This document shows positions 1 to 64,000 of a DNA stretch of 64,000 bases, piece by piece. Source of the DNA: a virus. The notes under the pieces were generated by a model that saw nothing but the letters and a program-made list of their open reading frames with translations, ran no database searches and was not told where the DNA came from. How positions within the stretch are numbered: the stretch's first letter is position 1; every line of letters starts with the position of its first letter. The stretch lies in the IMG/VR virus record IMGVR_UViG_3300031132_000323, positions 3,113 to 67,112 of that record. One strand, written 5' to 3'. The position numbers and the translations under genes were made by a program.

Positions 1-16
1 CTGCCGCAGCGGGCAT

Positions 17-38
17 AAAAAACCCGCCGGAGCGGGTT
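17..38 (-). terminator. Intrinsic terminator after the tail-fibre genes
   Basis: Minus strand AACCCGC-TCCG-GCGGGTT followed by a T-tract. Confidence 0.75.
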
Positions 39-50
39 GGATGGGATGAG

Positions 51-281
51 TCAGCGGTATTCGGGCGGAAGCTGGGAGCGCGCCCGCTCGGCCTCGTACG
101 AGGCGCGGCAATGGTCCGGCTGCCAGAAAAAAAGCCCATCAACGATGGGCCTTAGGGTGTTGTATGGTCGATTTGCCCGCAGCCGCCAACAGCGCGCGCT
201 GATCGTCTCGTCGCTGTAGCCGCCCAGGATCGCATTGACCAGCTGGTCAAAGGCTACTGCCACCTCGCGCAACCGGCTCAT
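51..281 (-). CDS. Small conserved phage protein (FDQLVNAILGGYSDETISAR type)
   Basis: Likely start MSRLREV at 281, overlapping the upstream stop; motif common next to tail-fibre genes. Confidence 0.75.
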   Translation of the reverse strand: MSRLREVAVAFDQLVNAILGGYSDETISARCWRLRANRPYNTLRPIVDGLFFWQPDHCRASYEAERARSQLPPEYR

Positions 282-910
282 TCGGCTTCCTCCATCAAGT
301 TGGATAAATCGACAGCGAACCGCTGCACCCGCGCTGCCACCTCGATGGCGTCCGCGGCGTGGCGCACGTCCTCTTTGGCGGCCAACCGCATGTCGCGGAT
401 GTCGTCCAGCAGCTCGTACCAGCGGTCGGCCGTGGCGATGATGTCGTCGGCCGCAGCCTGCGCGGTCAACTCGTCGCGCCACTTCGCCGCGGCCCAGCCG
501 GCCACGTTGCGCGGCACCTCGCCGACCGGGTAGCCGGCCGCCTTGAAGGCGCGCGCCTGCGCTTCTGCCCGCTGGTATTCCGGCGTGTTGGTCTGCTTGG
601 CAATCACGGCCATTCGGGCGGTGTCGGCGGCGCTGTCGATGCGATCGATGGCGGCCGCCACCAAGTCATCAAGCGGCGCCCGCTCCACCCAGACCGGGCC
701 GGCGTCCGTCCACATGTATTCCGACGTGGGCGTGGGAGCCTCGCTCATCCGGAGCTGGCCTTGCCATGGCATCCAGATCACCTCGCTGGTTGGGAGCGGC
801 GGCGACCCAGTCAGCGGCCCGGTGTAGCCCTCTGGATCGGGCACGCCCATCGCGCCGTATTTGAATTCGATACGGCGGGTTGATGGCTGCACTGCAATGT
901 ACTGGGACAT
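278..910 (-). CDS. Putative tail fibre assembly/chaperone protein
   Basis: Directly downstream of the tail fibre; EYQRAEAQARAF...W motif typical of such proteins. Confidence 0.65.
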   Translation of the reverse strand: MSQYIAVQPSTRRIEFKYGAMGVPDPEGYTGPLTGSPPLPTSEVIWMPWQGQLRMSEAPTPTSEYMWTDAGPVWVERAPLDDLVAAAIDRIDSAADTARMAVIAKQTNTPEYQRAEAQARAFKAAGYPVGEVPRNVAGWAAAKWRDELTAQAAADDIIATADRWYELLDDIRDMRLAAKEDVRHAADAIEVAARVQRFAVDLSNLMEEAE

Positions 911-918
911 GGCTTTCC

Positions 919-3807
919 TTAGCTGGCGGTGACGGTGATGAGGCGCTGCGTGTTAACTGTGTTGCCGCCCTTGGTCGCTGCGCAGTTGACGTAGAAATCG
1001 CCCGCGTCACCCGCCAGCGCCGCCCCGCCCTTCATGTTGATGTGCAGCTGCATCCGATTGGTAGCGCTGTCCTGTACGAGCCAGCACGGCCACGGCCCGC
1101 TGACGGTCCAGTTGAAGGACGCGCCATCGTTGCCTGTGTCAATGGTTGCGATGTACAGCCCGGCATAAGCATCGGTGCTTAGTCGGTACAGCGTGTAGTT
1201 GTACTGGTTCTGGCTGTTGGTGATGCCGAGGCTGAAGGGCGACAGGACTGGGTTGATGATTACCGGGCTGTCCAGACGCAGCTGGCGGCCGCTATAGCTC
1301 AGGCCAGGCGCTTCAATGACCCCGTTCGACCCAATGCTAAAAAAGCCCGAGCTTGCGTCATTCCTGTTGCCGAATAACAAGCCGTTTGCATGGATCAGGA
1401 AGCCCGCGCCTGCGCTGGGCCAAGCCCATGAACCATCAAAATTCCCTGATGCGATGAACCCACCGGGAGCAATACGCAATGCCCCAAACGTACCATACGC
1501 GGCGTCCAGGCTGCCAGCGAAAACGGCATTGCCATTTGTGTCGAGAACAAACGTGTATTTGCTGCCGTTGTGTGTGAGGATGCCGTAGGGCGTGATAGCT
1601 ACGCCCTTGCCGCTGCCATAAAGTCCGCTGCTCGCGTCGTACATGAATGTTCCTACGACGACGCCGCCGCCGGTGGCGATGGTGATCGGCGCGCGCAGGA
1701 TATTGCTGGCGTTCGCAGCTAACTTATTAGGCAAGTCGTTATAGGCAAGTTGGCCAGCATACGCGTAGTCCGATACCGTTTGCGCGTCTCGATTACCTAC
1801 GTTCGTTCCGGCCGGCGCGCCAACAGTAGCGCCAGGCTGGAAGCGCGTGATTCGCGGTCGCGCTATAAATGCCTCTCCGAAGTTGCTGAAGGCATCCATC
1901 TGCACCCACGGCAAGGCATAAGCCGCATCGGACGGAACAACGGATTTACCCTTTACCGCAGTCCATCCTGTGCCTGGCGCAATCGTGGTGCCGCAAGGGT
2001 CCCAGATTTGGCGGGATGAGCCGTCAGCACGTTTATAGTCAAGGCCGAACGAAACGTTGCAGCTTGCCCCGCCGGCAGAAAGGTAGGCCGAGACGTAGAG
2101 CGTTTCACCAGGGACGACGCGGATGAGGCTGAGTTCTTCCGTATCACGCGCAGAAACCGACATTGCCCGCTTAAACGGCATACCTTGAACGGCCGCGGTC
2201 CAGCGCCCCGTCCAGAGTCCGATAGAGCTATCATCAAAATCGCTTTTGAGCCCGAGATTGAGGGCGTCGTCAGGCCTGCCGTCAACATTCTGATACTGGG
2301 CAGTGGTGGCCGCCGCCTGAATGCTTGGCACCAGCTCGGTATTTTTCGTGCCAGTTGCAGCATAGTCAGAAGCGAGCGCCGAGCCGGCTGCCAGGATGAC
2401 GTTGCCAGCGGCATCCTTGATGCTGAGCCCGCGCGTATCGATCTTGTCGGCTGCCACGGTATTCTTCACCAGCAGGCTGCCGTTGATGACCTGCGCCACC
2501 GAGATCCAGGCACTGCCGTTCCAGTACCGGGTGCTCGCGAAGCCGGCGGCTTGGTTGTAGAGCGTCACGACGTCCAGCATCTGCGGCACGCCGTAGCCGG
2601 TTTGCGCGATCGCTGCGGTGGCCTCGCTGTCCGACCACACGCTGCCGGCGGTGCCTGCCGAGATGTCGACTGTGCCGCGCTGGCCCGGCTGGCCCGGATT
2701 ACCCGGGACGCCTTGCCCGCCCTTGAATCTCGACCAGGTGTAGTCGGCCTTGTTGGTTGACTCGGTGGCGGTCACCTTGTTGACGGCAATTCCGATGTAC
2801 ACGGTCGAATCGGTTGGGACGTCGTACAGGCCGGTACCGTCCGGCACGTCGGCATACTTGATCCACGTATAGTAGGTCGTCCCGTCCTTGCCTGGTTGGC
2901 CCGGCACACCTTGCCCGCCCTGGTTCAGAGACCAGGTGTAGTCCGCCGGGTTCTCGCTCTCGACCGGCGTCGTCTTGTTGTAGGCGAAGCCGATGTAGGC
3001 CTTGTTCGTCGGGTCGTCACTCAGGCCGGCGCCGGCGGCTGAATCCCCGTACTTGATCCAGGTGTACAGCGCCGGCCCGGGCACCCCCTGATCGCCTTTG
3101 AACCGCGACCACACATAGTCAGCTGGATTGTTCGACTCGGTTGCCGTGGCCTTGTTGACCGAAATGCCAATGTAGAGCGTGTTCGCCGTGGGCAGCTCAT
3201 ACATGCCGTCGCCGTTTGGATAATCCGCGTATTTGATCCAGGTGTAGAGCTGCGCGCCGTCGTCCCCCTTCGGACCGGGCTGGCCATCCGTGCCCTTGAT
3301 GAGGGACCAGGTGTAATCGGAGCCGATGGTCGATTCGATCGGCGACGACTTGTTGTACGCCAGGCCGATGTAGGCTTTCCCGGTCGGGTCGTCGCTCAGT
3401 CCGGCGCCGGCCGCCGAGTCCGCGTACTTGATCCAGGTGTAGGTAGTCGAGCCGCCCACGCCGTCCTGCACTTTCGTGACCGTGCACGGCTTCGTATAGG
3501 TCCGGCCGTTCACGGTCGCGCTCGCGATGACGGTGACGCTCGATCCGGTCATCGCGGCGCCTACGACGGTGACCGACTTCGCGGTAGGGCTGCTCAGCGG
3601 CGCACCGGTGGCGTTGAACGTCAGCGGCGCATCCAGATCAATCAGCGTTGCCGTGAAGGTGATCGATTCTGGCGTGATCGAGCCGTCGGCATTTGCCTTG
3701 AACAGCGGCGCCGACGGCAGCAGCTGGATGTCTGCGGTCGGCAGGTTGACCGTGCGCGCCGCGGCGGCCTGCAGCGTCGTGTCGATGAAATTGACTACAG
3801 TAGCCAT
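919..3807 (-). CDS. Tail fibre / receptor-binding protein with YTWIKYAD repeats, collagen-like linkers and a CBM-like domain
   Basis: 962 aa; four YTWIKY(A/G)D repeats with GXY linkers; follows the tail-tip genes. Confidence 0.85.
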   Translation of the reverse strand: MATVVNFIDTTLQAAAARTVNLPTADIQLLPSAPLFKANADGSITPESITFTATLIDLDAPLTFNATGAPLSSPTAKSVTVVGAAMTGSSVTVIASATVNGRTYTKPCTVTKVQDGVGGSTTYTWIKYADSAAGAGLSDDPTGKAYIGLAYNKSSPIESTIGSDYTWSLIKGTDGQPGPKGDDGAQLYTWIKYADYPNGDGMYELPTANTLYIGISVNKATATESNNPADYVWSRFKGDQGVPGPALYTWIKYGDSAAGAGLSDDPTNKAYIGFAYNKTTPVESENPADYTWSLNQGGQGVPGQPGKDGTTYYTWIKYADVPDGTGLYDVPTDSTVYIGIAVNKVTATESTNKADYTWSRFKGGQGVPGNPGQPGQRGTVDISAGTAGSVWSDSEATAAIAQTGYGVPQMLDVVTLYNQAAGFASTRYWNGSAWISVAQVINGSLLVKNTVAADKIDTRGLSIKDAAGNVILAAGSALASDYAATGTKNTELVPSIQAAATTAQYQNVDGRPDDALNLGLKSDFDDSSIGLWTGRWTAAVQGMPFKRAMSVSARDTEELSLIRVVPGETLYVSAYLSAGGASCNVSFGLDYKRADGSSRQIWDPCGTTIAPGTGWTAVKGKSVVPSDAAYALPWVQMDAFSNFGEAFIARPRITRFQPGATVGAPAGTNVGNRDAQTVSDYAYAGQLAYNDLPNKLAANASNILRAPITIATGGGVVVGTFMYDASSGLYGSGKGVAITPYGILTHNGSKYTFVLDTNGNAVFAGSLDAAYGTFGALRIAPGGFIASGNFDGSWAWPSAGAGFLIHANGLLFGNRNDASSGFFSIGSNGVIEAPGLSYSGRQLRLDSPVIINPVLSPFSLGITNSQNQYNYTLYRLSTDAYAGLYIATIDTGNDGASFNWTVSGPWPCWLVQDSATNRMQLHINMKGGAALAGDAGDFYVNCAATKGGNTVNTQRLITVTAS
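2672..3447 (-). repeat. Four ~60-aa tandem repeats (A-B-A-B) in the tail fibre
   Basis: YTWIKYADSAAGAGLSDDPT-type and YTWIKYAD.P.G.G.Y..PT-type units alternate, each ending in GXY triplets. Confidence 0.9.
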
Positions 3808-3816
3808 GCAGCTCCT

Positions 3817-5136
3817 TCAGATTGACCGGACAGTAACTTTTGACCCGTACCGCTCAGCGGCCTGCAGCGCGATCTCAGAATCGCCCATGCGCTTCCCGAG
3901 AACGGTATGCGCACGCTCCGCCTCGAGATCAGGGTCGCCGGTGCGCACGCTCACGAAGATCGGGTATGCCCGGCTCGCGCGCAGGATGTTGGCCAGCCGC
4001 GTGCGGTCCGCCGGCGCCAGCGCGCTCATCTCGATCGAGATTTCTTTGCTTATCGTCGAGGCACGGCTCAGCAGGTCGCCGGCGGCGGTACTGTAATGCG
4101 TCGTCGCATCCACATCCGTCGCGGAGACAGACGTCAGCCCATAGGGCGGTGACCAGTACCGACCGATGACCAGTTTGGAAGCTTCGATGTAGCCCTGCAG
4201 GTTGTTCGTGTCGACCAGGTCGATGGCGAAGGCGCGGAATTGCGTCTCGGGGAACCATGCGCGCGCATAGGTGCCGCCACCGTAGGCGTAGGCGCTTGCC
4301 GACTGCGCCGCAGTCCAGCCCTCCAACTGGATCGCCGGCGCCGGGCACGCCAGCACGACGCCGGTGTCGCAGTCGTAGCTCTGCCAGGTATCGATGTAGC
4401 CTGCCGGCCGCACGCCCTGCGTTGCCCCGCTGGGGAAATATGAGGACAGCGCGCCGCTGTCGATCTGCGCGCCGAAGATGTGCACCACGTCGCCGGCGCT
4501 CGCCGAGTCAGGCGCATCAACGCGCACACGGTAGCTGCCGCCGGTGGACACGTTGCAGGTAGCGGCGTAGCGCACCCATCCGGCACCCAGCGGCCGGGCA
4601 TCCACCGCCGAGACGAAGCCGCCCAGCCCGCCGATGTTCCAGAACCAGACGTTCGGCGCCTTGCCTACGCTGCCGCCGACGCCCTTCAGGAAAATCGAGA
4701 AGGTGTATGTGCCGGGCGTCAGGGTCAGCGTCTTGTCGAAATACGGATCCGAGCCAGTCGCCGTGATGGCGAACGCGTTGTTCGAACCATCCGGCGCCGA
4801 GACGCCGCCAGACAGATTCAGGCCGACCTTTTCCCAACTGGAGTCGCCGAAGGCCTCGCTGTAGGTGATCAGGTTGGTTTTGCTCACCTCGTTCGACAGG
4901 CGCACGCGCATCGTGGTCGTCGGCGAGAAGTTGCCGAGCAGCGCCGCGCCGGACGCGAGCTCGGGCGCCGGCAGCGTGCCGCCGATCCGTGCCGCCGTGC
5001 CGGTGGCGCGCCAGACGTCGCTCTTCTTGTCCGAAACCAGGTTGGCGGCGACGAGCAGGCCGTCGGTGCTACTGGCAACCAGTCCAGGCGTGACACGGCG
5101 CGCCGCGTTGCTGGCGATGATCCTCAGATTTCCCAT
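3817..5136 (-). CDS. Minor tail protein (distal-tail-like) with inserted carbohydrate-binding-like domain
   Basis: Tail-tip position; internal TNLITYSEAF...GTYTFSIFLKG...W.RY...VHIFGAQID beta-sandwich insert. Confidence 0.65.
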   Translation of the reverse strand: MGNLRIIASNAARRVTPGLVASSTDGLLVAANLVSDKKSDVWRATGTAARIGGTLPAPELASGAALLGNFSPTTTMRVRLSNEVSKTNLITYSEAFGDSSWEKVGLNLSGGVSAPDGSNNAFAITATGSDPYFDKTLTLTPGTYTFSIFLKGVGGSVGKAPNVWFWNIGGLGGFVSAVDARPLGAGWVRYAATCNVSTGGSYRVRVDAPDSASAGDVVHIFGAQIDSGALSSYFPSGATQGVRPAGYIDTWQSYDCDTGVVLACPAPAIQLEGWTAAQSASAYAYGGGTYARAWFPETQFRAFAIDLVDTNNLQGYIEASKLVIGRYWSPPYGLTSVSATDVDATTHYSTAAGDLLSRASTISKEISIEMSALAPADRTRLANILRASRAYPIFVSVRTGDPDLEAERAHTVLGKRMGDSEIALQAAERYGSKVTVRSI

Positions 5137-5143
5137 GGGTTCC

Positions 5144-6598
5144 TTAAATCGTGACTTCCGCCGTGACGGCGTAGGTGCCGAAGTTCGTCGTCAGGCTGGT
5201 GACCAAGCTAGGCTTGCCGGCGCCCAGGCCGAAGCGGTCGCTGAATAAGTTGCGCGCCTCGCCCAGCTCGATCAGCATGCCGGCCGGCGTCAGCTGGACG
5301 CGGTACGTAGTGCGCGGCACCTTGACGATCGCCAGGCGCCGCTCGGCCTCTGCCCTCGCGTCGGCTGGCGTCAGCAGACAGGTGTCGATCGGCGCCGGGT
5401 CGGCGTACAGGCTGTATGCCGCCTGCGTCGCCGCGTCGACCGCGGTGTACGTCTGCCACTCGGTGGCGAACATCTGCTTGTGCTCGGCCGGCAGCGAGGT
5501 CTGGAGGTTCGACTGGACCGTGTAGTTGCGGCAAAACCGGATCTGCACCGCGGCGGCCACCGTCGACCGCGCGACCGGCACCAGCGAATCCTGGACCTGC
5601 ATCGACCGCGGAATGCTCAGCGTCGCCGAGGCCGGGATCGCATACTGGATCAGCCGAAGCTTGCCGAGCATCGACGGAATCACTTGGGCGCCCTTGCTCG
5701 ACGCCAGCTGCGCCGCCGCGGTCAGAACGTTGGTCCGGTCGAGGATGGCCAGGCCGACCGGTTGCGAGTTTGCGGCGTCGAAAGCAGCAAGGTTCGCTGC
5801 ATCCATGTCGCTCGCCGTCATGCGCGTCGACTCCTTGCCATACTGGGTGGCGAAGATCTGGATCAGCTGGGCGATCCGGTTGCGATAGATACCGCCGGTC
5901 TTGTCGCCTTGGGCGCTGCAGGTCACCGCGCCAGGCCCGACCGCGGTGTTGAAGGCGAACCGGCCGCTGGCCGGATCGTCCGTCACGTCTGGCGAGCGCT
6001 TCTTGCCGTCGGTGCGCGGCTCAATCACGCCCTCGGCGCCGGCCCAGTGGTAGTGCCATTGCCCGGTGACGCTGTCGTACTTCGGCGTCATGTTGGGCAC
6101 TTCGCCGAATGCGCCTGGCACCAGCGTGCCATCGGCGAACTTCGCCTCCGACAACGGGGTGTTCAGCCGCTGCAGTGCATCCCTGAACTTCAGGACCAGC
6201 GTCGTGCGGTCGGCGCCGTAGGCGATGTCCGCCAGGTTGCCGACGAAGGACAGGCGGAAATCCGTCTCATCCCACCGGGCATCGCCGACGTAGACCTCAA
6301 CCCGCTGGTTTGCCCACACATCGGTGAACCAGGAATCGAGCTCCCCGCCGACGTTCCAGACTTCGACGTCGCCGGCCGACAGCTTCGCATCCCCATCCAT
6401 CGAGATCGAACGGGAAATCTCCAGGTCCTTGGCGATGACCGCCGAGTAAGGCGCGGCCGCCGGCCCGGTGAAGTTCCGGTTCGACAGTCGCCTTGTGACC
6501 TGTGCGCCGCCGCTCACGCAGCCGACACGGTACAGGGTCACGCGCTGCGCGGTCGAGTCGTCGAGCCACGCAGCGTATTGCGCATCAGAGATTGTCAT
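5144..6598 (-). CDS. Minor tail / tail-tip protein
   Basis: 484 aa directly after the TMP with overlapping stop/start. Confidence 0.7.
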   Translation of the reverse strand: MTISDAQYAAWLDDSTAQRVTLYRVGCVSGGAQVTRRLSNRNFTGPAAAPYSAVIAKDLEISRSISMDGDAKLSAGDVEVWNVGGELDSWFTDVWANQRVEVYVGDARWDETDFRLSFVGNLADIAYGADRTTLVLKFRDALQRLNTPLSEAKFADGTLVPGAFGEVPNMTPKYDSVTGQWHYHWAGAEGVIEPRTDGKKRSPDVTDDPASGRFAFNTAVGPGAVTCSAQGDKTGGIYRNRIAQLIQIFATQYGKESTRMTASDMDAANLAAFDAANSQPVGLAILDRTNVLTAAAQLASSKGAQVIPSMLGKLRLIQYAIPASATLSIPRSMQVQDSLVPVARSTVAAAVQIRFCRNYTVQSNLQTSLPAEHKQMFATEWQTYTAVDAATQAAYSLYADPAPIDTCLLTPADARAEAERRLAIVKVPRTTYRVQLTPAGMLIELGEARNLFSDRFGLGAGKPSLVTSLTTNFGTYAVTAEVTI

Positions 6599-9500
6599 TC
6601 CAGGGTAACTTTCTGATTGCTGGCAATGACCCGCGCAAGCAGGCTCATCCCAGAAACGATGGTTTGTGCGTTCTGCTGCTGCGCCTCAGCGTTGGAGGCG
6701 ATCGCCTCGCCGGTCTGCGCCTGCTGGTCCTTCCGCAGGCCGGCAACCTCCTGCTGTTGCTTATCGCTGTTTTCCTTAAGCAACTTCACGGCGCTAGACA
6801 GGATCGACAGCGCATTGCTCAACACGAAACCCGATTGGATCGGTGCAGGACTGGTGTTCTGCGCGATCGCATCCAGGATCTTGTTGGTGGTGGTCAGCGA
6901 GCTGTTCACCGCCTGCATCGCCAGCGTCTGCGAGTTCATCGAATTCAGCTGGGCTTGCGCCGTGTCGATCTGCCCCGTCGCCCATGCTGCCGCGGCGGCT
7001 GCATCCTGCTGGCCTCGAGCAAAGTCAGCCTGATACTGCGTGTCGCCAGCGTTGAGCTTCTGTGAAGCCGTCAGCCAAGCCGTCAGGGCATCCGAAAACT
7101 TGCCCTGCGCCGTGGTGTCGCCACCCATCGCGGCCGCACGGATTTTCTCGTACTGGCCCTTCAGCTCCGCCTCTTGCTGCTCAGGCGTCAACACCGACAG
7201 GCTGCCGGTCGACAGGCTGTCGGACAGCGACCGGACCGAATCGCGGAAGGTCTTCAGGCTGCTCGACGTATCCGCCAGCTTCTGAGCCGTCTGCACCATG
7301 TCGAACAGCGGCCGGTTGGCCTCGGCAAGTGCATCCCGCTGCTTCTTCAGCAACTGCGTCGAGGTCATCGTCAGCTGGTCGAGCTGGTCTTGTAGGCCCG
7401 CCCGCTCCGACGCGATGTCCGATTCGGTCCGCGTCAGCGTCTCGGTGGCGGCGTGCACCTGGGCGAAGGCATCCGCCAGTTGCATCATCGACGTGAACTG
7501 CTTTGCCCCGGCCTCGGTGGTCAGATCCAGCGAAGCAACCACCCGCTTGAACTCGTCGCGCGTGGTGACCGATGCCAGACCCAGGCTCGACATCGCCTCG
7601 TCCACCGCCTTCTTCACCGGCGCCAGCTTTTCCTGTTCGGTCAGGTAGTTCTGGGCGTAGCTCGATGCCCACGACGTCAGGTTCGACGCGCTGCCAGCCA
7701 GATCGACCAGGCGCTCGCGCGTTGCTGCCGACGCCAGGCCGGCCGACCCGAATGCCTCCACCGCGGTCTTGCCCAGCAGCTGGGCCATCTGCGTAGTGGC
7801 GGTGAAGTCACTCGCCAGGCGCTCGAGCGTGCTGGAAGCCGTCTCGCCCGACTTCGTGAACTGGGCGATGTTCGGCACCAGCCGGGTAGCAAGCTCGTCG
7901 CCGACGCTGCTCAGCAGCTTGGTGACGCCCTCCTCGATCTTCCCGTCTTTGCCCAGCGCTATGTCGAACTGCTTGCTGTAGCTGGCGATCGAGCCGGCGT
8001 CAGCGCCGATGCTGGCCGCAAAGCTCGACGACACAGCCTTGATCTGGCTGAGACCGTTGGAGATCGCTGCCAGTGCGTCGGCCGAGAGCGACTTGCTGTC
8101 GGTGCCGTTTTTGTCGGACCGAAACCAGCCGCCATCTTGGTGGTACTTCGCATAGCTCGACGCAGTCAAGCCGCCAGCGGTGATACTGCCGCTGATGCCG
8201 GTATCGCCAATCTCCTTGCTGCCCATGCCGAAGGCGCGGTTGATCAGGCCGCCAATCGCACCACCGATCGCGCCGCCAATCGGGCCGCCGATGATCGCGC
8301 CGGCCACAGAGGCAATGTTGGTCACTGCCTGGCCGTGGTTGATGCTGTAGTCGCCAGCGATGGCGTTGCCGATGTAGTGGCCTGCCAGCGCGCCAGCGCC
8401 ACTCGACGCATACTCGCCCACGCTCGTCGCAAACGAGCCATTGCTGGCAATGTTCGGCGACAGCCCAGTCTTGTACAGGCCGGCCTGCACCGCATCGGCT
8501 ACCGACGTGCTCAGGGAATCGAAGCCGCCAGTGATGGCCTTGTACAAGCTGGATGCCGTTTGGGCCGCGCTGATTGCGCTCGACACGCCCGGAACACCGG
8601 CGGCAGCACCCGGAACACCGGTGCCGCTGAGCGTGTCGGCGACCGCCGGGCCTGAAATTGCGCCGGCCAAGCTGGCGACGATCTGCACAACGTATCGTTT
8701 GACAAAGGTCTGGTAGAGAGCATCCGCCAACGCGGTCTTAAGCGTGTTGCCGATCGACTTGGCGAACGACGACCACGCCGACTTCCCGCTGGTCAGCATG
8801 TCGCGGAAACCCTCCTGGAAGTTGTTGTCCAGGTTGTCGATCACGCCCTTCCAGCGGTCCAGCACCGGCTGCATCTGGCGATTAGCCATCCAGACGTCGA
8901 ACTGCTCCAGGATTTTCTTGCGGGCCTCCGATCCTTCCGCTGTGTTATTGATGAGGTATTGCCACTGCTCGGCGTCGATCTCCATGAGGCGGCGGGCGCG
9001 GAGGTCGGCGTCGGCGATGTACTCGGCCGAGAACTTGAGGTTGTCGCGACGGAGTTGGTTGGCGGCAGCAAGGGCGGCCAGTTCATTTTCGGCCTCGGCT
9101 CTATTTTCCTTGCTTACCTCAGCTCGCTTTCGAAGCGTCGCGATATCTTGCTCATTCAGCGGCTGATTAATCTTGATCTGAGCCGCGATTTGCTTGCGGA
9201 TATCAAGATCAATCTGAGCCTGCGCCGCATAGACCTTCCGCGCCTGATCGGACTGGCCAAACATTGCCAGCTCCTGCTCAACCGCATGACTTTGAGCCTC
9301 GATCGCGCGGTCCCAGCCCTCAACTAGGTTGTCAATGGCCTTGGTCTTGTTGCTGTTGTATTCGGCGATCTCGTTGTCGGCAGCCTGGATGATGTTGCGA
9401 CGCTTGATCATCGCAACCTGCAGGTCGCTCAGGTCTTTGTCGCGCTCCGACTTGTCTTCCTTGCCGGCGTCGATCTGGGCCTTCTTGCGAAGCAGGTTCA

Positions 9501-11160
9501 CCTCGAGGTCGATCTCTTGCACCTGAAGGTCGCGCTTTTTAGCGACGTAGTCGCTCTCGCTGACCAACTGCTGCTTGTGGTGACTTTCCAGATCCTCCAG
9601 CTGGCCCTTCAGGATTTCGCGCTGCTGGTCTCGCTGGTTTTCGAGTCCCTTTAGCACCGGGTTGTCGAGCGAGGAATATTCCGCGTAGATCTTCGCGACG
9701 CGGTCATTGATCGCCTTGTCAGAGACGCCGGCGGCAATGCCCTGTTCCCGAACCTTCTTTATTTCTTGGTCGCGCTTCTGGATTTTGGTCAGGTACTTGT
9801 CGCCGTCCTTGTCCCACTGGATCAGTGCATCATTGAACTGCTGCGAGATTGCCTTTTGCGCGGCATCCCACTCCTCCTTCGCCTTCTGCAGCACCAGCGC
9901 CGCACGCTTCTGCTCGAGCGCCTCCTTATCAACGGCAGGGGCCGACTGAGCGAAACCCAGGCGGGCCATGCTGGCGATCGGAGCTACCTTTTCCTTGGCG
10001 CGCGCCAGCTGCGCATCGATTTGAGCGATCTGCTCATCGATCGTCTGCGGCCTGCCGATGTTGAGGAACTGGTCCCACGCTTTCCCAGCGGCGTCGCCGA
10101 CTTTGCTCCATGCGGTCTGCACGGTGCCCAGGCTTTCCTTTACCTGCTTCATTCGGTCGGAAAGCGCCGATGCGTAAGTCTTCTGGGCAAGCGAAGCTGC
10201 TTCGTCGGACTGGCCTTGCTTGTCGAGCGCCCTGATCTGCTCGAGGACCGACGCCGTCAGGTAGTGATACTGCTCATTCAACTTGATAGTTGCGTCGACG
10301 GGAGACTTCCCCAGTTCAGCAAATTGCTTCGCCGTGTCTTCCGCGCTCTGGCCAAGCCCTCGCTGCATCTCGATGGCAGACCGGCCAAACTCCAGCAGGT
10401 TTTCGGCGGCGACCTTCCCAGTTCCGGCCAATGCTGCCAGCGCGGCTGCCGCCTGGCCCTGCGTGCCGACGGAGTCACTGATCTGCCTCGCCATTACCTG
10501 CAGTTGCCCGGCCGTCGTGCCGGCCGTGTTGCCCGACAAGATGATCGCCCGGTTGTAGGCTTCCGTTTCTTGAGATGCCTTGTGGAAGGCATAGATCAGG
10601 CCGGCGGCCGCACCAGCCGCCACCGCGAACGGATTGACCAGACCAAGCAACGTCGAGCCAACACCGCGGAGCGTTGCTGGGATGCTCCCGAACGAGTCGC
10701 GCAACTGCGAGCCTTGCTGCATCAAGATCAGCAGCGGCGACTGCCCGCCAGCCAACTGGGATGCTATATCGCCGAGCTGGGCCGGGACCATCCGCATCGC
10801 GTTGGCTACCTGGGCGGAGGATGCGCCGGTTCGCACTTGAGCTTGCTCGATCGCGCGCAGTTGGTTCAGATACGGCGCCAACGTCGCAGGATCGATGCCG
10901 CGCTGACGCGCCAGTGCCTCGTAATATGCCGCGCTTTGCCGGCCGCCCGACTCCATTGCGATTGTCGTGCGTTGGATTGCAGCCACGATGTTGCGCTGAG
11001 CCGACTCAACGTTTCGCGCGGCGCCGCCCGCACCAGCGCCAACCTGAGACACCGCCTGCCCGGCTCTCTGCGCAGCCTGGGTTGCTGTGCGCAGCCCACC
11101 CTCGACGCCACTTGCATCTGCGACGACGCGGATTGTTGCGGTATTGGTAATCTCGCTCAT
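6595..11160 (-). CDS. Tail tape measure protein (lambda gpH-like)
   Basis: 1521 aa Ala-rich helical protein; PAQLGDIASQLAGGQSPLLILMQQGSQLRDSFG motif. Confidence 0.95.
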   Translation of the reverse strand: MSEITNTATIRVVADASGVEGGLRTATQAAQRAGQAVSQVGAGAGGAARNVESAQRNIVAAIQRTTIAMESGGRQSAAYYEALARQRGIDPATLAPYLNQLRAIEQAQVRTGASSAQVANAMRMVPAQLGDIASQLAGGQSPLLILMQQGSQLRDSFGSIPATLRGVGSTLLGLVNPFAVAAGAAAGLIYAFHKASQETEAYNRAIILSGNTAGTTAGQLQVMARQISDSVGTQGQAAAALAALAGTGKVAAENLLEFGRSAIEMQRGLGQSAEDTAKQFAELGKSPVDATIKLNEQYHYLTASVLEQIRALDKQGQSDEAASLAQKTYASALSDRMKQVKESLGTVQTAWSKVGDAAGKAWDQFLNIGRPQTIDEQIAQIDAQLARAKEKVAPIASMARLGFAQSAPAVDKEALEQKRAALVLQKAKEEWDAAQKAISQQFNDALIQWDKDGDKYLTKIQKRDQEIKKVREQGIAAGVSDKAINDRVAKIYAEYSSLDNPVLKGLENQRDQQREILKGQLEDLESHHKQQLVSESDYVAKKRDLQVQEIDLEVNLLRKKAQIDAGKEDKSERDKDLSDLQVAMIKRRNIIQAADNEIAEYNSNKTKAIDNLVEGWDRAIEAQSHAVEQELAMFGQSDQARKVYAAQAQIDLDIRKQIAAQIKINQPLNEQDIATLRKRAEVSKENRAEAENELAALAAANQLRRDNLKFSAEYIADADLRARRLMEIDAEQWQYLINNTAEGSEARKKILEQFDVWMANRQMQPVLDRWKGVIDNLDNNFQEGFRDMLTSGKSAWSSFAKSIGNTLKTALADALYQTFVKRYVVQIVASLAGAISGPAVADTLSGTGVPGAAAGVPGVSSAISAAQTASSLYKAITGGFDSLSTSVADAVQAGLYKTGLSPNIASNGSFATSVGEYASSGAGALAGHYIGNAIAGDYSINHGQAVTNIASVAGAIIGGPIGGAIGGAIGGLINRAFGMGSKEIGDTGISGSITAGGLTASSYAKYHQDGGWFRSDKNGTDSKSLSADALAAISNGLSQIKAVSSSFAASIGADAGSIASYSKQFDIALGKDGKIEEGVTKLLSSVGDELATRLVPNIAQFTKSGETASSTLERLASDFTATTQMAQLLGKTAVEAFGSAGLASAATRERLVDLAGSASNLTSWASSYAQNYLTEQEKLAPVKKAVDEAMSSLGLASVTTRDEFKRVVASLDLTTEAGAKQFTSMMQLADAFAQVHAATETLTRTESDIASERAGLQDQLDQLTMTSTQLLKKQRDALAEANRPLFDMVQTAQKLADTSSSLKTFRDSVRSLSDSLSTGSLSVLTPEQQEAELKGQYEKIRAAAMGGDTTAQGKFSDALTAWLTASQKLNAGDTQYQADFARGQQDAAAAAAWATGQIDTAQAQLNSMNSQTLAMQAVNSSLTTTNKILDAIAQNTSPAPIQSGFVLSNALSILSSAVKLLKENSDKQQQEVAGLRKDQQAQTGEAIASNAEAQQQNAQTIVSGMSLLARVIASNQKVTLE

Positions 11161-11172
11161 TCAGTCGCCCAT

Positions 11173-11226
11173 AAAAAAGACCGCCTCAAGGGCGGCCTGC
11201 AAACAAAAAAGCCAGCTTTCGCTGGC
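11173..11226 (-). terminator. Tandem terminator hairpins ending the moron upstream of the TMP
   Basis: Two hairpins (GGCCAGC/GCTGGC and GGCCGCC/GGCGGTC), each followed by a T-tract on the minus strand. Confidence 0.7.
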
Positions 11227-11235
11227 CTGGTTTTC

Positions 11236-11643
11236 TTATCGCTGTCCCATCCTGACCCACTTCCTGCGGTCACACTCGGGAGGCATATCCTTGTCGCTCT
11301 GTTTTGCCTTTAGCAAGGCCGTAGAACAGTTCAGAGCATCAAGATAGTATGCGCCGTCAGAGAATGTTGTCTTCGGTAAAGGGCATTTATTTGCCGCCAT
11401 CAGAGTGAGGTGCATCTGCATCAAATTGGTTACTACAACCTTCTGTAATTGCCTATTAGTTTCCCTCGCAGCACTGTTGTCTGTAACGCCGTCAACGCGG
11501 ATAAATGTCAGCTCCATTACGCCGTCTTCGACTGCAGCGCCGAGCTGCTCGCAAGTGCCTGACTGGGTCGGCGGCTTATTATCCGCGGCCTGAGCAAACC
11601 CGCAGGCCGCGACCAGCAGCGCTCCAAATATCGCTCGCTTCAT
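11236..11643 (-). CDS. Secreted/periplasmic Cys-containing moron protein
   Basis: RBS AGGAGG, start 11643, signal peptide MKRAIFGALLVAACGFAQA, lower GC. Confidence 0.75.
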   Translation of the reverse strand: MKRAIFGALLVAACGFAQAADNKPPTQSGTCEQLGAAVEDGVMELTFIRVDGVTDNSAARETNRQLQKVVVTNLMQMHLTLMAANKCPLPKTTFSDGAYYLDALNCSTALLKAKQSDKDMPPECDRRKWVRMGQR

Positions 11644-11669
11644 TGCACCCCTCCTGTTGTGATGAGTGC

Positions 11670-11697
11670 AATATAGTACACCAGTGAAAAAGTGCAA
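11670..11697 (-). promoter_or_regulatory. Sigma70 promoter of the moron
   Basis: TTGCAC-16 bp-TATATT on the minus strand just upstream of the RBS. Confidence 0.6.
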
Positions 11698-11700
11698 CAC

Positions 11701-11810
11701 GAAAAGCCCCGTGAGGGGCTTCCCGCTTACTACCCATGCCTCGCCGTGGCCCAGCGGAGCCAGACAAGCCTTGCCGAATCGCATCACACCTTATCCTGCC
11801 GCGAGCCGAA
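11701..11810 (-). ncRNA. Putative small RNA with 14 in-phase G-N-Y-N-N pentamers (guide-RNA-like)
   Basis: 11800->11731 reads GGCag GATaa GGTgt GATgc GATtc GGCaa GGCtt GTCtg GCTcc GCTgg GCCac GGCga GGCat GGGta; AT-rich upstream region, terminator downstream. Confidence 0.6.
11702..11722 (-). terminator. Intrinsic terminator closing the pentamer-array RNA
   Basis: GAAGCCCC-TCAC-GGGGCTTTTC. Confidence 0.75.
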
Positions 11811-11875
11811 CAAAGAATTTACGACAACTAATCCTATCAATTACACGCCGGGATTGCCACCGTTGCAAATTGCGA

Positions 11876-12322
11876 TCAATGGAGTAGCGCCCCGTCTGGC
11901 GGCGCACTCGGGGAATGCCATGGCTTCCCTGCTGCATCCCAAAAATCCTTTATCTCCTCCAGGGTGGGCTCATTATTCTGCTCTGCCCGTTCCCGAGCGG
12001 CCACCATGACCCGAGCCATCAACTCTTCATGCTCGCCGCCCTCCAGGCCGGCCGACTCGCATACATAGGCCAATTTACCAGCCTGCATGTTATGAAACCT
12101 TCCTGCCATCAAAACATGATCTTCGGTCAGTACTCGCAATTGGCGCAACTGCGGGTCTGAGTCTTCTCCATGTTCAAGGATATGAAGCTGTGTGTAGTAA
12201 CCAACCATCAAAGAAAGCAAGGCTTCGTACCACAGCATTAGTGCAGCCAGCTCAACAGCCTCGTTGAACACACTGTCGGCAGCATGCGCTACGACTTGGC
12301 TTGGTTGCGCGGTAGTCGTCAT
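11876..12322 (-). CDS. Hypothetical helical protein, last gene of the antirepressor operon
   Basis: 148-aa ORF coupled to the upstream stop (ATGA overlap). Confidence 0.65.
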   Translation of the reverse strand: MTTTAQPSQVVAHAADSVFNEAVELAALMLWYEALLSLMVGYYTQLHILEHGEDSDPQLRQLRVLTEDHVLMAGRFHNMQAGKLAYVCESAGLEGGEHEELMARVMVAARERAEQNNEPTLEEIKDFWDAAGKPWHSPSAPPDGALLH

Positions 12323-13176
12323 GCCGGCGCCCTTTCCTGGCCGCCCATTCCAAGCAGCTGGCCTTGATTCGAAGGCGCCGGCTCCGCATGCTCGTTGGAG
12401 ATAAGCGCAACCACTGATTCATACCAGTTGATCTGATCGCCGACATGGTGGTTGTCCGCCTGGAATGGGCGCGCTTCGCCGTATTTCGTGCCAGCCTCCG
12501 TAAGAACGTAGCCGTTTTCGACCTTCCTTTGCAATCCAAGCCCGATGAGCGCTTTGTTGACTTTCACCGGCGACATCTTGGGCGTGAGCCGCTTTCCGAT
12601 CTCGGTGGGATTGAGCTTCACCGCCTTTTCGATAGACTCAGCCGGCAGTGCGCCCTGGAATTGCGTTACTGGCAGCCCCGTACGTTCTTCGATCATCCGC
12701 AGCTTGATCACTGCAACCACATCCGGCCGAGCGCCAGGCACCTTGGCGATCATATTCCCGATGAGGTCGATCGCGCGTACGTCAGTCAGTAGACTTGGCG
12801 CGGCGCGGCGAGCCGGCTTGGTAATGACCGGCGGCTGGCTGAAGTAAGATCTCACCAACTGCCGCTGTACGTCCCAGGCCAGGTCGTCGGTGAAGCTCTT
12901 CACCAGCATCGAGTAGCCGGTTTGGGTCAAGAGGATCACATCTTCATGCGCCTTGCTCGATATCGCGCAAATTTTGTGCGTACGAATTTCGTTCGCACTG
13001 ACCCTGCTGAAATCCTCACCCTCAGCCAGCCGATCTTTGTGCTCGTTGAAGTTGCGACGGGCCGTGCCTTCGGGGCGCTTGTGAACCTCATCCATCATGG
13101 CCAGCGTCATCACCCGCTGACCGCGGTATTCGACTGGCGCCAGTTCGACGTCACCAATTACGATAAGGTTGCTCAT
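12319..13176 (-). CDS. Phage antirepressor, ORF6N domain
   Basis: VEYRGQRVMTLAMMDEVH.RPEGTARRNF...LLTQTGYSMLVKSFTDDLAWDVQRQLV signature. Confidence 0.88.
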   Translation of the reverse strand: MSNLIVIGDVELAPVEYRGQRVMTLAMMDEVHKRPEGTARRNFNEHKDRLAEGEDFSRVSANEIRTHKICAISSKAHEDVILLTQTGYSMLVKSFTDDLAWDVQRQLVRSYFSQPPVITKPARRAAPSLLTDVRAIDLIGNMIAKVPGARPDVVAVIKLRMIEERTGLPVTQFQGALPAESIEKAVKLNPTEIGKRLTPKMSPVKVNKALIGLGLQRKVENGYVLTEAGTKYGEARPFQADNHHVGDQINWYESVVALISNEHAEPAPSNQGQLLGMGGQERAPA

Positions 13177-13364
13177 GCTTGGCCTCCCGCCACCACGCGC
13201 AGCTTCGGGCGCTGCCGCGGGAACACCCGGGCATTGTTGGCTGCGAAGTCCAGCAGGAACTGCTGGGCCATGTTGTTCATCTTGCCGAAGTTACTCAGCA
13301 GTTGACGCTGTTGCGGGGTCAGGCCATCGCCGCCCGAATCGCCGTTGTTGGTCGACCGGATCAT
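13173..13364 (-). CDS. 63-aa protein, paralog of 13361-13570 and 45547-45783
   Basis: LTPQQRQLLSNF..M...AQ...P..LRVV motif; ATGA overlaps on both sides. Confidence 0.7.
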   Translation of the reverse strand: MIRSTNNGDSGGDGLTPQQRQLLSNFGKMNNMAQQFLLDFAANNARVFPRQRPKLRVVAGGQA

Positions 13365-13570
13365 GCTGCACCTCCCACGACGAGGCGCAGATGCGGGCGC
13401 GGCTGCTGCGCCTGCCGGGGATTGTCCTCCGCGATCGCTGCAAGCGTACGCAAGCACCAACGCTGAGCCTCGTCAGTCATCGCGGCGAGGTTGGCCAGTG
13501 CCTGGCTTTGCTGCGGCGTCAGGCGCACAGCTTTTGGTTGCTTCTTTGCTCCAGTTGAAGTAGCATTCAT
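13361..13570 (-). CDS. 69-aa protein, paralog of 13173-13364
   Basis: LTPQQSQALANL..M...AQ...PRQ..P.LRLV motif. Confidence 0.7.
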   Translation of the reverse strand: MNATSTGAKKQPKAVRLTPQQSQALANLAAMTDEAQRWCLRTLAAIAEDNPRQAQQPRPHLRLVVGGAA

Positions 13571-13643
13571 CTCGATTCCAGTTCCAAGTGGTTTCACTAA
13601 AGCCCCGAGCCCATCCGCCAAGATCGCTCGGGGTTTTCTTTTC

Positions 13644-13811
13644 TTACGCCGGCACTGCATTTTGCGCAGGCCGCTTCAGACTCTCCTTCAGCCGCTGGAT
13701 GATCTCTCCATGCAGCGTCCTTCCATTTTGATCCGCCTCGCGGCTCAGCTCGCTCCGCATTTCCGGCTCCATCCTTAAGGGATACGGAGCCTTTTGCTTG
13801 TGCCTGTCCAA
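13644..13811 (-). CDS. Arc-family ribbon-helix-helix repressor (55 aa, missing from the ORF track)
   Basis: GGAGG RBS plus TTG start; MDRHKQKAPYPLRMEPEMRSELSREADQNGRTLHGEIIQRLKESL. Confidence 0.85.
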   Translation of the reverse strand: MDRHKQKAPYPLRMEPEMRSELSREADQNGRTLHGEIIQRLKESLKRPAQNAVPA

Positions 13812-13843
13812 AGTTTCCTCCCATCCGTTGTTCGTAGGATCAT

Positions 13844-13898
13844 ATTAGAATCTAATAGATTCAGAGTCAAGTGGATTCTTTGATTCTTTTTGATTCTG
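13844..13898. promoter_or_regulatory. Divergent promoter/operator region between the two Arc/Mnt-like genes
   Basis: Palindrome GAATCTA-A-TAGATTC plus three further GATTCT direct repeats; AT-rich. Confidence 0.65.
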
Positions 13899-13914
13899 CC
13901 GTGATAATTAATCA

Positions 13915-14241
13915 ATGGAAGATCGTCATCAAATTACACCCTACCCGCTGCGGATGTCAGCCGAGCTCCGCAAGCGCCTTGAAGACGAGGCGCGCGGAGT
14001 TGGCCGCTCCTTAAATGCCGAGATCATCGCGCGCCTTGAGGCGTCTTTCAGCGAAGAGGCCGGCCTGAGCGACGTCGACAAGAAGTTTTTGCTCCTACTA
14101 GTCAAGGAGCTGAAGGCGAAGAATCAGATGGATCTCTTCCCTGGCGAGGGCGGCGAAGCGGCGCAACAAGATCCTACTGCCGAGGTCCCAAAGCCCCGCC
14201 GCATCGTGCGCCCCGCATCAAAGAAGGCCACAGAGAAGTAG
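13915..14241 (+). CDS. Arc/Mnt-family DNA-binding protein
   Basis: PYPLRMSAELRKRLEDEARGVGRSLNAEIIARLEASF. Confidence 0.9.
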   Translation: MEDRHQITPYPLRMSAELRKRLEDEARGVGRSLNAEIIARLEASFSEEAGLSDVDKKFLLLLVKELKAKNQMDLFPGEGGEAAQQDPTAEVPKPRRIVRPASKKATEK

Positions 14242-14360
14242 CCCCGCCAGTGGGGTGTATCTACTGCACCCCAAATCCTCATCCCGCGTCTTCGTCAGCC
14301 CTTCCTGCACGTCCTAAGTAGCACTGCCAGCAATTCTTATGCTTGTAGTGTTTCTTACGC

Positions 14361-14416
14361 TTGCTATCTCCGGCAGACCTGCCTATACTCCAACATGTAC
14401 GATTTATAGTACATGT
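14361..14416 (+). promoter_or_regulatory. Toxin-antitoxin promoter with operator palindrome
   Basis: TTGCTA-17 bp-TATACT followed by ACATGTAC-N8-GTACATGT (TGTAC core as in yefM-yoeB operators). Confidence 0.8.
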
Positions 14417-14419
14417 CAC

Positions 14420-14527
14420 ACCAGCCATACTGCTACCACGACACTTAATACGACACTGACGCTTAAAACTACGACGACGACCATACTGACGACTACGAAT
14501 ACTACGACGACTAATACGACGACCAAG
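14420..14527 (+). repeat. AC-rich, 3-nt-periodic (ACN) low-complexity tract in the TA leader
   Basis: act acg acg acg acc ata ctg acg act acg aat act acg acg act aat acg acg acc. Confidence 0.85.
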
Positions 14528-14550
14528 CGGTATGAAGGTAAGGAGTACAC

Positions 14551-14850
14551 ATGAGAATCATCAACTTTTCCGATGCCCGCAGCAGTCTTAAGACTGTTAT
14601 GGACCAGGTGGTTGAAGATGCAGACGTAACCGTAATCGCGCGCCGTGACGCGCCGGATGCGGTTGTGATGTCCTTCGACCACTACAGCAGCCTCATGGAG
14701 ACTGTTCACCTGTTGAGTTCGCCTGCAAATGCGGCTCACCTTGCGAAGTCACTTGCTCAGGCACGCGCAGGCCAGGCGCAGCATCGGGGATTAATTGAAA
14801 CCCCTGAAGCCGAGGATCAGCAGCATGCTCAACTTGAAGTTCACCCCTGA
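14551..14850 (+). CDS. yefM: YefM/Phd family antitoxin
   Basis: INFSDARSSLKTVMDQVVED...VVMSFDHYSSLMETVHLLSSPANAAHL. Confidence 0.93.
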   Translation: MRIINFSDARSSLKTVMDQVVEDADVTVIARRDAPDAVVMSFDHYSSLMETVHLLSSPANAAHLAKSLAQARAGQAQHRGLIETPEAEDQQHAQLEVHP

Positions 14851-15082
14851 GTCCTGGGAAAGCTACACATACTGGCAAACGCAAGACCGAAAGACCCTCA
14901 AGCGCATCAATGATCTGATCAAAGATGCACAGAGAAACCCGTTCACAGGGATTGGCAAGCCGGAGGCCTTGAAGCATAGCCTCTCGGGATGTTGGTCAAG
15001 ACGCATCGACGAGACAAATCGTCTTGTCTACACGATCATTGATGAGGAACTGGTCATCATTTCGTGTCGCTATCACTACTGA
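14825..15082 (+). CDS. yoeB: YoeB/Txe family mRNA interferase toxin
   Basis: WESYTYWQTQDRKTLKRINDLI...PFTGIGKPEALKHSLSGCWSRRIDETNRLVY...SCRYHY. Confidence 0.95.
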   Translation: MLNLKFTPESWESYTYWQTQDRKTLKRINDLIKDAQRNPFTGIGKPEALKHSLSGCWSRRIDETNRLVYTIIDEELVIISCRYHY

Positions 15083-15088
15083 TAGTCC

Positions 15089-15115
15089 AAGGGAGCAGCG
15101 ATGCTCCCTTTTTTA
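15089..15115 (+). terminator. Terminator of the TA operon
   Basis: AAGGGAGCA-GCGA-TGCTCCCTT followed by T-tract. Confidence 0.85.
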
Positions 15116-15123
15116 TTGCCGCA

Positions 15124-15417
15124 TTACTCTCGTTCCGACATCGTCCGCAGGGCTTCATGCTCCATAGCCCGAATGTCATCTTCCATGTCATCCGCCTGCT
15201 CGCCGACGAGTCCAAGGCGCTCAATCTTTGCAAACAGCACCAGGTAATTTAGCCCGACCGGTCCACCCATCCCCACATTCCACTGGGTCTGCAGGTCAGA
15301 GAACAGCTTGTATGTCAGCAGGTTTTCTGGCCATACCTCGGTCGCATCGCCCGCGAAATCCTCCAGCGTCAGCCCGGCGGCGGCGAGCGATTGCTCAGTC
15401 GGCGCCGGCGCGTACAT
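15124..15417 (-). CDS. Tail assembly chaperone, gpT-like frameshift extension (DUF1799-like)
   Basis: VWPEN...F..LQTQW.VGMGGPVGLNY motif; in the -1 frame of the upstream chaperone. Confidence 0.85.
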   Translation of the reverse strand: MYAPAPTEQSLAAAGLTLEDFAGDATEVWPENLLTYKLFSDLQTQWNVGMGGPVGLNYLVLFAKIERLGLVGEQADDMEDDIRAMEHEALRTMSERE

Positions 15418-15434
15418 CGCGCGGGCGATCTCGA

Positions 15435-15860
15435 TCAGTTTCCCAGGCGGCCTTGGTTGATGGCGGAGCGGTAGCCCTCAACCAGAGCCGGGATTGCTGC
15501 CGGCACTTCGTCGACCAGTTGCTCGACGGCGGAGCGCTCGAACTTGACGTCGAGACCCCAGCCGATCACCGCTTTCATGATGTAGTCGACCTGGAGCGAC
15601 ATTTCGCGGTCGGTGATTTCGACCTGCTTCATCGGCTCGATCAGCTCCTTCCTCTCGAGCTTGGCCTTGACCACCTCGATGTCGGCTTCCTCAGCCGCCT
15701 TCGCCACTGACTGGACCTCGTCGGTCATTTCAGCCAGTTCCTTCCGGGTGCGGTAGGCATAGCTGACCGGGATGCAGCCTACGCTGCCGTCCAGCATAGG
15801 GAACTCGACGGTTTTGTCGAACGATTTCGGGCGCTCGCCCAGCTTGATTTTGGTTGCCAT
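15435..15860 (-). CDS. Tail assembly chaperone (gpG-like)
   Basis: Between major tail protein and TMP; ends GRLGN at the slippery site. Confidence 0.88.
   Translation of the reverse strand: MATKIKLGERPKSFDKTVEFPMLDGSVGCIPVSYAYRTRKELAEMTDEVQSVAKAAEEADIEVVKAKLERKELIEPMKQVEITDREMSLQVDYIMKAVIGWGLDVKFERSAVEQLVDEVPAAIPALVEGYRSAINQGRLGN
15438..15444 (-). other. Programmed -1 ribosomal frameshift site (G GGA AAC)
   Basis: X XXY YYZ heptamer just before the gpG stop; the -1 frame reads GKLIEIARAMYAP into the next ORF. Confidence 0.88.
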
Positions 15861-15950
15861 GATGTTGTCTTTCAGGAGATAAAAAGACCCGCGTGGGAGC
15901 TACCCAGCGGGCGGAAAGGCTGGCACCGATCGGCGCCAGCTGGCAAAACA

Positions 15951-16592
15951 TTACGACGCGTAGCGAACGACGCGACCCTGCAGCGCCAGGCCGCACTTGA
16001 CGGTCATGGCGCCCTGGCCCATCTGCGGATTCGGGTTGAAGCCGACGAAGCCGTTGTAGAACAGCGGCGCGCCGGACGGCAGGATGGCGCGCACAGCGGT
16101 GACGGCTTGCGCATCGGTAGCGGTTTGCAGCACGGCGTTGTGCGGCAGCGACGGGTCGTCGGCGATCGTCATGGTCACCGAAGTGGCCGAGAAGCCGGCG
16201 GGCAACTGGATTTCGTCCGGGTAGTCGATGAATTCCTCGGTCTCGTACTTCGGATCGCCGCCGGACACTTCGAAGTTCTTCATGAACGGGATGGGCGTCC
16301 AGGTCGAGATCTTGCGCAACGAGCCGGCGCCACCGCCGGCAGCGAAGACCTTGGTCGAGGTGGTGTCGAAGCCTTCCAGGGTCACGCTCGTGCTGCTTGC
16401 CGCCTTCACGCGGAACACGCGCAGGTTGGCGCGCGGCCAGCCGCTGGTGAACTCGACGATGTCTCCGGCTTGGTACGTGTTGGTTGCGGTCGTCAGCACG
16501 CATTCAGCTGCGTTGCTGGCAGCCGAGACAGCGATCGAAGCCAGGTAGGCGGAGGCAACGGCATAGGTCGTGCCCTTCGGGAGTTGGATCAA
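15951..16592 (-). CDS. Major tail tube protein
   Basis: QLPKGT...GWPRANLRVFRV...LEGFDT...GGGAGS motif; position. Confidence 0.9.
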   Translation of the reverse strand: MIQLPKGTTYAVASAYLASIAVSAASNAAECVLTTATNTYQAGDIVEFTSGWPRANLRVFRVKAASSTSVTLEGFDTTSTKVFAAGGGAGSLRKISTWTPIPFMKNFEVSGGDPKYETEEFIDYPDEIQLPAGFSATSVTMTIADDPSLPHNAVLQTATDAQAVTAVRAILPSGAPLFYNGFVGFNPNPQMGQGAMTVKCGLALQGRVVRYAS

Positions 16593-16699
16593 AGTGGTTC
16601 CTTTCCAGCCGGTCTCGGCCGATGGATTGCGCCCGAACGGGCATGAAAAAAGCCGCCCGGATTACTCAGGGCGGCTTGGTCTTAAGGGATATAAGGCGG

Positions 16700-17050
16700 T
16701 CAACAGAACAGGTAGAAGTCCTGCATCGTGCCGCGGTATTGCGTGGCCTCGTCGAAGGTGTCGATCGGGACTGTCAAGATCTCCGGCTGCAGCGGCGTTG
16801 TAGCGCGCAGCGCGTCTTCCACCTGCTCCGCGATGTGGGCGGCCTCGATGGTCGACTGCGACCACACCTTCACCTGCACGCGGCGCTGTTTCTTGCTGGG
16901 CTTGTCGCCGCTCAGGTACTCCTGCGCGTCGCCGCCGACTACCTGATAGACGATGTACGGGGTCGGCGTGCCCTCATTCGCCATGAGCGGGAACACCCGG
17001 TCGCCGGCCAACCCGCGCAATGCCTCGCGCACTTCAATGTGAACACTCAT
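16700..17050 (-). CDS. Tail terminator protein (DUF3168-like)
   Basis: RVFP...PYIVYQVVGG...RVQVKVWS. Confidence 0.88.
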   Translation of the reverse strand: MSVHIEVREALRGLAGDRVFPLMANEGTPTPYIVYQVVGGDAQEYLSGDKPSKKQRRVQVKVWSQSTIEAAHIAEQVEDALRATTPLQPEILTVPIDTFDEATQYRGTMQDFYLFC

Positions 17051-17559
17051 CGGGTCGCGTTCCTTTCCAACTGCTCCTGCAGTTTCTTCGTCATTGCGCT
17101 CGACGCCGCAGCTTTCTTACTGTCGTAGGCCGGTCGCATGAATGGGTACGCTGGCGCGCTGGCAGTTCCGTACTCGAGCTCTGCGGCACGACGATGCGCG
17201 GCCCAACCAATCGTGCGGCCAGTGCGGGCGCTGACCTTGGTGTTTTTCGGCACAAATTTGTGTCCAAACTCGACAAATTTCCAGTAAAACGCATCGCTGC
17301 CGCCGTAGCCGCCCTTCCGAACCGTGACTAGGTAGACCTGGCGTCGGTGCTCGTCGGACTGCTCCTCCAGACGCTTGACGATGATGTTTCGGTGGATGGT
17401 CCAGGTCTTCGCGTGGGACGCAGCATTGTGCTTCGCCTCCTCGCGGAACACCTCGGCGCCGGCGAAACCAATCTCGCGCAGCATCGGCTCATCCGGTGTC
17501 ACTTGCTCGATGGTCGCAGCTACTACGCGCAGGAGATCGGACGTGTCGAAGCCGATCAT
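17047..17559 (-). CDS. HK97 gp10-family tail component
   Basis: AFYWKFVEFGH...PAYPFMRPAYD; start MIGFD at 17559. Confidence 0.88.
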   Translation of the reverse strand: MIGFDTSDLLRVVAATIEQVTPDEPMLREIGFAGAEVFREEAKHNAASHAKTWTIHRNIIVKRLEEQSDEHRRQVYLVTVRKGGYGGSDAFYWKFVEFGHKFVPKNTKVSARTGRTIGWAAHRRAAELEYGTASAPAYPFMRPAYDSKKAAASSAMTKKLQEQLERNATR

Positions 17560-17864
17560 TTGACGCTCTCGCAGACCAGGAACATCTTCCGGCGGTCCTT
17601 CGAATCCGGCACGGCCGACTTGATCTCGTACTCGACGTCCAGGTACCGCGCGCGCCATGATTCGTTGACGGCCGGGTCGTAGTTGGCCCGGATCGAGCAG
17701 CGCTTGATCACCACCTCGGTGTTCGCGCGCATCGTCTCGGCGCCAGTCTGGAAAAGTACATCGCCCCAGCGCTCGCCGAGCGGCTCGAACCCGCTCACCG
17801 GCTGGCCGGCGGCGTCACGGCCGGTGTTCGGCTGCAGCAGTGTGAATCGGTGGTTCATCGTCAT
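17556..17864 (-). CDS. Head closure / head-tail adaptor
   Basis: MNHRFTLLQP...RDAAGQP...W; position. Confidence 0.85.
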   Translation of the reverse strand: MTMNHRFTLLQPNTGRDAAGQPVSGFEPLGERWGDVLFQTGAETMRANTEVVIKRCSIRANYDPAVNESWRARYLDVEYEIKSAVPDSKDRRKMFLVCESVK

Positions 17865-18427
17865 GCGTAGTAGATCTCCGACCACAATAGCCGCCTGATG
17901 TATTCGTTCTTCGGCTGGCCGCCGGTCTCAAAATGCTCCTGCACGCGCGCGAGGATGAAGCCCGAGATGCCATCGGGTACAGCGGTGGCATCCGAGCCGT
18001 AACCGCAGCGGAAGCGCACTTCGACGGCGCCGATCATGTCGGCCGTCGCCGGCCACGCGCGGCCCGGCTTGAGCACGACGTACCCTGGGTCCGTCTTGGC
18101 GTCGGCTTGGTAGTCGGCCGGGTCGAGCGTCTGCTGTTCGCCGTTGGCGTCGTAGAACTTGACCCAGTCGAGAGCGAGCAGCGGCGGCTTGTGCAGCTTG
18201 ATCGAGCGCTCCGCTGGGAACGTGTCGAGCGTCAGCTCCCAAGTCTGCTCCATGATCAGCCGGTTGGTTTCAGTCTCGGCTTCCGCGGTGTAGGTCCGGA
18301 TCGCGCGCACGATGTCGGCGTCCAGAGCCGAAGTGCCGTCCGGGCCTACGTCGGCGCGCGCGTTCGATTGCGCCTCCTGCATCGACACGGCCAAAGCGGT
18401 CGGGCGGGCAACGATCTTGAAGGTCAT
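17861..18427 (-). CDS. Head-tail connector protein (gp6-like)
   Basis: AETETNRLIMEQTWELTLDTFP...WP.T...AVEVRFRCGYG. Confidence 0.88.
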   Translation of the reverse strand: MTFKIVARPTALAVSMQEAQSNARADVGPDGTSALDADIVRAIRTYTAEAETETNRLIMEQTWELTLDTFPAERSIKLHKPPLLALDWVKFYDANGEQQTLDPADYQADAKTDPGYVVLKPGRAWPATADMIGAVEVRFRCGYGSDATAVPDGISGFILARVQEHFETGGQPKNEYIRRLLWSEIYYA

Positions 18428-18597
18428 CGAGCACCCCCTTGGGTTGCCGCCGGCCGGTCTCCGATCGGCAGCGCGCTGCTTGCCGCCGGGGCACTGGCGT
18501 ATTCGACCGGCTCAGCCTGGGCATCCGGCTGCGGAGCGATCTTCGTTCCGCCCTCGGTCCGGACATGCGCAGCCAGGAGGTCAGCAGCGTTGATCAT
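18424..18597 (-). CDS. Small hypothetical protein
   Basis: MINAADLLAAHVRTEGG; overlaps both neighbours by stop/start. Confidence 0.55.
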   Translation of the reverse strand: MINAADLLAAHVRTEGGTKIAPQPDAQAEPVEYASAPAASSALPIGDRPAATQGGAR

Positions 18598-19526
18598 CAG
18601 TGGTCCTCCTTGATGAAGTAGATGGATCGATAGATTTTTTCGCCGTTGGCAAAGGTCACGGGCAGACCGCAGGAATTGGCAGCATCGCTTGCAGTCGACA
18701 GGCCGCCGAATTTCATAACGACCTGTGATCCCTGAATGCCCGGCGCCGACAGCGCAGTGACTCCCGCAACGACAGGTGTGCCAACCGATGCCAGCGTGGT
18801 GTTCGCGCTGAGCGCCAGGTCGGCAGCAAAGTCGAATGCGTAAAAGCGCTGGTCGTCCGGGTCCTTGCTGAATACCCACAGGCGGTCGTCTACCGCCGTC
18901 AGGAGGATGGTCCGATCGAACACCTCGCCGTTCGCGCAGGTCACCCGGAAAGTGAAATAGGCTGGCCCGCCACCCATCGCACCCAGCTTGACAAGGCCCA
19001 GCACACCCTGGAGCGTCGGCGCCTGAAGAACAGCCACGCCGGCGGACACCGGGGCGACCGATTCTGCCGTCGTTGCTGCGTCCGTCAGGTCCTTGCTGAA
19101 GTCGCCAACAAACCACAGCTCGTCGAGCGCACCCTTTACTAAGGCCACTGGACGGGTCGTGTTGAATACGGCGACACGCGGATTCGCTGCGAACTTCGCG
19201 GTTCTGGACGTCGGCACAGTTATTACCCCTGGGATTGATCCGTTCGAGCCGCCGGTCGCGGCGCCAGGCGCCATCGAACTGGACGCAACCAGTGCCGCGC
19301 CGCTTGCCGTGGCCGCCTTGGATCCGAATGCCGCGCCCGGCGCCATGCTGCTGGCTGCAACCAGCTGCGCGCCGCCGGCAACGCCCGCCGATGCTCCAAC
19401 CGCAGCGCCGCCGGCCATGCTGCTCGTCGCCACCAGGCTCGCGCCCGGCGCCGTCGCATCCTGGTTCGCTGTCGCGGCCGCTATCGCCCCGATCGGGGTA
19501 ACTCCAATGGGCGAGTATCCGATCAT
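18597..19526 (-). CDS. Virion fibre/adaptor protein with three 24-aa Ala/Gly/Ser repeats and two tandem C-terminal domains
   Basis: GA.LVA.SSMA.GAA.G x3; duplicated K....FY.FDF...G....R.I domain. Confidence 0.65.
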   Translation of the reverse strand: MIGYSPIGVTPIGAIAAATANQDATAPGASLVATSSMAGGAAVGASAGVAGGAQLVAASSMAPGAAFGSKAATASGAALVASSSMAPGAATGGSNGSIPGVITVPTSRTAKFAANPRVAVFNTTRPVALVKGALDELWFVGDFSKDLTDAATTAESVAPVSAGVAVLQAPTLQGVLGLVKLGAMGGGPAYFTFRVTCANGEVFDRTILLTAVDDRLWVFSKDPDDQRFYAFDFAADLALSANTTLASVGTPVVAGVTALSAPGIQGSQVVMKFGGLSTASDAANSCGLPVTFANGEKIYRSIYFIKEDH

Positions 19527-19529
19527 GGT

Positions 19530-21875
19530 TTATGTCGCCGCAGCGGTGGAGATGTTGTCGAAAGCGATAACGCCGTTGGTCGTGAACTCGTTGTACCCGT
19601 AAAAGCCCCATTCACCGGCTTGCGCGGGGATCGACGAATCTGTGACCGAAATAGCGTTAGCCGCGGCAGCACTCCAAGTGCCACCCGGTTGCAACCACAG
19701 ACCATCGCTCAAGCGCTTGACTTTCGCAGTCACCGTGGTGACACTGCCGGAGGTCTTGGCGGCCAGGTAGTACCGGAATCCCGCCCCCATCGGAATAGAC
19801 ATTGCAACAGGGCTGCCGAGCACGGTTTGCGTCGAGCCGACCTGTTTGAAGATTTTGATCTGGTTCTCGAACGGGACGCTAATATCCAGCCCGTACGCTG
19901 CTTGAGCTCCCGACCATGGGACGATTGAGTTGCCACGAACTAGCAGCGCTGCGTGGATAACGTCGTTGCTGCCGAGCGTACCGGAAATAGTGATGTCAGC
20001 GCTCAGCTCAACGTTGCCGCCGAATGCATCGAGAGCATTTTTCTTTGCTCCGCCAATCAGGTTTGGGGAGCGGCCGCTGTAGAGCAGCCGATTGGGAAGG
20101 GACGTGTCCTCGACCCATGGAGCGCCGCTTTGTAAAGTCCAGGTACTTGGCACCGCATTGTCCATGTAGCAGTTTGCGCCGACGTGGTAGCTCCCCACTG
20201 TTCCATCCTTACGCACGAAGTCAGTAAAGCCGATGCCCTGACAGTCATCCAGCACCATTTGCTTGATGTTTGCGCCAACCTCCACAGCGATCGGGCAACC
20301 GTTGACCGCGGAGTTGGAATGGAACATCGCTCCTTTGATTTTCAGCTGCTGAATCTGGCACCCGTTATCGAAGAAGATCTGATCCTTCATGTACGTACCG
20401 GTGCTGGTGTTCGTGCTGTGGTAGTTCTCGATAAGTACCTGCGTAGCCTTGAATCGGGGGCCGCACCAGACTGCGGGGAAAAACTCGTTCTCGAAGTATT
20501 CTCGGCTGATGCCATGGAAAAGCAGGCGCTCAATCTGGCAATTCAGGTAAGCGCCTTTCTTCGGCCAATCGCCGTTCACCCGATTCAGGACATGGATATT
20601 CCCGATGCGGATCGTGCCGATGTTGCCGGGCCCGACAGGCATCGAGAGGTTCGGATCGGCAGTAAAGTTATCGATCACCAGCCAATTGCCGCCGAAATCG
20701 CCCTTGATGTTGTTGATCGAAAAGCGATCCATGCGCGACGTGCTCGACAGCAGGCGTATGCCGGCGGCGATGGAGTGAATCTCCATGTTGTCGATGGTGA
20801 CATCAAGGATCGGGCCGTACACGCCGCCATACGGGCCGTAGTTGCCCGGTGCGTTGAAAATGTCATTGGCGGTGAACGACAGCGAGTCGTCCGCGCATCC
20901 GTAAATCCGCCCATCCAGCAAACGCAGGTGTTGCGCAGGGCCGTTGAAGTGGATTCCGTCGCTGTTCAGCTTGGTGTTATCCATGCCGAAGTTGACGAAA
21001 AAGTTCTGCAGCAGGACGTTCGATACGTTGGTGCCTCGGAAGGCGAACGATACCGGGCGGCGCCATTCAATGCCGTCCGTCATATTGAGGCTGTCCACGC
21101 CCAGGAAATCGAACAGGAAAATGCCGCCCGTCGCTGCGGTCTCGCGCACGGATTGATTGTCCTGATTGCCGTGCCAGATGCCGCCCCGGAACGAGATGTT
21201 CCTGTCGCCGTTCGAGGTATTCACTCCGCTGCCGTCCTTGACGACGTTCGGATTGCGGTTCCGGAACATCGACGTTGGCTGATCTTTTCGCATGACTGCG
21301 CCGCAGCCAGGCATGGCGATCACATCGGTGTTACTGTTGACCAGCAGGCAATAGGTCGAGCTTGCAGAGTCCAGACTGTACTTGCTGTCCCACACGATGC
21401 GTAGCGTGCTGCCGTCGTTGTTTTTGTCGAACAGCTTTTGCAGCGCGGCCGTTTGGCTCGGGCCGGTAACGGGTGACATGGCCAGACTGGTCACGCCATC
21501 ATCGAAGCATGCCGACGACGTGAAAACGACGCGTACAGAAGTGCCGTTTTCCCACTTCGCCAGCGTTGCGCCGAGCGGCGTAGCGATAACCTCTTTGGTT
21601 CCGGCGCTGAAGTTGACCAGCGCATTGCCATTCGAGCTCGAGGTCGGCGTGCGCGAGAACGTGGCCGTGCCGTTGCTGATCGTTGTGATGGTGGCAATGC
21701 CGCATTCCCATTCTGCGGAGCCAGCGAGGCCGACCGAATAGGGGAAGGTATCGCCGACCACAAGGCCAGCGGCCACCACGGTGCGGAATTCGGGCGAAAC
21801 TGCCGTCGCCGCCATGGTGAGTGGGCCAGTACTGACACCGGTCGTTGCGACTCTAACGCGCTCGGGAAATTTCAT
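19530..21875 (-). CDS. Beta-helix polysaccharide depolymerase (GH28/pectin-lyase-like) spike with C-terminal lectin-like domain
   Basis: NSDGIHF and ADDSLSF match the GH28 NTDG/DD motifs; TAALQKLFD beta-helix cap; virion-type N-terminus. Confidence 0.75.
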   Translation of the reverse strand: MKFPERVRVATTGVSTGPLTMAATAVSPEFRTVVAAGLVVGDTFPYSVGLAGSAEWECGIATITTISNGTATFSRTPTSSSNGNALVNFSAGTKEVIATPLGATLAKWENGTSVRVVFTSSACFDDGVTSLAMSPVTGPSQTAALQKLFDKNNDGSTLRIVWDSKYSLDSASSTYCLLVNSNTDVIAMPGCGAVMRKDQPTSMFRNRNPNVVKDGSGVNTSNGDRNISFRGGIWHGNQDNQSVRETAATGGIFLFDFLGVDSLNMTDGIEWRRPVSFAFRGTNVSNVLLQNFFVNFGMDNTKLNSDGIHFNGPAQHLRLLDGRIYGCADDSLSFTANDIFNAPGNYGPYGGVYGPILDVTIDNMEIHSIAAGIRLLSSTSRMDRFSINNIKGDFGGNWLVIDNFTADPNLSMPVGPGNIGTIRIGNIHVLNRVNGDWPKKGAYLNCQIERLLFHGISREYFENEFFPAVWCGPRFKATQVLIENYHSTNTSTGTYMKDQIFFDNGCQIQQLKIKGAMFHSNSAVNGCPIAVEVGANIKQMVLDDCQGIGFTDFVRKDGTVGSYHVGANCYMDNAVPSTWTLQSGAPWVEDTSLPNRLLYSGRSPNLIGGAKKNALDAFGGNVELSADITISGTLGSNDVIHAALLVRGNSIVPWSGAQAAYGLDISVPFENQIKIFKQVGSTQTVLGSPVAMSIPMGAGFRYYLAAKTSGSVTTVTAKVKRLSDGLWLQPGGTWSAAAANAISVTDSSIPAQAGEWGFYGYNEFTTNGVIAFDNISTAAAT

Positions 21876-21878
21876 GCT

Positions 21879-22298
21879 TTAGGCCGGGGTATTGATGGTG
21901 ATGGTGGTCGCGTTCAGAGTGAACGTGCCTGCGCTGGTAGAGACGTCGGCGCCGAAGTCGTCGACGCAGACCAATTCATCGGCAGATGCCGCGCCTCCGC
22001 GGCGCTTGTAGTACACGGCCTTGCGCGCGGTGATCGTCGAATTGGCCCAGGCGACCTGCGGGAACGTGACAACCACGCGGTGGTTGGTGGTGTCCTTGGC
22101 GAAGGTCGGCACGATGGCCTGGCCGCCGGCGGTGTAACCGGTGCCACTCACCTCGTTGTTGATGTCGGAGCGCTTGGTATGCGCGCCCTTGTTCTCGGTG
22201 TAGCCAGAGCCGACCAGCAGCACGTAATAGGTGTCGCCCTTGGTGATGTTGCCGGCCAGGACGTCGTCCAGGTAGCTGTCGTATGCGGTCGATGCCAT
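21879..22298 (-). CDS. Virion structural protein (spike-base-like)
   Basis: EVSGTGYTAGG...F.QVAW...TITAR...DFG.DVSTSAGTFTL motif. Confidence 0.7.
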   Translation of the reverse strand: MASTAYDSYLDDVLAGNITKGDTYYVLLVGSGYTENKGAHTKRSDINNEVSGTGYTAGGQAIVPTFAKDTTNHRVVVTFPQVAWANSTITARKAVYYKRRGGAASADELVCVDDFGADVSTSAGTFTLNATTITINTPA

Positions 22299-22307
22299 GG
22301 CGGCCTT

Positions 22308-22595
22308 TCAGGATTCAGTTGCCGGGGCGGCGTCGGCCGGGCCCAGCGTGATGGTTTTGATTTTCTTGTGCCGCTCGAGCATCACTGCGGTAAAGCCCTT
22401 CTCCCGCAGCAGAACGAGCAGCGCACCCCAGGTCTCGCGATCTACCGTGCCGATCGCGCCGCCCAGGTGAGCGACTTTTCCGTCGAGGCTCTTCACCTGC
22501 ACGATCGCTCGATATGGCAGCCGCTTTTCGTAGCCGTCAGGCCGGTCGTATGCGCGAACGCTGAAGGTTTCGGGGGTCATCGTCAGGTGGACCAT
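22308..22595 (-). CDS. Hypothetical protein
   Basis: 95-aa ORF with GGAG RBS in the head operon. Confidence 0.55.
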   Translation of the reverse strand: MVHLTMTPETFSVRAYDRPDGYEKRLPYRAIVQVKSLDGKVAHLGGAIGTVDRETWGALLVLLREKGFTAVMLERHKKIKTITLGPADAAPATES

Positions 22596-22684
22596 GCAGA
22601 TCTCCGACAGGGTGTTCGAACGAGCGGAAGCCGCCGGCCGGCGCGCACGCGGGCGAGCCAGGCGGCGGTTTCGGGCTTCATGGG

Positions 22685-22960
22685 TTATGCCTTGGGCTTG
22701 CGGCCTGGCTTGGTCGGTGCGGGCACGTCGGGCGCGACGACAGCAGCGGGCGCGGATACCTCATCGCCAGCAGGCGTAGCCTCCACGGCCGGCGCCGGAG
22801 TGGCTCCCACCTCTTCCGCAAGTCCAGCGCCGACGAAAGCCTCAGCCAGGTCGCGGGCGCCAGCGGTCGCGGTCAGGTCGTATTCCTGGTCAGCCTCGTA
22901 GGAAGCCACCCGGATGCCGTCAACCGACCCGCGCTGGGTGCTCAGCATGCGGATCAGCAT
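22685..22960 (-). CDS. Small head-region protein with Pro/Ala-rich tail
   Basis: Start MLIRMLSTQRGSVDG at 22960. Confidence 0.65.
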   Translation of the reverse strand: MLIRMLSTQRGSVDGIRVASYEADQEYDLTATAGARDLAEAFVGAGLAEEVGATPAPAVEATPAGDEVSAPAAVVAPDVPAPTKPGRKPKA

Positions 22961-22962
22961 GC

Positions 22963-23352
22963 TTAGGCCGTTGGAGCGTTGGCCGGATGACCCAGCACGA
23001 CGTGTGCAGCGCAGTCCAGCGTCGGCGACGTCCCGGCAACGGTCTTCACGACCGCGCGGATGTAGCGCTTGTAGCCCAGGTAGGCCACTTGCGACACCTG
23101 GTTGGCAGCCGTGACGACCGGCTCGACGCCGCGGATGTCCCTGTCGGCGACGGCGGTGAAGGTAGTGTTGTCGTCGCTCTCCTGCACTTCGAAGGTGAAG
23201 CTCGGCGCGGCGCCACCGATCGCGCCACTCGAGAATACGACGGAGGCGGCATTGAAGCCAGCCAGATCGACGCCCGAACCGTTGGCGGCAGCGTTGCGGG
23301 TTGCCGGCACCAGGGATTGGACCGGCTTGATGTTGGATTTCAGGTCGCGCAT
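22963..23352 (-). CDS. Putative capsid decoration/cement protein
   Basis: GVDLAGF...VQESDDNTTFTAVAD...YLGYKRYIR; directly after the capsid gene. Confidence 0.7.
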   Translation of the reverse strand: MRDLKSNIKPVQSLVPATRNAAANGSGVDLAGFNAASVVFSSGAIGGAAPSFTFEVQESDDNTTFTAVADRDIRGVEPVVTAANQVSQVAYLGYKRYIRAVVKTVAGTSPTLDCAAHVVLGHPANAPTA

Positions 23353-23413
23353 GGACGATTCCTAGTATGTGGGTTGCGGGAGTCCCCGGCTCACGGCCGG
23401 GGACCATTCGGCA

Positions 23414-24643
23414 TCAGGCCGCGATCTTCAGCTTCTTGCCGGCTTCGGCCTGGCGCACGCCGCCGCCGACGCGCTTGCGGGCACGGAACACGACCAGACC
23501 ATCGTCTGCTTCGGTCACGTAGTCGGCCGAGAACGAGATCGCCACGCGGTCAGCGATGACGTACAGTTTCTTCCAGTCGGCGAACACGATCGGGCAAGCG
23601 CCGGCCGCGATGTTCGGCATGTCGGCCATTTCGACGTACGAAGCGCCGTTGATGGTGTTCGGCACGCCGTTGGCAATGCCAGGCACCCACAGGTACTGGC
23701 CGTCGTTGTCCTTCAGCTTGCGCACCGCGCCGAGGGTCAGGCGATTCATGCCGAACACGGCATTGCGTGCGTAGTTGGTTTTCAGTCCGTAGAACAGGCT
23801 CAGGATGCCGTCGCCGGTCAGTTGCGTCGCGTGGCCGCCGTTGATGGCTTCGACCAGGGCGTTGGTCAGGATGCCTTCCATCTGGCCGATGCCGGTGCCA
23901 GAAATCGATTCGATCCCTTCCTTCACCGAGAACTGGTCGGCGGCATCCTCGCGCAGCTCCGCGAACAGGTCGTAATCCGAGTCTTCCAGCATCTGCTGCG
24001 AGATTTCCATGCGCGCGAACAGCTCCGGGGCTTGGTATTCGATCATGCCGTACGCCGGGTCGCCGGTGTTGGTGCGCTTCTCGGTTTCGCCCACGCGCTT
24101 GGCTGAGCCGTTGCCAACCTTTTTACGCATCTTCAGGCTCGGGCCGCCGATGGTGCGCACGGTGGCCAGCGAACGGATCGGGGTCATCTCGATCACGTCC
24201 TTCATGATGTCGGCCTGCAGGTCCGGCGGCGCCAGCAGGTAGCCGCCGCTGGCATCGTCGCCCTTGACCAGGGCGTTCGAGCGCTCGCGGATCAGGGCCA
24301 TGTCGGCGCTGTCGCGATTTTCGGGCGACTTGCGCAGCACGCGGTTGTATGCGTCCAGGTACTCGCGGGCCGCTTTGGCCTGCTCGCCGCCGGCGCCGCC
24401 CAGGCCCGCACGATTTGCGATCTTCTCGATGGCGTCCAGCTGCTGCTGCATGGCCTTGTTCTGCTGGTCGATCAGCACCAGCTTTTGGCTGTTATCTTCG
24501 TGCTTGTCCAGCGCAGCGTTGATCTTGTCGAGCTTCGCATCCAGGTCGGCGCTGCGTTTCTGCAGGTTCGCGTCGTTGGTGCGCTTGAACTCGTTGAACG
24601 CTTCCATTACTTCTTGTGCGGCGTCTTTGTCTGCCATGGTCAT
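23414..24643 (-). CDS. Major capsid protein, HK97 family
   Basis: N-terminal coiled delta domain; GGYLLAP, ISQQMLEDS, LKDNDGQYLW, RVGGGV motifs. Confidence 0.97.
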   Translation of the reverse strand: MTMADKDAAQEVMEAFNEFKRTNDANLQKRSADLDAKLDKINAALDKHEDNSQKLVLIDQQNKAMQQQLDAIEKIANRAGLGGAGGEQAKAAREYLDAYNRVLRKSPENRDSADMALIRERSNALVKGDDASGGYLLAPPDLQADIMKDVIEMTPIRSLATVRTIGGPSLKMRKKVGNGSAKRVGETEKRTNTGDPAYGMIEYQAPELFARMEISQQMLEDSDYDLFAELREDAADQFSVKEGIESISGTGIGQMEGILTNALVEAINGGHATQLTGDGILSLFYGLKTNYARNAVFGMNRLTLGAVRKLKDNDGQYLWVPGIANGVPNTINGASYVEMADMPNIAAGACPIVFADWKKLYVIADRVAISFSADYVTEADDGLVVFRARKRVGGGVRQAEAGKKLKIAA

Positions 24644-25650
24644 TCCTTGATGGTGGAGGTGATGTTTTTGATGTGCTGCGCGATCCGCGAGGCCGCGGCG
24701 CGCTGTTCATCCGCAGGGTCCCCACCATCGCGGAGGGGGTTTTCTGGCGGCTCCGGGGAATCGTCGCGATTCACCCGCGGCATCGCGGCTGCGATGCGCT
24801 TTGCTTGCGCGTTCGAAAGCCCTTCTCCGTCGCGGAGGAAGGCTTCGAACTCGCGAATTTCCGGCCCGCCGGCGGATGCCAGCAGGTTCTGAGGTGTGTT
24901 CTTGAAGTGGTTCAGCATCGCTGAGGCGGCGGCCTTTTTCTTCTTGGCCGGCACCACCACGTCTGCGAAGCCAGCATCGACGGCCGACTGACCGAGGAAC
25001 CAGGTTTCAGCGTTCACCCAGGCTTCGATGTCGGCGCGCTTAGCGTCGGTGCGCGCCTCGTAGATGTTGACCAAGCCGGCCTGCAGCTGATCCAGGACGT
25101 CGGCCTCCTTGCGGAACGCATCAGCGTCGCCCCACATGCCCGACCACGGCTTGTGGATCATCAGGTTCGCACCCTCGCTGATGCGGATCTCGTCGCCGGC
25201 CATCGCAATGACGCTGGCGATCGAGGCCGCGATGCTGTCGATGTGCACGACGATCTTGGCGTCATGCCGGGCGAGCGCCTGGTAGATGGCCAGACCTTCG
25301 AACACCAGGCCGCCACCACTGTTGATCCGAACATGGATCGTGTCGACGTCGAGGTTGGCGATCTGGTTCGAGATCGATTCGCCGGTGATGCCCTCATCCC
25401 ACCAGCCGCCTCCGATGTCGCCGTAGATCAGCACCTCGGTTTCGTTGTCGGCCAGCTGGTTAATGCGCACATGGCCGGGCTTGAGCGCGTTGCGGTTGAC
25501 GTAGCGGAGCGAGCCGGAATCTTCCGGGTCTTCCGAGGCCAGCTTCGAGAGGACGGTATCGAGATTGTTTCGCGCCTCGATTAGCAGGCGCTCGTTTTCA
25601 GCGGACAGCACTCGGCCTGCAGCCTTGCGCTGCATATTCGGTTGGGGCAT
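24640..25650 (-). CDS. Head maturation protease, ClpP-like
   Basis: IYGDIG, INSGGG, ASIASVIAMAGD, MIHKPW, AETW motifs. Confidence 0.95.
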   Translation of the reverse strand: MPQPNMQRKAAGRVLSAENERLLIEARNNLDTVLSKLASEDPEDSGSLRYVNRNALKPGHVRINQLADNETEVLIYGDIGGGWWDEGITGESISNQIANLDVDTIHVRINSGGGLVFEGLAIYQALARHDAKIVVHIDSIAASIASVIAMAGDEIRISEGANLMIHKPWSGMWGDADAFRKEADVLDQLQAGLVNIYEARTDAKRADIEAWVNAETWFLGQSAVDAGFADVVVPAKKKKAAASAMLNHFKNTPQNLLASAGGPEIREFEAFLRDGEGLSNAQAKRIAAAMPRVNRDDSPEPPENPLRDGGDPADEQRAAASRIAQHIKNITSTIKE

Positions 25651-25656
25651 TCGGAA

Positions 25657-26880
25657 TTACTCCTGGGGAGCGGGTATTGCGGACTCGGCGGGCTTTGGCT
25701 CGCCGACGATGTTTGCTGGGATGCGCAGCTGGTCGCTGGCGGGATCGTCGTCAGGGTTTAGGTCGAGCAAGTCACGCCCTTCGTTCGGGTACATGATCCC
25801 GCCATTCACATAACCCAGGATAATGTCCTTCGTTTCCGTGGCTGAACCGCGGAGCATCCCCTCTTCGGTGAAGTTGAAGTAAAGCCCCTCGTCGATCTCC
25901 TCGTCGGTCAGGAGATTGATCATTGCCGACTGCTCAAACGACTCCCATCGCGGAGCCAGACAGTCCTCGCGGTGCGCTCGATTCATTTCCTCAGCGCTAG
26001 CAAAAGTGGCTGTTTTGTCGGCAAACCCGATTTTTATGGGAAGCACGCCCATGAACGAGCAGATCTGTTCTACTTGCGTCTTCCGGGTCTCATTGCTCTG
26101 TGCGTCGACCGAAGTCATGGACGTATTTAGGAACTTGGCGCCGCGGTCGAGAATCATCGGCTTGCCAGCGTTTTGCAGGCCGGCGAACTGCTTGGCAATC
26201 CAGCCCGACAGGTCGTCATACTGCTTCTTGTCCAGCGTGGACTCGACCGCATAAACGCCTGCGTTCTGGACGCCGTTCTTGTGCAGCCGCGCCGCCGCCT
26301 CCTCTGTGGCCATTGCGAGTCCGATGGCTTCGCGCGCCAGCTTGATGACGTCCAGCCCATGAAAACCGTCGATGGTCGGTCCGCGCAGATGCCAGATTTG
26401 CTCCTTGGTGAGGGTCCGCGTTGTGCCGTCCAATCCCATCACTTCGTACGTAATGCGGAGATTCTCATCCTGCTTCGGCGTTACCCTTCCAGGCGGGAGC
26501 GGGATCAACTCGATGTACTTGCCGGTCGCGCTCCGATTCTTGAATACGAAAGCGTTGCCGCACAGCTCGATGTGCCACGCCAGCATCTGGCGAAATTCGA
26601 AGCTGGTCTGCCAGTCGTTGGGCTTCAGCGAGAGCAGGCGGTACAGCGGGTGCTTTGTCGCTGGTACGCGGCGGCGCCCGCTTTTCTGCATCAGCTTGAA
26701 CGGAACCTGGGCGTAGCCATTGCCGATCACGCGGCAGCAGGCAAACACGGTCGCGACCTGGAGTGCAGTCTTCCAGTTGACCGTTTTCCCAGTTGCCGAC
26801 TCCAGGGCGCCAATCCACTCCTGCCAGAACGGCTCGGTGAACGCCTGGTTGCGGCGTCCTTTTTGGACGAAGAATGACAT
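25657..26880 (-). CDS. Portal protein, HK97 family
   Basis: ALQVATVFACCRVI, HPLYRLL..KPN.WQTSFEF, IWHLRG motifs. Confidence 0.97.
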   Translation of the reverse strand: MSFFVQKGRRNQAFTEPFWQEWIGALESATGKTVNWKTALQVATVFACCRVIGNGYAQVPFKLMQKSGRRRVPATKHPLYRLLSLKPNDWQTSFEFRQMLAWHIELCGNAFVFKNRSATGKYIELIPLPPGRVTPKQDENLRITYEVMGLDGTTRTLTKEQIWHLRGPTIDGFHGLDVIKLAREAIGLAMATEEAAARLHKNGVQNAGVYAVESTLDKKQYDDLSGWIAKQFAGLQNAGKPMILDRGAKFLNTSMTSVDAQSNETRKTQVEQICSFMGVLPIKIGFADKTATFASAEEMNRAHREDCLAPRWESFEQSAMINLLTDEEIDEGLYFNFTEEGMLRGSATETKDIILGYVNGGIMYPNEGRDLLDLNPDDDPASDQLRIPANIVGEPKPAESAIPAPQE

Positions 26881-27056
26881 CAGGCCTCATCCTTCTCGAC
26901 CGGCAGGCGGCGGGCCGCGCTCACGCCGCCGGCCAGCAACAGGATTCCGGCCATGATGAAGCCGGCGGCCGGGTGCAGCAGACCCGCACCATAGGACAGC
27001 GCCCCGGCGCCGCTGACGATAAGGGCGTCGGGAACCATCGTGATCAGTTTTTTCAT
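26880..27056 (-). CDS. 58-aa membrane protein between terminase and portal (missing from the ORF track)
   Basis: MKKLITMVPDALIVSGAGALSYGAGLLHPAAGFIMAGILLLAGGV; TGATG overlaps on both sides. Confidence 0.8.
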   Translation of the reverse strand: MKKLITMVPDALIVSGAGALSYGAGLLHPAAGFIMAGILLLAGGVSAARRLPVEKDEA

Positions 27057-28732
27057 CAGGATTCCCAGAATGATGTTGCAGCGAACTCGCCGCTGATGGC
27101 TCTGCCCACACCCATGATCGCAGCCACCGGGCCGTCGATCTTCTGCTCGGGCTTTTCCTTGCGGGGGTAGATGTTGTCCTTAGCGTCCAGCTTCGCGACG
27201 ACGTTGGACATCATCCAGGTCAGCATGGGATTGCCGTCGTGGTGCACGCGGCCGGCCTTGATCGCGCTCTCGAGCTCCTTCATCGGGAGCGACATGTTGG
27301 CCACAATCTGCCGGAACTCGACGGCGGTGATGCCGTTTTTGGTCAGCCGCTGCTCCAACTGCGCCGCCCGGTACGGGTCGAACACGACCTCCTCCGGTCC
27401 GTACTCGCTCACCAGCTCAAGGGTGTCTTGCTCGATCAGATCGAAGTCGATCTCGGCACCGTCGTGCTGCTCAAGGAAGCCCTCGATCACCCACTTGCGG
27501 TACGCGCCCGAGTTCTTCGGGTCATTCTCGATTGCATGCTCAGGCAGGTAGTAGCGGCCGAACAGGTAGAAGTGTTGCTTCCCGTCGATCACCCTCACGA
27601 ACATCAGCATGATCACGCAGACGTCCGAGCGGCTTGCCAGGTCCAGCGTGATGTAGCACCGCTCACCCTTGAACTGCTCAGGGCGCAGCGTGCGGTCCAT
27701 GCACTTATTCCAGTCCAGAAGGTTCAGCCAGGCAGACTTCGCCGAGCACCAGATGTTCAGGTGCTTGGTCTTGAAGCGGGTCTGTTTGGACGCGCTCTGG
27801 ATCGCCCCGCGCTGCTGCGCCAGCAGGAAGTCTTCGTCGACCGAGATCCCGAAGTTCGGGTTGGCCTTGCGCAGCGCCTCCGGCTTCGTCCAGTCGTCGC
27901 CCTCGTCGATCGTGTAGATCAGGGCGAACAGCTCGGGGTCGTCGAGGACGCCCTCAAGCACCTTCTTGGCCTCGACCTCCTGGTCGTAGCACGGGCCAGC
28001 GATGTTGAAGCCGGCCGTCGTGATCATGAGCAGCAGCGGCTGTTCGCGCGCGCCCATGCCGGTCTCCATCGTGTCGACCAGCTCGGACGTATCGTGCTCG
28101 TGGTACTCATCGACGATCGCGCAGGACGGCGAGGCGCCGTCGCCAGGCTTGCCGATGACCGGCTCGAAGCGCGACCCATCGGCCGGCACCAGCAGCGCCT
28201 TGGCCCACACCTCAGCGCCCAGCGCCTGCTGCAGCTCCGGCGTGCGTTCGAGCATCTGCTTAGCCGGGCGGAACACCTCCCAAGCCTGCGCCTCGGTGGT
28301 TGCGCCCGAGTAGACCTCGGCGCCGAACTCGCCGTCGACCGAGAACATGTACAAGCCGATGCCAGAACCGATGATCGACTTGCCGTTCTTTCGCGGTACT
28401 GCGAAGTACGCTTTTCGGTACCGGCGCCGGTCGTTCTTCTTGATCTTCCAGCCGAACAGCGCGACGAATCCGAAGCACTGCCATGGCTCCAGCGTGATCG
28501 TCTCGCGCTTTCGCGCCCACTTGCCTTTGGTATGGGGCATCAGCGACAGGAACGTGCAAACCTTATTGGCCGCATCCTCGTCGAAGTAATACGGGAATGC
28601 CTTTCGCCGGCTGGCCTTCAGATCGTCCAGGTGCTTTTTGCAGGCCAGCTTGACCCACTTGCATGCGACGATCTTGCCTTTGACGACTGCCTGCGCGTAT
28701 TCCAGTGCCTTGCCGACAAAATCGGCCGGCAT
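27056..28732 (-). CDS. terL: Terminase large subunit
   Basis: Walker A PRKNGKS, Walker B IVDEYHEH, ITTAG, KIDGPVA. Confidence 0.98.
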   Translation of the reverse strand: MPADFVGKALEYAQAVVKGKIVACKWVKLACKKHLDDLKASRRKAFPYYFDEDAANKVCTFLSLMPHTKGKWARKRETITLEPWQCFGFVALFGWKIKKNDRRRYRKAYFAVPRKNGKSIIGSGIGLYMFSVDGEFGAEVYSGATTEAQAWEVFRPAKQMLERTPELQQALGAEVWAKALLVPADGSRFEPVIGKPGDGASPSCAIVDEYHEHDTSELVDTMETGMGAREQPLLLMITTAGFNIAGPCYDQEVEAKKVLEGVLDDPELFALIYTIDEGDDWTKPEALRKANPNFGISVDEDFLLAQQRGAIQSASKQTRFKTKHLNIWCSAKSAWLNLLDWNKCMDRTLRPEQFKGERCYITLDLASRSDVCVIMLMFVRVIDGKQHFYLFGRYYLPEHAIENDPKNSGAYRKWVIEGFLEQHDGAEIDFDLIEQDTLELVSEYGPEEVVFDPYRAAQLEQRLTKNGITAVEFRQIVANMSLPMKELESAIKAGRVHHDGNPMLTWMMSNVVAKLDAKDNIYPRKEKPEQKIDGPVAAIMGVGRAISGEFAATSFWES

Positions 28733-28734
28733 GC

Positions 28735-29139
28735 TCAGTGTGCCTTTTTACCGCCGCCCATCATTTCGAGGAACGGGTTGGATTGAGGCTCCTTCTTCGC
28801 CGAGACGCGGGACCGGTCGGCCGGCGTCATGCCGAGCACCGCGAGGGCGGTCCTGATCTGCGCGACCTGGGCCGACGTCACCTCCGTATCCGGTTGCGCA
28901 CGGAAGTTGGCGATCAGGCGCGCCGCCAGCTCGACCGCAATGTGGTCGGTGGCCTGCAGGACCGATGCCGGCAACGCGGTGACGATCTCGGTCCAAACAG
29001 CTTTTTGCTTGACGGTGAAGTACTTCGGCGGCGCCGGGTCGAAGGCGCCGGCTTCGAAGTCTTCGCGACGACGGCCGGGGTCCTTGTCAAAAGCACCCCG
29101 AGCCTCGAGCACCGTCGAAGGGGTTCGGGGTTTGGGCAT
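28735..29139 (-). CDS. terS: Terminase small subunit (P27-like)
   Basis: LGMTPADRSRV motif; directly upstream of terL. Confidence 0.9.
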   Translation of the reverse strand: MPKPRTPSTVLEARGAFDKDPGRRREDFEAGAFDPAPPKYFTVKQKAVWTEIVTALPASVLQATDHIAVELAARLIANFRAQPDTEVTSAQVAQIRTALAVLGMTPADRSRVSAKKEPQSNPFLEMMGGGKKAH

Positions 29140-29240
29140 CGGTAGCCCTCCTAATACTCAGAATTCTGAATTGCGGAAGTAAGAATTGTGCGGACTAGTC
29201 GGTCTAGGTCCGAAAAGGCCCCAAGACCTACCCCGCCCGG
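29140..29240. other. Probable cos packaging region
   Basis: Between the packaging HNH and terS as in HK97-like phages; exact cut site not determined. Confidence 0.45.
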
Positions 29241-29608
29241 GTACGTTCGGCAGCTGTCTTTGCCTTGTGGCAAGTGCCGCAGGTTGCCTGCAGGTTTGAG
29301 TCGTCCTCGATCTGCTCATCGGTCCAGCCCAGGGCGCGCGCAGCGGCCTTGTTGACCTTGTGGTCAACCTCCCCCGCGATGAATCGGCAGGCTGGACCCC
29401 TGATCTGGCAGAGGCCAGCATCGCGACTCAGGATGCGCTCACGGCGCTTTTGCCAAGCGTAGTCGTAGCCGCGCTCACTGCTGGTCTTGCCGCCGTTGCT
29501 GCGCTCCCAGCCTGACGACTGTTTGGCGTGCTTCGCGCAGTAGCCCGGGGCATCCACGAGCGCGCCGCACGCCGCCTTTCGACAGATCGACTTCGGGCGT
29601 GCAGGCAT
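29228..29608 (-). CDS. HNH endonuclease (terminase-associated, HK97 gp74-like)
   Basis: RGY...W.K.R...L.RD.GLC...VDH...NLQ..C..CHK.KT. Confidence 0.92.
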   Translation of the reverse strand: MPARPKSICRKAACGALVDAPGYCAKHAKQSSGWERSNGGKTSSERGYDYAWQKRRERILSRDAGLCQIRGPACRFIAGEVDHKVNKAAARALGWTDEQIEDDSNLQATCGTCHKAKTAAERTRAG

Positions 29609-29617
29609 GAAACCTCT

Positions 29618-30616
29618 TCATTTATTAAGCAACTCGGCTAGGCGCGCAAGAACATCATCGGTAGATCCGTCCGACTTCAAGCCATTGCACCGCCGGCATG
29701 CGCATTGCGTATTGCGATACGAGTGCTCACCACCGCCAGCCAGTGCTACGATGTGGTCAAGCTCAGGCGCGTCGTCGTCATACGTGCCGCGCTTACTTCT
29801 CGGCGTAGCAACGTGACATATCTGACACGTCCAGCCATCACGCTCGAACACGGCGAGCGGGTCAACTGTCTCGACGGTTACCGCTTTCTGACGGGCGCGG
29901 CGCAGTACCTTAGCGGCCAGTCGCTGGGCCCTAGCTCGAGCCAGCGCGCACGGCGCACAAAGCGTCGCGGTGCCATGGCCGTAGATCGGGCAGAACTCGC
30001 TATCACACCCTTCGCATCGGACAGCACGCCCCGCAGTCGCATGCGCCCGCCGTGCACCTAGTCGAGTAGCGCATGCTCGACTGCACGTCGACTTTTCGTA
30101 GCGTGACACGAATGGGGTGCTGCACGCTTGGCAGTGTAGGCCGAAGCACCTGGTGTAAGGCCCCTTGCTTAGGCGCGCCTCCAGTGCGTCTGCCGCATAC
30201 GCAGCATCCCGACAAGGTAGGGAGCAGTACTTGTTCACGTAGCCCGCGGCTGCGTTCGCGCCACCAAGACGACGAGCAGCATGGGCGCCGCACCTCGCGC
30301 ACTTGAATGCCCGCTTTTTCGCAGTCGAAGCAGCTAATGAAGCAAGGTAGTCAGCGCGAGGCAGGCCGGTCGCACTATTGCGCCGATCCCTCTCGCGATA
30401 CTTACACTGGTCGGAGCAGAACTTTTGGTGGGCAAACCCAGGGACGAAGGTGGCGCGGCAGTGAGCGCATGCGATACTACCCTGTCGCCATGCTCCTTTT
30501 GCGCGGCCTACCTGCTTTCCCATGCACTCTTGGCAGTACTTGCCGTACTTGCCAGACTTGAACACTTTCGTGACCGGCTGGCCGCACGGGCACGCTGGCG
30601 CGACGCTTATCTGCAT
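29618..30616 (-). CDS. HNH endonuclease with multiple N-terminal Cys zinc-finger repeats
   Basis: About five CxxC...(F/Y/T)CSxxC-like units; VFERDGWTCQIC...ELDHIVAL..GG.H...N.QCAC..CN..K. Confidence 0.85.
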   Translation of the reverse strand: MQISVAPACPCGQPVTKVFKSGKYGKYCQECMGKQVGRAKGAWRQGSIACAHCRATFVPGFAHQKFCSDQCKYRERDRRNSATGLPRADYLASLAASTAKKRAFKCARCGAHAARRLGGANAAAGYVNKYCSLPCRDAAYAADALEARLSKGPYTRCFGLHCQACSTPFVSRYEKSTCSRACATRLGARRAHATAGRAVRCEGCDSEFCPIYGHGTATLCAPCALARARAQRLAAKVLRRARQKAVTVETVDPLAVFERDGWTCQICHVATPRSKRGTYDDDAPELDHIVALAGGGEHSYRNTQCACRRCNGLKSDGSTDDVLARLAELLNK

Positions 30617-30692
30617 AATCACAACATCCAGAACCGTTGGGCTAGATGATAGCTCGCTCAGCAAAAACAGGGGGCGGCAAGCGGTCCAAACA

Positions 30693-31142
30693 TCAGCTCA
30701 GCGGAGCGCCCATGTATCGCGCAATGCCCCCGATGCTGGTGTCGCAAGGCGGCAGGTTCGACGTGCGCTCCATGAACTCACGATGCGCATGCTCGGTACG
30801 CGCCCGCATCCAGGCATCGAAGCCCCATTTGCACAGCGTGTCGCGCGCCCGCTTGTGTTCGAGTTCGCGGTCGTACTCGACGTCGCGAATCAGGCGTACC
30901 GGAACGCCGAACGCGCGGGCCACTTCTTCTACAGTGAATTTCTGGAATGCCGCGAGATCCGCGACAGCGCCCATCTGAACATTGGCGCCTTGGACGCAGC
31001 ATGGTTGCGCCGACTGCGCAGCCATGCGCTTGCGGGTGTATTGGATTGACCAAGCCGCAACGGCGAAACCGCCAGCGCCGCACAGGGCGCAAGCGAGAAT
31101 GAGGGTGACTTGGAACATGGCAAACTCCAGTTGCTGATTCAA
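30693..31142 (-). CDS. Hypothetical protein with N-terminal TM segment
   Basis: ORF in the late operon, stop/start overlap. Confidence 0.55.
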   Translation of the reverse strand: MNQQLEFAMFQVTLILACALCGAGGFAVAAWSIQYTRKRMAAQSAQPCCVQGANVQMGAVADLAAFQKFTVEEVARAFGVPVRLIRDVEYDRELEHKRARDTLCKWGFDAWMRARTEHAHREFMERTSNLPPCDTSIGGIARYMGAPLS

Positions 31143-31288
31143 CCGCGGCGCATCCGATGCAGGCGCCGCACATAGCGGCGGCGATCCAGCTGCGACAGCA
31201 CGAGGGCAAGTACGCCGATGAAGGCCAGGCCAGGCACAACCAACAGGCCGAGCGAGGCGCCCAATGCAATCCAGGTCAGGGCGCTCAT
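31139..31288 (-). CDS. 49-aa membrane protein
   Basis: MSALTWIALGASLGLLVVPGLAFIGVLALVLSQLDRRR; ATGA overlaps. Confidence 0.6.
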   Translation of the reverse strand: MSALTWIALGASLGLLVVPGLAFIGVLALVLSQLDRRRYVRRLHRMRRG

Positions 31289-31578
31289 GCAGTGTGGCGC
31301 GCGGCCGGGATCGGATAGTGCGCCGGCGTGCGCGGCGCGAACATTCGGGCCAGCATGCCGGGCGTGTAGTTCGGCACCTCGCGCGTCAGCTCGAGAAAGG
31401 TGCGGCCGCCGCGGCCATAGCCTTTGGCCTGCAGCGCAGACTGAGCCAGCTCACTGTCCGCAAGGTGCTCGGCGATCTGACGCAGGCGCTCCGGGTTGTC
31501 GACCTTGGCAGCGTGGGCGTGCGGGCCCAGTACGGCGCGCAGGATCTCGGCGCGGTAGATGTCGACGATGCCTTTCAT
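31285..31578 (-). CDS. Hypothetical protein
   Basis: MKGIVDIYRAEILR; ATGA overlaps. Confidence 0.65.
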   Translation of the reverse strand: MKGIVDIYRAEILRAVLGPHAHAAKVDNPERLRQIAEHLADSELAQSALQAKGYGRGGRTFLELTREVPNYTPGMLARMFAPRTPAHYPIPAARHTA

Positions 31579-31766
31579 GCGATGTCCTTGATGATCTCGG
31601 GTATGCGGCCGATGCGTTCGCGCAGCGCCTCGCCGGCCAGCAGCTGCGGGCGCATGTGCGAGATAGTCGGGCGGCCCGCTGAGTCGCGTGCGAGGATCTC
31701 GACCTCGCCAACACGGCGCACGACGTCGCCGCCGATCTCGACTTTCATCATGACCGGCTGACGCAT
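31575..31766 (-). CDS. Hypothetical protein, first ORF of the late operon
   Basis: GAGG RBS, MRQPVMMKVEIGG. Confidence 0.6.
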   Translation of the reverse strand: MRQPVMMKVEIGGDVVRRVGEVEILARDSAGRPTISHMRPQLLAGEALRERIGRIPEIIKDIA

Positions 31767-31779
31767 CGCGTACCTCAAA

Positions 31780-32065
31780 TAAAAAAGCCGCCGGCGCATT
31801 GCTGCGACAGGCGGCGAAGTCCAAAAGACTCTTGGCGGAGGAGATGGGTTGCGGCGGAAGCGTCCAGGGCTTAGTTTCACGCAGACTCTGAACGGCAAAG
31901 GGTGCTCCCACCACACCGCCGCTGACTGCTCGCCCCAAAGCACCCAGCCTCTCGTATAACCGGGCGCTAGGAGTAAGTAGTATCGTGAGCAATCAGCGGT
32001 GGTGTGGCGCCTCGACTGGCGAGGTCCACTTGCGAGCCCCGATGCTATCTGCAGGGTGGGCCGCA
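31780..32065 (-). ncRNA. Putative structured late-leader RNA
   Basis: 21-bp stem 31911-31931/31987-32007 enclosing an 11-bp GU-rich stem; bounded by terminators. Confidence 0.45.
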
Positions 32066-32068
32066 AAA

Positions 32069-32094
32069 TAAAAAGCCCACCAATGGGTGGGCTA
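32069..32094 (-). terminator. tR'-like terminator at the start of the late region
   Basis: AGCCCACC-CATT-GGTGGGCT-TTTTATTTT. Confidence 0.8.
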
Positions 32095-32210
32095 TCTAGA
32101 TATTTCAGGCGAGCGCCGGCTTTACTGCGGGCTGGGCACTCGTCTACCTCGGGTTATGGTGGCGCTTTCGCGCACATTACATTGGACCGAGGGAATTGGA
32201 AGACTGAAGT

Positions 32211-32939
32211 TTACGCCTGTTCCGCTTGCTTTACAACACGTTTTTCGGCGCGTCGACGTCGAGCAACGAATGCTGCAGCGCCGACAGCGATGAGAGCCAT
32301 CGAGCCAGGCTCCGGGATGTTGGCGCCAGCATAATAGGACGGTGGGCGCACCGGGGTTTCGCCGGCAGAGATCGAGCGGATTTGAATATTGTCTAACCTG
32401 TCTGTGCCGAACGAAATGCTGGTGACGCCGCCTTGACCAGTATAGGTGTAGTAGCCAGACATGAATCCGAGATATTGTCGATCACACGCACCTGACGAGG
32501 GTCCATACCAAGCTGGCGCGCCTGGGTAGGTGGTGCAGTACGGGTTGCCGTTACCGGCAATCCAAATAGAGTCCATAAATCCGCTTTCGTACGAAACAAA
32601 TGCGGAGCCGCCATCTATGTCATCGCGCGCAGCACTAAACGTGATGTAGTAGTTATCGGACCCCAGAGCCGCGCGAATCTTGTTCGGATCTAAAGTCATG
32701 ATTACGGGCCCCGAAAGATAACCCCCAAGAGACGTGTACCTGACCCGATCCTGACTAAAGCTGATGCCGTAGTCGGGCGAGCCTGCCCTGTTCAGGCTGT
32801 CGCGCCCGCCATTGTAGTAATCGTGGATGTCCGTGCCGTATGCGAACAGATCGAAATTCAGGTTGATGGTGGTGGCGGACGCCATCGGTGCAGCGGCAAA
32901 TAACAGCGAAGCCGCAGTAGCGAAAATAGTTTTAATCAT
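32211..32939 (-). CDS. PEP-CTERM exosortase-sorted surface protein
   Basis: Signal peptide; C-terminal IPEPGSMALIAVGAAAFVARRRR. Confidence 0.93.
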   Translation of the reverse strand: MIKTIFATAASLLFAAAPMASATTINLNFDLFAYGTDIHDYYNGGRDSLNRAGSPDYGISFSQDRVRYTSLGGYLSGPVIMTLDPNKIRAALGSDNYYITFSAARDDIDGGSAFVSYESGFMDSIWIAGNGNPYCTTYPGAPAWYGPSSGACDRQYLGFMSGYYTYTGQGGVTSISFGTDRLDNIQIRSISAGETPVRPPSYYAGANIPEPGSMALIAVGAAAFVARRRRAEKRVVKQAEQA

Positions 32940-32975
32940 TATGAACTCTCCCTAGAATTTTATGCAGGGAGCTCT

Positions 32976-33060
32976 AGCAACTATCGTGCCAAATCAATAA
33001 GCCTTTTAAATTCAACATCTTTTAGACGCAACCTGACAGATACTGTAAAGTTTCCCGACA
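32976..33060 (-). promoter_or_regulatory. Sigma54 promoter plus 17-bp enhancer box
   Basis: TGGCACGATAGTTGCT (32991-32976); TGTCGGGAAACTTTACA (33060-33044). Confidence 0.85.
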
Positions 33061-33063
33061 TCA

Positions 33064-33612
33064 TCATGCAGCCTTGCGCATCTTGGCGCCGGCGCGCGCA
33101 GCGTGCGACTGATACAGGCCTTCTAGGTCGCTGATCATGTCCTTGATGCGCTCGCGCAGGAGGCCGCTGCCCTCCACCGGCTCGCGGCCAGGCGTCTCGG
33201 TGCAGTGCGTGCACGCGCGGCCGGCGTGGATCTTCGTGCCTTTGCATACCGAGCACTCCCCGCCGAGCCAGTGCGCCAGGGACTGCAGCGCGATCTTGTT
33301 GCAGATGCCTTCGAGCGCCGGGATGTCCCATGGGTTGACGATCTTCAGCCACTTGCGGTCTTTGCCCTTCTGGAAAACCGCCTCCTTCCACACACGCAGG
33401 AGCACCGCCAGGCTGTGACTGCCGGATGCGATCGCCTCGCGCGGCACGCCGTCGATCTTGGCGCGCGCGAGCATGCTGCCGAAGATGCTGCCCGAGCCGC
33501 CCGACAGGTCCGCTAGCGCCGCCGCCGCCAGGGCTTCGGTCTGGTGATGCTTGTCGTCGTCCAGCAGGTTCGTGCTGTTCAGTGCATTCAGGTAGCGGTC
33601 TTCGAAAGGCAT
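33064..33612 (-). CDS. Late-gene antiterminator, lambda Q-like
   Basis: Last early-right gene; CSVCKG...CTHC zinc finger followed by a helical C-terminus. Confidence 0.7.
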   Translation of the reverse strand: MPFEDRYLNALNSTNLLDDDKHHQTEALAAAALADLSGGSGSIFGSMLARAKIDGVPREAIASGSHSLAVLLRVWKEAVFQKGKDRKWLKIVNPWDIPALEGICNKIALQSLAHWLGGECSVCKGTKIHAGRACTHCTETPGREPVEGSGLLRERIKDMISDLEGLYQSHAARAGAKMRKAA

Positions 33613-33757
33613 TTCTATCTCCGGTGGTATGGATGAGTTCCAACTGCCAGAAGCTTACCACTCTGAATCAATAAAATTGCCCTGCACTAAGTTTTCTAAA
33701 TTGAAATATGTGGTTTTTCGCGTAGATTTAGATAGAACAATTGTAATTCTTTATTTC

Positions 33758-33853
33758 CGTCGGATAACTTTACACCCTTTTCCCAACAGTATCTTAGAAA
33801 CCTTACAAGGCATTGATTAATTTGGAAATGTAACGAATGGTATGGAAATTGCT
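33758..33853 (+). promoter_or_regulatory. 17-bp enhancer box, IHF site and sigma54 promoter
   Basis: CGTCGGATAACTTTACA (33758-33774); reverse AATCAATGCCTTG matches WATCAANNNNTTR (33806-33818); TGGTATGGAAATTGCT (33838-33853). Confidence 0.85.
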
Positions 33854-33892
33854 ATGAGTTAGCTTTCATAATAATGATTGCTAACACTCACC

Positions 33893-34522
33893 ATGATGAA
33901 GAAACTTCTTGCATTGGCCGCAACTGCGCTTCTTTCGACCAGCGCTTCTGCTGGATATATTCAATACAACTTTTACGGCGCGACCGGCCCCTACAATTCA
34001 GGAATGAGTACGCTCGTTATTCGAGAAGAAGACAAATCTGTAGCTTTCTATCGGATAGAAACTCCCGGCGGCACCTTCCGTCCTCGAGAGCGCGCTGAGA
34101 GCTATCACCAAAGTTGGCTGCTCGAAACAACTACCAGCTTTATCGGCCTGGGCCCGACCAATATGTATGTGCGGGACATTCAGCTAGAAGATTACAGTAG
34201 CCAGATGTGGATCCTCTTTAGCGAAGGAGCGACCCCAGACACATTTAATTACACCATGCGCGTATTCAGCCAGCCAGGGCCGCAATCTCCACATCCTGAA
34301 ACCTTCCCTACGCGCGACGTGACCTACTCTGGCTTTGTGACTCAAGTGCCAATGGACGCTAGTCTCGCGAACACCCTGGACAACTACAATACCTACGTAA
34401 TCCCGAGGGACATCCCTTACTATGACCCGACGCAAGTCCCAGAGCCAGGCAGCCTGGCCCTGCTGGCAGTCGGTGCGCTCAGTGCAGTCGGCGTAGCACG
34501 CCGTCGCAAGAAGTCCGCATAA
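33893..34522 (+). CDS. PEP-CTERM exosortase-sorted surface protein
   Basis: Signal peptide MMKKLLALAATALLSTSASA; C-terminal VPEPGSLALLAVGALSAVGVARRRKK. Confidence 0.93.
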   Translation: MMKKLLALAATALLSTSASAGYIQYNFYGATGPYNSGMSTLVIREEDKSVAFYRIETPGGTFRPRERAESYHQSWLLETTTSFIGLGPTNMYVRDIQLEDYSSQMWILFSEGATPDTFNYTMRVFSQPGPQSPHPETFPTRDVTYSGFVTQVPMDASLANTLDNYNTYVIPRDIPYYDPTQVPEPGSLALLAVGALSAVGVARRRKKSA

Positions 34523-34568
34523 TTTGGCAAGATCACCGCGTGCTGACGGCGCGCGGGTTGCCGCCGGC

Positions 34569-34970
34569 TTACGCTGCCTCTACCAGCAGGTCGAGCGGCG
34601 TACCAATCTCGATACGCACGCCGCCCGGCTTCGACCCGTACTCGCGCCGGATTGTCACCGGGTCGAACTGACTGTCATTGATCTCCAGGGCGTCAGCCAC
34701 GCCGTCCAGCGCCGGCTTGCAAGCGGCCAGCAGGTTGTCGCGGTCGCGGTGGCGCCGGTCCGGTTGAATGAACGTTATCACCAGCGGGACCGTGTCGGCC
34801 TTGCTGCGCTCGACGGTGTACCAGGGCGTACCGAGCGCCGTCACCCGAGTCATGGTGTACGCCGCCGAGCGAGCGGACTTGCGCAGGGCCGACGTGGCAG
34901 CCCAGTGCACGCCCTTCGACCGATTCGGGTTGAGCTTTGAGCTTGGGAACGGTAGATCGATCACGATCAC
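34569..34970 (-). CDS. rusA: RusA-like Holliday junction resolvase
   Basis: PDRRHRDRDNLLAACKPALDGVADALEINDSQF. Confidence 0.85.
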   Translation of the reverse strand: MIVIDLPFPSSKLNPNRSKGVHWAATSALRKSARSAAYTMTRVTALGTPWYTVERSKADTVPLVITFIQPDRRHRDRDNLLAACKPALDGVADALEINDSQFDPVTIRREYGSKPGGVRIEIGTPLDLLVEAA

Positions 34971-35221
34971 TGGCGCGCCTCCACGGATGCCGCGACAACG
35001 CTGGCCAGCCGGTGCAGCCTGGCGTTGAACCAGCGGCGAATCGTGTACGAACGCACCACGCTGATAACCGTGTAGATGCAGCCCATCAGGAAGTTGGCGC
35101 CAGGTGTGATGTGGAACCCGAACATCGGGAAGATCAGCATGTTCGCGGTATAGTTGATGGCGAACCCGATGATCACGTTGATGATGGCTTCGATGAACGA
35201 GCCGAGGCGGGTCTGAGTCAT
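34967..35221 (-). CDS. Conserved small phage membrane protein
   Basis: QTRLGSFIEAIINVIIG...ISVVRSYTIRRWFN. Confidence 0.8.
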   Translation of the reverse strand: MTQTRLGSFIEAIINVIIGFAINYTANMLIFPMFGFHITPGANFLMGCIYTVISVVRSYTIRRWFNARLHRLASVVAASVEARQ

Positions 35222-35691
35222 TTATCGAACTCCGGCGAGGTGATGGTGTAGTGCACCGGGTTGCGGTCAGCGTAGCGGTCGATGATGTCGGCGGCGCCGG
35301 CGTTCAGGCCCGGATAGAACGGCACCGAGCGTGGCGGGCGGTCGTCTGTGAACTTCCCTTGCATCATGGCGTCTCGCAGGACCACCAGCGAGGTGATCGC
35401 CTTCGTGATGTGCGACATACCCGAATCCGGGTCCAGGTCCTCACCCTCCCACCAGGCCATCAGGTGCCGCATCGTGCCGTCGTAGTAGACGGAGCCGCGC
35501 ACGCCCACGGCGCGGTAGTTGTGGCGGCCGTACTTGCTCGCCCCTTCCAGCATGGCTACGCCAATCTCGGCCAGCACCGAAGCCGGCACCGTCGACATCG
35601 GCGCCTTGCGCACGCCCACCATGTCCTTCGGGTTCGTCGGCTTCGCATCCTCGATCGGGTGGAAGGTCAGCATTTCGTGGGAGCCGTTCAT
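35218..35691 (-). CDS. dATP/dGTP diphosphohydrolase-domain protein (DUF5664-like)
   Basis: GASKYGRHNYR...SVYYDGTMRHLMAWWEGEDLDPDSGMSHI. Confidence 0.8.
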   Translation of the reverse strand: MNGSHEMLTFHPIEDAKPTNPKDMVGVRKAPMSTVPASVLAEIGVAMLEGASKYGRHNYRAVGVRGSVYYDGTMRHLMAWWEGEDLDPDSGMSHITKAITSLVVLRDAMMQGKFTDDRPPRSVPFYPGLNAGAADIIDRYADRNPVHYTITSPEFDK

Positions 35692-35700
35692 GTCATCCTT

Positions 35701-35964
35701 TCATTTTGGTGTAAATGCATTGTTGTTTTGCTCTTGCTTGCGACGATTTTTGATCCACTCGACGCGCTTTTCAGTGCCGGCGTAGTCCTGCTTGAACCGC
35801 GCGCACTTCTTCTTGCCCCATGGGATAAACGGATTGGCCAGCTTCGTGACCGGGTCGTTGTCGTAGCCCATACACCGGCCCAGGCCGACGCGGGCGTGCT
35901 CCGGGTATTCCCGCATTTTGAAGTGCTTGCACAGGGCGCAGATGTCGTTGATCTCTTCGGTCAT
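35701..35964 (-). CDS. Small Cys-containing hypothetical protein
   Basis: CALCKHF...GRC...CARF. Confidence 0.65.
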   Translation of the reverse strand: MTEEINDICALCKHFKMREYPEHARVGLGRCMGYDNDPVTKLANPFIPWGKKKCARFKQDYAGTEKRVEWIKNRRKQEQNNNAFTPK

Positions 35965-36659
35965 GCAGCGCGGCCCAAGTCTTTGAGCATCTTGGTCAAT
36001 CCCTCAGGCCGGCCGGCGCGGCGCGGCGGCGCCTCGGGCGTTTGAGTCGGGATCGGCGCGGCCGGCGGCGGCGTGACGATCTGCGCCAGGCGCGGCGGCG
36101 CGGGCGGCTTGCCGCCGTTATCGATCGCAGCGCGGATGCGCGCCTCCCAGCTGTCCAGGGACTCGCCGAAGTGCGCAGGCCCAACCCCCACCTCGATCGC
36201 CTTAGCCAGCCGCGTGGCGTCAGACTTCCACCAGGCGCCGGCGCCGGCTGGCTTCGGCTCGGCAGCCGTCGCGCGCACGATCCACAGCTGGTCCCACTTG
36301 TCGCGCAGCTTAGCCGGCGACAGGATGTTCGCGCGCCAGAACCGGTCTTTCTGCGCCCACTGGAACAGCTCACAGATTTCGCTGCGCTTGCGGCCGTCGC
36401 GCTCACGCATGAGGCGAACGTCTTCCGCCCAGGCCTTGAAGTTCGGCTGCCTCGCCTTCGGCATCGTTTCGAGCAGCAGGTCGAACAGGCAGCGCGCGCA
36501 CTTCTCGTCGTTCGGGTCGACCTCGCGCGCCGCCTTGGCCGCCTTCGTTTTCTTTTCCACCTTCGCTGCCAGATCCAACAGCTCGAGCAGCGTCTCGGAT
36601 GGGACAAGCACGGCCGGCGTGGTTTGCGCGGCCTGGCGAAGGGCTTCGTGGCTAAGCAT
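35961..36659 (-). CDS. Replication-protein-like (conserved phage replication C-terminal domain)
   Basis: WAEDVRLMRERDGR...ICELFQWAQKDRFWRANILSPAKLRDKWDQL. Confidence 0.75.
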   Translation of the reverse strand: MLSHEALRQAAQTTPAVLVPSETLLELLDLAAKVEKKTKAAKAAREVDPNDEKCARCLFDLLLETMPKARQPNFKAWAEDVRLMRERDGRKRSEICELFQWAQKDRFWRANILSPAKLRDKWDQLWIVRATAAEPKPAGAGAWWKSDATRLAKAIEVGVGPAHFGESLDSWEARIRAAIDNGGKPPAPPRLAQIVTPPPAAPIPTQTPEAPPRRAGRPEGLTKMLKDLGRAA

Positions 36660-37353
36660 GGGCGCCCTCCCCGATGTTCGCGTAGCGTTTCGCCAGGAAC
36701 ACTTGGCCGGCACCAGTCACCATCGTCGTGAAGGTCGGGTGCGTCACGCCCTTGCTGTCGGTATATGGGTGCTGCTCGTCTACCTCGAAATAACCGCGGT
36801 CGAGGTACTTCTGATAGGGCAAATTGTTATCCAGAAGGATGCCGTCAGCGCGCAACCGCTTGAAGAACCGGTTCTGCCCGAAGCCAAGGGCTTTGGCAAC
36901 CTTCCCGATGTGGCAAGTGCCATCAGCCGCACGGACCGCCTCTGCAAAGGCCACCTTCGGCGCGTCGGCGGCGATCTTTGCGTCCAGCTCGATCACCTTT
37001 TCCGAATACTGCAGCAGCAGGCCGCGCAGCGCGTGCGGGTCGGACAGATCGGGCATCGCCGGCACAGCGGCCTCCAGCTCCATCCAGCGGTCGACGATCC
37101 GGCCGGTGAACTCCGGCGACAGCCGGGCGACCAGGACCAGCGAGTCCCGCTTGTTCAACCGGTGCTCCGGGTACTCGACGCCGTTCTGCTCGTGGCGGTA
37201 GCGGGTCTCCACAGATTGTGTAACCCCCTGCTCGACTAGTTCGCGCGCGGTGCGCAGCACCTGGTCGTGGCGCCGTCCGGTCAGTTCAGCGACTTCGCGG
37301 CTCGACATCGTCTGCTCGGCGCCGGTGTTTTGCAGGTTCAGCATGCTTCCCAT
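36652..37353 (-). CDS. Rha/KilAC(ANT) antirepressor-like protein
   Basis: TMSSREVAELTGRRHDQVLR; PKVAFAEAV...NLPYQKYLDRGYF...VTGAGQVFL. Confidence 0.9.
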   Translation of the reverse strand: MGSMLNLQNTGAEQTMSSREVAELTGRRHDQVLRTARELVEQGVTQSVETRYRHEQNGVEYPEHRLNKRDSLVLVARLSPEFTGRIVDRWMELEAAVPAMPDLSDPHALRGLLLQYSEKVIELDAKIAADAPKVAFAEAVRAADGTCHIGKVAKALGFGQNRFFKRLRADGILLDNNLPYQKYLDRGYFEVDEQHPYTDSKGVTHPTFTTMVTGAGQVFLAKRYANIGEGAHA

Positions 37354-37369
37354 GTCGTTTTCCTTTCTA

Positions 37370-38017
37370 TTACATCAGCGCCGAGAACCAGGTCTGCGGG
37401 TTCTTGCGCATTCGGTTTCGCTGCAGAAGCAGGCCGTGCCGGTGCGGATCGGCCTTCAGCTTCTGCCAGGCGCGGGCGCCCTTCTCTCGCTGCGACTGCG
37501 ACCCAGGACGCGGGGCATCTTGGCCGGCGCCGGCCGCATACACCGGAGATCGCCATGCGCCCGTCGCGTCTTGCCTCCACCCACTTATGTGGATCCGGCC
37601 GGCGGCGTGCATGTCGAACACATAGATGCGCGCTCGCTGCAGCAGCATCTCCTTGACCACTTCGGCGGCCGTCATCGGTCGGATACGCAACTTCCGCAGG
37701 ATCTTTTTGTACTGATCCTCGGCAGTGATTCGACCCTTCGGCGCGCGAGACTTCTCGTACTTGGCATCCTCCTTGTCACCCAGGGCATACTTCGGCGCTG
37801 CCTTGTGCCCGTCCGGGTTCGGCTCGAAGCCGGAGATGTGCACCAAGCGCGGTCTCTCGGCCATCATCTCCTGCAGGTATTTCTGAATACCGCTGCGCGA
37901 GAGGTGCAGCTTGTCGCCCAGCTGCTGGGACGTCAGCGCCTCGACCTCCAGTGCGGAGAGGATGCGGCCGAGTTGGTACGCACGCCGCGGGTCAGGGTTG
38001 TTGGCTGCGCGCGTCAT
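37370..38017 (-). CDS. Tandem winged-HTH protein
   Basis: Two repeats ending (V/I)HISG(F/W)...P.YA.G...DA. Confidence 0.7.
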   Translation of the reverse strand: MTRAANNPDPRRAYQLGRILSALEVEALTSQQLGDKLHLSRSGIQKYLQEMMAERPRLVHISGFEPNPDGHKAAPKYALGDKEDAKYEKSRAPKGRITAEDQYKKILRKLRIRPMTAAEVVKEMLLQRARIYVFDMHAAGRIHISGWRQDATGAWRSPVYAAGAGQDAPRPGSQSQREKGARAWQKLKADPHRHGLLLQRNRMRKNPQTWFSALM

Positions 38018-38424
38018 TAGGCGAAGGTCGCTTCTGTGTGCGCCGGCTCGCCGAACGGGCGCGCCACCGGCTTCGCCTCGTCGTACGGCAACCAGGTCAG
38101 CGACGGCACGCCATCCTTCAGGACCACGGCGCCGTGCTTGTCGATCTTCGGGCCGCGGTACATGAGGCGCGTCAGCTTGACGTCACCCGGAGATGCGGCG
38201 ATCCAGTCATGGCAAAACTGCGGGGCGTCGAGCTCGGGCGAGATTCGGACCTGCTTTTCCGACTCCTCGAACATTCGGTCAGCCTCGACCGCCACACAAG
38301 CGCCCCACTCCGGTGCGGTCATCTCGCGCTTCAGCTCCTTGCTGTAGGTCGGGACGGCTTTCTCTGCCAGCTTCCGGCATACCTGCCGGCTCACACCAAA
38401 AACACAAAATGCACCCATGGTCAT
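38017..38424 (-). CDS. Hypothetical protein
   Basis: 135-aa ORF with overlapping stop/start. Confidence 0.65.
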   Translation of the reverse strand: MTMGAFCVFGVSRQVCRKLAEKAVPTYSKELKREMTAPEWGACVAVEADRMFEESEKQVRISPELDAPQFCHDWIAASPGDVKLTRLMYRGPKIDKHGAVVLKDGVPSLTWLPYDEAKPVARPFGEPAHTEATFA

Positions 38425-38957
38425 AACTCCGTAGTGATTTGTTCAGTGGCCGCGCCGACCGGCAGCAGGCCCTTCGTTTTGAGGATTTCTTGACTCTCGG
38501 CCCGCGCCGCATCGAACCGCGCGTCGACCGCCTCGCGCGGCACGCGGCCCGCATACCCGCCATCCAGCCATGCATGACATTCCGAGCATCCGTAGCAGCC
38601 GTGATGGTCTGGCGCCTTCAGGCCCATGCCCTTCCCGTCTTCGAGGCGGTTGGAGTGGCACCAGGCCGTGGTTTCCGGGTTGCGGTTGCAGATACCCGGG
38701 AAGCGCAGCGTGCAGTCCTGGCCGCGCGCCGAGGCGCGGATCGGCGTCATCTTCGGGCGGCTCGATTTCATCGGCTTGCGAGACTTCGCCGGCTTGGCTT
38801 CGCGATCGCGCGCCTTGGCCTGAACCGCAGCGACACGTAGCAGGCCCGCGCCGGCGGCGGGGGTCTTGCTGCTGGCGCGCGAGAATCCGACCTGGCGCAT
38901 CGGCGTGCGGCGTGCGAGCGGCTTGGCGCCGGGCTTGAGGGGTGAGCGGCGCATCAT
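38421..38957 (-). CDS. DUF1364/YbcO-like nuclease-domain protein
   Basis: SARGQDCTLRFPGICNRNPETTAWCH...GKGMGLK..D..GCYGCSECHAWLDG. Confidence 0.88.
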   Translation of the reverse strand: MMRRSPLKPGAKPLARRTPMRQVGFSRASSKTPAAGAGLLRVAAVQAKARDREAKPAKSRKPMKSSRPKMTPIRASARGQDCTLRFPGICNRNPETTAWCHSNRLEDGKGMGLKAPDHHGCYGCSECHAWLDGGYAGRVPREAVDARFDAARAESQEILKTKGLLPVGAATEQITTEL

Positions 38958-38968
38958 GATACGATTCC

Positions 38969-39622
38969 ATGATGACAACCAAACTCCGTGAGATTACAGG
39001 CTCGCCTGGCTTCATCCTGTACGCGACAGCCATCTTGGCAATTCTTACCTTCGTGGTCGGCAGTCACTACAATTTGACGCGTGCTGACTGGCCCGGATGG
39101 CTGCAGGCAGTAGGCTCTGTGTGGGCGATTCTTGTGGCCGTCTGGGTTCCTTGGCAACAGAATGAGGCGCACGAACGGCGAGAAAAGCAGAAAGAATCTG
39201 ATGAAATTAACTCGCTCTTGCGACTGATTCGAACAGAAATTTCCCTCATATTTGAACGAGTAACAGATATTTTCGGCGCTAGACTGGAAAATCTCGCTCC
39301 GGGAGAGCCACATTTGGTTCACCAGCCGGTGCCAGACGATCCATTTAAAATTTATAACGCCCTGCTCCCAAAGCTTGGAATAATTCGCGATGACCGCACG
39401 CGAGATCAGATCGTTCGGACCTATAGATTTGCCACCGGATTTTTCCTCTCTATTCACCTCAATAACCGTTTGATAGATGAATGGCATCACAGTAAGATCA
39501 GCTCGGATGAAGTAGCTATCGAAACAAGGTATAAAGATCTGGTCACGCATTGCCGGCCGCTCCGAGAAGGCTATCGCCTGACCAAACAGGAAGTGGAGAA
39601 GCTGCTTCTGCTCCTGACATAA
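38969..39622 (+). CDS. Low-GC membrane-anchored moron protein, antisense to the early operon
   Basis: Two N-terminal TM segments, WPGWLQAVGSVWAILVAVWVP; AT-richer than flanks. Confidence 0.7.
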   Translation: MMTTKLREITGSPGFILYATAILAILTFVVGSHYNLTRADWPGWLQAVGSVWAILVAVWVPWQQNEAHERREKQKESDEINSLLRLIRTEISLIFERVTDIFGARLENLAPGEPHLVHQPVPDDPFKIYNALLPKLGIIRDDRTRDQIVRTYRFATGFFLSIHLNNRLIDEWHHSKISSDEVAIETRYKDLVTHCRPLREGYRLTKQEVEKLLLLLT

Positions 39623-39759
39623 AGAGTCCAGTGACATCGACGGACTTTTGATATAACCACGTCCTTCGGTAGGAGGCGACTGCACTTCATGCGCGTTGCT
39701 TAGACAGGAATGGCTGCGCGCGCACTTGTGGATGCCTATGCGAGTGGTAGCGCTACAGA

Positions 39760-40533
39760 TCATCCCGCCACCCGCTTGAACTCGACCACCCACACCCAAG
39801 GGTTAGCGTCCCAGCTGCCAGCGCCGTTGATGCTCTCCCACAGCTTCTCGTACGCTTGCGCCGGCGACGGGCCGATCGGCGGCTTGACGCCGGCTGCGAC
39901 GGCTTCCTCGAACAGGTAACGCCATTCCGGAAAGTGCTCGCGGTCCCAGGCTTTGCTGCGGATATGCGTCGCACCCTCGGCAATAGCGTCGACCTCGCTG
40001 ATGTCCTGCAGCCGCTCGACGCGCACCGACACGATCTCCAGCAGGACGCGGCTGGCCCAGCGCGGCATATGGATGCTGGGGCGCCATTTACGGTCACGCG
40101 CGTGGTTATCGATGTCCCAGTTCCCCGGTAGCGACAGATCAGCCCAAATTTCCTCGACCTCGTCGGCTTTTTCGCCAGGAACGATCGGCCAGGCGACGCC
40201 GCCGTCAGCCTGATAACGAATGCAGGGCGCTCCATCATCGGTCCAGTTGTAATACTGATGTGCCTCACGAACCCACAGGCGGTCACCGATCTGGCCATGC
40301 GGGCAAACATCGGGACAAAACCCGCCCCAGCCGCCATGCTTGTTCTGCAGCTCCTGCTCTACATGCACCATCGACTGAACGATATTGCTCGGCCACCAAT
40401 GCCCGGCGCGGCCGGGATAGTCCGACGGCGTTGGCTCGGGCTGCGGCTTCATGATCCGCCGCGTCTGCTTCTTGCTGCCGTCCAGGATGGCGCGGACCAT
40501 CGGGCCGGTGAAGAGGATTGGACGCTCTTTCAT
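39760..40533 (-). CDS. ASCH/PUA-like phage protein
   Basis: ERPILFTGPMVRAILDGSKKQTRR...GDRLWVRE...WRPSIHMPRWASR...RVERLQDIS...NPWVWVVEF. Confidence 0.88.
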   Translation of the reverse strand: MKERPILFTGPMVRAILDGSKKQTRRIMKPQPEPTPSDYPGRAGHWWPSNIVQSMVHVEQELQNKHGGWGGFCPDVCPHGQIGDRLWVREAHQYYNWTDDGAPCIRYQADGGVAWPIVPGEKADEVEEIWADLSLPGNWDIDNHARDRKWRPSIHMPRWASRVLLEIVSVRVERLQDISEVDAIAEGATHIRSKAWDREHFPEWRYLFEEAVAAGVKPPIGPSPAQAYEKLWESINGAGSWDANPWVWVVEFKRVAG

Positions 40534-40949
40534 GGCTCGGTCCTTCCGATGGTCTTGATGCTCACTGACTCACGCACCGACCAAGCCGGCACATCCGCGC
40601 GCGGGCCGCGGCGATCCGGGATGTAGCGCTTGCTCAGGCCCTGGCTGGCGAAGATGCTCGGGCGGTACGCTGGCGGCGTCATTTCGCCGACGTACTTCTC
40701 CTTCGGCTTCTGGGCTTCGAAGTGACGCTTTGAGTACTCGGTCAGCTCGATGTGGCCCGACGGCGTCTCGCGCAGCCAGCCGGTCTCGAAGGCCTCGCGC
40801 AGCTTGTTCTCGCGGTTGTTGCTCGGGCCGAAGTCCATGGCGGCGAACAGCTCGACGCGCTGCATCGGGCCGGCTTTATCGATGATAGCCGCCGCGGTGT
40901 AGATGTCGGCACTGCGGCCTGGGGTGGCTTGAATAAGGGCGGTGATCAT
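40530..40949 (-). CDS. Hypothetical protein
   Basis: 139-aa ORF, ATGA overlaps. Confidence 0.65.
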   Translation of the reverse strand: MITALIQATPGRSADIYTAAAIIDKAGPMQRVELFAAMDFGPSNNRENKLREAFETGWLRETPSGHIELTEYSKRHFEAQKPKEKYVGEMTPPAYRPSIFASQGLSKRYIPDRRGPRADVPAWSVRESVSIKTIGRTEP

Positions 40950-41059
40950 GCGGGCCTCCGGATTGTGTAACCCTCAAACTTGCAGCCTTTAAGGTGCGGC
41001 TGGTCTGCGGTCTGGCGGCAGCCGATGCAGCGCCATTCGGATTGGTGGATGTAAGTCAT
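40946..41059 (-). CDS. 37-aa Cys/His microprotein (missing from the ORF track)
   Basis: MTYIHQSEWRCIGCRQTADQPHLKGCKF; ATGA overlaps with both neighbours. Confidence 0.55.
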   Translation of the reverse strand: MTYIHQSEWRCIGCRQTADQPHLKGCKFEGYTIRRPA

Positions 41060-41529
41060 GACGCCCGCGCCTCCATCCTCGCAGGCCCGGCGCCGAACAG
41101 CGCAGCAACCATCGGGTCACGCGCCGGCGCAGCGCGGCTGACGCGGACCGCGTAGTGCTCGTCGTCGCTCAGGATGTGGAAGTGCCGGCGCGGGTCGCGC
41201 GCTGCGATTTCCATGCTCGAGGCCCGCACCGGGCGCACCGCGGTGACGTCGCACAGGCTTTCGAGGCAGGCAGCGATCGCTTCCGGGGTCGCTGTGAGCC
41301 GGTAGACGCCCGGCTTCAGCGGCCATGTGACGGCGGCTTCGCAGTGAAGGATCGTCAGGTGCTCTCGCAGGTCTGCGATGTACGTGCGCGCAGCAGATTC
41401 GCCGATGCCCAGCAGCTTGGCGATCTCGCCGCGCGGCATCTCGCGAACCGTCAGGGCTTCCACCAGTTTGCGGAGGTTCGCCGCGCGGGCGGCGGTGTGG
41501 CTGTTGGGGGTGGAGTGAGAGCGGGTCAT
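41056..41529 (-). CDS. HTH DNA-binding protein
   Basis: MPRGEIAKLLGIGESAARTYIADLR. Confidence 0.7.
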   Translation of the reverse strand: MTRSHSTPNSHTAARAANLRKLVEALTVREMPRGEIAKLLGIGESAARTYIADLREHLTILHCEAAVTWPLKPGVYRLTATPEAIAACLESLCDVTAVRPVRASSMEIAARDPRRHFHILSDDEHYAVRVSRAAPARDPMVAALFGAGPARMEARAS

Positions 41530-42620
41530 GCGGCTTCCTTCGCGCGAACGATTTCAATGACTTTGTTTTGCCCTGCATCCCAACCACGCACCTCTTGGGC
41601 AGTGAACTTGCCCGCTTGAGATTGGTCGGCGGTGTAGCCGCAGAACCCCGCGCGGTGATACAGCTGGTGGCCGTAGTGCCAGACGTTGAACAGCGGCTGA
41701 TCGCCTGGAAACAAGATGTCGCGCAGCTGGGCAGCGCGTTCAAACCGCATCTCCTTGACAGCCTTGGTCATCTCGCCTTCCAGGCGCTTGCGCCGGAGGT
41801 CGTCATTACGCTTGACGCGGACATTGCCCGGGCTTTTCACGTAGACCTGGTTGTGCCAGACGTAGGCGAGGTCGTATCGACCGCTCACGATTTGCCAGTT
41901 GCCATTCAGGCTGTAGAACGCGAGGCCGGTGACGACACGGCCGTTGCGAGTGATCGCATAGACCGGCATGCCGTTCTCGAGCTGGTAACCGTCTGCCGAT
42001 TGGTCATCGCCGTTGTTGGAGATCTTTGCGCGGTCGAGCGATGCCACGTAATGGCCCGACGTGCGACGGCTATGAGCCGCATACTCGAGCGCGGTCACGC
42101 CATTGAAGCCGAGTTCTGGATCGGACGGCTTGAACGCATACTCGGCAAATACGTTGCACAGGTAGTCGCGGATGCGGCGCCGCGCGCGCTCCATCTCAAG
42201 GCGCAACAGGTACGGCATGCACCTCTCCTTGTTCGGCTGGTAGCGCCCGTCGTGGTCAGGCCGGTCAGGAGCGTAGACGTTCTGAAACATGTCCAGCTTG
42301 ATGCAGCGGCCGCTGATTTCCAGTTCAGCCTTGAGGTCGCCTTTATTGCAGATGCGGCGACGCTCGGCCGCCCATCTGGCGACTTTTCCGCCATAGTGCT
42401 TGACGTCGTGAGGATCGATAGCCGGCATGGTGCAGGTCCAGCCCAGGCGGTTAAGGGACTGGACGATCCGCGCGAACACATCGCGCTTGAACTTGCGCTC
42501 CCACGCCTGCTCACCGGCAAATCCACCTGCGGCGCGCGCCGCGCTGATGCCCTCCTCCCAGATGTGCAGGCTGGCGTCGCCGAAGCTGACGGTGCCGGCG
42601 CGATCGATGAGCGTGCTCAT
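41526..42620 (-). CDS. Hypothetical protein with UVR (UvrB/UvrC-type) coiled-coil motif
   Basis: LEGEMTKAVKEMRFERAAQLRDIL. Confidence 0.7.
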   Translation of the reverse strand: MSTLIDRAGTVSFGDASLHIWEEGISAARAAGGFAGEQAWERKFKRDVFARIVQSLNRLGWTCTMPAIDPHDVKHYGGKVARWAAERRRICNKGDLKAELEISGRCIKLDMFQNVYAPDRPDHDGRYQPNKERCMPYLLRLEMERARRRIRDYLCNVFAEYAFKPSDPELGFNGVTALEYAAHSRRTSGHYVASLDRAKISNNGDDQSADGYQLENGMPVYAITRNGRVVTGLAFYSLNGNWQIVSGRYDLAYVWHNQVYVKSPGNVRVKRNDDLRRKRLEGEMTKAVKEMRFERAAQLRDILFPGDQPLFNVWHYGHQLYHRAGFCGYTADQSQAGKFTAQEVRGWDAGQNKVIEIVRAKEAA

Positions 42621-43108
42621 TGCGCACCGCCGATCACGACACGCGCGGCCGCATCCAGGTCCAGGTCCGTCACCTTGTGGGGCTGGATGTTCTCGACGCC
42701 GAAGAACTCCGGCGGGCATGACAGGTGCATCCAGGCGCGCAGGGCGCCGTTAAGGATCTTCTTGCTCGACTCGCTGACGTCGGGATAGCCAGATGCCATC
42801 TCGTCGCCAAGGATCGATTTGACGCGGGCAGCTACGATCGCGATGACATCGTCTGCCGTGATCAGGTCGGCCAGCTTGATTTCCTTCGTGTCAGCCGAGT
42901 AGACGGTATCCCCCGGCCGCAGCCAGTCGTTCAGGATCACGAGGTTTGACAGCGCTGCTGTGTCGAAGTCTTCCTGCGTGGTCGACCATCCCTTTTGCGC
43001 AACCAGTGTAGTGCGGACGTTTTCCCAGTGGGCCGAGCGCGCAGCCAGGGCGGCCGAAGCTTGATCTTCACCGGTTTGCGACGCCGGATTTAAGTTTTCT
43101 GCTAACAT
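42617..43108 (-). CDS. Hypothetical protein
   Basis: GGAG RBS, start MLAENLN. Confidence 0.6.
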   Translation of the reverse strand: MLAENLNPASQTGEDQASAALAARSAHWENVRTTLVAQKGWSTTQEDFDTAALSNLVILNDWLRPGDTVYSADTKEIKLADLITADDVIAIVAARVKSILGDEMASGYPDVSESSKKILNGALRAWMHLSCPPEFFGVENIQPHKVTDLDLDAAARVVIGGAQ

Positions 43109-43163
43109 GCGATCTCCAATGCGTTGTACTTGTTTCAGGAAGCCCGGTTGCCGCCGGGCTTTT

Positions 43164-43568
43164 TCATTGCTGGGACTGCTGTTCAACCAGTCTCCGGTAG
43201 CTCTCACGACTCATTACGTGGCCGGGCTCGATCGGGATTGCTGCCGCCATAGGCGGAAGGTCGATCAGGCCTCGGATCACCGCAGCGCTTTCAGCGCGCG
43301 ACAGCATCAGATCGCCAGCGCACCCAGACTCTTCGCTTGGCCGCGCCTTCAACGACCACTTCCCGCTGCTCTTCTTCGCGCCGATCTTGCGCAGCAGCGG
43401 CGTCACTGCGGAGCCGAAGCCCGAGCCATTCCACATGCACCAGGCTTCGCCAATGCGCTCGGCGATCTGGATCGGGCTGAGTGGCTCACTGGCGGCCCGC
43501 AACACCTCGCGCACCCGCTCCTTGCGCGCTTCCTCGGTCATCGCCGCCGGCTTGTTCGTTTGATTCAA
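43164..43568 (-). CDS. Hypothetical winged-HTH-like protein
   Basis: AAGGAGG plus TTG start; VREVLRAASEPLSPIQIAERIG. Confidence 0.55.
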   Translation of the reverse strand: MNQTNKPAAMTEEARKERVREVLRAASEPLSPIQIAERIGEAWCMWNGSGFGSAVTPLLRKIGAKKSSGKWSLKARPSEESGCAGDLMLSRAESAAVIRGLIDLPPMAAAIPIEPGHVMSRESYRRLVEQQSQQ

Positions 43569-43641
43569 GTGCCCTCCTTTCATGACGGCCCGCATATCCG
43601 CTGACGCGCGCCGGGTTATCGTGGTATTGGTGGGGTGCGGT

Positions 43642-43929
43642 CTACTCGGACGCTTGACCGCGGAAGTGCTTGCGGCGATCGCCCATCAGCGCGCGCAGAT
43701 CCTTGATCTCGATGCCCGAGACTTCATGCATGCGGATCAGGGCCATGGCACCCACCGGCAACCGGCCGTGGCGGATCTTGCTGATCACCGGCGGGGCGAG
43801 TTCCAGGGCGCGCGCCAGGGCTGCGTCGTTCTTCAGGTTCAGATGCTTCGTCACCGCATCGAGCAGTGCGCCCGGATCCGGGTTGAACTCTTCGGCCTGG
43901 CCGGCCGGTGCTGCAGCTGCTGCGGTCAT
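43642..43929 (-). CDS. XRE-type HTH protein
   Basis: LLDAV..HLNLKNDAALARALELAPPVISKIRHGRLPVGA..LIRMHE. Confidence 0.8.
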   Translation of the reverse strand: MTAAAAAPAGQAEEFNPDPGALLDAVTKHLNLKNDAALARALELAPPVISKIRHGRLPVGAMALIRMHEVSGIEIKDLRALMGDRRKHFRGQASE

Positions 43930-43988
43930 TGCTCTCCCCCTGGTGGTGTTGGTATTGGTGGCGACACCCCTGTCGCCTGGGTTGCTGC

Positions 43989-44567
43989 TCACTTCGAAAC
44001 CGTTTCGGCCATGCCGGCGAGCGCCGCTTCCATCGAATGCTTCGCTGCGGTGTCGGCCTCGATGGATTCGTTCACTTCCTTGATGGCGTGCTGCAGCGCT
44101 TCGGGCGTTTGCTGAATGGCAGCCGTCACCACCGCCGCCTTGGCCTCCGCGCCTTCCTTGATCATGTGCTGGAGGTGGGCCATGCCATCGAACGGCGCCG
44201 GCGTCACCGGCTGCAGGCTTCGGGCCTCGACGCCCAGTGGGCGGTACATCTGGTTCAGGCAGTGCAGCTTCACGTCGAGCGGCAGCGCGGCCAGGATGCT
44301 CGGCACGATCCCAGCCGGCAGCGGGCAGCCCTCGTCCAGCCAGCGGAACAGCTTCTGCGCGGCCTTCTTGGCCTGGGTGTAGGTGTCACCCGAGAAGGTG
44401 AATTCCACGCCGGTTGCGGCCTCGCCGCCCAGCGCCTGGTGCGCCTCCATCACCATCGCGGCGAACGCCTCGCGGCTCATGCAGGTGATGGTGTTGGCGC
44501 GGCGCCAGGCCTCGATTTCGGCGCGGAGGATGCCGGCGACACTCTGGGGGCGAGGATTCATATTCAT
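43989..44567 (-). CDS. CII-like (YdaT-type) transcriptional regulator
   Basis: Position after cro; AQKLFRWLD...PSILAALP motif. Confidence 0.7.
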   Translation of the reverse strand: MNMNPRPQSVAGILRAEIEAWRRANTITCMSREAFAAMVMEAHQALGGEAATGVEFTFSGDTYTQAKKAAQKLFRWLDEGCPLPAGIVPSILAALPLDVKLHCLNQMYRPLGVEARSLQPVTPAPFDGMAHLQHMIKEGAEAKAAVVTAAIQQTPEALQHAIKEVNESIEADTAAKHSMEAALAGMAETVSK

Positions 44568-44765
44568 GACTGTTTCCTTTTATTCACTTAATCTGGGAAC
44601 ACTGAATTTCGACAACAGCAGAGGCCCAAAAAATGCCCGCTTCCCAAGCTTTCGTACTGATGAACCTTGATCTGATCGCCGTGCCGCTCCAGGTGGGCGC
44701 CGCCGGTGTGGTCACGATCTACTGCGGCCAGCGCCGGGCCGCACACCTCCGCCGCAGCCCATCCC

Positions 44766-45011
44766 CTAGTCAGTTGCGCGCCGTTGAGGCGCCTCAGCCC
44801 CATCCGCAGCTGGCGGCGTCCAGATGTCCGGACGCAGGCCGCCGAGCGTAAGCTTCGGCTCAGCCTCTACCAGTCTCTTCGAGAGACCGGGAGATGGCCG
44901 ACGATGGCCGCCACCTATCAAATAGAAGTAGCCGACCGAAGACTTCACGGCGACCGCCAGGGCTTCGCGCTGTTCGGGCGTCGCCTGCTGCAGGTAAGTT
45001 TTCATGTCCAT
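44766..45011 (-). CDS. cro: Cro/YdaS-like repressor
   Basis: EALAVAVKSSVGYFYLIGGGHRRPSP...LRPDIW; divergent from cI. Confidence 0.88.
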   Translation of the reverse strand: MDMKTYLQQATPEQREALAVAVKSSVGYFYLIGGGHRRPSPGLSKRLVEAEPKLTLGGLRPDIWTPPAADGAEAPQRRATD

Positions 45012-45018
45012 GCGATTT

Positions 45019-45087
45019 ACTTTACCAAAAAGATAAAGCAAACACAAGTATGAGTTTATCTTTTTGGTTGTTTATCGTATTGGTAAA
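45019..45087. promoter_or_regulatory. oR operators and pR promoter
   Basis: 17-bp TTTATC-N5-GGTAAA-like sites at 45021-45037, 45055-45071, 45071-45087; minus-strand TTGTGT-17-TAAAGT. Confidence 0.85.
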
Positions 45088-45105
45088 AACAACGATGATG
45101 CCGCG

Positions 45106-45567
45106 ATGACTAGAGAAGAAATCCGCCGCGAGAATGCTCGTAAGCTGGCGTCGGGCGCCGGAAGCAAGACGGAATTTGCGCAACTGGTGCAGATGGAGCT
45201 ATCCCAGGTCAGCCAGCTGATCGGGCCGAACCCAAAGAAGAACATCGGCAATTCGATCGCGAGGCGCATTGAGCGTGCATATCATCTGCCCGAGCACTGG
45301 CTGGATGTTGAGCATCCCGAACTTGGCGCACCTACGGTCAATGAAGACCCCTCGCCCAAGGCGGAGCCGCCGGCGCCCGCCGGCCAGCCATTGCAAGACG
45401 TGTCACTGGGAAATGAAACCACATTAGAGCGTCTCGACGGCGAAGAAAAGCGCCTGCTGGAGCTATACCGTCGAGCGACCAAGGATGGGAAGCTGCTTAT
45501 TTATGGAGCCGCGCGCGTAGCGCCGCAGGAATCCATCGACGGTCTTTTATTCCCCCGCCCTCAGTAG
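45106..45567 (+). CDS. cI: Prophage repressor (XRE HTH, no S24 peptidase domain)
   Basis: EIRRENARKL...FAQ....SQVSQLIG...KNIGNSIARRIE....LPEHWLD; short helical C-terminus. Confidence 0.88.
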   Translation: MTREEIRRENARKLASGAGSKTEFAQLVQMELSQVSQLIGPNPKKNIGNSIARRIERAYHLPEHWLDVEHPELGAPTVNEDPSPKAEPPAPAGQPLQDVSLGNETTLERLDGEEKRLLELYRRATKDGKLLIYGAARVAPQESIDGLLFPRPQ

Positions 45568-45783
45568 GCGAAGTGTTACCGGCATCGCCGGCAAGGTTCG
45601 CCGATACTGCTCAGACAAATCTAACATCATGTCCTGGGCCGTACCCTTCATCGCACGGAAGTTCCGGATGAGACGACGCTCGTTGCTGGTCAACTGAAAA
45701 TCGTCACCGTCAATCTTGCTCACGACTCTGCGCAATGGCGATGCGCCGGCCAGGTCATGCTCGTTTTTTTCTTGCTGTCCCAC
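45547..45783 (-). CDS. SOS-inducible putative antirepressor (78 aa)
   Basis: GGAGG plus GTG start at 45783; LexA box upstream; paralog of the 13.2-13.6 kb ORFs. Confidence 0.65.
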   Translation of the reverse strand: MGQQEKNEHDLAGASPLRRVVSKIDGDDFQLTSNERRLIRNFRAMKGTAQDMMLDLSEQYRRTLPAMPVTLRLLRAGE

Positions 45784-45881
45784 TACCCCTCCGTCGGGAG
45801 ATTCCTGCTGTTGTGTAGTGCCGCCAATGGCGCCCAGGTACTGTAGGGCGCCAAGCTCGGCTGTTCGTTTGATTCCTTGAG

Positions 45882-45909
45882 TACTGTATATCCATACAGT
45901 ATGCGTCAA
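45882..45909 (-). promoter_or_regulatory. LexA (SOS) box next to a TTGACG -35 element
   Basis: TACTGTATATCCATACAGTA matches CTGT-N8-ACAG; layout resembles recA promoters. Confidence 0.9.
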
Positions 45910-46059
45910 AGTTTAGCGCACTTTACTGACAAAGTGGCATGTCCAAATAAATATTTCTGTACGGCTCTTGAACGGTGGGAATCGGTGAGCTTTTGGCAAC
46001 TTCACAGAGCTATACTCGCGCGAGCGATACGGCACGCTGGGCTGCCGCATAGGATCGAT

Positions 46060-46626
46060 ATGAGAGCGTCTTCCCTACTTGTTGGCTTGCTGCTGTGCGC
46101 AGCTGGCGTCGCAATGGCGGCCGAGCCAGTGACTGTTCTTGGACTCTCACTCGGCGGCAAATTGAAGATGCCAATCAGGCAGTGCGCGACGAGAGAGATT
46201 GGGACCGACGCAAAATCACTTTGCTGGCTCGGCGAGCCGTTCGACTACAAAGGCTCAAAGTCAGGCTCGCTGATTGTTCCTGGAACTGACACGCGCCCCA
46301 AATGGGCAGCATATGGCTCATTCAATGTGTCGATAGCAAAAGATGGCACCCTACGATCGGTTGGGGTAAAAACCAGTCGCGCTGAAGAGTTCGTTGAGAT
46401 CCTCAACTCGATTACTGGACGCTTCGGTCAATCTAAGCGGGAAACCCAGCCTGGCGCATCAATTGATGCTGCCACATGGGATCGGCCTGACATTCACATT
46501 GAGTTGGTCTGCTCGAGGTCCTTCGGGTGTAACACTAAGTTCAGCTCAGGTGCGGAACATGCCGAACACATGAGAGAACTCGCGGCGCGTAAAGCGAAGG
46601 ACGCCGCGCGGCCAGCATCGCCGTGA
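46060..46626 (+). CDS. Secreted/periplasmic protein in the immunity region
   Basis: AGGA RBS, signal peptide MRASSLLVGLLLCAAGVAMA, four Cys in the mature part. Confidence 0.75.
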   Translation: MRASSLLVGLLLCAAGVAMAAEPVTVLGLSLGGKLKMPIRQCATREIGTDAKSLCWLGEPFDYKGSKSGSLIVPGTDTRPKWAAYGSFNVSIAKDGTLRSVGVKTSRAEEFVEILNSITGRFGQSKRETQPGASIDAATWDRPDIHIELVCSRSFGCNTKFSSGAEHAEHMRELAARKAKDAARPASP

Positions 46627-46822
46627 TAGCGAGAATTTCCACGACCGCCTCCGGATGAGGAATCGATCGGAGTGGACGGCACGCAAAAGCCACACATGGT
46701 GACAATCCGATAGATTGCATCACTATTAACATAGTATGATTCAACGACAATAAAGCGTGATGATTAATTGCCGCTCGGCAACCGTGTTACACTGCTTAGC
46801 TTAAGTATCAGGAACTATAAAG

Positions 46823-47626
46823 ATGACAAGTGCTGCGCCAGATCTTGCGCTCAATTCGATCCTTACGGAGATCGCAACTCTCGTCGATGCAACTGATGTC
46901 GATCACCTAAAGCTCGCCAGGCTAGAAAGAGATCTTGCAAAAATATGGCAGGCTTCCGCTATAACTGCCGCCGATTACCACATGACTCGCGCTCTTTTGT
47001 CTATGGCAAAGCGGCGCACTCAACCGGCACTAGATGCGGCACGCGAGGCGCTTCGATGGACGTCCGGGAATGCAATCGTTGAGAATAATTGTCTTACTGT
47101 AATGACGACAGTGATGGCCATCGACGATGCTATCAGATTGATACGGCTCATAGTTGCCCGCCACCCAGACGATCTTGATGCACTCAAAGGCGCTATCATT
47201 AAGGCGTCGGATGTTTTGCAGTTCAGTCTTGCTGTTGAGTTATTAGAGAAGTTTAACAAGCTAACAACTAATCTTGATTCAGTAAGCGATGTCCGCAGGA
47301 AACATATTCTTACCTGTAGGGACGCGATGATTCGCCACAAATTAACAGATGAAGACCTGGCTGCTCGCCTCAAAGTCGCCGTCGATGCGCTGCGCAAGAA
47401 AAATTTTGAGGCTTGGCGATCGTCTCGTCTCGTACTCGACGATGGATGTCTTATTTACTATGTCCATGTGGACGCGGACCCGGATCGATGCGCTGAATTA
47501 AATTTCGACATCGCAGATGCTTTAGTGGAGGAGTTTGAGGACACTGGCGCCGACTTCGTTTCAATTGCGTGTCGTCCGCTCGCGGATTTGCAATCGCTGA
47601 ATGTCCTAAAGGGTGACCCATCGTGA
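46823..47626 (+). CDS. TPR-like helical protein with C-terminal alpha/beta domain; partner of the HEPN gene
   Basis: Low GC; repeated helical hairpin pattern; GTGA overlap with the next gene. Confidence 0.65.
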   Translation: MTSAAPDLALNSILTEIATLVDATDVDHLKLARLERDLAKIWQASAITAADYHMTRALLSMAKRRTQPALDAAREALRWTSGNAIVENNCLTVMTTVMAIDDAIRLIRLIVARHPDDLDALKGAIIKASDVLQFSLAVELLEKFNKLTTNLDSVSDVRRKHILTCRDAMIRHKLTDEDLAARLKVAVDALRKKNFEAWRSSRLVLDDGCLIYYVHVDADPDRCAELNFDIADALVEEFEDTGADFVSIACRPLADLQSLNVLKGDPS

Positions 47627-48009
47627 CAGTTAACTATGAATCATTTGCTGAGTTCGCGGCAGGGCTACTTGCATCCGAGAGGGAGATTGACTGGAGGATG
47701 AGCGCTGGCCGCGCCTACTACGCTAGTTTTCATCGCGCTTCCTCAAGTGTAAAGTTTTGCCCAGATAACTCCGCCTATGCGATGGGCAGCCACACTCGGG
47801 TAACCGATCGACTCATTATGCATGGCGCAAAGCAGGCTAAGTCGATCGCGTATGTTTTGCAGGCGATGAAAAAAGTTCGTCATAGTGCGGATTACGAACT
47901 GAAGGGCAATTGGAATGTCTGCAATGCTGTAAACCAGCTTGCCCAGCACAAGGTCGTCGTCCAGCGATTGGATGCATTCGATGCAAGCGAGGGCGAGAAA
48001 ATAGCTTAG
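47623..48009 (+). CDS. HEPN-domain protein (putative RNase toxin)
   Basis: RMSAGRAYYASFH and KVRHSADY motifs. Confidence 0.8.
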   Translation: MTVNYESFAEFAAGLLASEREIDWRMSAGRAYYASFHRASSSVKFCPDNSAYAMGSHTRVTDRLIMHGAKQAKSIAYVLQAMKKVRHSADYELKGNWNVCNAVNQLAQHKVVVQRLDAFDASEGEKIA

Positions 48010-48190
48010 CCTGTAGTTGCAGAAAGCTCGTGGACCTTCTTCAAGCAATTTTTTTTTACGCCCAGGGTGTTGACTTGCCCTTGCGGTAGCGCCGGGCCAG
48101 GCGCGGGACGAAGCCTGGCACTGGAGGCGCCGGGATCCGGGCCGGCGCGCTGACCACTGGCGGTTGAGCGGCGGCCGGCGACGCGGCGCA

Positions 48191-48814
48191 CTATGCGTCG
48201 CCTCGAAAGTCGACTGTTAGATTGCCCTTGCCGTGGTTACAGTCACCGCATAAGACCTGGAGATTGTTGATGTCTAGCGCAAGAGCCGGAAAACGCCTGC
48301 GGGACTTTACGTGATCGACGTTCAATACGACGCTGTTGCCTGGGGTGGCGCCGCAGCACTGGCAGGCACGACCGTACTTCTCAAAGGCCCGCAGTCGCAG
48401 CTGACGCCATTCGAATGATTTGAGAAATTCCGTCGAGTTGACGTATGCGTCCCAGTCTGATGTGGAAGGCCTTGGTGCGGATGGCGCGCGAGGCGCCGGC
48501 GGCGTAGGGGCTACCGCAAGCGTCAGACCCAATGTTTTCAAAGCCTTTGCCACTACCCGCTTAGCCTTCCTCACCTTCTTCGGCTCCTTGGGGGTAACGC
48601 CAAAGAGAGCGATGTTCGTTTCCTTCCTGGCCTTTACATCTGCCTTGCGCGCAAGCTTGGCTGCGTGCATTGCATCGCCGTCGACTTCCAGTTCACGATT
48701 CTTCCTGAACCACCCCGATGGCAGCGGATAGGCTATGCCTGCAATTTTTGCCTCGGCATATGTCAAGGCGGCATTACCGCGCCGGTATTTGGCGATGTAT
48801 TCTTCCAATGTCAT
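48191..48814 (-). CDS. HNH endonuclease
   Basis: FLKSFEWRQLR...YGRACQCCG...LNVDHVK...NLQVLCGDCNHGK. Confidence 0.9.
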   Translation of the reverse strand: MTLEEYIAKYRRGNAALTYAEAKIAGIAYPLPSGWFRKNRELEVDGDAMHAAKLARKADVKARKETNIALFGVTPKEPKKVRKAKRVVAKALKTLGLTLAVAPTPPAPRAPSAPRPSTSDWDAYVNSTEFLKSFEWRQLRLRAFEKYGRACQCCGATPGNSVVLNVDHVKSRRRFPALALDINNLQVLCGDCNHGKGNLTVDFRGDA

Positions 48815-48898
48815 GTCGTCTCTTTTCCCAATGGCGGACAGCTTCACGCCATCGGAATAATACGTCTCCGCAGGAGTCAATGCTACTGCGCGAGGGAG

Positions 48899-49081
48899 CT
48901 ACCGAGGGCGCCCCTTTCGCTTGCCGCGCGAAGCCTTCGTATCGAACCTAGGTAGCCAGCGCTCGAAGGTGGTCAGCAGTACACCAGCTGGTACATACCA
49001 GGTCTTCCGCTCCCCGTCCCACCTAGCGCCCAGGCGGCGCGCTTCGTCCTTTTCTGCGTACGGCACATTCAGTTTGGTCAT
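48899..49081 (-). CDS. DUF5710-domain protein
   Basis: LNVPYAEKDEARRLGARWD..RKTWYVP. Confidence 0.88.
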   Translation of the reverse strand: MTKLNVPYAEKDEARRLGARWDGERKTWYVPAGVLLTTFERWLPRFDTKASRGKRKGRPR

Positions 49082-49099
49082 CGCCTCCAGCCTCCTGCG

Positions 49100-49541
49100 C
49101 CCTCGCGCGTATTAGATAACTCATGCTAAGAATTTAGATAACGCATCTGTTACCTAATCAATCACGCTTCTACTGCCTCCGCTTCGCTGCGCGCTTCGCT
49201 TGCGGCCGCATTACTTCGTAATGCTGGCAAGCTTGCGCTTGCCGGTTTTTATTTCCTGCTTGTTAGCTTTTCTTTTTCTCTAGCCCCCAGCCCCCAAGCT
49301 TTAACTAATACGCGTGCGAACGCGAGCGCGTGCGTGGTCGCTTCCTTCAGGTGTTAGCTCGACAAGCGCGTGCGCGCCCGAGGCACCATCCGACAGACTT
49401 TCGGGTACAGGGCTCTCTCTTCGCCACCCTGTGTGAGTCTCACCCTTGCCCCCCCGTTTCTTTCACCAGGTCGCAGTCTCACCTATCCCCCTACCCCTGT
49501 GTGTTTTCTGCAGGTAGGGCGGTCAGCCAAATTCGGCCGAC
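49100..49541 (-). other. Structured G-tract-rich non-coding region (putative ncRNA or origin)
   Basis: No credible ORF; many hairpins, direct repeats and G-runs; upstream promoter TTATCA-17-TAGAAT. Confidence 0.5.
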
Positions 49542-49547
49542 GAAGCA

Positions 49548-49612
49548 ATTCTACACCAACTTAATCTTTTTGATAAATAGTTCTTGCGCATGATTTATCT
49601 TATTGGTAAAGT
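49548..49612. promoter_or_regulatory. oL operators, pL promoter and a divergent leftward promoter
   Basis: Operators 49561-49577 and 49594-49610 match the oR consensus; plus strand TTGCGC-17-TAAAGT; minus strand TTATCA-17-TAGAAT. Confidence 0.85.
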
Positions 49613-49648
49613 ACCTCATCGACGCAGCGAACTCACCAGGAGCCAGCG

Positions 49649-49804
49649 ATGAAGCAGACCAGCAAGCCCGACCGACAAATGGTGCGCAGCTGGATGCACC
49701 AGCGCCAGGAAGAGAACAGGCCACCGCCGAGCCTGGAAGAAATTCGGCGATAGCTGGGCTGGAAATTGGTTGAGGCAGAGCGAGAGGCAAATCGGCCTCG
49801 GTAA
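49649..49804 (+). pseudogene. First pL gene with an in-frame amber codon
   Basis: AGGAG RBS; MKQTSKPDRQMVRSWMHQRQEENRPPPSLEEIRR*LGWKLVEAEREANRPR; TAG at 49751-49753. Confidence 0.6.
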
Positions 49805-49846
49805 CGAAATCAGGCGGCGCATTGGGCGCGGCGAGAACTGGAGATA

Positions 49847-50170
49847 GTGATGAGCACTGAGACCCAAGCGGGCAAACCGAAGATTTTCTGCTTTTCCAAC
49901 GTGGTCGGTGGCGGCGATGGCCCGGCTCTCGCGATCGCTGAGGATGGCACCGTTCTGGGCAGCCACTGGTGCAGCAGCGAGTTCTACGTCCCCGGTGACC
50001 TCGGCGTGACGCCGGGCTCTCGGCCCGACCGCCATGAAACGTATGCGAAGCACTACCCGGACGGATACGAAATGGAGTTCGTCCGCGTGCGCGACATCGA
50101 TGCGCATGCCGGCCTACAGCGCGCCTTCGCGCTGAATGAGGAGAAAGGCGCTCCCGCTGAGACCACCTGA
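49847..50170 (+). CDS. Hypothetical phage protein
   Basis: AIAEDGTVLGSHWCS...YAKHYPDGYEMEFV. Confidence 0.75.
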   Translation: MMSTETQAGKPKIFCFSNVVGGGDGPALAIAEDGTVLGSHWCSSEFYVPGDLGVTPGSRPDRHETYAKHYPDGYEMEFVRVRDIDAHAGLQRAFALNEEKGAPAETT

Positions 50171-50210
50171 CCAACCGCGCGCGTTCCACCATGCGCACAG
50201 GAGAAACACC

Positions 50211-50351
50211 TTGCAGGACCGCAGGAAGAACCCCTCGCGCAAGAAGGCGCGGATCCGCTACACCGGGGCTGACTGGTTTGTCGCTGCCTGGGGAGTGGCT
50301 GGGCTGGCGGTTGCTGCCGCCGGCGTACTGAATCTGATTTGGAGCTTTTGA
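50211..50351 (+). CDS. Small membrane protein
   Basis: AGGAG plus TTG start; basic N-terminus then a TM helix. Confidence 0.5.
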   Translation: MQDRRKNPSRKKARIRYTGADWFVAAWGVAGLAVAAAGVLNLIWSF

Positions 50352-50352
50352 G

Positions 50353-50760
50353 ATGAACGCGATTTCCAAGCCTTGGACCCAGGAGTACCTGCGCACAGCG
50401 ATCCGCGACGAAGTCGGCCTGGCGCGCCTGCTGGGCTTCACCGTGGCCATGCCGAGCGTGCTCACCGCGGTTACCGAGCTTATCCCGACGAAGAAACGCG
50501 GCTACCAATTCCTCGCGCCAGTTTCGTCGCATGGCGCCCTCCCCAACTGGCGCCGCAGCTGGAATGCGGCTGGTCCGCTCGGCACCGCGTTGGGCCTGAG
50601 CACCAGTCACGACAAGGAAGAAGGCACGGTCTCGGCCGGCACCGGCGGGCGCCGCAACGTCACCGAGCGCTACGACGAGCACCCAAGCGAAGACGCGGCA
50701 ACGATGGCTGCGATTGTGCGGGCAGCAATCCGCGAGCTTGAGGCCCAAGCCGAGCAGTAA
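50353..50760 (+). CDS. Hypothetical phage protein
   Basis: LPNWRRSWNAAGPL...AAIVRAAI; GGAG RBS. Confidence 0.7.
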   Translation: MNAISKPWTQEYLRTAIRDEVGLARLLGFTVAMPSVLTAVTELIPTKKRGYQFLAPVSSHGALPNWRRSWNAAGPLGTALGLSTSHDKEEGTVSAGTGGRRNVTERYDEHPSEDAATMAAIVRAAIRELEAQAEQ

Positions 50761-50824
50761 CCCCTATCGCTCGATATCGAGCCGCCGGCACGGCGCCAGT
50801 GCGATACCGAATAAGGAGTGAAGC

Positions 50825-51328
50825 ATGCAATTCCGTAAAAAGCCGGTCGTGATCGAGGCATTCCAGTTCCAGCCCCGTCAGCCGACCAGCGTTGACGAAG
50901 CGCCTGCGTGGCTGATCGAAGCTGTAGTGCGGGGCGACTTCCTCGTCGTCGATGGCGTGGCGCACATCACGACCCTGGAAGGGATCATGGCTGCCCAGCC
51001 GGGCGACTGGATCATCCGCGGCGTGAAGGGCGAGATCTACCCGTGCAAGCCGGACATTTTCACGGCGACGTATGAGGCGGCCGACCAGCAGCCTGCACCT
51101 GGCGCCGCTCATGCCGGCTACAGCACCATGCGGCCGCACCAGCAGCGCGTGGTCGACGAGAAGGTTGAACTGGACGAGAAGCACCGCCGGCTGAGGGTAT
51201 TTCTGATCGGCGACGTGTTCGGCGGCCTCGACGAAGCAGAGCAGCGTCGCCTTCAGGCTCAGGTAGTTGCCATGAAGGTCTACTCGGACATCTTGGGGGA
51301 GCGCATCGCCGCGTTTGCACCGACCTGA
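50825..51328 (+). CDS. Two-domain fusion (RKKPV...PGDWII...YPCKPDIF domain plus helical domain); candidate anti-defence nucleotide sponge
   Basis: Two small phage domains joined by an Ala/Pro linker. Confidence 0.75.
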   Translation: MQFRKKPVVIEAFQFQPRQPTSVDEAPAWLIEAVVRGDFLVVDGVAHITTLEGIMAAQPGDWIIRGVKGEIYPCKPDIFTATYEAADQQPAPGAAHAGYSTMRPHQQRVVDEKVELDEKHRRLRVFLIGDVFGGLDEAEQRRLQAQVVAMKVYSDILGERIAAFAPT

Positions 51329-51417
51329 CCCGGCACGCCCAGCATCACCCATCGCCCGGCCAGACCGGGCTTTGGCACTGAAGCGGTACCCGACAACCAC
51401 TCGCCCAGGAGAACAGC

Positions 51418-51555
51418 ATGGCCTTCCGCATCACTGTGATCGACAGCGCAGGCATCAAGCAGCGCCCCTATATCGCGATCGGCAATCGCGACAACCTGCT
51501 CGACGCTGCGTATGACGCCGGCGCCCTGGGCGTGACTCTGGTGGCTGCGCAATGA
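51418..51555 (+). CDS. 45-aa hypothetical protein
   Basis: AGGAG RBS; MAFRITVIDSAGIKQRPYIAIG; ATGA overlap. Confidence 0.6.
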   Translation: MAFRITVIDSAGIKQRPYIAIGNRDNLLDAAYDAGALGVTLVAAQ

Positions 51556-51809
51556 ACGCCAACCGTCTCCTCATCTTCGCGATGGCCCTCGGGCTTCTGG
51601 TCGGCTGCTTCAAGAAGGCCGAGTCCGTGCAAAGCGTCGGCACCGGCATTTCGGTCGAAACGCTGTTCACGAAAGACGGGTGCACCGTGTACCGGTTCTA
51701 CGACGGTGGCTTCCGCTACTTCACCAACTGCCGCGGCAACACCGCCTGGCGCGAAGGCTGCGGCAAGAACTGCAGCCGCGAAACCGGCATCACCGGAGGT
51801 CAGCAATGA
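51552..51809 (+). CDS. DUF4884-like lipoprotein
   Basis: Lipobox LVGC; VETLFTKDGCTVYRFYDGG..YFTNC.G. Confidence 0.8.
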   Translation: MNANRLLIFAMALGLLVGCFKKAESVQSVGTGISVETLFTKDGCTVYRFYDGGFRYFTNCRGNTAWREGCGKNCSRETGITGGQQ

Positions 51810-52073
51810 GTGCCGCACAGATGCACGGGCACCAGCTGGCTGCGCGCCTGGCTGGCTTCGTGGTCACCTGCATTGCCTCGGTCGGCATGGTTGCGCTGAT
51901 CGCAGTTCTCCTGGCGCGCGCCCAGTGATCCGCCGGACCATCGCCGCCCTGCTGGGCGCAACCCTGTTCCTGGGCCTGCTGGCAGAAGTCCAGCGCCTGG
52001 ATGAAATCGCGATCGAGCAGGAAGTGCTGCAGCTCGACGCGCGCCAATAACGACAACACAAGGAATCCAAGAG

Positions 52074-52973
52074 ATGTGGTTCAAGAACCTTCAGATTTAC
52101 CGCCTGCCGCGCGCCTGGTCGATGACTGCCGACGCGCTTGCCGCCTCCCTCGCCTCCCAAGCCTTCGCGCCAGCGTCGAGCAGTGAACTGCTGCGCCAAG
52201 GCTGGGCGCCGCCGCGCGGTGACGGCGCGCCGCTCGTGCACGCCGTAAATGGACAGTTCCTGCTGCAGCTGGCGACCGAGAAAAAAATCCTGCCGACGAA
52301 GGTAATTGCGCAGGTTGCCGCGGCGCGCGCCGATGAGCTGGAGGAACAGCAAGGCTTCCGCCCGGGCAAAAAGGCGATGAAAGAACTGAAGGAGCGCGTG
52401 GCCGACGAGCTGCTGCCGCGCGCATTCTCGATCCGCGGCAACACCTTGGCCTGGATCGATCCGGTCAACGGCTGGCTGGTAGTCGATGCAGCGAGCCCGG
52501 GCAAAGCGGACGACGTCATCAAGCTGCTGCTGAAGGCCGTCGACAAGATGCCGCTGGAATCGCTGCGCCTGCAGCACTCGCCGGTGGCCGTCATGACCGC
52601 GTGGCTGGAGTCGGACGAAGCGCCCTACAACTTCACCGTTGACCAGGACACCGAGCTGCGCGCCACCGGCGAGAGCCGCGCCGCCGTGCGGTACGTGAGG
52701 CACTCCCTGGACCCGGAAGACATCGGCCGTCACATCGCGGGCGGCAAGCAGTGCACGCGCCTGGCGATGACCTGGAACAGCCGGATCTCGTTCGTGCTGA
52801 CCGAACAGCTGGCGATCAAGTCCGTGCGCCCGCTCGACGTTATTAAGGAAGGCGAAGCGATCACCTACAGCGACGACGAGCGCTTCGACAACGACATCAT
52901 GCTGATGACCGGCGAGTTGGCCAAGATGCTGGCCGACCTGGTCGAAGCCCTGGGCGGCGAGGCGAAAGCATGA
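52074..52973 (+). CDS. rdgC: Recombination-associated protein RdgC
   Basis: [11 protein letters not shown]...EKKILP...LLPRAF...[11 protein letters not shown]...LVEALGGE. Confidence 0.97.
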
Positions 52974-53185
52974 AGCGCCGCGCCTACAGCCCCTTCCCCT
53001 CCGCGGCGTCGTCGCGCTTTAGCCGCCGTGATGATGCGGCCGAGCGTGACAGCCAAGCCTTCGGTCGGCATGCGCGCAACCTCGAGCTTCAGGAGCGGAA
53101 CGAGGCCGCGCGTGCAGCAGCTAAGGAAGCAGCCGCCCAGCCAGCAGCAAACGACGACCAGACGGAGAAAAAGCAAAATGGATAA
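52970..53185 (+). CDS. Small hypothetical protein
   Basis: ATGA overlap with rdgC. Confidence 0.5.
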
Positions 53186-54257
53186 CGCGCCGAAGCGCCG
53201 CCAAGCCGACAAGCTGGACGAGATCCGCCAGCCGGGGTCGGTCAACTGGGCCGATTCGAGTGACGCCGCGGTGCCCGGCGTGCCGCTACCGGAGCCTTGG
53301 ATCACGAACTGGAGCGCCGCTGACCCAGCATCACGTGAGCACTACGCCCGCGACCAGATGGAAGAATACGGCGCCGCATGCTTCAATGCCGGCCGCGCCA
53401 GCGGTGACGCCCCGGCCGCCCCTGCATCGGCAGGTAACCCGAGCACGGCGGGTGCCGAACTGCACATCGGCGTCAGCAACAACGATCAGGGCGTGCACAT
53501 CAACATCATGCAGCAGCAGGCCGACGGCACCGCCACCGTGATCTATACGGCCAGGGCGCCCGCTGGCGACAGCTACGGCCGAGCCCGTCTCGCCGCTCCA
53601 GTGGCGCAGAGCACGGCGGGTGCTGCGAAGGGCGAGTTAAGCGACGAGGCAATCGACGAAGTATGGGATGCAATGCCAGGCGGCGCGGATGGCTGGCTCA
53701 AACAGTTCGGCTACTTCCAGTTCGCGCGCGCCATTGCTCGTCACGTCCTGGTGCGCGTTGCGGCGTCAATGGCTGGCACAATTCGACCGACCGATGACGA
53801 GCTATGGGAACAGACCATAGGCGAGCGCGACCACTACCACGACATGGCTGACAAGCTGGCCGAGGCGATTGGCAAGCACTTCGGCATCGAAATCGGCGAG
53901 CACAGCAACATGAACTGCCCGTGGCACACCGCGCTCGACTGGATCAAAAACACCACCACCGTCGCGGAAATGCGTCTCGCTGCTCCTGCAGCACAGGCAC
54001 CGGCGCCGACTGCAGCAGAAGTGCGTAAACAGGCGCTGGAAGAGGCGGCGCAGGCGTGTGAAAACGAGCGCGTCGAGGATACCGGCACCGATGGCGATAC
54101 CGGCTACAACAACGCAATCACGCACTGCGCTGCCGCTATCCGCGCCCTGCGCACTGCCAGCAAGGACCAGTCGAGCGCCCTGGGCGAGAAAGGTGGCGAC
54201 GACTCCGAGCAGGAATCGCGCGCCGACGAAGATTGGTTTTTCCATCCGAACGACTGA
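53178..54257 (+). CDS. Mosaic hypothetical protein
   Basis: Short phage modules joined by Ala/Pro linkers. Confidence 0.65.
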   Translation: MDNAPKRRQADKLDEIRQPGSVNWADSSDAAVPGVPLPEPWITNWSAADPASREHYARDQMEEYGAACFNAGRASGDAPAAPASAGNPSTAGAELHIGVSNNDQGVHINIMQQQADGTATVIYTARAPAGDSYGRARLAAPVAQSTAGAAKGELSDEAIDEVWDAMPGGADGWLKQFGYFQFARAIARHVLVRVAASMAGTIRPTDDELWEQTIGERDHYHDMADKLAEAIGKHFGIEIGEHSNMNCPWHTALDWIKNTTTVAEMRLAAPAAQAPAPTAAEVRKQALEEAAQACENERVEDTGTDGDTGYNNAITHCAAAIRALRTASKDQSSALGEKGGDDSEQESRADEDWFFHPND

Positions 54258-54264
54258 GGACATC

Positions 54265-54795
54265 ATGACCACTACCCCAGCAGTAGCCCCGCTATCAGCG
54301 GCCTTGGACCGCAACGCGATCCGCGCAATTTTCCTGCAGCACGGCTTTACGATCAAGGAAGGGCAGACCGACCTGAAACCGTATGTGTACGAGGCAGCCG
54401 ACGCCCTGATCGCTCAGGCACGCGCCGCCCAATCGGGCCTGAACGCCGACGAGATGGCCCGCCTGCGGCGCATGATGCGCGCACTGAGCATTGACGAGAA
54501 GCGATGGAGCGACGAGCAGGCGCGCGATGCCATGTGTACCGTATTCGGTATGGCTGCCGGCCAGCTTGAAGGCATCGCAGCTGATCGCGCACAGCAGGCA
54601 GGTGCAGCAGCGCTGAGCGATGAACAACGCGAGCGGGAATATTTCGCGCGTCACCCGATTGAGGACCAGGGCGCCGGCATGCAGGTGGCGGACCAAGAAC
54701 GGCTGAAGCTTACGACCGCTGACTTTGAAGACCCCGGCGCCGTCATTGCCGACCTGCGCGCCCAGCTCGCGCGCCAGGGTCAGGTGCAGAAATGA
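54265..54795 (+). CDS. Hypothetical protein
   Basis: IRAIFLQHGFTIKEGQTDLKPYVYEAA module; GAGG RBS. Confidence 0.65.
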   Translation: MTTTPAVAPLSAALDRNAIRAIFLQHGFTIKEGQTDLKPYVYEAADALIAQARAAQSGLNADEMARLRRMMRALSIDEKRWSDEQARDAMCTVFGMAAGQLEGIAADRAQQAGAAALSDEQREREYFARHPIEDQGAGMQVADQERLKLTTADFEDPGAVIADLRAQLARQGQVQK

Positions 54796-55295
54796 ACCGG
54801 CCGACCATCGAGCACGTGCGCGAGCTTTTCAGGTATGACCCCGAGACCGGGAGTATCTACCTGAAACACTCGCGACAAAGGGGCTTCGATCCGAGCAAGC
54901 CGGTGGGTCATGTGAATCGCGGCTATGTGCGAGTCAACGTTTGCGGTCGGCTCATTACGGCCCACACCCTGGCTTGGGCGCTTCACCACGGCGAGTGGGT
55001 TGACCGGCTGGATCATATCGACCGGGATCGGGCGAACAACCGCATCAACAATCTGCGCCCAGCTACGAATGGCCAGAACCAGGCGAACGGTGGTGTGCGG
55101 GGCGCAATTCCGGCTAAGGGTGTGTACCTGAATTCGAGGCGCACCAAGTACGCCGCTGAAATCAACTTTGACGGCGGCCGCAAGTTCCTTGGCCACTTCG
55201 ACACGATGGACGAAGCGGCTCACGCCTACAACAAAGCTGCGATCTTGCATCACGGTGAGTTCGCCCTATTGAATCCGATTGGAGCAGATAAATGA
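54792..55295 (+). CDS. HNH-AP2 homing endonuclease
   Basis: LFRYDPETG...AH.LAW.LHHG...DHIDRDRANNRINNLRPAT..QN...LGHFDT.DEAA.AY..AA...HGEFA. Confidence 0.92.
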   Translation: MNRPTIEHVRELFRYDPETGSIYLKHSRQRGFDPSKPVGHVNRGYVRVNVCGRLITAHTLAWALHHGEWVDRLDHIDRDRANNRINNLRPATNGQNQANGGVRGAIPAKGVYLNSRRTKYAAEINFDGGRKFLGHFDTMDEAAHAYNKAAILHHGEFALLNPIGADK

Positions 55296-56122
55296 GCACT
55301 GAAATTAACCCTGAACCGGTGGCGTGGATGGACCCGACCGCCGGTTGCGTGATGGATGCATTCCTGTGGCAAAAAGATCCGTCAAACCCGCAATACAGCG
55401 TGCCGGTCTACGCATCGCCCGCAAAGGCTAGCGCAGCGCCTGCTGAAGTAATGCGTGACGCGCTGTTGAACATCCGCGACTACCGACAAGACGTAGCTGA
55501 CGAAGTGGCCGCGCCGAGCATGCGCCTGTATGCATCCTTGGCACTCGACGAAGTGGCCAGCGCCGCACCAGGGCAAGCGCGGGCGGTAGTGCTGGAAGAG
55601 GTGGCGCAGGCGATTGAACTTCAGCCTTGCTCGCGCGACGATCACCAGACGATTCTGCGCTGTGCGCAAGTGGCGCGGTCGCTCGCCGCATCCCCCGAAC
55701 CAGCTACAGCGGCGGTGCTGGTGGCGCAGGGTGGGCCGTTGGCGACGAATGGCGATCCTGTTGGTGACTTCAATCACTGGATGGCGCGGCGCGGCCCGCT
55801 CGGCGCTGGCGCTTGCCCCGATCGAGCATTCATTGCCGGGCATGCGTATGGCCGTCGAGCAGCCCAAGCATCGCAGCCAGTCGAGCAGCCTGCAGATGAT
55901 GCGCGGGATGCTGCGCGGTATCGCTTCCTGAGAGATCCGAAAATCACCGAAGACTTCCCTCCGGCTGACGGCGCCTGCTGGGTCGTTCAGTACGGCCGTA
56001 CCGCTGGATCGATCCCGGAACTGAAGTCGGCAGGGTTCGGCGCGAAGCTGGATGCGACTATCGATTTAGCCATGCAGGCAAGTAAGGGCGCCACTGATGG
56101 CGCGGCAGGAGGTGCAGAATGA
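55292..56122 (+). CDS. Mosaic hypothetical protein
   Basis: EPVAW and DAARYRFLR modules common in early-left regions. Confidence 0.65.
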   Translation: MSTEINPEPVAWMDPTAGCVMDAFLWQKDPSNPQYSVPVYASPAKASAAPAEVMRDALLNIRDYRQDVADEVAAPSMRLYASLALDEVASAAPGQARAVVLEEVAQAIELQPCSRDDHQTILRCAQVARSLAASPEPATAAVLVAQGGPLATNGDPVGDFNHWMARRGPLGAGACPDRAFIAGHAYGRRAAQASQPVEQPADDARDAARYRFLRDPKITEDFPPADGACWVVQYGRTAGSIPELKSAGFGAKLDATIDLAMQASKGATDGAAGGAE

Positions 56123-56394
56123 GCGCGCGCGTTACTGACTGGCTCAGTGGCGACCTGAAACCCGTTCGCGTCGGCGTGTACCAGAAGATCTTCTGTGGCG
56201 ACATCGTTTATGCGCACTGGAACGGAGACTTTTGGGGCATGTTCACTGGTCCGAAATCGAAGCCCGAGGATGCACTGCGAGATGCGCACTGCCGCAGCAT
56301 GGCGCAGCGAGCCCACTGGCGTGGATTGGCGGAAGACCCGAGCGGTGTTCGGGCGGCTCTGCCCGCTCAGGGCCATGACAAGGGAGAGGTGTGA
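56119..56394 (+). CDS. Hypothetical protein
   Basis: TDW...KPVRVGVYQ...W.G..W...WRGLA. Confidence 0.7.
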   Translation: MSARVTDWLSGDLKPVRVGVYQKIFCGDIVYAHWNGDFWGMFTGPKSKPEDALRDAHCRSMAQRAHWRGLAEDPSGVRAALPAQGHDKGEV

Positions 56395-56657
56395 TGGGCC
56401 AAGCAAAGCAACGCGGCACCTATGAAGAACGTAAGCTGGAAGCCCAGATGCGCGAGGCCCACCAAATGGAGGAGCGCCGGAAGGTCATAGAGGCGCGGAA
56501 AGCCGAGCGCCGCGCTCATGAAGCCCGCCAGCCGTCACGTTCCGCCCAGCGCAGAACTGGCGGCCTGTCGTCACGAACGCTGATGATGGCAGCCGCGATG
56601 ACGGCGATTTCCATGAGTTCAATCGCCCGCCATGACAAGGGAGGCGAGGATGCTTAA
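56391..56657 (+). CDS. Hypothetical protein
   Basis: MGQAKQRGTYEERK; overlapping stop/start. Confidence 0.65.
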   Translation: MMGQAKQRGTYEERKLEAQMREAHQMEERRKVIEARKAERRAHEARQPSRSAQRRTGGLSSRTLMMAAAMTAISMSSIARHDKGGEDA

Positions 56658-57180
56658 GCTGCTTGCTCGATTTCTGGCTAGGCCGGCGGTGGTCGATTGG
56701 CTGATTCAGCGTGCCAAGCGCACGCCCTACTACCACATCAATGGCGACGACGGCAGCGTGTACATGGAGCGCTACTGGCTTTTCAATCCGTACCAGCCGA
56801 ATACGGGCGGCGCGGGCCGGCGCTGGGGTGATCGCCTGCCATCCATCCGCCTGCACCGCATCATGCGCGAGGATCAAGACCGCAACCTGCACGATCATCC
56901 CTGGGACGCGCGCACGTTCATCCTGCGCGGCTGGTATCGCGAAGAGCGACCGCGCCGACCCTGCGGCATGTCGAATTGGACGCCAACGTATCCGGTGATG
57001 CGAGAGCCGGGCGACACCGCACGCCTGAACTTCGGCGAGTACCACCGTATCGTCGAGGTCGCGCCAGGCGGGGTCTGGACCCTGTTCGTCACCTGGCGCA
57101 AGCGCGGCACCTGGGGATTTCTGGTCGACGGTCACAAGGTCCCGTGGCGTGACTACTTGGGCATTCAGGAAAAGTCTTGA
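56650..57180 (+). CDS. Cupin-like phage protein
   Basis: YMERYWLF...RLHRIMREDQDRNLHDHPW...YHRI...WTLFVT...WGF. Confidence 0.8.
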   Translation: MLKLLARFLARPAVVDWLIQRAKRTPYYHINGDDGSVYMERYWLFNPYQPNTGGAGRRWGDRLPSIRLHRIMREDQDRNLHDHPWDARTFILRGWYREERPRRPCGMSNWTPTYPVMREPGDTARLNFGEYHRIVEVAPGGVWTLFVTWRKRGTWGFLVDGHKVPWRDYLGIQEKS

Positions 57181-57256
57181 GCGCCCTCCCCTTTGCACAG
57201 ATCGCATAGTGGATGCGGCTGCAGCTGTGGCAGCCGGTACCGAGAAAGGAAGAATA

Positions 57257-57484
57257 ATGGACGAGATGTTTCTGGACGATGATGAGGTGCGCAGCATGAC
57301 GCACCGCGTGCAGCGGGCCGCCCAGGCGAAGATGCTACGCTCCATGGGCATCGCGTTCAAGCAGCGCGCCGACGGCACCCTGGCGGTGCTGCGCGCGCAC
57401 GTCGAGAAGGAGTTCGGCGCCGGCGCCGAGCGCAAGTCGAAGGCGAAAGAGTTTCAACCGAACTGGGGTGTGCTGAATGCCTAG
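57257..57484 (+). CDS. xis: Excisionase-like protein (DUF4224)
   Basis: FLDDDEVRSMT....AQAKMLRSMGIAF..RADG...V...PNW; directly upstream of int. Confidence 0.85.
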   Translation: MDEMFLDDDEVRSMTHRVQRAAQAKMLRSMGIAFKQRADGTLAVLRAHVEKEFGAGAERKSKAKEFQPNWGVLNA

Positions 57485-58571
57485 GAAGCGCAACAAGGAG
57501 AACGTCGGGCTGCCGGCGCGGTGGAAGATCGAGCACGGCGCCGTCTACTACCAGGTGCCGGTCGGGCTTGAGGATCGTTGGGACGGGAAGAAGAAGTTCC
57601 GGCTCGGCGCCAACCTGCCGGAGGCGTACAAGGAGTGGGCGCGCCGGCTGGAGTCGGTGGACCAGGCGAAGACCATCGGCGCCCTGCTCGACCGGTACGC
57701 GCTCGAGGTTGTGCCGACGAAAGGTGCGCGCACTCAGGTGGAGAACCAGCGCGCAATCCGCGGCCTGCGCGCCGTTTTCGGCGAGGCGCCGTTGACTTGG
57801 CTGCGGCCGCAGCACGTCTACCAGTACGCGGACAAGCGCAAGGCCACGCCAGTAGCGGCAAACCGTGCCATTGACGTCCTGTCTCACGCCTTCACCATGG
57901 CAGTGAAGTGGGGATACATCGACCGGCACCCGTTCAAGGGCGAAGTGCGCCTGGACGGCGAGAAGCCGCGGGATCGGTACGTCGAGGACTGGGAGCTGGT
58001 CGAGTGCCTGTCGCTCGACAGCAAGCGCTCGAAAGGCAGCGTGCTCGTGCTGCAGGCGTACATCCGGATCAAGCTGCTGACCGGCCTGCGCCGCGGCGAC
58101 CTGCTGCGCCTGACGAATGCCGACATGAAGGAGGACGGTATCCACGTCACACCCAACAAGACCCAGGGCAGCACCGGAAAGCGTCTCATCATCGAATGGT
58201 CACCGGAGCTGCGCGAGGCGGTCGACGTCGCCAAGTCGGTGCGGCCGGTCGACATTGCGCCGTGGCTGTTTTGCACACGCAAGAGCGAGGGCTACGTCAA
58301 CGAGGAAAAGGGAACCGCCAGTGGCTGGGACTCGATGTGGCAGCGCTTCATGGAGCGGATCCTGAAGGAAACGAAGGTCAAGGAGCGGTTCACCGAACAC
58401 GACCTGCGCGCCAAGTGCGCCAGCGATGCGGAGAGCCTGGAGCACGCCCGCGCGCTGCTCGCGCACGCCGACAGCCAGCTCACGCAGCGCGTCTACCGGC
58501 GCCGGCCGGAGCGGGTCAAGCCTGGGAAATTAAACTTTGAAGGCCACCATGCCACGAGCAAGAAATCCTGA
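57477..58571 (+). CDS. int: Prophage tyrosine integrase
   Basis: TGLRRGD, HDLRAK, LAHAD, RVYRR catalytic motifs. Confidence 0.96.
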   Translation: MPRKRNKENVGLPARWKIEHGAVYYQVPVGLEDRWDGKKKFRLGANLPEAYKEWARRLESVDQAKTIGALLDRYALEVVPTKGARTQVENQRAIRGLRAVFGEAPLTWLRPQHVYQYADKRKATPVAANRAIDVLSHAFTMAVKWGYIDRHPFKGEVRLDGEKPRDRYVEDWELVECLSLDSKRSKGSVLVLQAYIRIKLLTGLRRGDLLRLTNADMKEDGIHVTPNKTQGSTGKRLIIEWSPELREAVDVAKSVRPVDIAPWLFCTRKSEGYVNEEKGTASGWDSMWQRFMERILKETKVKERFTEHDLRAKCASDAESLEHARALLAHADSQLTQRVYRRRPERVKPGKLNFEGHHATSKKS

Positions 58572-59172
58572 AAACAGCGACCTGCCAAATCGTTGGCGTC
58601 GAAGCCGCAACGCTATCTACTACCAAGTGCCGAAAGAACAGCAGCATCTATGGGGAGGAAAGCAACAGGTTAAGCTTGGCCATACCTTAGAAGAGGCGCA
58701 TGCGAATTACTCGTCCATGGTGGATCGCCCAGACCCACTTGAAATGTGCAAATTGAGGAATGACGTCAGCGCACGAGTGGTGAGTGCTAATCGCTGGCGA
58801 CAACTGCACCACTACGACGCATCATGCGGGATCCCGATTGGGTTCCTGCAAGGGATATATGGCAGCTCACGAACTGGGGCGGCCGCGCGCGGCTTCACCT
58901 TTGACCTAATTCCGGCTGACATGGCGACTTTGGCCATGCGCGCGAACGGTAAGTGCGAGCTCTCGGGCATCGCATGGGACTTCAAAAGCAGATCGTTTCG
59001 CGGCAAGCGACCGTGGGCGCCTAGCCTTGATCGGATAGACTCCAGTCAAGGCTACAGCCTGGAGAACTGCCGCCTAGTTGCTGTCGCTGTGAACATTGCT
59101 CTAAGTGACTTTGGCGAAGAAATTCTACTCAAGATAGCCATCGGCATGGCCTCAAAACTTAAGATTGAATAG
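58549..59172 (+). CDS. Integrase arm-binding-domain copy fused to an HNH/His-Me-type nuclease domain
   Basis: N-terminal ~58 aa align with the Int N-terminus; C-terminal KCELSG...PSLDRIDSSQGYSLENCRLV...N. Confidence 0.8.
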   Translation: MPRARNPENSDLPNRWRRSRNAIYYQVPKEQQHLWGGKQQVKLGHTLEEAHANYSSMVDRPDPLEMCKLRNDVSARVVSANRWRQLHHYDASCGIPIGFLQGIYGSSRTGAAARGFTFDLIPADMATLAMRANGKCELSGIAWDFKSRSFRGKRPWAPSLDRIDSSQGYSLENCRLVAVAVNIALSDFGEEILLKIAIGMASKLKIE

Positions 59173-59239
59173 CGCAATTCGCAGGAATAGCGCAGATGCC
59201 AAAAAACAGGGTCGCCCGTTATATCGCAAGCTGCTGATT
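59167..59239. promoter_or_regulatory. Integrase arm-type repeats and IHF site of the prophage att
   Basis: GAATAGCGCA at 59167-59176 and 59185-59194; reverse AATCAGCAGCTTG at 59227-59239. Confidence 0.65.
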
Positions 59240-59252
59240 TGACAAAGAATTT

Positions 59253-59299
59253 TGGCCTGCCCAGCTGGGTTCGAACCAGCGACCCTCAGCTTAGAAGGC
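59253..59299 (-). tRNA. 3' half of tRNA-Arg(UCU) forming the att core; 5' half absent here
   Basis: Minus strand GCCTTCTAAGCTGAGGGTCGCTGGTTCGAACCCAGCTGGGCAGGCCA: anticodon TCT, T-loop GTTCGAA, CCA end; no D-arm upstream. Confidence 0.88.
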
Positions 59300-59388
59300 C
59301 GCACCCCATTCAAAGAAACCGCGCTAAAATAAGGGCTCCCGGCTTTTCGCCGCGATCTCTGTCCAAATTTTGTCCAAGTGAGGAAGGC

Positions 59389-60552
59389 ATGGCTAACATC
59401 CGCAAGCGCGGCGAAAGTTATCAAGTTCGCATTTTTAGACAAAATGAGAATGAAACCACTCAACTAAGCAAATCGTTTAAAAAACACGCCGACGCGCTCG
59501 TGTGGGCGCGCCAAATCGAGGGCAAATTGGACAGGGGCGAGCGCGTCAGCGCGAAGGCGCAACAGTTCATGTTTTCGGCCGCGTGCGACGAATTTGCGGC
59601 GCGCTATCGCCCGCGAGGCGCGGCCGAGGATGGGGCGTTGAGCGCCCGCGAGTCCCAGCTTGTTGCGGCCGTGCGCGGGTTCTTGTGCGGCGATCAATTG
59701 CAGCGGGATCGCACCATCGCGAGCATCACGCGCGCGACGCTGCAAGACTTTATCGACAAGATGGGCAAGACCCGCTTTGACGACCCGGGCAAGCCCAGAA
59801 AAGGAAGCATTTATTACGACGGCGGGCGCGCTCGAACTTACGCCCCGAGCACCGTGCGCCACCACTATTTTCAAATTAAAAAGATTTTGCAGTGGCATAG
59901 CCGCGCAGAGCAATACCCACTCGACCCTGACCTTTTCGAGGGCTTGCACATTCCGAGCGCGTGGGCGGGAAAACGCGAGCGACGCATGGAAGAAGGCGAG
60001 CGCGAAGCGATTGAGAACGCGGCCCGAACGGGTCGAAAACTCGGCGCCGAGTGGCTGCTTTTGATGCGCTTCGCGCTGGCGACAGGCGCCCGAGCGCAAG
60101 AGATGATTAAAGCGAAATGGAGCGACATAAGCTTGCCGCGCAAGACTTGGGACATTCCGCCGGAAAATGTGAAAACCTCGACTTTTCGACAAGTGCCGTT
60201 GCCGCGCGAGGCGGCGGCGGTCCTCGAAGAATTGAAGGCGCGAGACGAGCGCACAAAAGCGGAGCGCGAAGCCGATCCCCGCCCCTTCCACTTTTGGGCC
60301 GATACCTCGACCCTCTCAAAAGGTTGGCGCCGGCTGTGCGTGCGCGCAAAGGTCAAGGGGTTGACATTCCACGACCTGCGACACGAAGGGATTTGCCAGC
60401 TCTTCGAGTATACGACGCTCACGGACGCGGAAATTATGAGCATTACAGGCCACACGAACATTAGCACGCTGCGCGGCTACATGAAGCTGCGGCCCAATCT
60501 GCTCGCGGACAAGATTGACGCGGGCTTTGATCGCAGGAAAGCGGCCAAATAA
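59389..60552 (+). CDS. int: Tyrosine integrase of the second element
   Basis: MANIRKRGESYQVRI...; TGARAQE, FHDLRHE, ITGH, GYMKL. Confidence 0.93.
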   Translation: MANIRKRGESYQVRIFRQNENETTQLSKSFKKHADALVWARQIEGKLDRGERVSAKAQQFMFSAACDEFAARYRPRGAAEDGALSARESQLVAAVRGFLCGDQLQRDRTIASITRATLQDFIDKMGKTRFDDPGKPRKGSIYYDGGRARTYAPSTVRHHYFQIKKILQWHSRAEQYPLDPDLFEGLHIPSAWAGKRERRMEEGEREAIENAARTGRKLGAEWLLLMRFALATGARAQEMIKAKWSDISLPRKTWDIPPENVKTSTFRQVPLPREAAAVLEELKARDERTKAEREADPRPFHFWADTSTLSKGWRRLCVRAKVKGLTFHDLRHEGICQLFEYTTLTDAEIMSITGHTNISTLRGYMKLRPNLLADKIDAGFDRRKAAK

Positions 60553-60612
60553 TCGCGCCGCATCACGAAAAAGAAAGGCGCGGTTTCCCGCGCCTTCCTC
60601 CCCCTCCCCGCT

Positions 60613-62787
60613 TCACTGTTCGCCCTTCCCCCTCTTCTCTTGCATCGCTTGGCCGGCGTCGGCTCGCGGATTGCCTTCGCCCTTAGTGCGCTCGCGGCGG
60701 GCGTCAAGCGCGGCTTTCGCGCCGACCGCGCCAAGCCCTTTGGACACCGCGCCGCCGGCCGATTGGCCCACGCCCTGCGCGCCGCCTTGGCCGGTCTTCG
60801 AGAGGGCTTGCGCGCTCTCTCCAAGCTGCTCGTGTCCGCCGCCAACCCAGCGCATCAGCTTGTCCGGGATCACGGTGATAAAGCCAAACACGAAGTGGAA
60901 CAGAAACAGCATCGCGCCGAAGTAAATGCCGACCATCGTGATTAGAGTTCCAAGCCCGACGACGCTGCCCGCCATCGCCATCTTGAACGCGGGAAAAAAG
61001 ATGCCGTTGAAGCCTTGGACAAGCAAATCAAGCGCGCCCATCGAGCAGACGAAGCCCAGCACGATCAGCACCGGGCGCAGCAGCACGCCGAGCAAGAGCG
61101 CGTAGCCTTGACGCGCGCCGCCCGCGATGCCGTCGCCTTCGGGCGTCAAGTGCATGATGGCCCAAACGGGGGCGGCAATGACGGCTTCGAGACAGAGCAG
61201 CAGCCAGCCAGCGAAGGCGCCGAAGTAAATCAAGAACGGCGCCATCGGCAGATAAACCGCGATGCCGGCGGCAAAGAAAAAGAGCGCGAAGCAAGCGAAA
61301 ATCAGCATGTAGCCAACCGCCTGCATCGCGCCGGATGCCGCTCCCGCAAGCGCCTTGGACGCGCCAAAACTCATGACATTCGCCGCCTCGCCGAGCAAGC
61401 TGTTGTTTTCTGAATCGACCGCCTTGGCCGCGCTCGTCATCAGCACGCCCGCGCCCATGCCGGCCTCGGCGCCGGTCATCAAGTAGTCGCCGAAGTCTTT
61501 CACGCTCATAAGCGCGCTGCGATTCTTGTCCACCTGAATCGCGCCGGCGATCCCGCCAAAAACTGAACTCATCACTTCCCGCGCGCCTTGCGTGAGCGGG
61601 CTGGAAGTGTTGCCGAGGTCGCTTGACGCGCTCGCGGTTGCGCTCAATGCGCCGCCGGGATTCGTCGCAAGCGTGTCGAGACGCGCGAAGTAAATCCCCA
61701 TACCAGGCGGGAGGCGGCTGGCGGTCGGACGGGTCGCCGCTGGGGTGTGCGCGATGGCGCCGTTAAGCGCGTCTTGCATTTGGGCAAGTTTTGAGTAATA
61801 CGCCCCGGCGAACATCCAGCCGTCTTTGCCCGCGCTTTGGACGAAGCTGTCGAGCGCTTGCGAGTTGTTGTAGACGCTCGCCGCCGCTTGGCTGACGCTC
61901 TTTTGATACGCTTCGACCGCCGCGCCGACATCGGCGGCGACATCGGGCGCCGCGCCGTCGTGGATGCTTTTCGCCACGCCCTGGGCGGTCTTCGCCATGG
62001 ACGCTTCAAGCGCCGCGAAGGCTTGCCGGTGCGCCGCGTCGATGCTGTCCAGCGCGCTCGCGTCGTATTCGATGCCCGCCCAGCCGGCGATTTTCGAGCC
62101 CGCGCCGCGCGATTGAAAGCGCACCGCGCCGCACTCCGTCCCGCCGTTCACGCCGTAAGCGCGCACGCCCTCGGCCGGCGTCGCCGCCGCCATGGGATCG
62201 GCCATGATGTTGCTTGCCGCGCCTTCGCCGCGCAGGTCGTTGAAGGCCGCCATGCACACTTGCGAAGCAAGCACCGCATTGGCAAGCTCGGAGACATTGG
62301 GAAGCCGCGCGCGCGGCGCCATCCCTTGCGGGGTGGTGAACGCTCCAAGCCATGCGTTGAAGGTTTGATCGGCCAGCCCCACGCCCTGCCCGATCAAGAA
62401 TCCGACGAGCATTTGCGCGACGCAGTAGCCGCCGGACATCGGGACCACCAAGCCAATGCCGAGGACCGTGCGGATGGGGAGCCACATGGACGACCAACGC
62501 TTGCCCAGCGCTTCGCCGTCGTGCGCGGTCTGCATGATGCCGGCGATGAGGCTGTAAGCCAAGAAGATGCCGCCGACGGTCAGCGCGCCGCCGTTGAGGA
62601 TACCAAGCGCCTTTTCAAGCGCGCCCGCGCCGCCTCCGCACTCGGAGAAGAGTGAGCCGAAAAGCGGCGCGAGATAGTCGCTCATTGATCGATCAGAGCA
62701 AGAAACCTCAAAGAAATTAGGGGCGGCGTTTGCGCTCGCGCTAGCGAGAGCGGTCAAGAGCCCGGCGAAGAGTTTGGCGCGCATCAT
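60613..62787 (-). CDS. traY: DotA/TraY family type IVB conjugation membrane protein
   Basis: D.S..YL..LFG, TAHDGEALGKRWSSMWLPIRTV.G, GY..AQ, G.GLAD, GWMFAGAYY, YLPMAPF, LLRPVL..GF motifs. Confidence 0.9.
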   Translation of the reverse strand: MMRAKLFAGLLTALASASANAAPNFFEVSCSDRSMSDYLAPLFGSLFSECGGGAGALEKALGILNGGALTVGGIFLAYSLIAGIMQTAHDGEALGKRWSSMWLPIRTVLGIGLVVPMSGGYCVAQMLVGFLIGQGVGLADQTFNAWLGAFTTPQGMAPRARLPNVSELANAVLASQVCMAAFNDLRGEGAASNIMADPMAAATPAEGVRAYGVNGGTECGAVRFQSRGAGSKIAGWAGIEYDASALDSIDAAHRQAFAALEASMAKTAQGVAKSIHDGAAPDVAADVGAAVEAYQKSVSQAAASVYNNSQALDSFVQSAGKDGWMFAGAYYSKLAQMQDALNGAIAHTPAATRPTASRLPPGMGIYFARLDTLATNPGGALSATASASSDLGNTSSPLTQGAREVMSSVFGGIAGAIQVDKNRSALMSVKDFGDYLMTGAEAGMGAGVLMTSAAKAVDSENNSLLGEAANVMSFGASKALAGAASGAMQAVGYMLIFACFALFFFAAGIAVYLPMAPFLIYFGAFAGWLLLCLEAVIAAPVWAIMHLTPEGDGIAGGARQGYALLLGVLLRPVLIVLGFVCSMGALDLLVQGFNGIFFPAFKMAMAGSVVGLGTLITMVGIYFGAMLFLFHFVFGFITVIPDKLMRWVGGGHEQLGESAQALSKTGQGGAQGVGQSAGGAVSKGLGAVGAKAALDARRERTKGEGNPRADAGQAMQEKRGKGEQ

Positions 62788-63188
62788 TGCCCCCCGTCTT
62801 CGTCGTCAAAGCGGTGGGGGCGGGTGAGGTCGGCGAGGCGCACGCGGCGCGCTTGCTCGCGCTCTTCGTCCAGCTTTTCGCGACGCATGCGGGCTTGTCG
62901 CTCCCGTTCGCGCCGGCGCTCTTTGCAGCCGTTTCGGCGATGCCAGTGTTTGACACAGTGAACGAGCGAAGACCACTCGCGCGGCGACTTTTCGTAGATC
63001 GACAACAGCAAGAAAAGGCCCGCAAGCGAAAGCGCTGCCAGCGGCGCGGGCGATTCGATGGGGCCGAAGATGTCGCCGCCGGCTTCAAGCGCGAGCGCGG
63101 ACGCGCAAAAAGAAAGCGTCGCGCTATCAAGCCACACGCGCGGGCGCGCTCTCCCGATGTTGATGAGATTTACAAACGCTTGCCGCAC
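62784..63188 (-). CDS. Membrane protein upstream of traY (TraX position)
   Basis: Two hydrophobic segments, ATGA overlap with traY. Confidence 0.5.
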   Translation of the reverse strand: MRQAFVNLINIGRARPRVWLDSATLSFCASALALEAGGDIFGPIESPAPLAALSLAGLFLLLSIYEKSPREWSSLVHCVKHWHRRNGCKERRRERERQARMRREKLDEEREQARRVRLADLTRPHRFDDEDGGQ

Positions 63189-63288
63189 GATTCACCCCCG
63201 CTCTTGTTGTTCTCCTTTTGTTTTATCAATCGGATAATGCGGGGGCAACACCATAGCGCAAAGCTTGCGCCAAGCGGATCGCCGTCGG

Positions 63289-63567
63289 TCAGTCCAGCCG
63301 GGACGCTAGATCGCCTTTTTCTTCTTCGATGTTCAACGCTTTGCAAGCGTGCCACGCGGCGCGCATGGCCCGCGCTTTCCAGCCCTCGAAGTGGGCGACG
63401 GGGACGCCTTTGACGAAGCTCGCGGCGACGACTTCGCGGCCGTCGCGATGCGTGAGCAAGACCCGCGCGAGCGTTCGCGCGTCGCTGTCTTCATCGAGCC
63501 TAAAAGACCATGCGCGCCCGACTTCGGGCGCGAACAGTGGAAGATGATCCAAGCGGCTCTTAGTCAT
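63289..63567 (-). CDS. Hypothetical protein
   Basis: Start MTKSRLDHLPLF overlapping the upstream stop. Confidence 0.55.
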   Translation of the reverse strand: MTKSRLDHLPLFAPEVGRAWSFRLDEDSDARTLARVLLTHRDGREVVAASFVKGVPVAHFEGWKARAMRAAWHACKALNIEEEKGDLASRLD

Positions 63568-64000
63568 TGCGGCCGATCTTTTTGAGTTCAGAGGCCGCGC
63601 GGAGCTTGTCGTTTCGCGCGATGACTTGGGCGCTAAACGCGGATTCAAGGTTGGCGCGCTCCTCCCGCTCCATGGCTTCCGCCTCGCGCTCGCGGAGCGT
63701 GCGCCCCGTCAGCGTGTCATAGGCCGACAAGCCGAGCGCAAGCGCGAAGCCCGCAGCGCCGACGGCTGCGCAGACCCACAAACCAGAATCCCCCATCGTC
63801 AACGCGGCAACGCCCGCCGCGCCGACGAAGAAACAGGCCATGCCGGTGGCGGTGTTGGGGTCTTTGGGACTTCCGCGCAACATGATAGACCGAATGAGCA
63901 CGAAGAGCGCGGCAAGGCCCACGGTCAGCGCGATCAGTTCCAACGCGAGGCCGCTGTTATAGACTTCGGGGCGGGGTGCGACGATGGCGGGAAAGCTCAT
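63560..64000 (-). CDS. Membrane protein (three TM segments); start at the window edge
   Basis: Three hydrophobic segments and a charged C-terminus. Confidence 0.6.
   Translation of the reverse strand: MSFPAIVAPRPEVYNSGLALELIALTVGLAALFVLIRSIMLRGSPKDPNTATGMACFFVGAAGVAALTMGDSGLWVCAAVGAAGFALALGLSAYDTLTGRTLREREAEAMEREERANLESAFSAQVIARNDKLRAASELKKIGRND

What the first reader, a model, noticed from the sequence alone, without database searches (positions are those of the whole stretch)
11701..11880. Stand-alone small RNA made of 14 in-phase G-N-Y-N-N pentamers: a candidate non-contiguous guide RNA
Seen: minus strand 11800->11731 parses with no indel into GGC-ag GAT-aa GGT-gt GAT-gc GAT-tc GGC-aa GGC-tt GTC-tg GCT-cc GCT-gg GCC-ac GGC-ga GGC-at GGG-ta. 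Position 1 is G in 14/14 units and position 3 is a pyrimidine in 13/14, while the last two bases give 13 different dinucleotides. An intrinsic terminator follows (11702-11722), and AT-rich promoter-like DNA precedes it (TTGCAA-17-TGTAAT; TAAATT). A 5-nt period cannot come from codon bias, and variable NN argues against a slipped microsatellite. Inference: fixed triplets bind a repeating protein subunit and the dinucleotides spell a target, AG-AA-GT-GC-TC-AA-TT-TG-CC-GG-AC-GA-AT-TA, read contiguously or with 1-nt gaps. From memory this resembles recently reported phage GGY/NN guide RNAs with RAMP/Cas7-like partners (VIPR); that link needs verification. No RAMP-like ORF is visible in the window, so this may be an orphan guide or decoy using a partner in trans.
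Basis: partly seen in the sequence, partly recalled or inferred. Interest (0 to 1): 0.9.

Follow-up and report, generated by a model that had tools for sequence, protein, structure and literature searches.

The report
Solo VIPR guide RNA aimed at vipr
This short five-base repeat is very probably a stand-alone guide-RNA gene of the recently described phage VIPR silencing system, carried by a prophage that lacks the VIPR protein, and its code spells a conserved part of the VIPR protein gene of sister phages, so it looks like a weapon that turns a rival's own machinery against it.

Summary
Minus strand 11800->11731 is 14 in-phase G-N-Y-N-N pentamers, unique in the 67-kb provirus and beyond 200 simulations.

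VIPR is real and in print (four 2026 preprints). The array ends in a 3' tail, GGCAT-GGGTA-GTAA plus a GC hairpin. Sister phages carry the same tail on the last guide RNA of complete vipr-vap1-vrRNA loci, in the same genome slot between the tail-chaperone genes and the tape measure.

This provirus (CheckV 100%) has no Vipr by three searches, so the RNA is a solo vrRNA.

Read by the published 1-nt-skip rule, guide units 1-11 match 22 of 22 informative positions. The site lies inside the vipr gene of 10 distinct viral records, on codons (V/I)PGQNFDATFL, with the skipped bases on codon third positions. Only the NN register with skip 1 gives this match. The 19 other register/skip combinations score 15-19, and 300 shuffled guides reach at most 18.

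Expression, Vipr loading and silencing are untested.

Solo vrRNAs that target vipr are already described for SUSP1-family phages, and this scan has noted solo vrRNAs on other DNA before. This is therefore a new member of a known kind.

The parts
11746..11800 (-). Guide region of the solo vrRNA: units 1-11. The NN dinucleotides are AG AA GT GC TC AA TT TG CC GG AC.
   Evidence: Sequence. Under the 1-nt-skip rule it matches 22 of 22 informative positions inside vipr in 10 distinct records.
11731..11745 (-). Tail-proximal units 12-14 (GGCGA GGCAT GGGTA). GGCAT-GGGTA is constant among vrRNAs of this tail class and is probably scaffold rather than guide.
   Evidence: Shared with L013, L146, L012, L016 and L018, and as GACAT/GGTAT-GGGTA with L055 and L064. 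Only 2 of 6 informative positions match the vipr site.
11699..11730 (-). 3' tail: GTAA plus a 12-bp GC-rich hairpin (11726-11699) with the U-run in its 3' arm. It probably also serves as the operon terminator.
   Evidence: Fold. It is homologous to the tail of the terminal vrRNA of vipr+ sister loci L077/L055 (blastn 80% over 90 nt, E 1e-13) and L079/L064. It matches L013 at 84.9% over 86 nt, E 3e-18. It is identical in L146.
11801..11822 (-). 5' leader that is kept together with the array in a diverged relative. The true 5' end is unknown.
   Evidence: In run X3 one DNA contig covers 11639-11822 and then departs, with 189 other letters in place of 11823-12028.
11840..11868 (-). Promoter-like hexamers TTGCAA-17-TGTAAT. 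Unverified.
   Evidence: Present in the sequence. Not called by the consensus scan. Not kept in the X3 relative.
11650..11698 (-). Conserved spacer after the tail, running into the ribosome-binding site of the next gene.
   Evidence: Included in the blastn matches to L077 (window 11650-11738) and L013 (11656-11740).
11876..12322 (-). 148-aa all-helical protein gene directly upstream of the array, standing where sister phages have vipr-vap1. It is not a RAMP.
   Evidence: No Pfam or PHROG hit. The family has 8 members. The AlphaFold model has five helices and no strands, pLDDT 73. No PDB match at E<=0.001. No similarity to the L079 Vap.
12319..13176 (-). ORF6N-domain antirepressor gene of the same operon.
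   Evidence: Pfam PF10543, E 5e-15. PHROG anti-repressor families, best E 1e-38.
13644..13811 (-). Arc-like repressor gene at the head of the leftward operon.
   Evidence: Pfam Arc PF03869, E 9e-9.
13915..14241 (+). Divergent second Arc-like (Mnt-like) regulator gene.
   Evidence: Pfam Arc PF03869, E 5e-9.
11236..11643 (-). Downstream signal-peptide/lipobox protein gene (moron). Not part of the RNA.
   Evidence: ORF with an AGGAGG site upstream. No family hit.

Best explanation
The element is a solo (orphan) vrRNA gene of a type II-like VIPR system.

Inferred model: it is transcribed leftward, either from its own weak promoter or as the 3' end of the Arc-controlled antirepressor operon, and ends at the tail hairpin. 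The RNA would be about 100-130 nt. It has a short leader, 11 guide units of the form G-(G/N)-Y + NN, two or three constant tail-proximal units, and a hairpin tail.

The provirus has no vipr gene, so the RNA can only act with Vipr protein made by another element in the same cell. The likely source is a sister phage or prophage that carries vipr-vap1-vrRNAs in the same genome slot and uses the same tail. By the published mechanism, Vipr protomers would polymerise on the G-N-Y triplets and present the NN pairs.

Read with one skipped base per unit, the NN pairs are complementary to the sense strand of vipr at codons (V/I)PGQNFDATFL. This is the RRM helix-1 region that forms the pyrimidine pocket. 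The skipped bases fall on codon third positions, so synonymous drift does not break the match.

The predicted outcome is that the rival's own Vipr, loaded with this guide, sits on the rival's vipr gene. That would block transcription of vipr and of the downstream vap1 and vrRNAs, disarming the rival's VIPR.

Shown here: the repeat, the tail homology, the absence of Vipr in this provirus, and the gapped match with its controls. Inferred: transcription, loading by a foreign Vipr, silencing, and the benefit to this phage.
For: (1) Repeat statistics are given.

(2) The tail GGCAT-GGGTA-GTA plus hairpin is shared with terminal vrRNAs that lie next to vipr in L012, L016, L077/L055 and L079/L064.

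(3) L077 and L079 are sister phages. They have the same order: tail-chaperone genes, Arc, Arc, antirepressor, vipr, vap1, vrRNAs, tail, tape measure.

(4) Relatives with the same tail carry different NN (L013, L146). L011 has the 148-aa gene without an array.

(5) No Vipr is found in the complete provirus. An HMM of 119 Viprs gave best E 3.2. Profile A1 gave 0 matches, while the positive control G004 scored 1.8e-87. Pfam RAMPs PF03787 gave 0. SUSP1 Vipr and Vap1 gave 0.

(6) A seed of units 1-8 scanned over IMG/VR gave 31 loci. Thirteen of these (12 distinct records) extend the match, and all 13 sites lie inside Vipr ORFs on the antisense strand. Ten records score 22/22 and two score 21/22.

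(7) L012 and L016 had been fetched earlier by the tail motif alone. On them the guide scores 24/28 with skip 1 and 17, 16 and 17 with skips 0, 2 and 3. Two thousand shuffled guides averaged 16.9 with a maximum of 21.

(8) In 73 vipr loci fetched by protein seeds that did not include the target motif, the best site in the locus is this same vipr site in 72 of 73. Scores are 22/22 in 9, 21 in 2, 20 in 21, 19 in 34 and 18 or less in 7.

(9) In the register control, only pentamer offset 3 with skip 1 gives 22. The other 19 combinations give 15-19, the reversed guide gives 16, and 300 shuffles reach at most 18.

(10) Nine of 11 skip columns vary among the 12 target records, and 21 of 22 informative columns do not. 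Units 1-8 were fixed by the seed for 10 of these 12.

(11) The site aligns with SUSP1 residues 69-77. These include E71 and M72 of the Y3 pocket named in passages of 10.64898/2026.04.26.720927.

(12) The provirus has no self-target: best 17/28, equal to the null mean.

(13) A DNA contig of run X3 carries the array in a diverged relative. Between 11790 and 11699 the only listed difference is a T-to-C change at the Y position of unit 3. The neighbouring 148-aa gene piece has 43 differences in 240 nt.
Against: No RNA data: no RNA run is listed for this stretch, so transcription and the RNA ends are unknown.

The promoter-like hexamers are not called by the scan and are not conserved in the X3 relative.

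The scaffold is degenerate. Only 6 of the 13 units before GGGTA are GGY. The median GGY fraction in 133 arrays lying next to vipr (cis arrays) is 0.67, and only 12 of 133 are as low as this one.

Units 12-14, next to the tail, match the target at only 2 of 6 positions. Passages of the cryo-EM preprint say the subunits near the 3' end resolve first. If a 3' seed is needed, this guide may bind poorly.

Only 9 of 73 sampled vipr alleles are perfect matches.

No Vipr source in the host cell is known. Only the 67-kb provirus record was available, and the tool that could fetch more of its 112.7-kb contig was closed.

The three sibling solo guides (L013 A and B, L018) and the truncated L146 guide found no target above their nulls in the DNA I held.
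Confidence: 0.8

Rival explanations
1. Vipr sponge or competitor. The RNA works mainly by soaking up a rival's Vipr protein through its scaffold and tail. It would dilute the rival's own guides, and the target match would add little.
For: The tail is shared with vipr+ sister loci. The second preprint considered competition for complex formation as one possibility for satellite solo vrRNAs (section 7 read).
Against: In that preprint a solo vrRNA with the consensus tail but no target did not relieve VIPR (section 7). Here 22 of 22 guide positions match vipr, and the match is specific for register and skip. Sponging alone does not explain that. The two modes are not exclusive.
Confidence: 0.1
2. 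Inactive relic. The array is the last vrRNA left after the vipr-vap1 cassette was replaced, and it no longer does anything.
For: Sister phages hold a complete VIPR locus in the same slot. L144 keeps only the tail, with an ORF running into it. The scaffold is at the degenerate end of the range. There is no expression evidence.
Against: In the ancestor a relic guide would have had to spare its own vipr, yet this guide is a perfect match to vipr alleles of the closest sister loci (L077 and L079 both 22/22). None of 142 cis arrays scores above 0.77 on its own vipr. In the X3 relative the array and tail are nearly unchanged while the flanks have diverged.
Confidence: 0.07
3. Not a guide RNA: a chance periodic tract, or an ordinary 3'-UTR and terminator region of the antirepressor operon.
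For: It lies at the 3' end of an operon directly before a hairpin. No Rfam family matches it.
Against: The run length is beyond all 200 simulations. The tail is homologous to bona fide vrRNA tails. The gapped match to vipr has a chance expectation of about 2e-9 for 22/22 in the 19 kb of L012+L016. That figure is my arithmetic (38,000 positions times 4^-22); the empirical nulls are.
Confidence: 0.03

Closest known systems
Solo vrRNAs of VIPR-null SUSP1-family phages that target vipr (bioRxiv 10.64898/2026.10.15.759431; abstract and sections 7, 8 and 17 read)
   Same: The phage lacks vipr and vap1 but keeps 1-2 vrRNAs where relatives have the full locus. The tail is shared with vipr+ relatives. 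The guide is predicted to hit the relatives' vipr gene. The phage does not target itself.
   Different: The host and phage lineage differ. This is a GC-rich temperate provirus with tape-measure and tail-chaperone genes, probably of an Oxalobacteraceae host, not a lytic Enterobacteriaceae phage. The cassette was replaced (antirepressor plus 148-aa gene) rather than lost by the clean 1,114-bp deletion reported there. The tail is a hairpin-terminator type rather than the SUSP1 pseudoknot type. The repeat unit is G-N-Y rather than strict GGY. [quoted passage not shown]
Canonical type II VIPR loci (SUSP1; Pseudomonas fulva prophage clade), bioRxiv 10.64898/2026.04.26.720920 (Results and Methods sections 18 and 20 read)
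   Same: 5-nt repeat with fixed triplet and variable NN. The unit number (13-14) is within 9-16. An invariable 3' tail follows. The 1-nt-skip code applies, with the skipped base on the codon wobble position. Some vrRNAs of the P. fulva clade are said to target other VIPR systems.
   Different: There is no vipr or vap in cis here. The sister-locus Viprs are about 36-46% identical to SUSP1 Vipr. They carry EY instead of DW before RPRFG in 64 of 73 loci. I could not tell whether the P. fulva clade of the paper is the same as the L012/L016 group, because its sequences are in supplements that were closed.
Solo vrRNAs of F5 satellites (same second preprint)
   Same: Stand-alone vrRNA with the helper's tail, acting through a Vipr protein made by another element.
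   Different: Those guides redirect Vipr to host REP elements as decoys. This guide matches the vipr gene itself. I had no host genome in which to test for decoy sites.
Phage-borne CRISPR mini-arrays and RNA anti-CRISPRs
   Same: A mobile element carries only the RNA part of an RNA-guided system and exploits or blocks a protein made elsewhere.
   Different: Different protein family, repeat architecture and recognition code.

Membership tests
VIPR vrRNA | Tandem 5-nt units of a fixed GGY (or related) triplet plus variable NN, 9-16 units | tested here: met
   There are 14 in-phase units: G1 14/14, Y3 13/14, and G2 in 8/14. The discovery paper allows internal degeneracy and related consensus forms (section 20). 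In 133 cis arrays of the sister clade G1 is 96.5%, G2 73% and Y3 98%. G-N-Y is therefore that clade's normal unit, though this array is in the lowest 12 of 133 for GGY fraction.
VIPR vrRNA | Invariable 3' tail shared with other vrRNAs of the clade | tested here: met
   GGCAT-GGGTA-GTA plus hairpin is shared with terminal vrRNAs next to vipr in L012, L016, L077 and L079. Blastn to L077 gives 80% over 90 nt, E 1e-13. The tail is identical in L146.
VIPR vrRNA | NN hypervariable among RNAs that share scaffold and tail | tested here: met
   L013-B and L146 have the same tail but unrelated NN strings.
VIPR vrRNA | NN string matches a natural DNA target with one skipped base per unit | tested here: met
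   22/22 in vipr of 10 records. The match is specific for skip and register, and shuffled guides reach at most 18/22 and 21/28.
VIPR vrRNA | Expressed as a roughly 100-nt RNA that co-purifies with Vipr | not testable with these tools
   No RNA run is listed for the stretch.
Complete VIPR system (vipr + vap + vrRNA in one locus) | A vipr (RAMP) gene beside the vrRNA | tested here: not met
   0 matches in the 67,112-bp provirus (CheckV 100%) with SUSP1 Vipr, a 119-sequence HMM, profile A1 and Pfam PF03787. The neighbouring 148-aa protein is all-helical.
Solo (orphan) vrRNA of a VIPR-null element | vrRNA with the clade tail on an element that lacks vipr and vap, while relatives carry the full locus at the same place | tested here: met
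   Vap1 of SUSP1 also finds nothing in G000.

The most novel reading that the evidence does not exclude
The antirepressor operon and the solo guide may form one 'wake and disarm' cassette. On infection or induction, the Arc-controlled operon would express an antirepressor that switches on a resident sister prophage. At the same time it would express a guide that makes that prophage's own Vipr shut down its vipr-vap1-vrRNA operon.

The cassette is flanked by sequence shared with vipr+ sisters: the Arc region on one side, and the tail plus tape-measure region on the other. Recombination could therefore swap it in for the VIPR cassette it silences. The guide would then behave like a selfish replacement element for this genome slot.
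Probability: 0.15. Interest if true: 0.7.

Novelty: new member of a known kind. Interest (0 to 1): 0.5.

Why it matters
It extends solo, vipr-targeting guide RNAs from lytic Enterobacteriaceae phages to a temperate, GC-rich phage group of a different host lineage. It does so with an unusually clean computational case: same slot, same tail, and a perfect gapped match to the sisters' vipr.

The guide sits on codons of the RNA-binding helix of Vipr, with the skipped bases on wobble positions. That shows how the 2+1 code can give one guide reach over many alleles.

The clade also gives a natural test set for how much degeneracy at the second G the protein tolerates: G-N-Y units, with EY in place of DW in the G-loop.

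It is not a new principle. The kind of element and the idea of anti-VIPR guides are already in print.

Tried and rejected
Rfam at E up to 10 over 11000-12600 found nothing on the array.

Searches that returned nothing useful:
- blastn against the 50,697 GenBank phages found no match.
- An exact 20-nt tail scan of IMG/VR gave 0 hits.
- A looser tail pattern over the GTDB genomes gave 7 hits, all chance matches inside coding sequence.
- The seed of units 5-12 gave 2 loci, which score 18/28 overall, that is, little beyond the 16 positions the seed fixed.
- Eighteen of the 31 seed-1-8 loci did not extend beyond the seed and have no Vipr. Eleven of these are one low-GC family.

Guide readings that failed:
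- Ungapped, 2-nt and 3-nt skip readings gave null scores, apart from the array matching itself at skip 3.
- There is no self-target in the provirus.
- Targets for the sibling guides L013-A, L013-B, L018 and L146 were not above their nulls in about 1 Mb of held loci.

A mixed alignment of two tail classes gave no useful consensus fold.

For the 148-aa protein there was no Pfam or PHROG hit, no PDB fold match at E<=0.001, and no similarity to Vap.

No RNA holder is listed for the stretch. The DNA contigs leave parts of the stretch uncovered, which shows nothing.

ARAGORN finds no tRNA in the window.

Supplements of the preprints were closed. Data S3, fig. S15 and fig. S17 of the first preprint, and the supplementary tables of the second, may already list this clade or such solo guides.

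The literature basis is two full-text searches, which found four relevant preprints.
Full report
THE OBSERVATION. On the minus strand, 11800->11731 parses without indel into 14 pentamers. G is first in 14 of 14, a pyrimidine is third in 13 of 14, and there are 13 different final dinucleotides. The strict run of 13 units is unique in the 67,112-bp record that holds the window; the next longest is 6. It exceeds all 200 first-order Markov simulations, which averaged 6.05 with a maximum of 9. A 12-bp hairpin (11726-11699) follows. Two promoter-like hexamers stand 32-60 nt upstream, but the consensus scan does not call them. No Rfam family matches. The tract lies between a 148-aa gene and a signal-peptide gene and is not coding. 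A long GTG-started ORF runs across it, but the downstream gene has its own ATG and AGGAGG site at 11643-11655.

WHAT IS KNOWN. Two full-text searches found four relevant 2026 preprints. The discovery paper (10.64898/2026.04.26.720920; Results and two Methods sections read) describes VIPR. Its parts are a minimal RAMP protein (Vipr), an accessory Vap, and vrRNAs of 9-16 YNNGG repeats followed by an invariable 3' tail. The NN pairs read double-stranded DNA with one skipped base between them, and the skipped base usually falls on the codon wobble position. The second paper (10.64898/2026.10.15.759431; sections 7, 8 and 17 read) describes solo vrRNAs on satellites and on 346 VIPR-null Enterobacteriaceae phages, some predicted to target vipr. 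Passages of the cryo-EM paper name the residues that hold G1, G2 and Y3.

REFERENCE LOCUS. From the SUSP1 record I located its VIPR locus by a GGY pattern. Vipr is 195 aa, Vap1 is 146 aa, and there are four vrRNAs. Two SUSP1 vrRNAs end GGTAT-GGGTA-GT. The window's array ends GGCAT-GGGTA-GT.

TAIL AND SISTER LOCI. A scan of IMG/VR for (GGYNN)x2-GGYATGGGTAGT gave 19 stretches: SUSP1-like phages plus six GC-rich or mid-GC contigs.
- L012 and L016 carry Vipr (HMM E about 1e-81) followed by three vrRNAs. The last one ends GGCAT-GGGTA-GTA plus a terminator hairpin.
- L013 has the window's own tail nearly base for base but a different NN string. It also has a second array upstream.
- L013 lies in the same place as the window's array, between the tape-measure gene and the tail-chaperone genes.

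Seventy-three vipr loci were then fetched with the L012 Vipr protein. Among them, L077 and L079 proved to be sister phages of the window. Their order is tail-assembly chaperone, DUF1799, Arc (opposite strand), Arc, Bro-N antirepressor, vipr, a Vap1 homologue (E 2e-16 to SUSP1 Vap1), two or three vrRNAs, the same tail, and then the tape measure. The window has the same frame, but with an ORF6N antirepressor and a 148-aa helical protein where the sisters have Bro-N, vipr and vap1. Homology to the sisters resumes at about 11743, that is, at the last units and the tail.

Other states of the slot exist. L144 keeps only the tail, L011 has the 148-aa gene and no array, and L146 has the identical tail with another guide.

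NO VIPR IN CIS. The record is an IMG/VR provirus rated 100% complete. SUSP1 Vipr and Vap1, an HMM of 119 Viprs (best E 3.2), a 28-row profile that scores 1.8e-87 on a positive control, and Pfam RAMPs all find nothing. The RNA is therefore a solo vrRNA. L018's record, also rated complete, is another VIPR-null carrier.

THE TARGET. I scanned IMG/VR with units 1-8 written by the 1-nt-skip rule. This gave 31 loci. Two of them were L012 and L016, which I already held for an unrelated reason, and in both the hit lay inside vipr. Full scoring gave 24/28 in ten loci (nine records) and 23/28 in three. Units 1-11 are perfect in ten records. All thirteen sites are inside Vipr ORFs on the antisense strand. 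The coding strand reads G-[VF]-[YFH]-[VI]-P-G-Q-N-F-D-A-T-F-(L). Every skipped base is a codon third position, and 9 of 11 skip columns vary among the records. The site aligns with SUSP1 residues 69-77, which include E71 and M72 of the pyrimidine pocket.

CONTROLS.
- On L012+L016 alone, skip 1 gives 24/28 and skips 0, 2 and 3 give 17, 16 and 17. Two thousand shuffled guides average 16.9 with a maximum of 21.
- In the 73 loci chosen by protein seeds unrelated to the site, the best-scoring place is this vipr site in 72 of 73. Scores are 22/22 in 9, 21 in 2, 20 in 21, 19 in 34 and lower in 7. The common mismatches correspond to alanine in place of glutamine and to another last codon.
- Taking dinucleotides at the other four pentamer offsets, or using other skips, gives 15-19 of 22. 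The reversed guide gives 16, and 300 shuffles reach at most 18.
- The provirus itself has no site above the null.
- Among 142 cis arrays of the 73 loci, three match a non-self vipr at 0.82-0.95 at another site, and none exceeds 0.77 on its own vipr.

CONSERVATION. One DNA contig of run X3 carries the array in a diverged relative. From unit 3 to the end of the hairpin the only listed change is T to C at a Y position. The piece over the 148-aa gene differs at 43 of 240 positions, and 11823-12028 is replaced. Differences closer than about 35 nt to the piece ends are not listed, so units 1-2 are not assessed.

HOW IT MOST LIKELY WORKS. By the published mechanism, Vipr protomers bind one unit each, flip out the triplet and present NN. 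Here the only possible Vipr is foreign. The sisters use the same tail and sit in the same slot, and their vipr genes are perfect targets. The simplest reading is that the RNA captures a sister's Vipr and parks it on the sister's vipr gene, shutting off vipr, vap1 and the downstream guides. That it is made as part of the Arc-controlled antirepressor operon, and so mainly on infection or induction, is inference from gene order alone.

CAVEATS.
- There is no expression data.
- The scaffold is only 6/13 GGY, within but near the bottom of the clade's range.
- The three tail-proximal units do not pair with the target.
- No Vipr source in the host is known, and the rest of the host contig could not be fetched.
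- Host assignment to Oxalobacteraceae rests only on the names of the nearest named homologues (Massilia, Duganella, Janthinobacterium).

NOVELTY. The kind of element is in print, including vipr-targeting solo guides, and this scan has noted solo vrRNAs on at least 19 other genomes. No look-alike of this sequence was on record in the scan. New here are the phage lineage, the slot and operon context, the hairpin-type tail, the G-N-Y unit, and the particular target. I file it as a new member of a known kind.

Noticed in passing
L071-L143 (73 vipr loci), Vipr C-terminus: In this GC-rich Vipr clade the two residues before RPRFG are EY in 64 of 73 loci (EF in 4). SUSP1 has DW there (D177 contacts G1 and W178 stacks on G2, per the cryo-EM preprint). 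The same clade has G at repeat position 2 in only 73% of 1,762 units. A link between the W-to-Y change and relaxed G2 reading is my speculation.
   Followed up: partly
L144 4193-4248 (-): A 96%-complete provirus without Vipr keeps only the vrRNA tail (ATGGGTAGTAAG plus hairpin). An ORF ends in the GGGTAG of the tail and there is no repeat array. This looks like a further decay state of the same slot.
   Followed up: partly
L013 11966-12190 (-): The sibling phage fragment carries two tandem solo vrRNAs beside a HigB/HigA-like pair in the same slot. One has a GGGCT-GACAACAGC tail like the internal vrRNAs of L077/L079, and one has the window's tail. No target was found for either. The HigB/HigA naming is from reading the ORFs and was not scanned.
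   Followed up: partly
L018 835-951 (+): A 60-kb provirus rated 100% complete carries a solo vrRNA with the L012-type tail and no Vipr. No target was found.
   Followed up: partly
L097 3588, L129 3575, L132 3567 (+): Three cis vrRNAs of vipr+ loci match another locus's vipr at 0.95, 0.86 and 0.82 identity, against 0.77, 0.61 and 0.61 on their own vipr. The sites differ from the one the window's guide reads.
   Followed up: no
window 11876-12322 (-): The 148-aa five-helix protein stands where sisters have vipr-vap1. It belongs to a family of only 8 proteins in 5.8 billion clusters (one from a Massilia genome) and has no Pfam, PHROG or PDB match. Its function is unknown.
   Followed up: partly
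window 11202-11317 (-): There is a weak sub-threshold match to the RsmZ/PrrB sRNA model (20.3 bits against a gathering score of 44, E 0.044). It ends at a clear terminator hairpin at 11228-11209, between the signal-peptide gene and the tape-measure gene.
   Followed up: no
window ~59290-59320 (-): A tRNA T-arm-like stretch (GGTTCGAACC) lies near the integrase end of the prophage, but ARAGORN calls no tRNA in the window. It is perhaps the att-site fragment of a tRNA gene.
   Followed up: no
window 60613-62787 (-): The gene beyond the prophage end is a DotA/TraY-type conjugal-transfer protein. The prophage therefore may sit in or beside an integrative conjugative element.
   Followed up: no

What the first reader, a model, noticed from the sequence alone, without database searches (positions are those of the whole stretch)
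48191..49580. Repressor-controlled ~460-nt G-tract RNA leading into DUF5710 and HNH: possible RNA-primed origin
Seen: a leftward promoter (TTATCA-17-TAGAAT) overlaps operator 49561-49577 and faces ~460 nt with no credible ORF. The RNA strand has G-runs (GGGGTAGGGGG, GGGGGG, GGGGGCTGGGGG), hairpins (49377-49405, 49407-49432, 49489-49519, 49208-49224, 49226-49243), duplicated words (AGTCTCACC x2, CCCTGTGTG x2, CGCGTGCG x3, CGCTTCGCT x2) and iteron-like TTAGATAAC boxes (49112, 49134, inverted variant 49149). A DUF5710 gene and an HNH gene follow. Known: ColE1 RNA II uses a folded G-rich RNA to form a priming R-loop. Inference: an induction-specific structured RNA acting as replication primer, or as partner of the HNH. 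This fits the missing O/P module.
Basis: partly seen in the sequence, partly recalled or inferred. Interest (0 to 1): 0.7.

Follow-up and report, generated by a model that had tools for sequence, protein, structure and literature searches.

The report
Catalogued phage RNA under repressor control
The gene-free stretch encodes a divergent copy of an already catalogued, intricately knotted phage RNA of unknown function that is switched on when the prophage repressor is lost; nothing found here ties it to DNA priming.

Summary
The ORF-free leader is real and structured. Its 5' part (49388-49521, minus strand) matches Rfam RF02932, "Betaproteobacteria-1 RNA", at 61.1 bits against a cut-off of 49.4. 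About 90 relatives from viral contigs show three covarying pseudoknots. They also show a conserved 3' domain that the 120-position Rfam model lacks. In this window the RNA therefore runs from about 49541 to about 49255.

"Repressor-controlled" is supported. The 16-base operator word over the -35 also occurs in the cI/cro region (3 hits against 0.09 expected).

"RNA-primed origin" is not supported:
- The G-runs are stems and boxes of the family fold.
- An O-like replication gene exists at 35961-36713.
- No DnaA box lies in the region.

"HNH partner" is not supported either:
- DUF5710 follows the RNA only here and in one close relative.
- A related HNH follows it in 2 of 62 other viral loci and 0 of 33 genome loci.

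The family's function is unknown. My best guess, at about 0.35, is a cis-acting leader switch of an early transcript.

This scan reached the same family three times before, on other DNA. I rate it a new member of a known kind, of moderate interest.

The parts
49594..49609 (-). Second copy of the operator word (TTACCAATAAGATAAA), in the divergent promoter region
   Evidence: 3 mismatches to the 49561 copy; 3 hits in the window against 0.09 expected
49561..49576 (-). Operator word TTATCAAAAAGATTAA overlapping the -35 hexamer of the RNA promoter
   Evidence: a related copy at 45022-45037 lies in the cI/cro gap (sequence). Repressor binding is inferred, not shown.
49548..49576 (-). Sigma-70-like promoter TTATCA-17-TAGAAT. 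The start of transcription is inferred near 49541.
   Evidence: 9 of 12 matches; the -10 is kept as TAAAAT in relative L076
49523..49540 (-). Lineage-specific 5' hairpin ahead of the family fold
   Evidence: L076 keeps it after losing one base on each arm.
49388..49521 (-). Rfam RF02932 (Betaproteobacteria-1 RNA) match: P1, P2, the P3/P4 pseudoknot and the invariant core GGUGGCGAAG..AG.GCC. P2 carries a 33-nt insertion.
   Evidence: 61.1 bits, cut-off 49.4, model positions 1-120 of 120; family covariation
49255..49387 (-). Uncatalogued 3' domain of the family. It holds the extended A' hairpin (49350-49387), UGAAGG (49344-49349), the GGCUAG box (49278-49288) and the duplicated word AGCUAACA (49352-49359 and 49261-49268).
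   Evidence: (D7); 88% identical to L076
49224..49245 (-). GC hairpin with a GCAA loop on the RNA strand. On the plus strand it reads as a terminator-like hairpin with a T-run (49223-49246).
   Evidence: two compensatory double changes in L076
49208..49224 (-). Second small hairpin, GCAUUAC-GAA-GUAAUGC
   Evidence: identical in L076
49112..49157 (.). Three 9-mer boxes: TTAGGTAAC-N6-GTTATCTAA (imperfect palindrome) plus a second GTTATCTAA 22 bp further on, directly upstream of the DUF5710 ribosome-binding site. Candidate regulator sites.
   Evidence: 3 hits, all here, 0.07 expected; D3; kept in L076. Function inferred.
48899..49081 (-). Stand-alone DUF5710 gene (60 aa)
   Evidence: PF18974, E 8e-22; a homologue follows the RNA in L076 only
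48191..48880 (-). HNH endonuclease gene. The ORF from the TTG start gives 229 aa; by inspection the more likely start is the ATG near 48817. Absent from L076.
   Evidence: PF01844 E 1e-8; phrog_144 E 1.5e-15

Best explanation
What it is (about 0.95). The stretch is the untranslated 5' part of a leftward early transcription unit of a temperate phage. A sigma-70-type promoter is overlapped by an operator word that is also found in the cI/cro region. It drives a roughly 285-nt RNA (about 49541 to 49255). This RNA is a divergent member of the phage-borne Betaproteobacteria-1 family (Rfam RF02932).

The RNA has two parts. The 5' domain is compact and locked by three pseudoknots. The 3' domain is conserved but absent from the Rfam model. 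After the RNA the transcript most likely reads on through two GC hairpins and three 9-mer boxes into DUF5710 and an HNH gene, because no terminator lies on that strand.

How it works (inferred, about 0.35). The RNA acts in cis as a leader switch.
- The knotted 5' domain is a binding module for a ligand or factor that is not yet known.
- Its 3' tail (segment A, CGGGU...) and a downstream segment B compete for the same middle segment M.
- The fold of the 5' domain therefore decides whether the M:B hairpin forms, and with it what happens to the RNA downstream (read-through, stability or translation).

DUF5710 and HNH are sporadic cargo, not partners. The HNH is probably a homing-type endonuclease that has settled beside a conserved RNA gene.
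For: Identity:
- Rfam match at 61.1 bits against a cut-off of 49.4, full model length.
- 19 of 20 related viral loci hit the same family at 75-104 bits.
- On 92 sequences, 86.7% of cells pair against 70.6% in shuffles (0 of 500 shuffles as high) and 38-45% when partners are slid. Helices PK1, P2, PK2, P3, P4 and M:B pair in 86-99% of cells.

Early and repressor-controlled:
- Promoter and operator word (3 hits against 0.09 expected).

Non-coding:
- No Pfam match for any ORF in the stretch, and single-base indels against L076.

Under constraint:
- Identity to L076 is 96% in the Rfam core, 91.5% over the full RNA and 90-91% in the hairpins and boxes. The DUF5710 coding sequence is 74% identical.
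- PK1 changes CAG/CUG to CGG/CCG, a compensatory change.

Cis and switch-like:
- All recurrent downstream gene clusters lie on the RNA's strand.
- A terminator-like site 95-330 nt downstream occurs in only 3 of 58 loci.
- Segments A and B covary by identity at 9 column pairs.
- M:B duplexes average -10.7 kcal/mol against -7.5 for partners permuted between phages. A:M duplexes average -5.5 against -4.4. In both cases 0 of 30 permutations did as well.
Against: - No transcript data exist. No RNA run is listed for this DNA.
- No ligand or factor is known.
- Downstream genes are diverse. The next start codon lies within 30 nt of segment B in only 6 of 54 loci, and the median distance is about 90 nt.
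- The other alternative pairing I proposed (A' 5' strand with the B' word) is no better than permuted partners: -5.42 against -5.27 kcal/mol, with 4 of 30 permutations as good. The duplicated word therefore stays unexplained.
- In this window P4 has a G-G mismatch where the family keeps a U-G pair.
- L076, the closest relative, was not listed at the gathering score.
- A sigma-70-like promoter at 9 of 12 or better directly upstream is seen in only 1 of 56 loci. An extended -10-like motif is seen in 10 of 56. The own promoter seen here is therefore not general.
- The conservation argument rests on a single relative.
Confidence: 0.4

Rival explanations
1. Trans-acting early RNA. The knotted RNA is itself the product: a decoy, a ribonucleoprotein component or a regulator that binds a host or phage factor early in lytic growth. 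The genes downstream are irrelevant passengers.
For: - It has its own operator-controlled promoter here and in L076.
- The family occurs next to many different genes.
- Rfam types it 'Gene; sRNA'.
- The phage-specific word is carried twice, and no pairing I tested explains the second copy. That would suit a trans partner.
Against: - A terminator downstream occurs in only 3 of 58 loci.
- No complement of the word lies within 2.5 kb in 61 loci.
- In this window the only other copy (47259-47266) is in the same sense and within chance: 3 hits against 0.83 expected.
- No partner is known.
Confidence: 0.3
2. Processive antitermination element of the put/EAR kind. The nascent RNA binds the RNA polymerase that made it and carries it through downstream terminators.
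For: - It is promoter-proximal here.
- In relatives it sits where lambdoid phages hold terminators and nut sites: after a cro-like gene (22 of 62 loci) or after the primase (8 of 62 loci, and phage AP1).
- A T-run directly 5' of the RNA occurs in 31 of 56 loci, against about 9 in control windows.
Against: - The unit here is short (RNA, DUF5710, HNH, then convergent genes).
- No terminator-like site lies downstream of the RNA on its strand. The only minus-strand site in the leader lies inside the RNA.
- Terminator-like sites within 330 nt downstream occur in 3 of 58 loci.
- There is one copy per prophage, not one per early operon.
Confidence: 0.1
3. One reading: the RNA primes or activates a phage origin through an R-loop, as ColE1 RNA II or the T4 oriF/oriG transcripts do.
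For: - The RNA strand is purine- and G-rich.
- The family abuts replication genes in 34 of 62 viral loci: an initiator-like gene downstream in 26 and a primase upstream in 8. A primase lies upstream in 9 of 33 genome loci.
- The 150 nt after the RNA are AT-rich (0.65 against 0.55-0.57).
- There are three 9-mer boxes.
- DUF5710 occurs in Toprim primase, relaxase and Rep_3 proteins.
Against: - An O-like initiator is present elsewhere in the prophage.
- The G-runs are paired helices or boxes of a fold that AT-rich relatives keep without G-runs.
- No DnaA box lies in the region.
- Repeat enrichment downstream is weak: 22 of 51 loci against 14 of 51, and covered bases 8.5 against 5.3 in shuffles.
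- No plus-strand promoter was found for an antisense regulator.
- The position relative to replication genes varies: before, after or apart.
Confidence: 0.07
4. Self-cleaving or self-processing RNA. The two similar units A and B mark processing sites that release the conserved roughly 50-nt middle piece.
For: - The fold is compact and multi-pseudoknotted, with 25 invariant positions.
- Two units, copied in a phage-specific way, flank a conserved hairpin.
Against: No match to any ribozyme family in Rfam at E<=10 in this region. There are no data on RNA ends.
Confidence: 0.05
5. Guide or partner RNA of the HNH nuclease (or of DUF5710), in the manner of omega-RNA with IscB.
For: - An HNH of the same subfamily (45-48% identity over 76-79 residues) lies directly downstream of the RNA in L066 and L067.
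- These are the only two such HNH genes in the 2.5-kb flanks of 62 loci.
Against: - 59 of 62 other viral loci and 33 of 33 genome loci have neither gene next to the RNA.
- L076, the closest relative, lacks the HNH.
- The window carries five HNH genes. Together with the sporadic distribution this fits homing endonucleases.
- Pfam finds only an HNH domain.
Confidence: 0.03

Closest known systems
Betaproteobacteria-1 RNA motif (Rfam RF02932). I recall that it comes from the survey of Weinberg et al. 2017, PMC5737381. The main text does not name it and the supplement could not be read.
   Same: Full-length match above the curated cut-off. It shares P1, P2, the last hairpin and the invariant core GGUGGCGAAG..AG.GCC...CUG.CGG. 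It is phage-borne. Relatives occur in genomes titled as Burkholderiales: 31 of 33 titled loci that pass my motif filter.
   Different: It scores 61 bits where typical members score 75-104. It carries a 33-nt insertion in P2, an extra 5' hairpin, and large insertions in the A' hairpin and the M loop. It has its own operator-controlled promoter. The Rfam model (120 positions) lacks the pseudoknots and the conserved 3' domain of about 75-95 nt seen here.
ColE1 RNA II and the T4 oriF/oriG R-loop primers (from established knowledge, recalled)
   Same: A long, folded, purine-rich untranslated transcript from a regulated promoter.
   Different: No origin features were found. No antisense promoter was found. 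An O-like initiator lies elsewhere. The fold is a conserved pseudoknotted domain rather than a hybrid-forming G-tract.
HK022 put RNA and Bacillus EAR, cis-acting antitermination RNAs (recalled)
   Same: A structured nascent RNA near the start of, or inside, long phage or operon transcripts, with no dedicated protein gene.
   Different: There is no sequence or Rfam relation. It is much larger and triply knotted. Few terminators lie downstream. The activity was not tested.
Riboswitches with an H-type pseudoknot aptamer and an expression platform (general class, recalled)
   Same: A conserved knotted core with invariant unpaired bases, followed by mutually exclusive pairings (A:M against M:B).
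   Different: No consistent downstream gene class, no intrinsic terminator in the platform, and no ligand known.
Omega-RNA of IscB / HEARO (recalled)
   Same: A large structured RNA upstream of an HNH-containing gene in this window.
   Different: The adjacency is not conserved. The protein here has the HNH domain only. No guide-like segment with a target was found.

Membership tests
Rfam RF02932 Betaproteobacteria-1 RNA | Covariance-model score at or above the curated gathering score (49.4 bits), over the full model | tested here: met
   61.1 bits, model positions 1-120 of 120, E 8e-9 on the whole window; 0 of 14 control genomes match
Rfam RF02932 Betaproteobacteria-1 RNA | Invariant core GGUGGCGAAG..AG.GCC and the ...CUG.CGG strand | tested here: met
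   All are present in the window row. 25 columns are invariant across 92 sequences, the window included.
Rfam RF02932 Betaproteobacteria-1 RNA | Helices P1, P2 and P3 and the pseudoknots PK1, PK2 and P4 can form. The pseudoknots are my reading of the family; they are not in the Rfam model. | tested here: met
   The family shows 86.7% paired cells and 0 of 500 shuffles as high. In the window PK1 (CAG/CUG), PK2 (GGGU/ACCC) and P3 (ACAGGG/CCCUGU) form. P4 forms 5 of 6 pairs, with G-G at the family's U-G position.
Rfam RF02932 Betaproteobacteria-1 RNA | Host range: Betaproteobacteria and their phages | not testable with these tools
   The window is an unnamed provirus record. Relatives occur in Caballeronia, Paraburkholderia, Burkholderia, Variovorax and others.
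ColE1-type RNA-primed origin | Origin features at or after the RNA 3' end (initiator or DnaA sites, an AT-rich unwinding element) | tested here: not met
   0 of 10 one-mismatch DnaA-box hits lie in the region. There are only three 9-mer boxes. GC does not fall below 0.49-0.50.
ColE1-type RNA-primed origin | An antisense regulator RNA with its own promoter | tested here: inconclusive
   A plus-strand terminator-like hairpin lies at 49223-49246, but no plus-strand promoter-like site was found in 47900-50000.
ColE1-type RNA-primed origin | A persistent RNA-DNA hybrid with RNase H / DNA polymerase I dependence | not testable with these tools
   Needs DRIP and replication assays.
   An O-like/DnaD-like protein lies at 35961-36713 (phrog_391, E 1.3e-34).
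RNA-guided HNH nuclease system (IscB/omega-RNA-like) | The RNA and the nuclease gene are conserved neighbours | tested here: not met
   A related HNH lies next to the RNA in 2 of 62 other viral loci and 0 of 33 genome loci. DUF5710 does so in 1 of 62 and 0 of 33.
RNA-guided HNH nuclease system (IscB/omega-RNA-like) | A variable guide segment with matching targets | tested here: inconclusive
   The only phage-specific word is duplicated inside the RNA. No complement lies within 2.5 kb or in a suitable sense in this window. Distant targets were not searched.
Riboswitch (general) | A conserved aptamer-like core plus mutually exclusive downstream pairings | tested here: met
   core; A:M and M:B are both phage-specific; 0 of 30 permutations as good
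Riboswitch (general) | A consistent class of regulated genes and a known ligand | tested here: not met
   Downstream genes are diverse. The next start codon lies within 30 nt in 6 of 54 loci. The ligand cannot be tested here.

The most novel reading that the evidence does not exclude
The family is a phage-encoded sensor RNA, that is, a new riboswitch-like or factor-binding class. It sits where lambdoid phages carry their decision and antitermination elements: after a cro-like gene in 22 of 62 loci, ahead of an initiator-like gene in 26 of 62, and under direct repressor control here. Through the A/M/B toggle it would gate the move from immediate-early transcription to replication and later genes. 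In this prophage it would have become a free-standing, operator-controlled unit.
Probability: 0.15. Interest if true: 0.8.

Novelty: new member of a known kind. Interest (0 to 1): 0.4.

Why it matters
The immediate result is corrective. A tempting "RNA-primed origin" is instead a divergent copy of a catalogued orphan RNA, and its G-tracts and hairpins are parts of a conserved fold.

The wider value lies with the family:
- It is abundant.
- It is strongly structured, with three pseudoknots and 25 invariant positions.
- It is longer than its Rfam model.
- Its function is still unknown.

This window adds two useful facts. First, the RNA can stand as the first product of its own promoter, which is overlapped by a candidate repressor operator, so it would be an induction-specific early transcript. 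Second, it tolerates large insertions in P2, in the A' hairpin and in the M loop. These show where the fold is permissive and give a natural construct for probing, reporter and pull-down work.

Tried and rejected
- RNA evidence. No RNA holder is listed for 48150-49700. Laying four runs gave only short contigs of 150-313 nt from relatives, which say nothing about expression or RNA ends.
- blastn of the leader against 50,697 phage records gave no match. A typical member (L010) also gave none. L038 hit only Acidovorax phage AP1.
- Literature. 'Betaproteobacteria-1' gave 3 unrelated papers and 'RF02932' gave 0. The main text of the 2017 survey does not name the motif, and its supplement, which may describe it, could not be read.
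- A narrow genome pattern found nothing. The wider one worked.
- RNAalifold on the 3' domain alone gave 4 pairs and no covariation, because of a gappy alignment. I scored my own structure instead.
- Third copy or complement of the duplicated word: none consistent in 61 loci. In this window there is only a same-sense copy, at chance level.
- The B' word as a Shine-Dalgarno sequestered by the conserved CUCC: a start codon lies within 30 nt in only 6 of 54 loci. A' 5' strand:B' pairing is not better than permuted partners. Rejected as a general mechanism.
- Iterons after the RNA: weak enrichment only.
- An own sigma-70 promoter as a family trait: 1 of 56 loci at 9 of 12 or better.
- The upstream T-run as a terminator: only 9 of 35 have a stem of -4 kcal/mol or better.
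- A second copy of L076's own palindrome was not found in its 5-kb locus, whose cI/cro gap lies at the locus edge.
- DUF5710 partners by word search showed only PF18974. The full scan was informative.
Full report
**Setting.** The window is nearly the whole of a 67-kb provirus record. Pfam and PHROGs place the finding between two blocks.
- The immunity block holds a cI-like repressor at 45064-45567 (+), a cro-like gene at 44766-45047 (-), and a cII-like gene at 43989-44567 (-).
- A rightward operon starts at 49649 and runs through RdgC (52074-52973) to two integrase genes.

The cro operon continues leftwards through an Ant-like gene, an O-like/DnaD-like initiator (35961-36713; phrog_391, E 1.3e-34), RusA, two HNH genes and the large terminase. 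The premise that an O/P module is missing is therefore wrong.

**The observation.**
- The promoter-like site TTATCA-17-TAGAAT (49576-49548, minus strand) is the only one the scan finds in 47900-50000.
- The 16-mer over its -35 recurs 33 bp upstream and in the cI/cro gap: 3 hits against 0.09 expected. The cI/cro gap holds further degenerate copies.
- I read this region as a second operator region that serves two divergent early promoters. Repressor binding is inferred, not shown.
- The 460 nt down to the DUF5710 start hold no ORF with a Pfam match.
- Their alignment to the closest relative, L076, contains single-base indels.
- The leader folds better than its shuffles, z = -2.89.
- The RNA strand is purine-rich.

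**What it is.**
- Rfam's RF02932, Betaproteobacteria-1 RNA, matches 49388-49521 on the minus strand. The score is 61.1 bits against a cut-off of 49.4, over the full model.
- 99 of the 120 also carry the matching downstream strand. Two of those 99 look like chance hits.
- 19 of 20 loci tested hit RF02932 at 75-104 bits. The exception is L076, the near-twin of this window.
45 of these pass my motif filter.
- Of the 33 filtered loci whose titles were shown, 31 are Burkholderiales by title: Caballeronia, Paraburkholderia, Burkholderia, Variovorax, Xenophilus, Comamonas, Achromobacter and others.
- The only cultured phage found is Acidovorax phage AP1, where the RNA fills the gap after the primase gene.

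**Anatomy of the family.** Aligning 92 sequences, this window included, and scoring a structure that I wrote by hand gave these results:
- 86.7% of cells pair, against 70.6% in shuffles (0 of 500 as high) and 38-45% with slid partners.
- 727 cells show changes on both sides of a pair.

The 5' domain has these parts:
- P1.
- PK1, which pairs the P1 loop with the conserved ACUG.. strand.
- P2.
- PK2, which pairs the top of P2 with the loop after P3.
- The P3/P4 H-type pseudoknot around the invariant UGGCGAAG.

Beyond the Rfam model the family continues for about 75-95 nt:
- a tail A (CGGGU..);
- a hairpin A' with a conserved GGCUCC strand;
- UGAAGG;
- a hairpin M:B with a GGCUAGG loop;
- a unit B/B' (..CACC plus a word).

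A and B, and a phage-specific word of 5-12 nt in A' and B', covary by identity at 9 column pairs. Duplex energies gave a mixed answer:
- M:B (-10.7 against -7.5 kcal/mol) and A:M (-5.5 against -4.4) are matched within each phage; 0 of 30 permutations did as well.
- The A' 5' strand does not pair with B' better than with B' of other phages (4 of 30 permutations as good).

So competition of A and B for M is supported. The duplicated word is not explained. Three earlier reports of this scan on other genomes reached the same family, the longer RNA and the duplicated word. I had derived these points beforehand.

**This window's copy.** By anchoring on the conserved boxes:
- P1 is 49521-49487.
- P2 holds a 33-nt insertion.
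- P3 is 49432-49407.
- The A' hairpin is expanded (49387-49350).
- UGAAGG is 49349-49344.
- The M loop carries a GC-rich insertion.
- The GGCUAG box is 49288-49278.
- The duplicated word is AGCUAACA (49359-49352 and 49268-49261, D7).

AT-rich relatives keep the fold without such runs.

Against L076 the identities are as follows:

| Segment | Identity to L076 |
|---|---|
| Rfam core | 96% |
| Whole RNA | 91.5% |
| Hairpins | 90% |
| Boxes | 91% |
| DUF5710 coding sequence | 74% |

PK1 changes CAG/CUG to CGG/CCG, and the 5' hairpin loses one base pair cleanly. This comparison rests on a single relative.

**Downstream of the RNA.**
- The hairpin at 49245-49224 has a GCAA loop on the RNA strand and no U-run after it.
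- On the plus strand the same hairpin is terminator-like with a T-run.
- It keeps two compensatory double changes in L076.
- No terminator-like site was found between the RNA and the genes on its strand, so I infer read-through into DUF5710 and HNH.
- The three TTAGRTAAC boxes occur only here and are kept in L076. They look like regulator sites in front of DUF5710.

**The neighbours.**
- DUF5710 follows the RNA only here and in L076 (1 of 62 other viral loci, 0 of 33 genome loci).
- DUF5710 is a repeat module of polyvalent plasmid proteins. In 40 long representatives it sits with ArdC-N/zincin peptidase, usually also with Toprim (24 of 40), and with MobA- or TrwC-type relaxases (6 of 40).
- It hits 1059 plasmid records but only 2 phage records.
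- A paper on Acinetobacter plasmids lists Rep_3-DUF5710 initiators (PMC11233732; I read passages only).
- The HNH is absent from L076.
- A related HNH (45-48% identity over the HNH domain) lies directly after the RNA in L066 and L067 and nowhere else in the flanks of the 62 loci.
- The window has five HNH genes.
- Sporadic presence beside a conserved sequence is what homing endonucleases show. This is an inference.

**Context of the family (62 viral loci with flanks).**
- A Cro/YdaS-like gene lies upstream on the same strand in 22 loci.
- A gene matching replication-initiation PHROGs lies downstream in 26.
- A Toprim primase lies upstream in 8 of 62 viral loci and in 9 of 33 genome loci; a helicase cluster lies further upstream in the same numbers.
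- ParB_N lies downstream in 6.
- Erf, SSB and an exonuclease diverge further upstream.
- All recurrent downstream clusters share the RNA's strand.
- Terminator-like sites within 95-330 nt downstream occur in 3 of 58 loci.
- A sigma-70-like promoter directly upstream occurs in 1 of 56 loci, and an extended -10-like motif in 10 of 56.
- A T-run just 5' of P1 occurs in 31 of 56 loci, against about 9 in control windows. Most have no convincing stem.
- The 150 nt after the RNA are AT-rich (0.65 against 0.55-0.57), but repeats there are only weakly enriched.

**Mechanism.** No function is in print in the library I could search.
- I commit, at about 0.35, to a cis-acting leader switch. The knotted 5' domain binds something, and its 3' tail A competes with B for M.
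- A trans-acting RNA is nearly as likely (0.3).
- Antitermination (0.1), priming or an R-loop (0.07), self-processing (0.05) and an HNH guide (0.03) follow.
- The remainder is "none of these".
- No expression data could be obtained.

**Verdict.** "Repressor-controlled structured RNA" is right. "Primer" and "HNH partner" are unsupported. The object is a new, divergent member of a known orphan family.

Noticed in passing
window 49223-49246 (+): The hairpin after the RNA reads as an intrinsic terminator only on the plus strand (T-run TTTTATTTCC). L076 keeps it with two compensatory double changes. It could stop antisense transcripts that come from the plus-strand cargo genes and run across HNH and DUF5710.
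   Followed up: partly
window 46823-48880 compared with L076: Compared with L076, this prophage carries an extra block: two plus-strand genes (46823-47626 with no family; 47623-48009, phrog_5176) and the HNH gene. In L076, DUF5710 directly meets the homologue of 45877-46626.
   Followed up: partly
window 29228-29608, 29618-30664, 38421-38978, 48191-48880, 54792-55295: There are five HNH endonuclease genes in one prophage. Two sit next to the large terminase, and one is an HNH_3-AP2 type.
   Followed up: no
window 49304-49313 and 49106-49115 (-): A perfect 10-nt complement links the M-loop insertion of the RNA (CGCGUAUUAG) with the sequence about 25 nt ahead of the DUF5710 start (CUAAUACGCG). 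L076 keeps it with one G-U pair. By my own rough estimate, about 0.1 such pairs are expected by chance in 460 nt.
   Followed up: partly
window 45012-45105: The cI/cro gap holds three 16-mers related to the operator word. One is found by the pattern search at 45022-45037. Two more appear as a 16-bp tandem at 45054-45084.
   Followed up: partly
L002-L121, about 85-125 nt 5' of the core pattern: A T-run, often ..AAGGGGTTTTT.., directly precedes P1 in 31 of 56 loci. Most have no stable stem. It is unexplained: it could be a weak terminator of the upstream gene or part of the RNA's function.
   Followed up: partly
alignment A2, 3' domain against the P3/P4 region: The M-loop box (A)GGUnGGCUAGG resembles the core GGUGGCGAAGnUAG without CGAAG. 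Unit B also resembles unit A. The 3' domain may be a degenerate internal duplication.
   Followed up: no
L007, L015, L021, L040, L067, L081: In 6 of 54 loci a gene starts 12-30 nt after the CACC of unit B. In several of these (L007, L040, L067) the B' word overlaps or abuts the ribosome-binding site. Translational control may exist in this subset.
   Followed up: partly
proteins P0008-P0157 (DUF5710 relatives): DUF5710 occurs as up to 8 tandem copies in proteins of up to 3556 aa. Its partners are ArdC-N/zincin peptidase/Toprim, relaxases, a UvrD-type helicase or DnaJ. It looks like an adaptor module of proteins that conjugative elements use on entering DNA.
   Followed up: partly
L123, L147, L178, L188, L191, L207, L241: A Burkholderiaceae subfamily of the RNA shares this window's GGTGGCGAAGA.AGAGCC...GTCTGTCGGA core. 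Its P1 region and tail are different.
   Followed up: partly

Follow-up and report, generated by a model that had tools for sequence, protein, structure and literature searches.

We have identified, within a stretch of viral DNA of 64,000 nt (hereafter the window), a 207-aa open reading frame (ORF) that is a compact, horizontally acquired nuclease cassette placed between the last sense codon of an integrase gene (int1) and two arm-type repeats (Table 1). Similar genes are found beside unrelated phage integrases, an arrangement suggestive of a nuclease, selfish or competitive, that is directed at the attachment sites of phages. Specifically, we propose, with somewhat less than even confidence, a free-standing endonuclease of the homing type, which would reach the attP arm sites through a domain paralogous to the integrase arm-binding domain.

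Table 1. Features of the integration module in the window
Feature	Position	Strand	Basis or remark
DUF4224 ORF	57236..57484	+	directly 5' of int1, overlaps int1 start; PF13986 E 7.6e-14
int1, tyrosine integrase, 364 aa	57477..58571	+	PF00589 E 8.3e-9; phrog_1 integrase E 8.5e-37
Left junction, AAATTAAACTTTGAA = KLNFE	58527..58541	+	last int stretch homologous to nuclease-less relatives
Inserted segment, ~623 bp	58542..59164	+	missing from closest relatives
207-aa ORF	58549..59172	+	Int-arm-binding-like N-domain, helical linker, PacI-like nuclease domain
N-domain, residues 1-62	58549..58734	+	paralogue of integrase N-terminal domain
PacI-like His-Me finger domain, residues 80-204	58786..59160	+	VIA-align, Foldseek, phmmer
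Putative active-site motif S159-L-D161-R162-I-D...G-Y169...N173-x-R...N182	59023..59094	+	conservation, PacI alignment
First GAATAGCGCA repeat, putative arm-type Int site	59167..59176	+	contains ORF stop TAG
Second GAATAGCGCA repeat	59185..59194	+	exact copy
3' part of tRNA-Arg(UCU), att core remnant	59253..59299	-	homologous to intact tRNA in relatives
int2, integrase of second element	59389..60552	+	PF00589 E 7.5e-20

The integrase-type N-domain

The ORF runs on the + strand from the ATG at 58549, inside the 3' end of int1 (57477-58571), to the TAG at 59170-59172. An earlier note on this DNA, made from the sequence alone, had aligned its N-terminal part to the Int N-terminus without gaps, and BLASTP returned the same gapless alignment of residues 1-62 in both proteins, with 26/62 positions identical (42%, E 2e-14). 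The Smith-Waterman score of the N-part against int1 was 140, above 300 of 300 shuffles (z 24), and the N-termini of int1 relatives were matched by the ORF at 36-51% identity (tblastn). Pfam gave no family for the ORF at E <= 1, including the arm-binding, PF00589 and winged-helix/HTH models, NCBIfam gave no match to it and int1's own N-terminus has no Pfam arm-binding model either. In the AF2 model of the ORF (mean pLDDT 89.7) the N-domain is formed by strands at residues 16-19, 22-26 and 40-44 plus a helix at 47-59. Model residues 1-64 were superimposed on the lambda Int DNA-binding domain 2wcc with Z 4.1 (rmsd 4.8, 57 aligned), the best of a set of fold scores that are modest for a small domain; the other Int matches were 5j0n_G (Z 3.9), 1z1b (Z 3.4) and 1kjk (Z 3.4).

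In a tree of the int1 family, the 13 nuclease-fused N-domains were split from all 55 Int N-domains with a branch support of 99/95 (10 of the 64 loci, with a partial or offset N-terminus, are omitted: L134, L135, L147, L148, L154, L155, L157, L159, L160 and L161). The arm-binding domain had been described as duplicated; it is indeed of integrase type, but the tree rules out a recent duplication of int1's own N-domain. As the nuclease N-domains make up a lineage of their own and the ORF shares only this degree of identity with int1, an identical DNA specificity is not assured. Full-length homologues of the ORF exist at 35-81% identity. The same architecture recurs with several unrelated Int N-domain types. 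We have also considered a pseudogene or gene fragment, which is ruled out by the conservation of these homologues and of the motif residues described below.

The PacI-like nuclease domain

The C-terminal part has the fold of the endonuclease PacI. The chain 3ldy_A was aligned to the ORF with Z 8.8 and rmsd 3.8 (116/142 residues aligned, chain residues 4-140; VIA-align), the Foldseek match to PacI had an E of 1.7e-3 with probability 1.00 and PacI was the sole, marginal match of phmmer in the PDB (E 0.21). Among the PHROGs, the ORF matched phrog_3322 'endonuclease' (E 4.4e-21, residues 103-203), phrog_3118 'HNH endonuclease' (8.2e-12) and phrog_1035 'endonuclease VII' (4e-9). We compared 88 sequences of the family, drawn from 108 available after dropping very short ORFs, the 5'-open ORF of L001 and near-duplicates. 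Residues S159, D161, R162, Y169, N173 and N182 were invariant throughout, and in the phmmer alignment the invariant motif residues fall in the columns DR.D..GY...N........N of PacI, in its stretch DRSDSFEGYSPQNARLACFICN. According to published descriptions, PacI binds its metal by an Asp and an Asn and has the His base replaced by a Tyr (PMC4081073, PMC5714182, PMC3384342), and R.PacI is placed in the His-Me finger 'group 20' (PMC5714182). By alignment, then, the nuclease domain is of the PacI-like, His-less subtype (DRxD...Y...N...N), with predicted Asp/Asn metal ligands and a Tyr as the putative base. The C-terminus had previously been read as an HNH-type nuclease, of which the His-Me fold stands (PacI and PHROG matches), while the class has to be revised to this His-less subtype; the Zn-binding cysteines are missing from the domain. 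The two Cys4 zinc sites that PacI has in each subunit are not conserved: in the CxxC columns of PacI the window protein shows C-E-L-S and A-V-A-V, and C136 alone is near-invariant.

Modelled as a homodimer, residues 80-207 had a score of 0.72, with 0.00 as the highest value in 3 controls; the result may only mirror the solved PacI homodimer. This mark is reached by 20/30 proteins solved as one-chain pairs and by 1/23 solved as single chains. At least 98% of the contacts agreed between the dimer runs, with a partner pLDDT of at least 86. In a library of 1.84 billion proteins, 1226 cluster representatives of the PacI-like family matched at E <= 1e-10. Pfam had no model for the nuclease core of the 88 members except one weak His_Me_b4a2 match. 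Public phage records label the family variously as hypothetical, endonuclease, HNH and even 'Srd anti-sigma factor'.

A precise insertion between int and att

The homology of the window to nuclease-less relatives (L098, L099, L103, L104, L111) stops at 58541 and restarts at about 59165 (blastn and alignment). Positions 4055 and 4061 of the L098 locus correspond to 58531 and 59165 of the window. In the close relatives int ends in KLAFE* and is followed by two GAATAGCGCA repeats and then by tRNA-Arg, and the final 9 residues of int1, GHHATSKKS, are new sequence from the insertion. The int stop was within the first GAATAGCGCA repeat in 7/7 uninterrupted relatives having downstream sequence, and the gene is missing there; therefore the ORF is an insertion of about 623 bp at the int stop. 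The note had proposed an insertion at this stop from the echo of KLNFE (58527-58541) in KLKIE (59155-59169) and from the ORF stop in the first repeat, and our alignments agree with it: the two segments are identical in 11/15 nt because the original end of int, ...AAATTGGCGTTTGAATAG, is the source of both flanks. The G+C content is 0.54-0.59 in the inserted segment against 0.64-0.68 in int1, and the interval between int1 and the ORF has no promoter-like and no + strand terminator-like site. The DUF4224 ORF on the other side of int1 may serve the integration module as a partner in excision or regulation.

The presence of the gene is sporadic; it is a precise gene-sized insertion when the window is compared with L098, L099, L103, L104, L111 and L149, and the PacI-like domain was found in 0/64 loci of int1 relatives. 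An essential excisionase or required directionality factor was also considered and is ruled out, the gene being missing from close relatives that keep int. The insertion polymorphism was replicated in a second, unrelated integrase family. Specifically, L250 has the nuclease and L249 does not, with Ints that are 76% identical; the difference is an insertion of about 507 bp after the int stop, which the nuclease start overlaps, and before two ATATTCAG repeats; a tRNA-like core comes next. L243 is another locus without nuclease, with an Int 92% identical to that of L030; its downstream flank was unrelated and no insertion boundary was drawn. The integrase relatives of L020 were too distant for a comparison of flanks.

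The position of the gene is as it had been described, 3' of int1 and 5' of the att core, with its stop inside the first GAATAGCGCA repeat, the one that contains the int stop in nuclease-less relatives. In an alignment of 8 relatives the two copies stand out as invariant blocks, in surroundings that vary. This conservation is what gives significance to the repeats and not window-wide counts, as GAATAGCGCA with up to 1 mismatch was not enriched over the window (4 found, 5.2 expected). The only differences near the intact repeats are a changed upstream context and the start-to-start spacing, 18 nt in the window and 19 nt in relatives. The position of the att core is occupied by an intact tRNA-Arg(tct) in L103, L104 and L111 (ARAGORN); in the window the tRNA-Arg remnant was not recognised by ARAGORN or Rfam. 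The att core is present once in the 67-kb contig, and the element with int2 is integrated in tandem at the same tRNA-Arg.

Linkage to integrases and other cargo

In other genomes too, genes of this architecture adjoin integrases, an association on which the note had made its reading depend in part: a tyrosine integrase was present within 250 bp of the nuclease in 26/97 loci and within 1.1 kb in 30/97, and PF00589 was detected in 29 of these 30 neighbor ORFs. In about two thirds of the loci the nuclease has a different N-domain and no integrase is near it. The order int, nuclease and intact tRNA was found in L002 with tRNA-Pro and in L004 with tRNA-Cys. We compared the N-part of each nuclease with the N-terminus of the neighboring Int (L010, with an N-part of 2 aa, was dropped, and the near-duplicates L020/L022 and L019/L021 were both counted). 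The similarity beat 300/300 shuffles in 17/27 pairs. Among 28 Ints the cognate one came top in 10 pairs and was one of the best two in 18; linkage to integrases with a matching N-domain is recurrent. Similarity was absent in 7/27 pairs (L002, L019, L021, L006, L025, L031, L076) and weak in 3. Four new pairs from metagenomes gave z values of 4.2-26. The metagenome scan had no close relative of the window ORF, the best being 47% identical over the C-domain. On the first locus set, an N-domain profile gave weak matches only and a BLASTP search with nothing but the N-domain was negative; the pairwise shuffle test was more informative. Pfam detected Arm-DNA-bind_2 in 2/88 nucleases (5.2e-13), Arm-DNA-bind_1 in 1/88 (E 0.009), Phage_AlpA in 1/88 and HTH_17 in 1/88. 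The nuclease tree comprised the window and 81 unique nuclease ORFs of L001-L097, with the P-series proteins left out. Each locus ORF was started at its first ATG, GTG or TTG, which in some cases makes it too long (e.g. in L025, L041 and the int of L083).

A parallel version exists with another nuclease fold. In L153 and L140 the same N-domain is fused to a GIY-YIG domain, adjoining int1-like integrases, and L152 can be added by sequence likeness. In L153 the GIY-YIG ORF again follows the int stop and precedes a GAATAGCGCA repeat. Different cargo, in the form of two-gene cassettes on the opposite strand, is found at this int-att spot in L100 and L106-108; the location by itself could indicate no more than a moron hotspot.

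Proposed mechanism and alternatives

The arm-site binding, cleavage and homing that we infer for the 207-aa protein would proceed as follows. The nuclease gene would be co-transcribed with int. The N-domain would dock on the adjacent arm-type repeats and the C-domain, as a dimeric PacI-like His-Me nuclease, would cut the DNA nearby. In related phages without the gene the int-attP junction would be cleaved, and recombinational repair would then copy the nuclease gene into them. The location of the gene exactly beside its presumed recognition site is where homing would place it. Two points are difficult for this homing reading. As the two arm repeats are intact beside the gene, it needs a mechanism of self-immunity, and upon co-expression with Int the nuclease would sit on the sites that Int needs. 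More generally, there may be a whole class of selfish nucleases that have taken over the arm-binding domain of the local integrase and use it to home into int-attP junctions, in temperate phages as well as in integrative elements. This class would be widespread, with an interchangeable nuclease core (PacI-like or GIY-YIG) and a targeting domain that tracks the integrase family, an extension that we put forward only tentatively. In the titles and abstract openings that formed our literature source, with few subscription journals among them, no fusion of an integrase arm-binding domain and a nuclease beside int was described.

Besides a homing endonuclease, the note had named a weapon against competing phages and a regulator of excision as possible roles. 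The motif, the fold and the N-domain matching would also suit a nuclease of exclusion that does not home. Made by the prophage or on infection, it would dock on the arm sites of incoming phages of the same integrase family and attachment site, destroy their attP or genome and guard the resident tRNA site. The accessory, sporadic nature of the gene goes in this direction, as do the use of the int-att spot as a cargo hotspot by the two-gene opposite-strand cassettes of relatives and the tandem occupation of the tRNA-Arg site in the window by a second element with its own integrase. However, the resident's own arm repeats are intact and adjoining, and a gene-sized insertion with target-derived flanks is predicted by homing and not required for a defence gene. 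Besides, since the gene overlaps int and has no promoter-like site, its expression would follow int and not the lysogenic state. We consider exclusion unlikely. A role as recombination regulator without cutting appears quite unlikely. In that case the N-domain would compete with or complement Int at the arm sites and the PacI-like dimer would be a scaffold, biasing integration versus excision as a directionality or copy-control factor. The translational link to int (overlaps in the window and in L250), an N-domain of the same family as that of the local Int, a predicted dimer that could bridge two direct repeats and the loss of the PacI Zn sites are all consistent with it, and some His-Me domains, such as Smad MH1, are described as having lost catalysis and kept DNA binding (PMC5714182). 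Against it, all 88 sequences, integrase-less contexts included, keep the Asp, the Arg, the Tyr and the two Asn of the putative active site, and an unrelated GIY-YIG fold on the same N-domain in the same place is hard to explain for a mere scaffold. Close relatives also manage without the gene, which is thus not a required directionality factor.

Both the His-Me and the GIY-YIG superfamilies include junction-resolving enzymes, so a structure-selective nuclease associated with the intasome could be imagined, recruited to the arm sites as a dimer that resolves stalled Holliday junctions or abortive Int intermediates. The predicted dimer fits this role, as do the PHROG 'endonuclease VII' match (E 4e-9) and a fold match to T4 endonuclease VII (Z 3.4). 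We find it very unlikely: PacI is a far better structural match (Z 8.8), the gene is dispensable in close relatives and the domain family is common in phage contigs with no integrase nearby. Hardly credible is a functionless, decaying by-product, made of what is left of a second integrase gene and a nuclease fragment joined to it by accident. The G+C below that of the neighboring genes and the blank Pfam and NCBIfam results for the ORF would agree with such an origin; the full-length homologues with invariant motifs, the confident fold prediction and the recurrence of the architecture with several unrelated Int N-domain types argue against it.

Implications

If the protein does cut at or near arm sites, attachment sites would be arenas of conflict between related temperate phages, besides being substrates of integrases, and a nuclease family would be gaining specificity by copying the DNA-binding module of a neighbor gene. 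There would also be a mechanism for the exchange of int-att modules, with the junction of int stop and arm site as a defined insertion hotspot. The loci would then provide a large set of natural trios of integrase arm domain, nuclease arm domain and repeat in which to follow the evolution of arm-site specificity. Should the selfish class exist, cuts beside int would drive gene conversion of whole integration modules, a process that would help to account for int/att cassettes being mosaic and switching sites, and the members of the class would be natural, reprogrammable 'arm-site-guided' nucleases.

Comparison with known systems

R.PacI (PDB 3ldy/3m7k) is the best structural match of the ORF, and the whole of PacI is covered. 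Both have the motif DR.D..GY...N.RL.....N, no catalytic His and a conserved Tyr in the Tyr column of PacI. Unlike PacI, the ORF has an added integrase-type N-domain with a flexible linker and is found in a prophage int-att context, not in a restriction locus. Its specificity probably comes from this N-domain rather than from the nuclease core. The arm-binding N-domains of lambda-type integrases (PF09003, PF12167) have the same sheet of three strands with a helix (2wcc, 1kjk), but the ORF has no core-binding or catalytic recombinase domain (no PF00589). Like the Xis, AlpA and Cox directionality factors, it is a small accessory protein of the integration module that probably binds the att arms. 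In contrast to them, it lacks both a winged helix and an HTH, its nuclease motif is conserved and it is missing from close relatives that keep int; the DUF4224 gene is a separate candidate for the directionality role.

The modular, free-standing phage homing endonucleases (types such as I-TevI and I-HmuI, and AP2-HNH) are likewise small His-Me or GIY-YIG nucleases tethered to a separate DNA-binding domain, sporadic in close relatives and found as gene-sized insertions that are flanked by conserved features and lie beside the presumed target. The window itself has an HNH_3-AP2 ORF (54792-55295), with a domain order that is the reverse of that of the 207-aa ORF, in which the DNA-binding domain precedes the nuclease. 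AP2 and integrase N-domains are said to have been regarded as one fold class by Balaji and coworkers in 2005. The ORF differs from the homing endonucleases in its targeting domain, which is paralogous to the arm-binding domain of the neighbor integrase and of a type that changes with the integrase family, and in its presumed target, an attP arm and not a conserved coding sequence.

Position of the gene in the window

The nuclease gene (hereafter the ORF) follows int1, the tyrosine integrase gene of the prophage. Its ATG lies 23 nt ahead of the int1 stop, with overlapping reading frames, and its TAG stop (59170-59172) falls within the first of two exact direct repeats of GAATAGCGCA, putative arm-type sites. 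No promoter-like or plus-strand terminator-like site was found between int1 and the ORF. Beyond the repeats there is a tRNA remnant, for which ARAGORN and Rfam gave no call in the window and which aligns with the 3' part of an intact tRNA-Arg(tct) downstream of int in three loci with int1 relatives (L103, L104 and L111). Another element starts to the right of this remnant and carries its own integrase, int2; two elements thus sit in tandem at a single tRNA-Arg site. The att core is present as a single copy in the whole 67,112-nt virus contig. The second element (window 59253-64000), inserted at the tRNA-Arg remnant, also encodes a 724-aa multi-pass membrane protein (60613-62787, minus strand). 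The start-to-start spacing of the two arm-type repeats was 18 nt in the window versus 19 nt in all 11 relatives in which both were found; this one-base difference (window 59167-59194) adjoins the inserted nuclease gene.

Features of the int1-att region and of the comparison loci (cassettes in the coordinates of their own loci, all others in those of the window)
Feature	Position	Strand	Details
167-aa ORF, HNH_3 then AP2-like	54792-55295	+	HNH_3 E 2.2e-10; AP2 weak, E 2.2e-4, below cut-off
Small DUF4224 gene, overlaps int1 start	57236-57484	+	E 7.6e-14
int1, tyrosine integrase	57477-58571	+	PF00589 E 8.3e-9
Nuclease ORF	58549-59172	+	open reading frame, 207 codons
GAATAGCGCA direct repeats, exact, two	59167-59176 and 59185-59194
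tRNA 3' part	59253-59299	-	~60 nt beyond repeats
int2 of second element	59389-60552		PF00589 E 7.5e-20
L100 two-gene cassette	4093-5117	-	207 + 134 aa
L106 two-gene cassette	4082-5505	-	348 + 126 aa

An integrase-type domain joined to a PacI-like core

Residues 1-62 of the ORF align without gaps to residues 1-62 of int1 (42% identity, E 2e-14), and none of 300 shuffles reached the local alignment score (z 24). Three PHROG families match the C-terminal half, phrog_3322 'endonuclease' (E 4.4e-21), phrog_3118 'HNH endonuclease' (8.2e-12) and phrog_1035 'endonuclease VII' (4e-9); Pfam and NCBIfam gave no match for the window ORF. Both the gap-free match to the Int N-terminus and the nuclease-like C-terminus proposed in the earlier note are therefore confirmed.

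The AlphaFold2 model, built on 88 sequences, was confident (mean pLDDT 89.7, pTM 0.70). The restriction endonuclease PacI (3ldy_A) is matched over its whole length by residues 80-204 (Z 8.8, rmsd 3.8 A, 116 aligned; Foldseek E 1.7e-3, probability 1.00); the next, unrelated, entries in the ranking reached Z 7.2, with 4-5.5 for other HNH domains. A sequence search also retrieved PacI, at a marginal E of 0.21, and no other solved chain. The aligned columns read S-L-D161-R162-I-D-S-S-Q-G-Y169-S-L-E-N173-C-R-L-V-A-V-A-V-N182 in the ORF and G-V-D-R-S-D-S-F-E-G-Y-S-P-Q-N-A-R-L-A-C-F-I-C-N in PacI. Reviews (PMC5714182; PMC4081073; PMC3384342) describe PacI as having a Tyr in place of the usual catalytic His, and a single metal ion bound by one Asp and one Asn. 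Across the alignment of 88 family members S159, D161, R162, Y169, N173 and N182 are invariant and C136, P158, I163, D164, R175 and V177 nearly so; the two Cys4 zinc sites of PacI are not conserved. A complex predictor scored a homodimer of residues 80-207 at 0.72, versus 0.00 for the best of three controls, with at least 98% contact agreement between runs and partner pLDDT of at least 86; of proteins solved as one-chain pairs 20 of 30 reached the mark, and of those solved as single chains 1 of 23. These residues may thus form a homodimer, although PacI has been solved as one and the score may only mirror the likeness to it.

In the model, residues 1-64 fold into three strands plus a helix, and their only structural matches were to the arm-binding domain of lambda integrase (2wcc, Z 4.1, 57 aligned; 5j0n_G, Z 3.9; 1z1b and 1kjk, Z 3.4 each). 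These scores are modest, yet consistent with the direct sequence homology to int1. Together, the sequence and structure comparisons demonstrate a conserved two-domain protein, with a paralogue of the integrase arm domain followed by a PacI-like core whose active-site motif looks intact.

Insertion at the integrase stop

Scanning viral contigs with int1 as query gave 64 loci of relatives, and in all 64 the PacI-like domain was absent by tblastn. The closest relatives show 80-85% DNA identity across int; homology to the window ends at 58529-58541 and restarts at about 59165 (in one relative, L098, locus positions 4055 and 4061 equal window 58531 and 59165). This gap means that the window holds some 623 extra bases (58542-59164), essentially the ORF alone. 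In five relatives (L098, L099, L103, L104 and L111) the alignments show int ending in ...GGGAAATTGGCGTTTGAATAG (KLAFE*) with its stop within the first GAATAGCGCA repeat, a second repeat 19 nt past the first and the tRNA core next. The repeats stand at -3 and +16 from the int stop in all seven uninterrupted relatives with downstream sequence. By the insertion int1 acquired a nine-residue tail, and the old ...TTGAATAG int end now belongs to the ORF. This accounts for the resemblance, pointed out in the earlier note, of the KLKIE end of the ORF to KLNFE in int1; its suggestion of an insertion at the original int stop is upheld by the five alignments, and the ORF stop does lie within the first repeat, as it had stated. 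The inserted DNA has a G+C of 0.54-0.59, below that of int1 (0.64-0.68).

The same spot carries different cargo in four other relatives (L100 and L106-108), namely two-gene cassettes on the opposite strand, which marks the int-stop/arm-repeat junction as a hotspot. The cassettes of L100 and L106 may be toxin-antitoxin or defence pairs. Besides, at about 160-250 nt from the int stop or from the first repeat pair, six relatives (L099, L106-108, L149 and L137) have further GAATAGCGCA copies past the att core, one in inverted and one in direct orientation. This is how arm-type sites in the second arm of an intact attP would look, suggesting that these contigs represent an excised or circular form.

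The same polymorphism in another integrase family

A similar situation was found in an unrelated family, for an integrase about 33% identical to int1 (L250, on the same contig as the nuclease locus L083), where the nuclease ATG overlaps the integrase TGA stop. Its 76% identical relative in L249 has no nuclease, and a pair of ATATTCAG direct repeats and a tRNA-like core come immediately after int there; in L250 the int stop is separated from the same two repeats by the nuclease ORF, a stretch of about 507 bp. The alignments establish a precise, gene-sized presence/absence polymorphism at the junction of int stop and putative arm repeats in two integrase families. In another locus (L243) the integrase is 92% identical to that of L030, the nuclease is absent and the downstream flank is unrelated. 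The phages of L244 (=L039) and L242 (=L030) share 74-75% DNA identity in int and in the region 3' of the nuclease; the nuclease genes show no DNA similarity and a protein identity of only about 30-47%. Here divergence or exchange has gone faster in the nuclease than in the DNA on either side.

Family size and linkage to integrases

Relatives of the nuclease were found in a word-indexed search (27 hits), in IMG/VR (257 found, 80 kept), in species genomes (17) and in metagenomes (100 found, 80 kept); among 1.84 billion proteins there were 1226 cluster representatives at E <= 1e-10 and only 4 at E <= 1e-30. Of the 97 genome and viral loci, 26 have a tyrosine integrase no more than 250 bp away, mostly 0-5 nt upstream and in the same orientation, and 30 have one within 1.1 kb (PF00589 matches 29 of these 30 neighbour ORFs), so the architecture that the earlier note proposed to look for next to integrases does recur. 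Two genome loci (L002 and L004) have the order int, nuclease, intact tRNA, and L010 has int, tRNA, nuclease.

We compared the N-terminal part of the nuclease with the first 130 residues of the adjoining integrase in 27 pairs, using 300 shuffles. Seventeen pairs scored above all shuffles (z 6-27), three were weak, and seven had no similarity (L002, L019, L021, L006, L025, L031 and L076). Among 28 integrases, the cognate one had the top rank in 10 pairs and one of the top two ranks in 18. Visibly distinct sequence types occur among the matched N-domains (MGRRR..LP, SGKWRAQV, GIRK.S..S.E..F and RHGK.RYYFR); in Pfam, Arm-DNA-bind_2 was found in two of 88 nucleases (E 5.2e-13), and Arm-DNA-bind_1 (E 0.009), Phage_AlpA and HTH_17 in one each. 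The metagenome set added four significant pairs (L166, z 9.9; L170, z 26.1; L178, z 19.1; L174, z 4.2) and five without N-domain similarity. Judged from these alignments, the nuclease N-domain tracks the local integrase at the family level.

A quick tree of the nuclease domain, with few columns, has a clade of 38 (SH-aLRT 90) that contains 25 of the 28 integrase-adjacent rows, and the adjacency label changes 9 times versus a shuffled mean of 23.4 (none of 500 shuffles as low). The remaining members, some of them from records of Ralstonia, Pseudomonas and Klebsiella phages, differ in their N-domains and lack a nearby integrase. In two Ralstonia phage records (PP358257.1 and PP358254.1) the PacI-like match ends at most about 50 nt from the record end. 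Labels of the domain vary in public phage records (e.g. NC_071141.1, NC_047946.1), among them hypothetical protein, endonuclease, HNH endonuclease and 'Srd anti-sigma factor'. One locus (L001, 2-1363) has a 5'-open frame of 453 codons with a terminal PacI-like domain, overlapping an integrase fragment in a different frame; a fusion of int and nuclease, a frameshift and an assembly artefact are all conceivable.

A GIY-YIG counterpart and the origin of the N-domain

Three ORFs beside int1-like integrases (in L153, L152 and L140) have N-termini like that of the window ORF (MPRPRNPEN..LP.RW...) and GIY-YIG nucleases as C-termini, L152 having been aligned by eye. Pfam PF01541 matched L153 above the cut-off (E 2.7e-5) and L140 just below it (7.6e-4), with no match for L152 at E 0.1. 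In L153 the ORF is again flanked by the int stop on one side and, at its 3' end, by a GAATAGCGCA repeat. The same locus has a DUF4224 + GIY-YIG fusion ORF (4834-5301) just past the att core, so that fusion to a nuclease is seen for two DNA-binding modules of the integration region.

A tree of 68 N-domains of the int1 family separates 55 integrases from 13 nuclease-fused domains (10 PacI-like, 3 GIY-YIG) with branch support 99/95, making the nuclease N-domain a distinct paralogous lineage common to two nuclease types. This branch rules out a fresh copy of the N-domain of the resident int. The "duplicated" Int arm domain of the earlier note therefore stands as to homology with int1 and falls as to a recent duplication.

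Possible role of the nuclease

Tentatively, and with somewhat less than an even chance of being right, we regard the ORF as a free-standing homing-type endonuclease targeting the int-attP junction of relatives that lack the gene. The N-domains of a dimer would dock on the two adjoining arm-type repeats, and the nuclease core would cut the DNA near them. The homing reading is favoured by the sporadic distribution of the gene and its minimal insertion, flanked by target-derived sequence, by the sharing of one targeting domain between two classic homing-nuclease folds, and by the position of the gene beside its presumed recognition site. As the repeats are still intact beside the gene, homing requires self-immunity, and the only differences seen at the occupied site are the new upstream context and the repeat spacing of 18 instead of 19 nt. 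A further difficulty is that the N-domain is only 42% identical to that of int1.

A pure weapon against competitors, rather unlikely in our view, is close to this model, homing being such a weapon with gene conversion added. A regulator of arm occupancy without catalytic activity is distinctly improbable; the invariant active-site motif and the parallel GIY-YIG version speak against it. We give very little credence to an intasome-associated nuclease that processes junctions.

Comparison with known systems

A full-text literature search, at the level of titles and abstract openings, returned no description of a nuclease that uses an arm-domain paralogue of the neighbouring integrase as its targeting module and lies between int and the arm repeats; on that basis this choice of targeting module is apparently new. 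The same prophage appears, from its domain matches, to encode a canonical AP2-HNH homing-type endonuclease (54792-55295), which would give the phage two nucleases with DNA-binding domains of the integrase/AP2 class. The overall logic of the ORF is that of the modular phage homing endonucleases and AP2-HNH proteins, and is already known, as is the PacI-like nuclease core, predicted to work in the way of PacI, with marginal sequence similarity and without its zinc-site feature.
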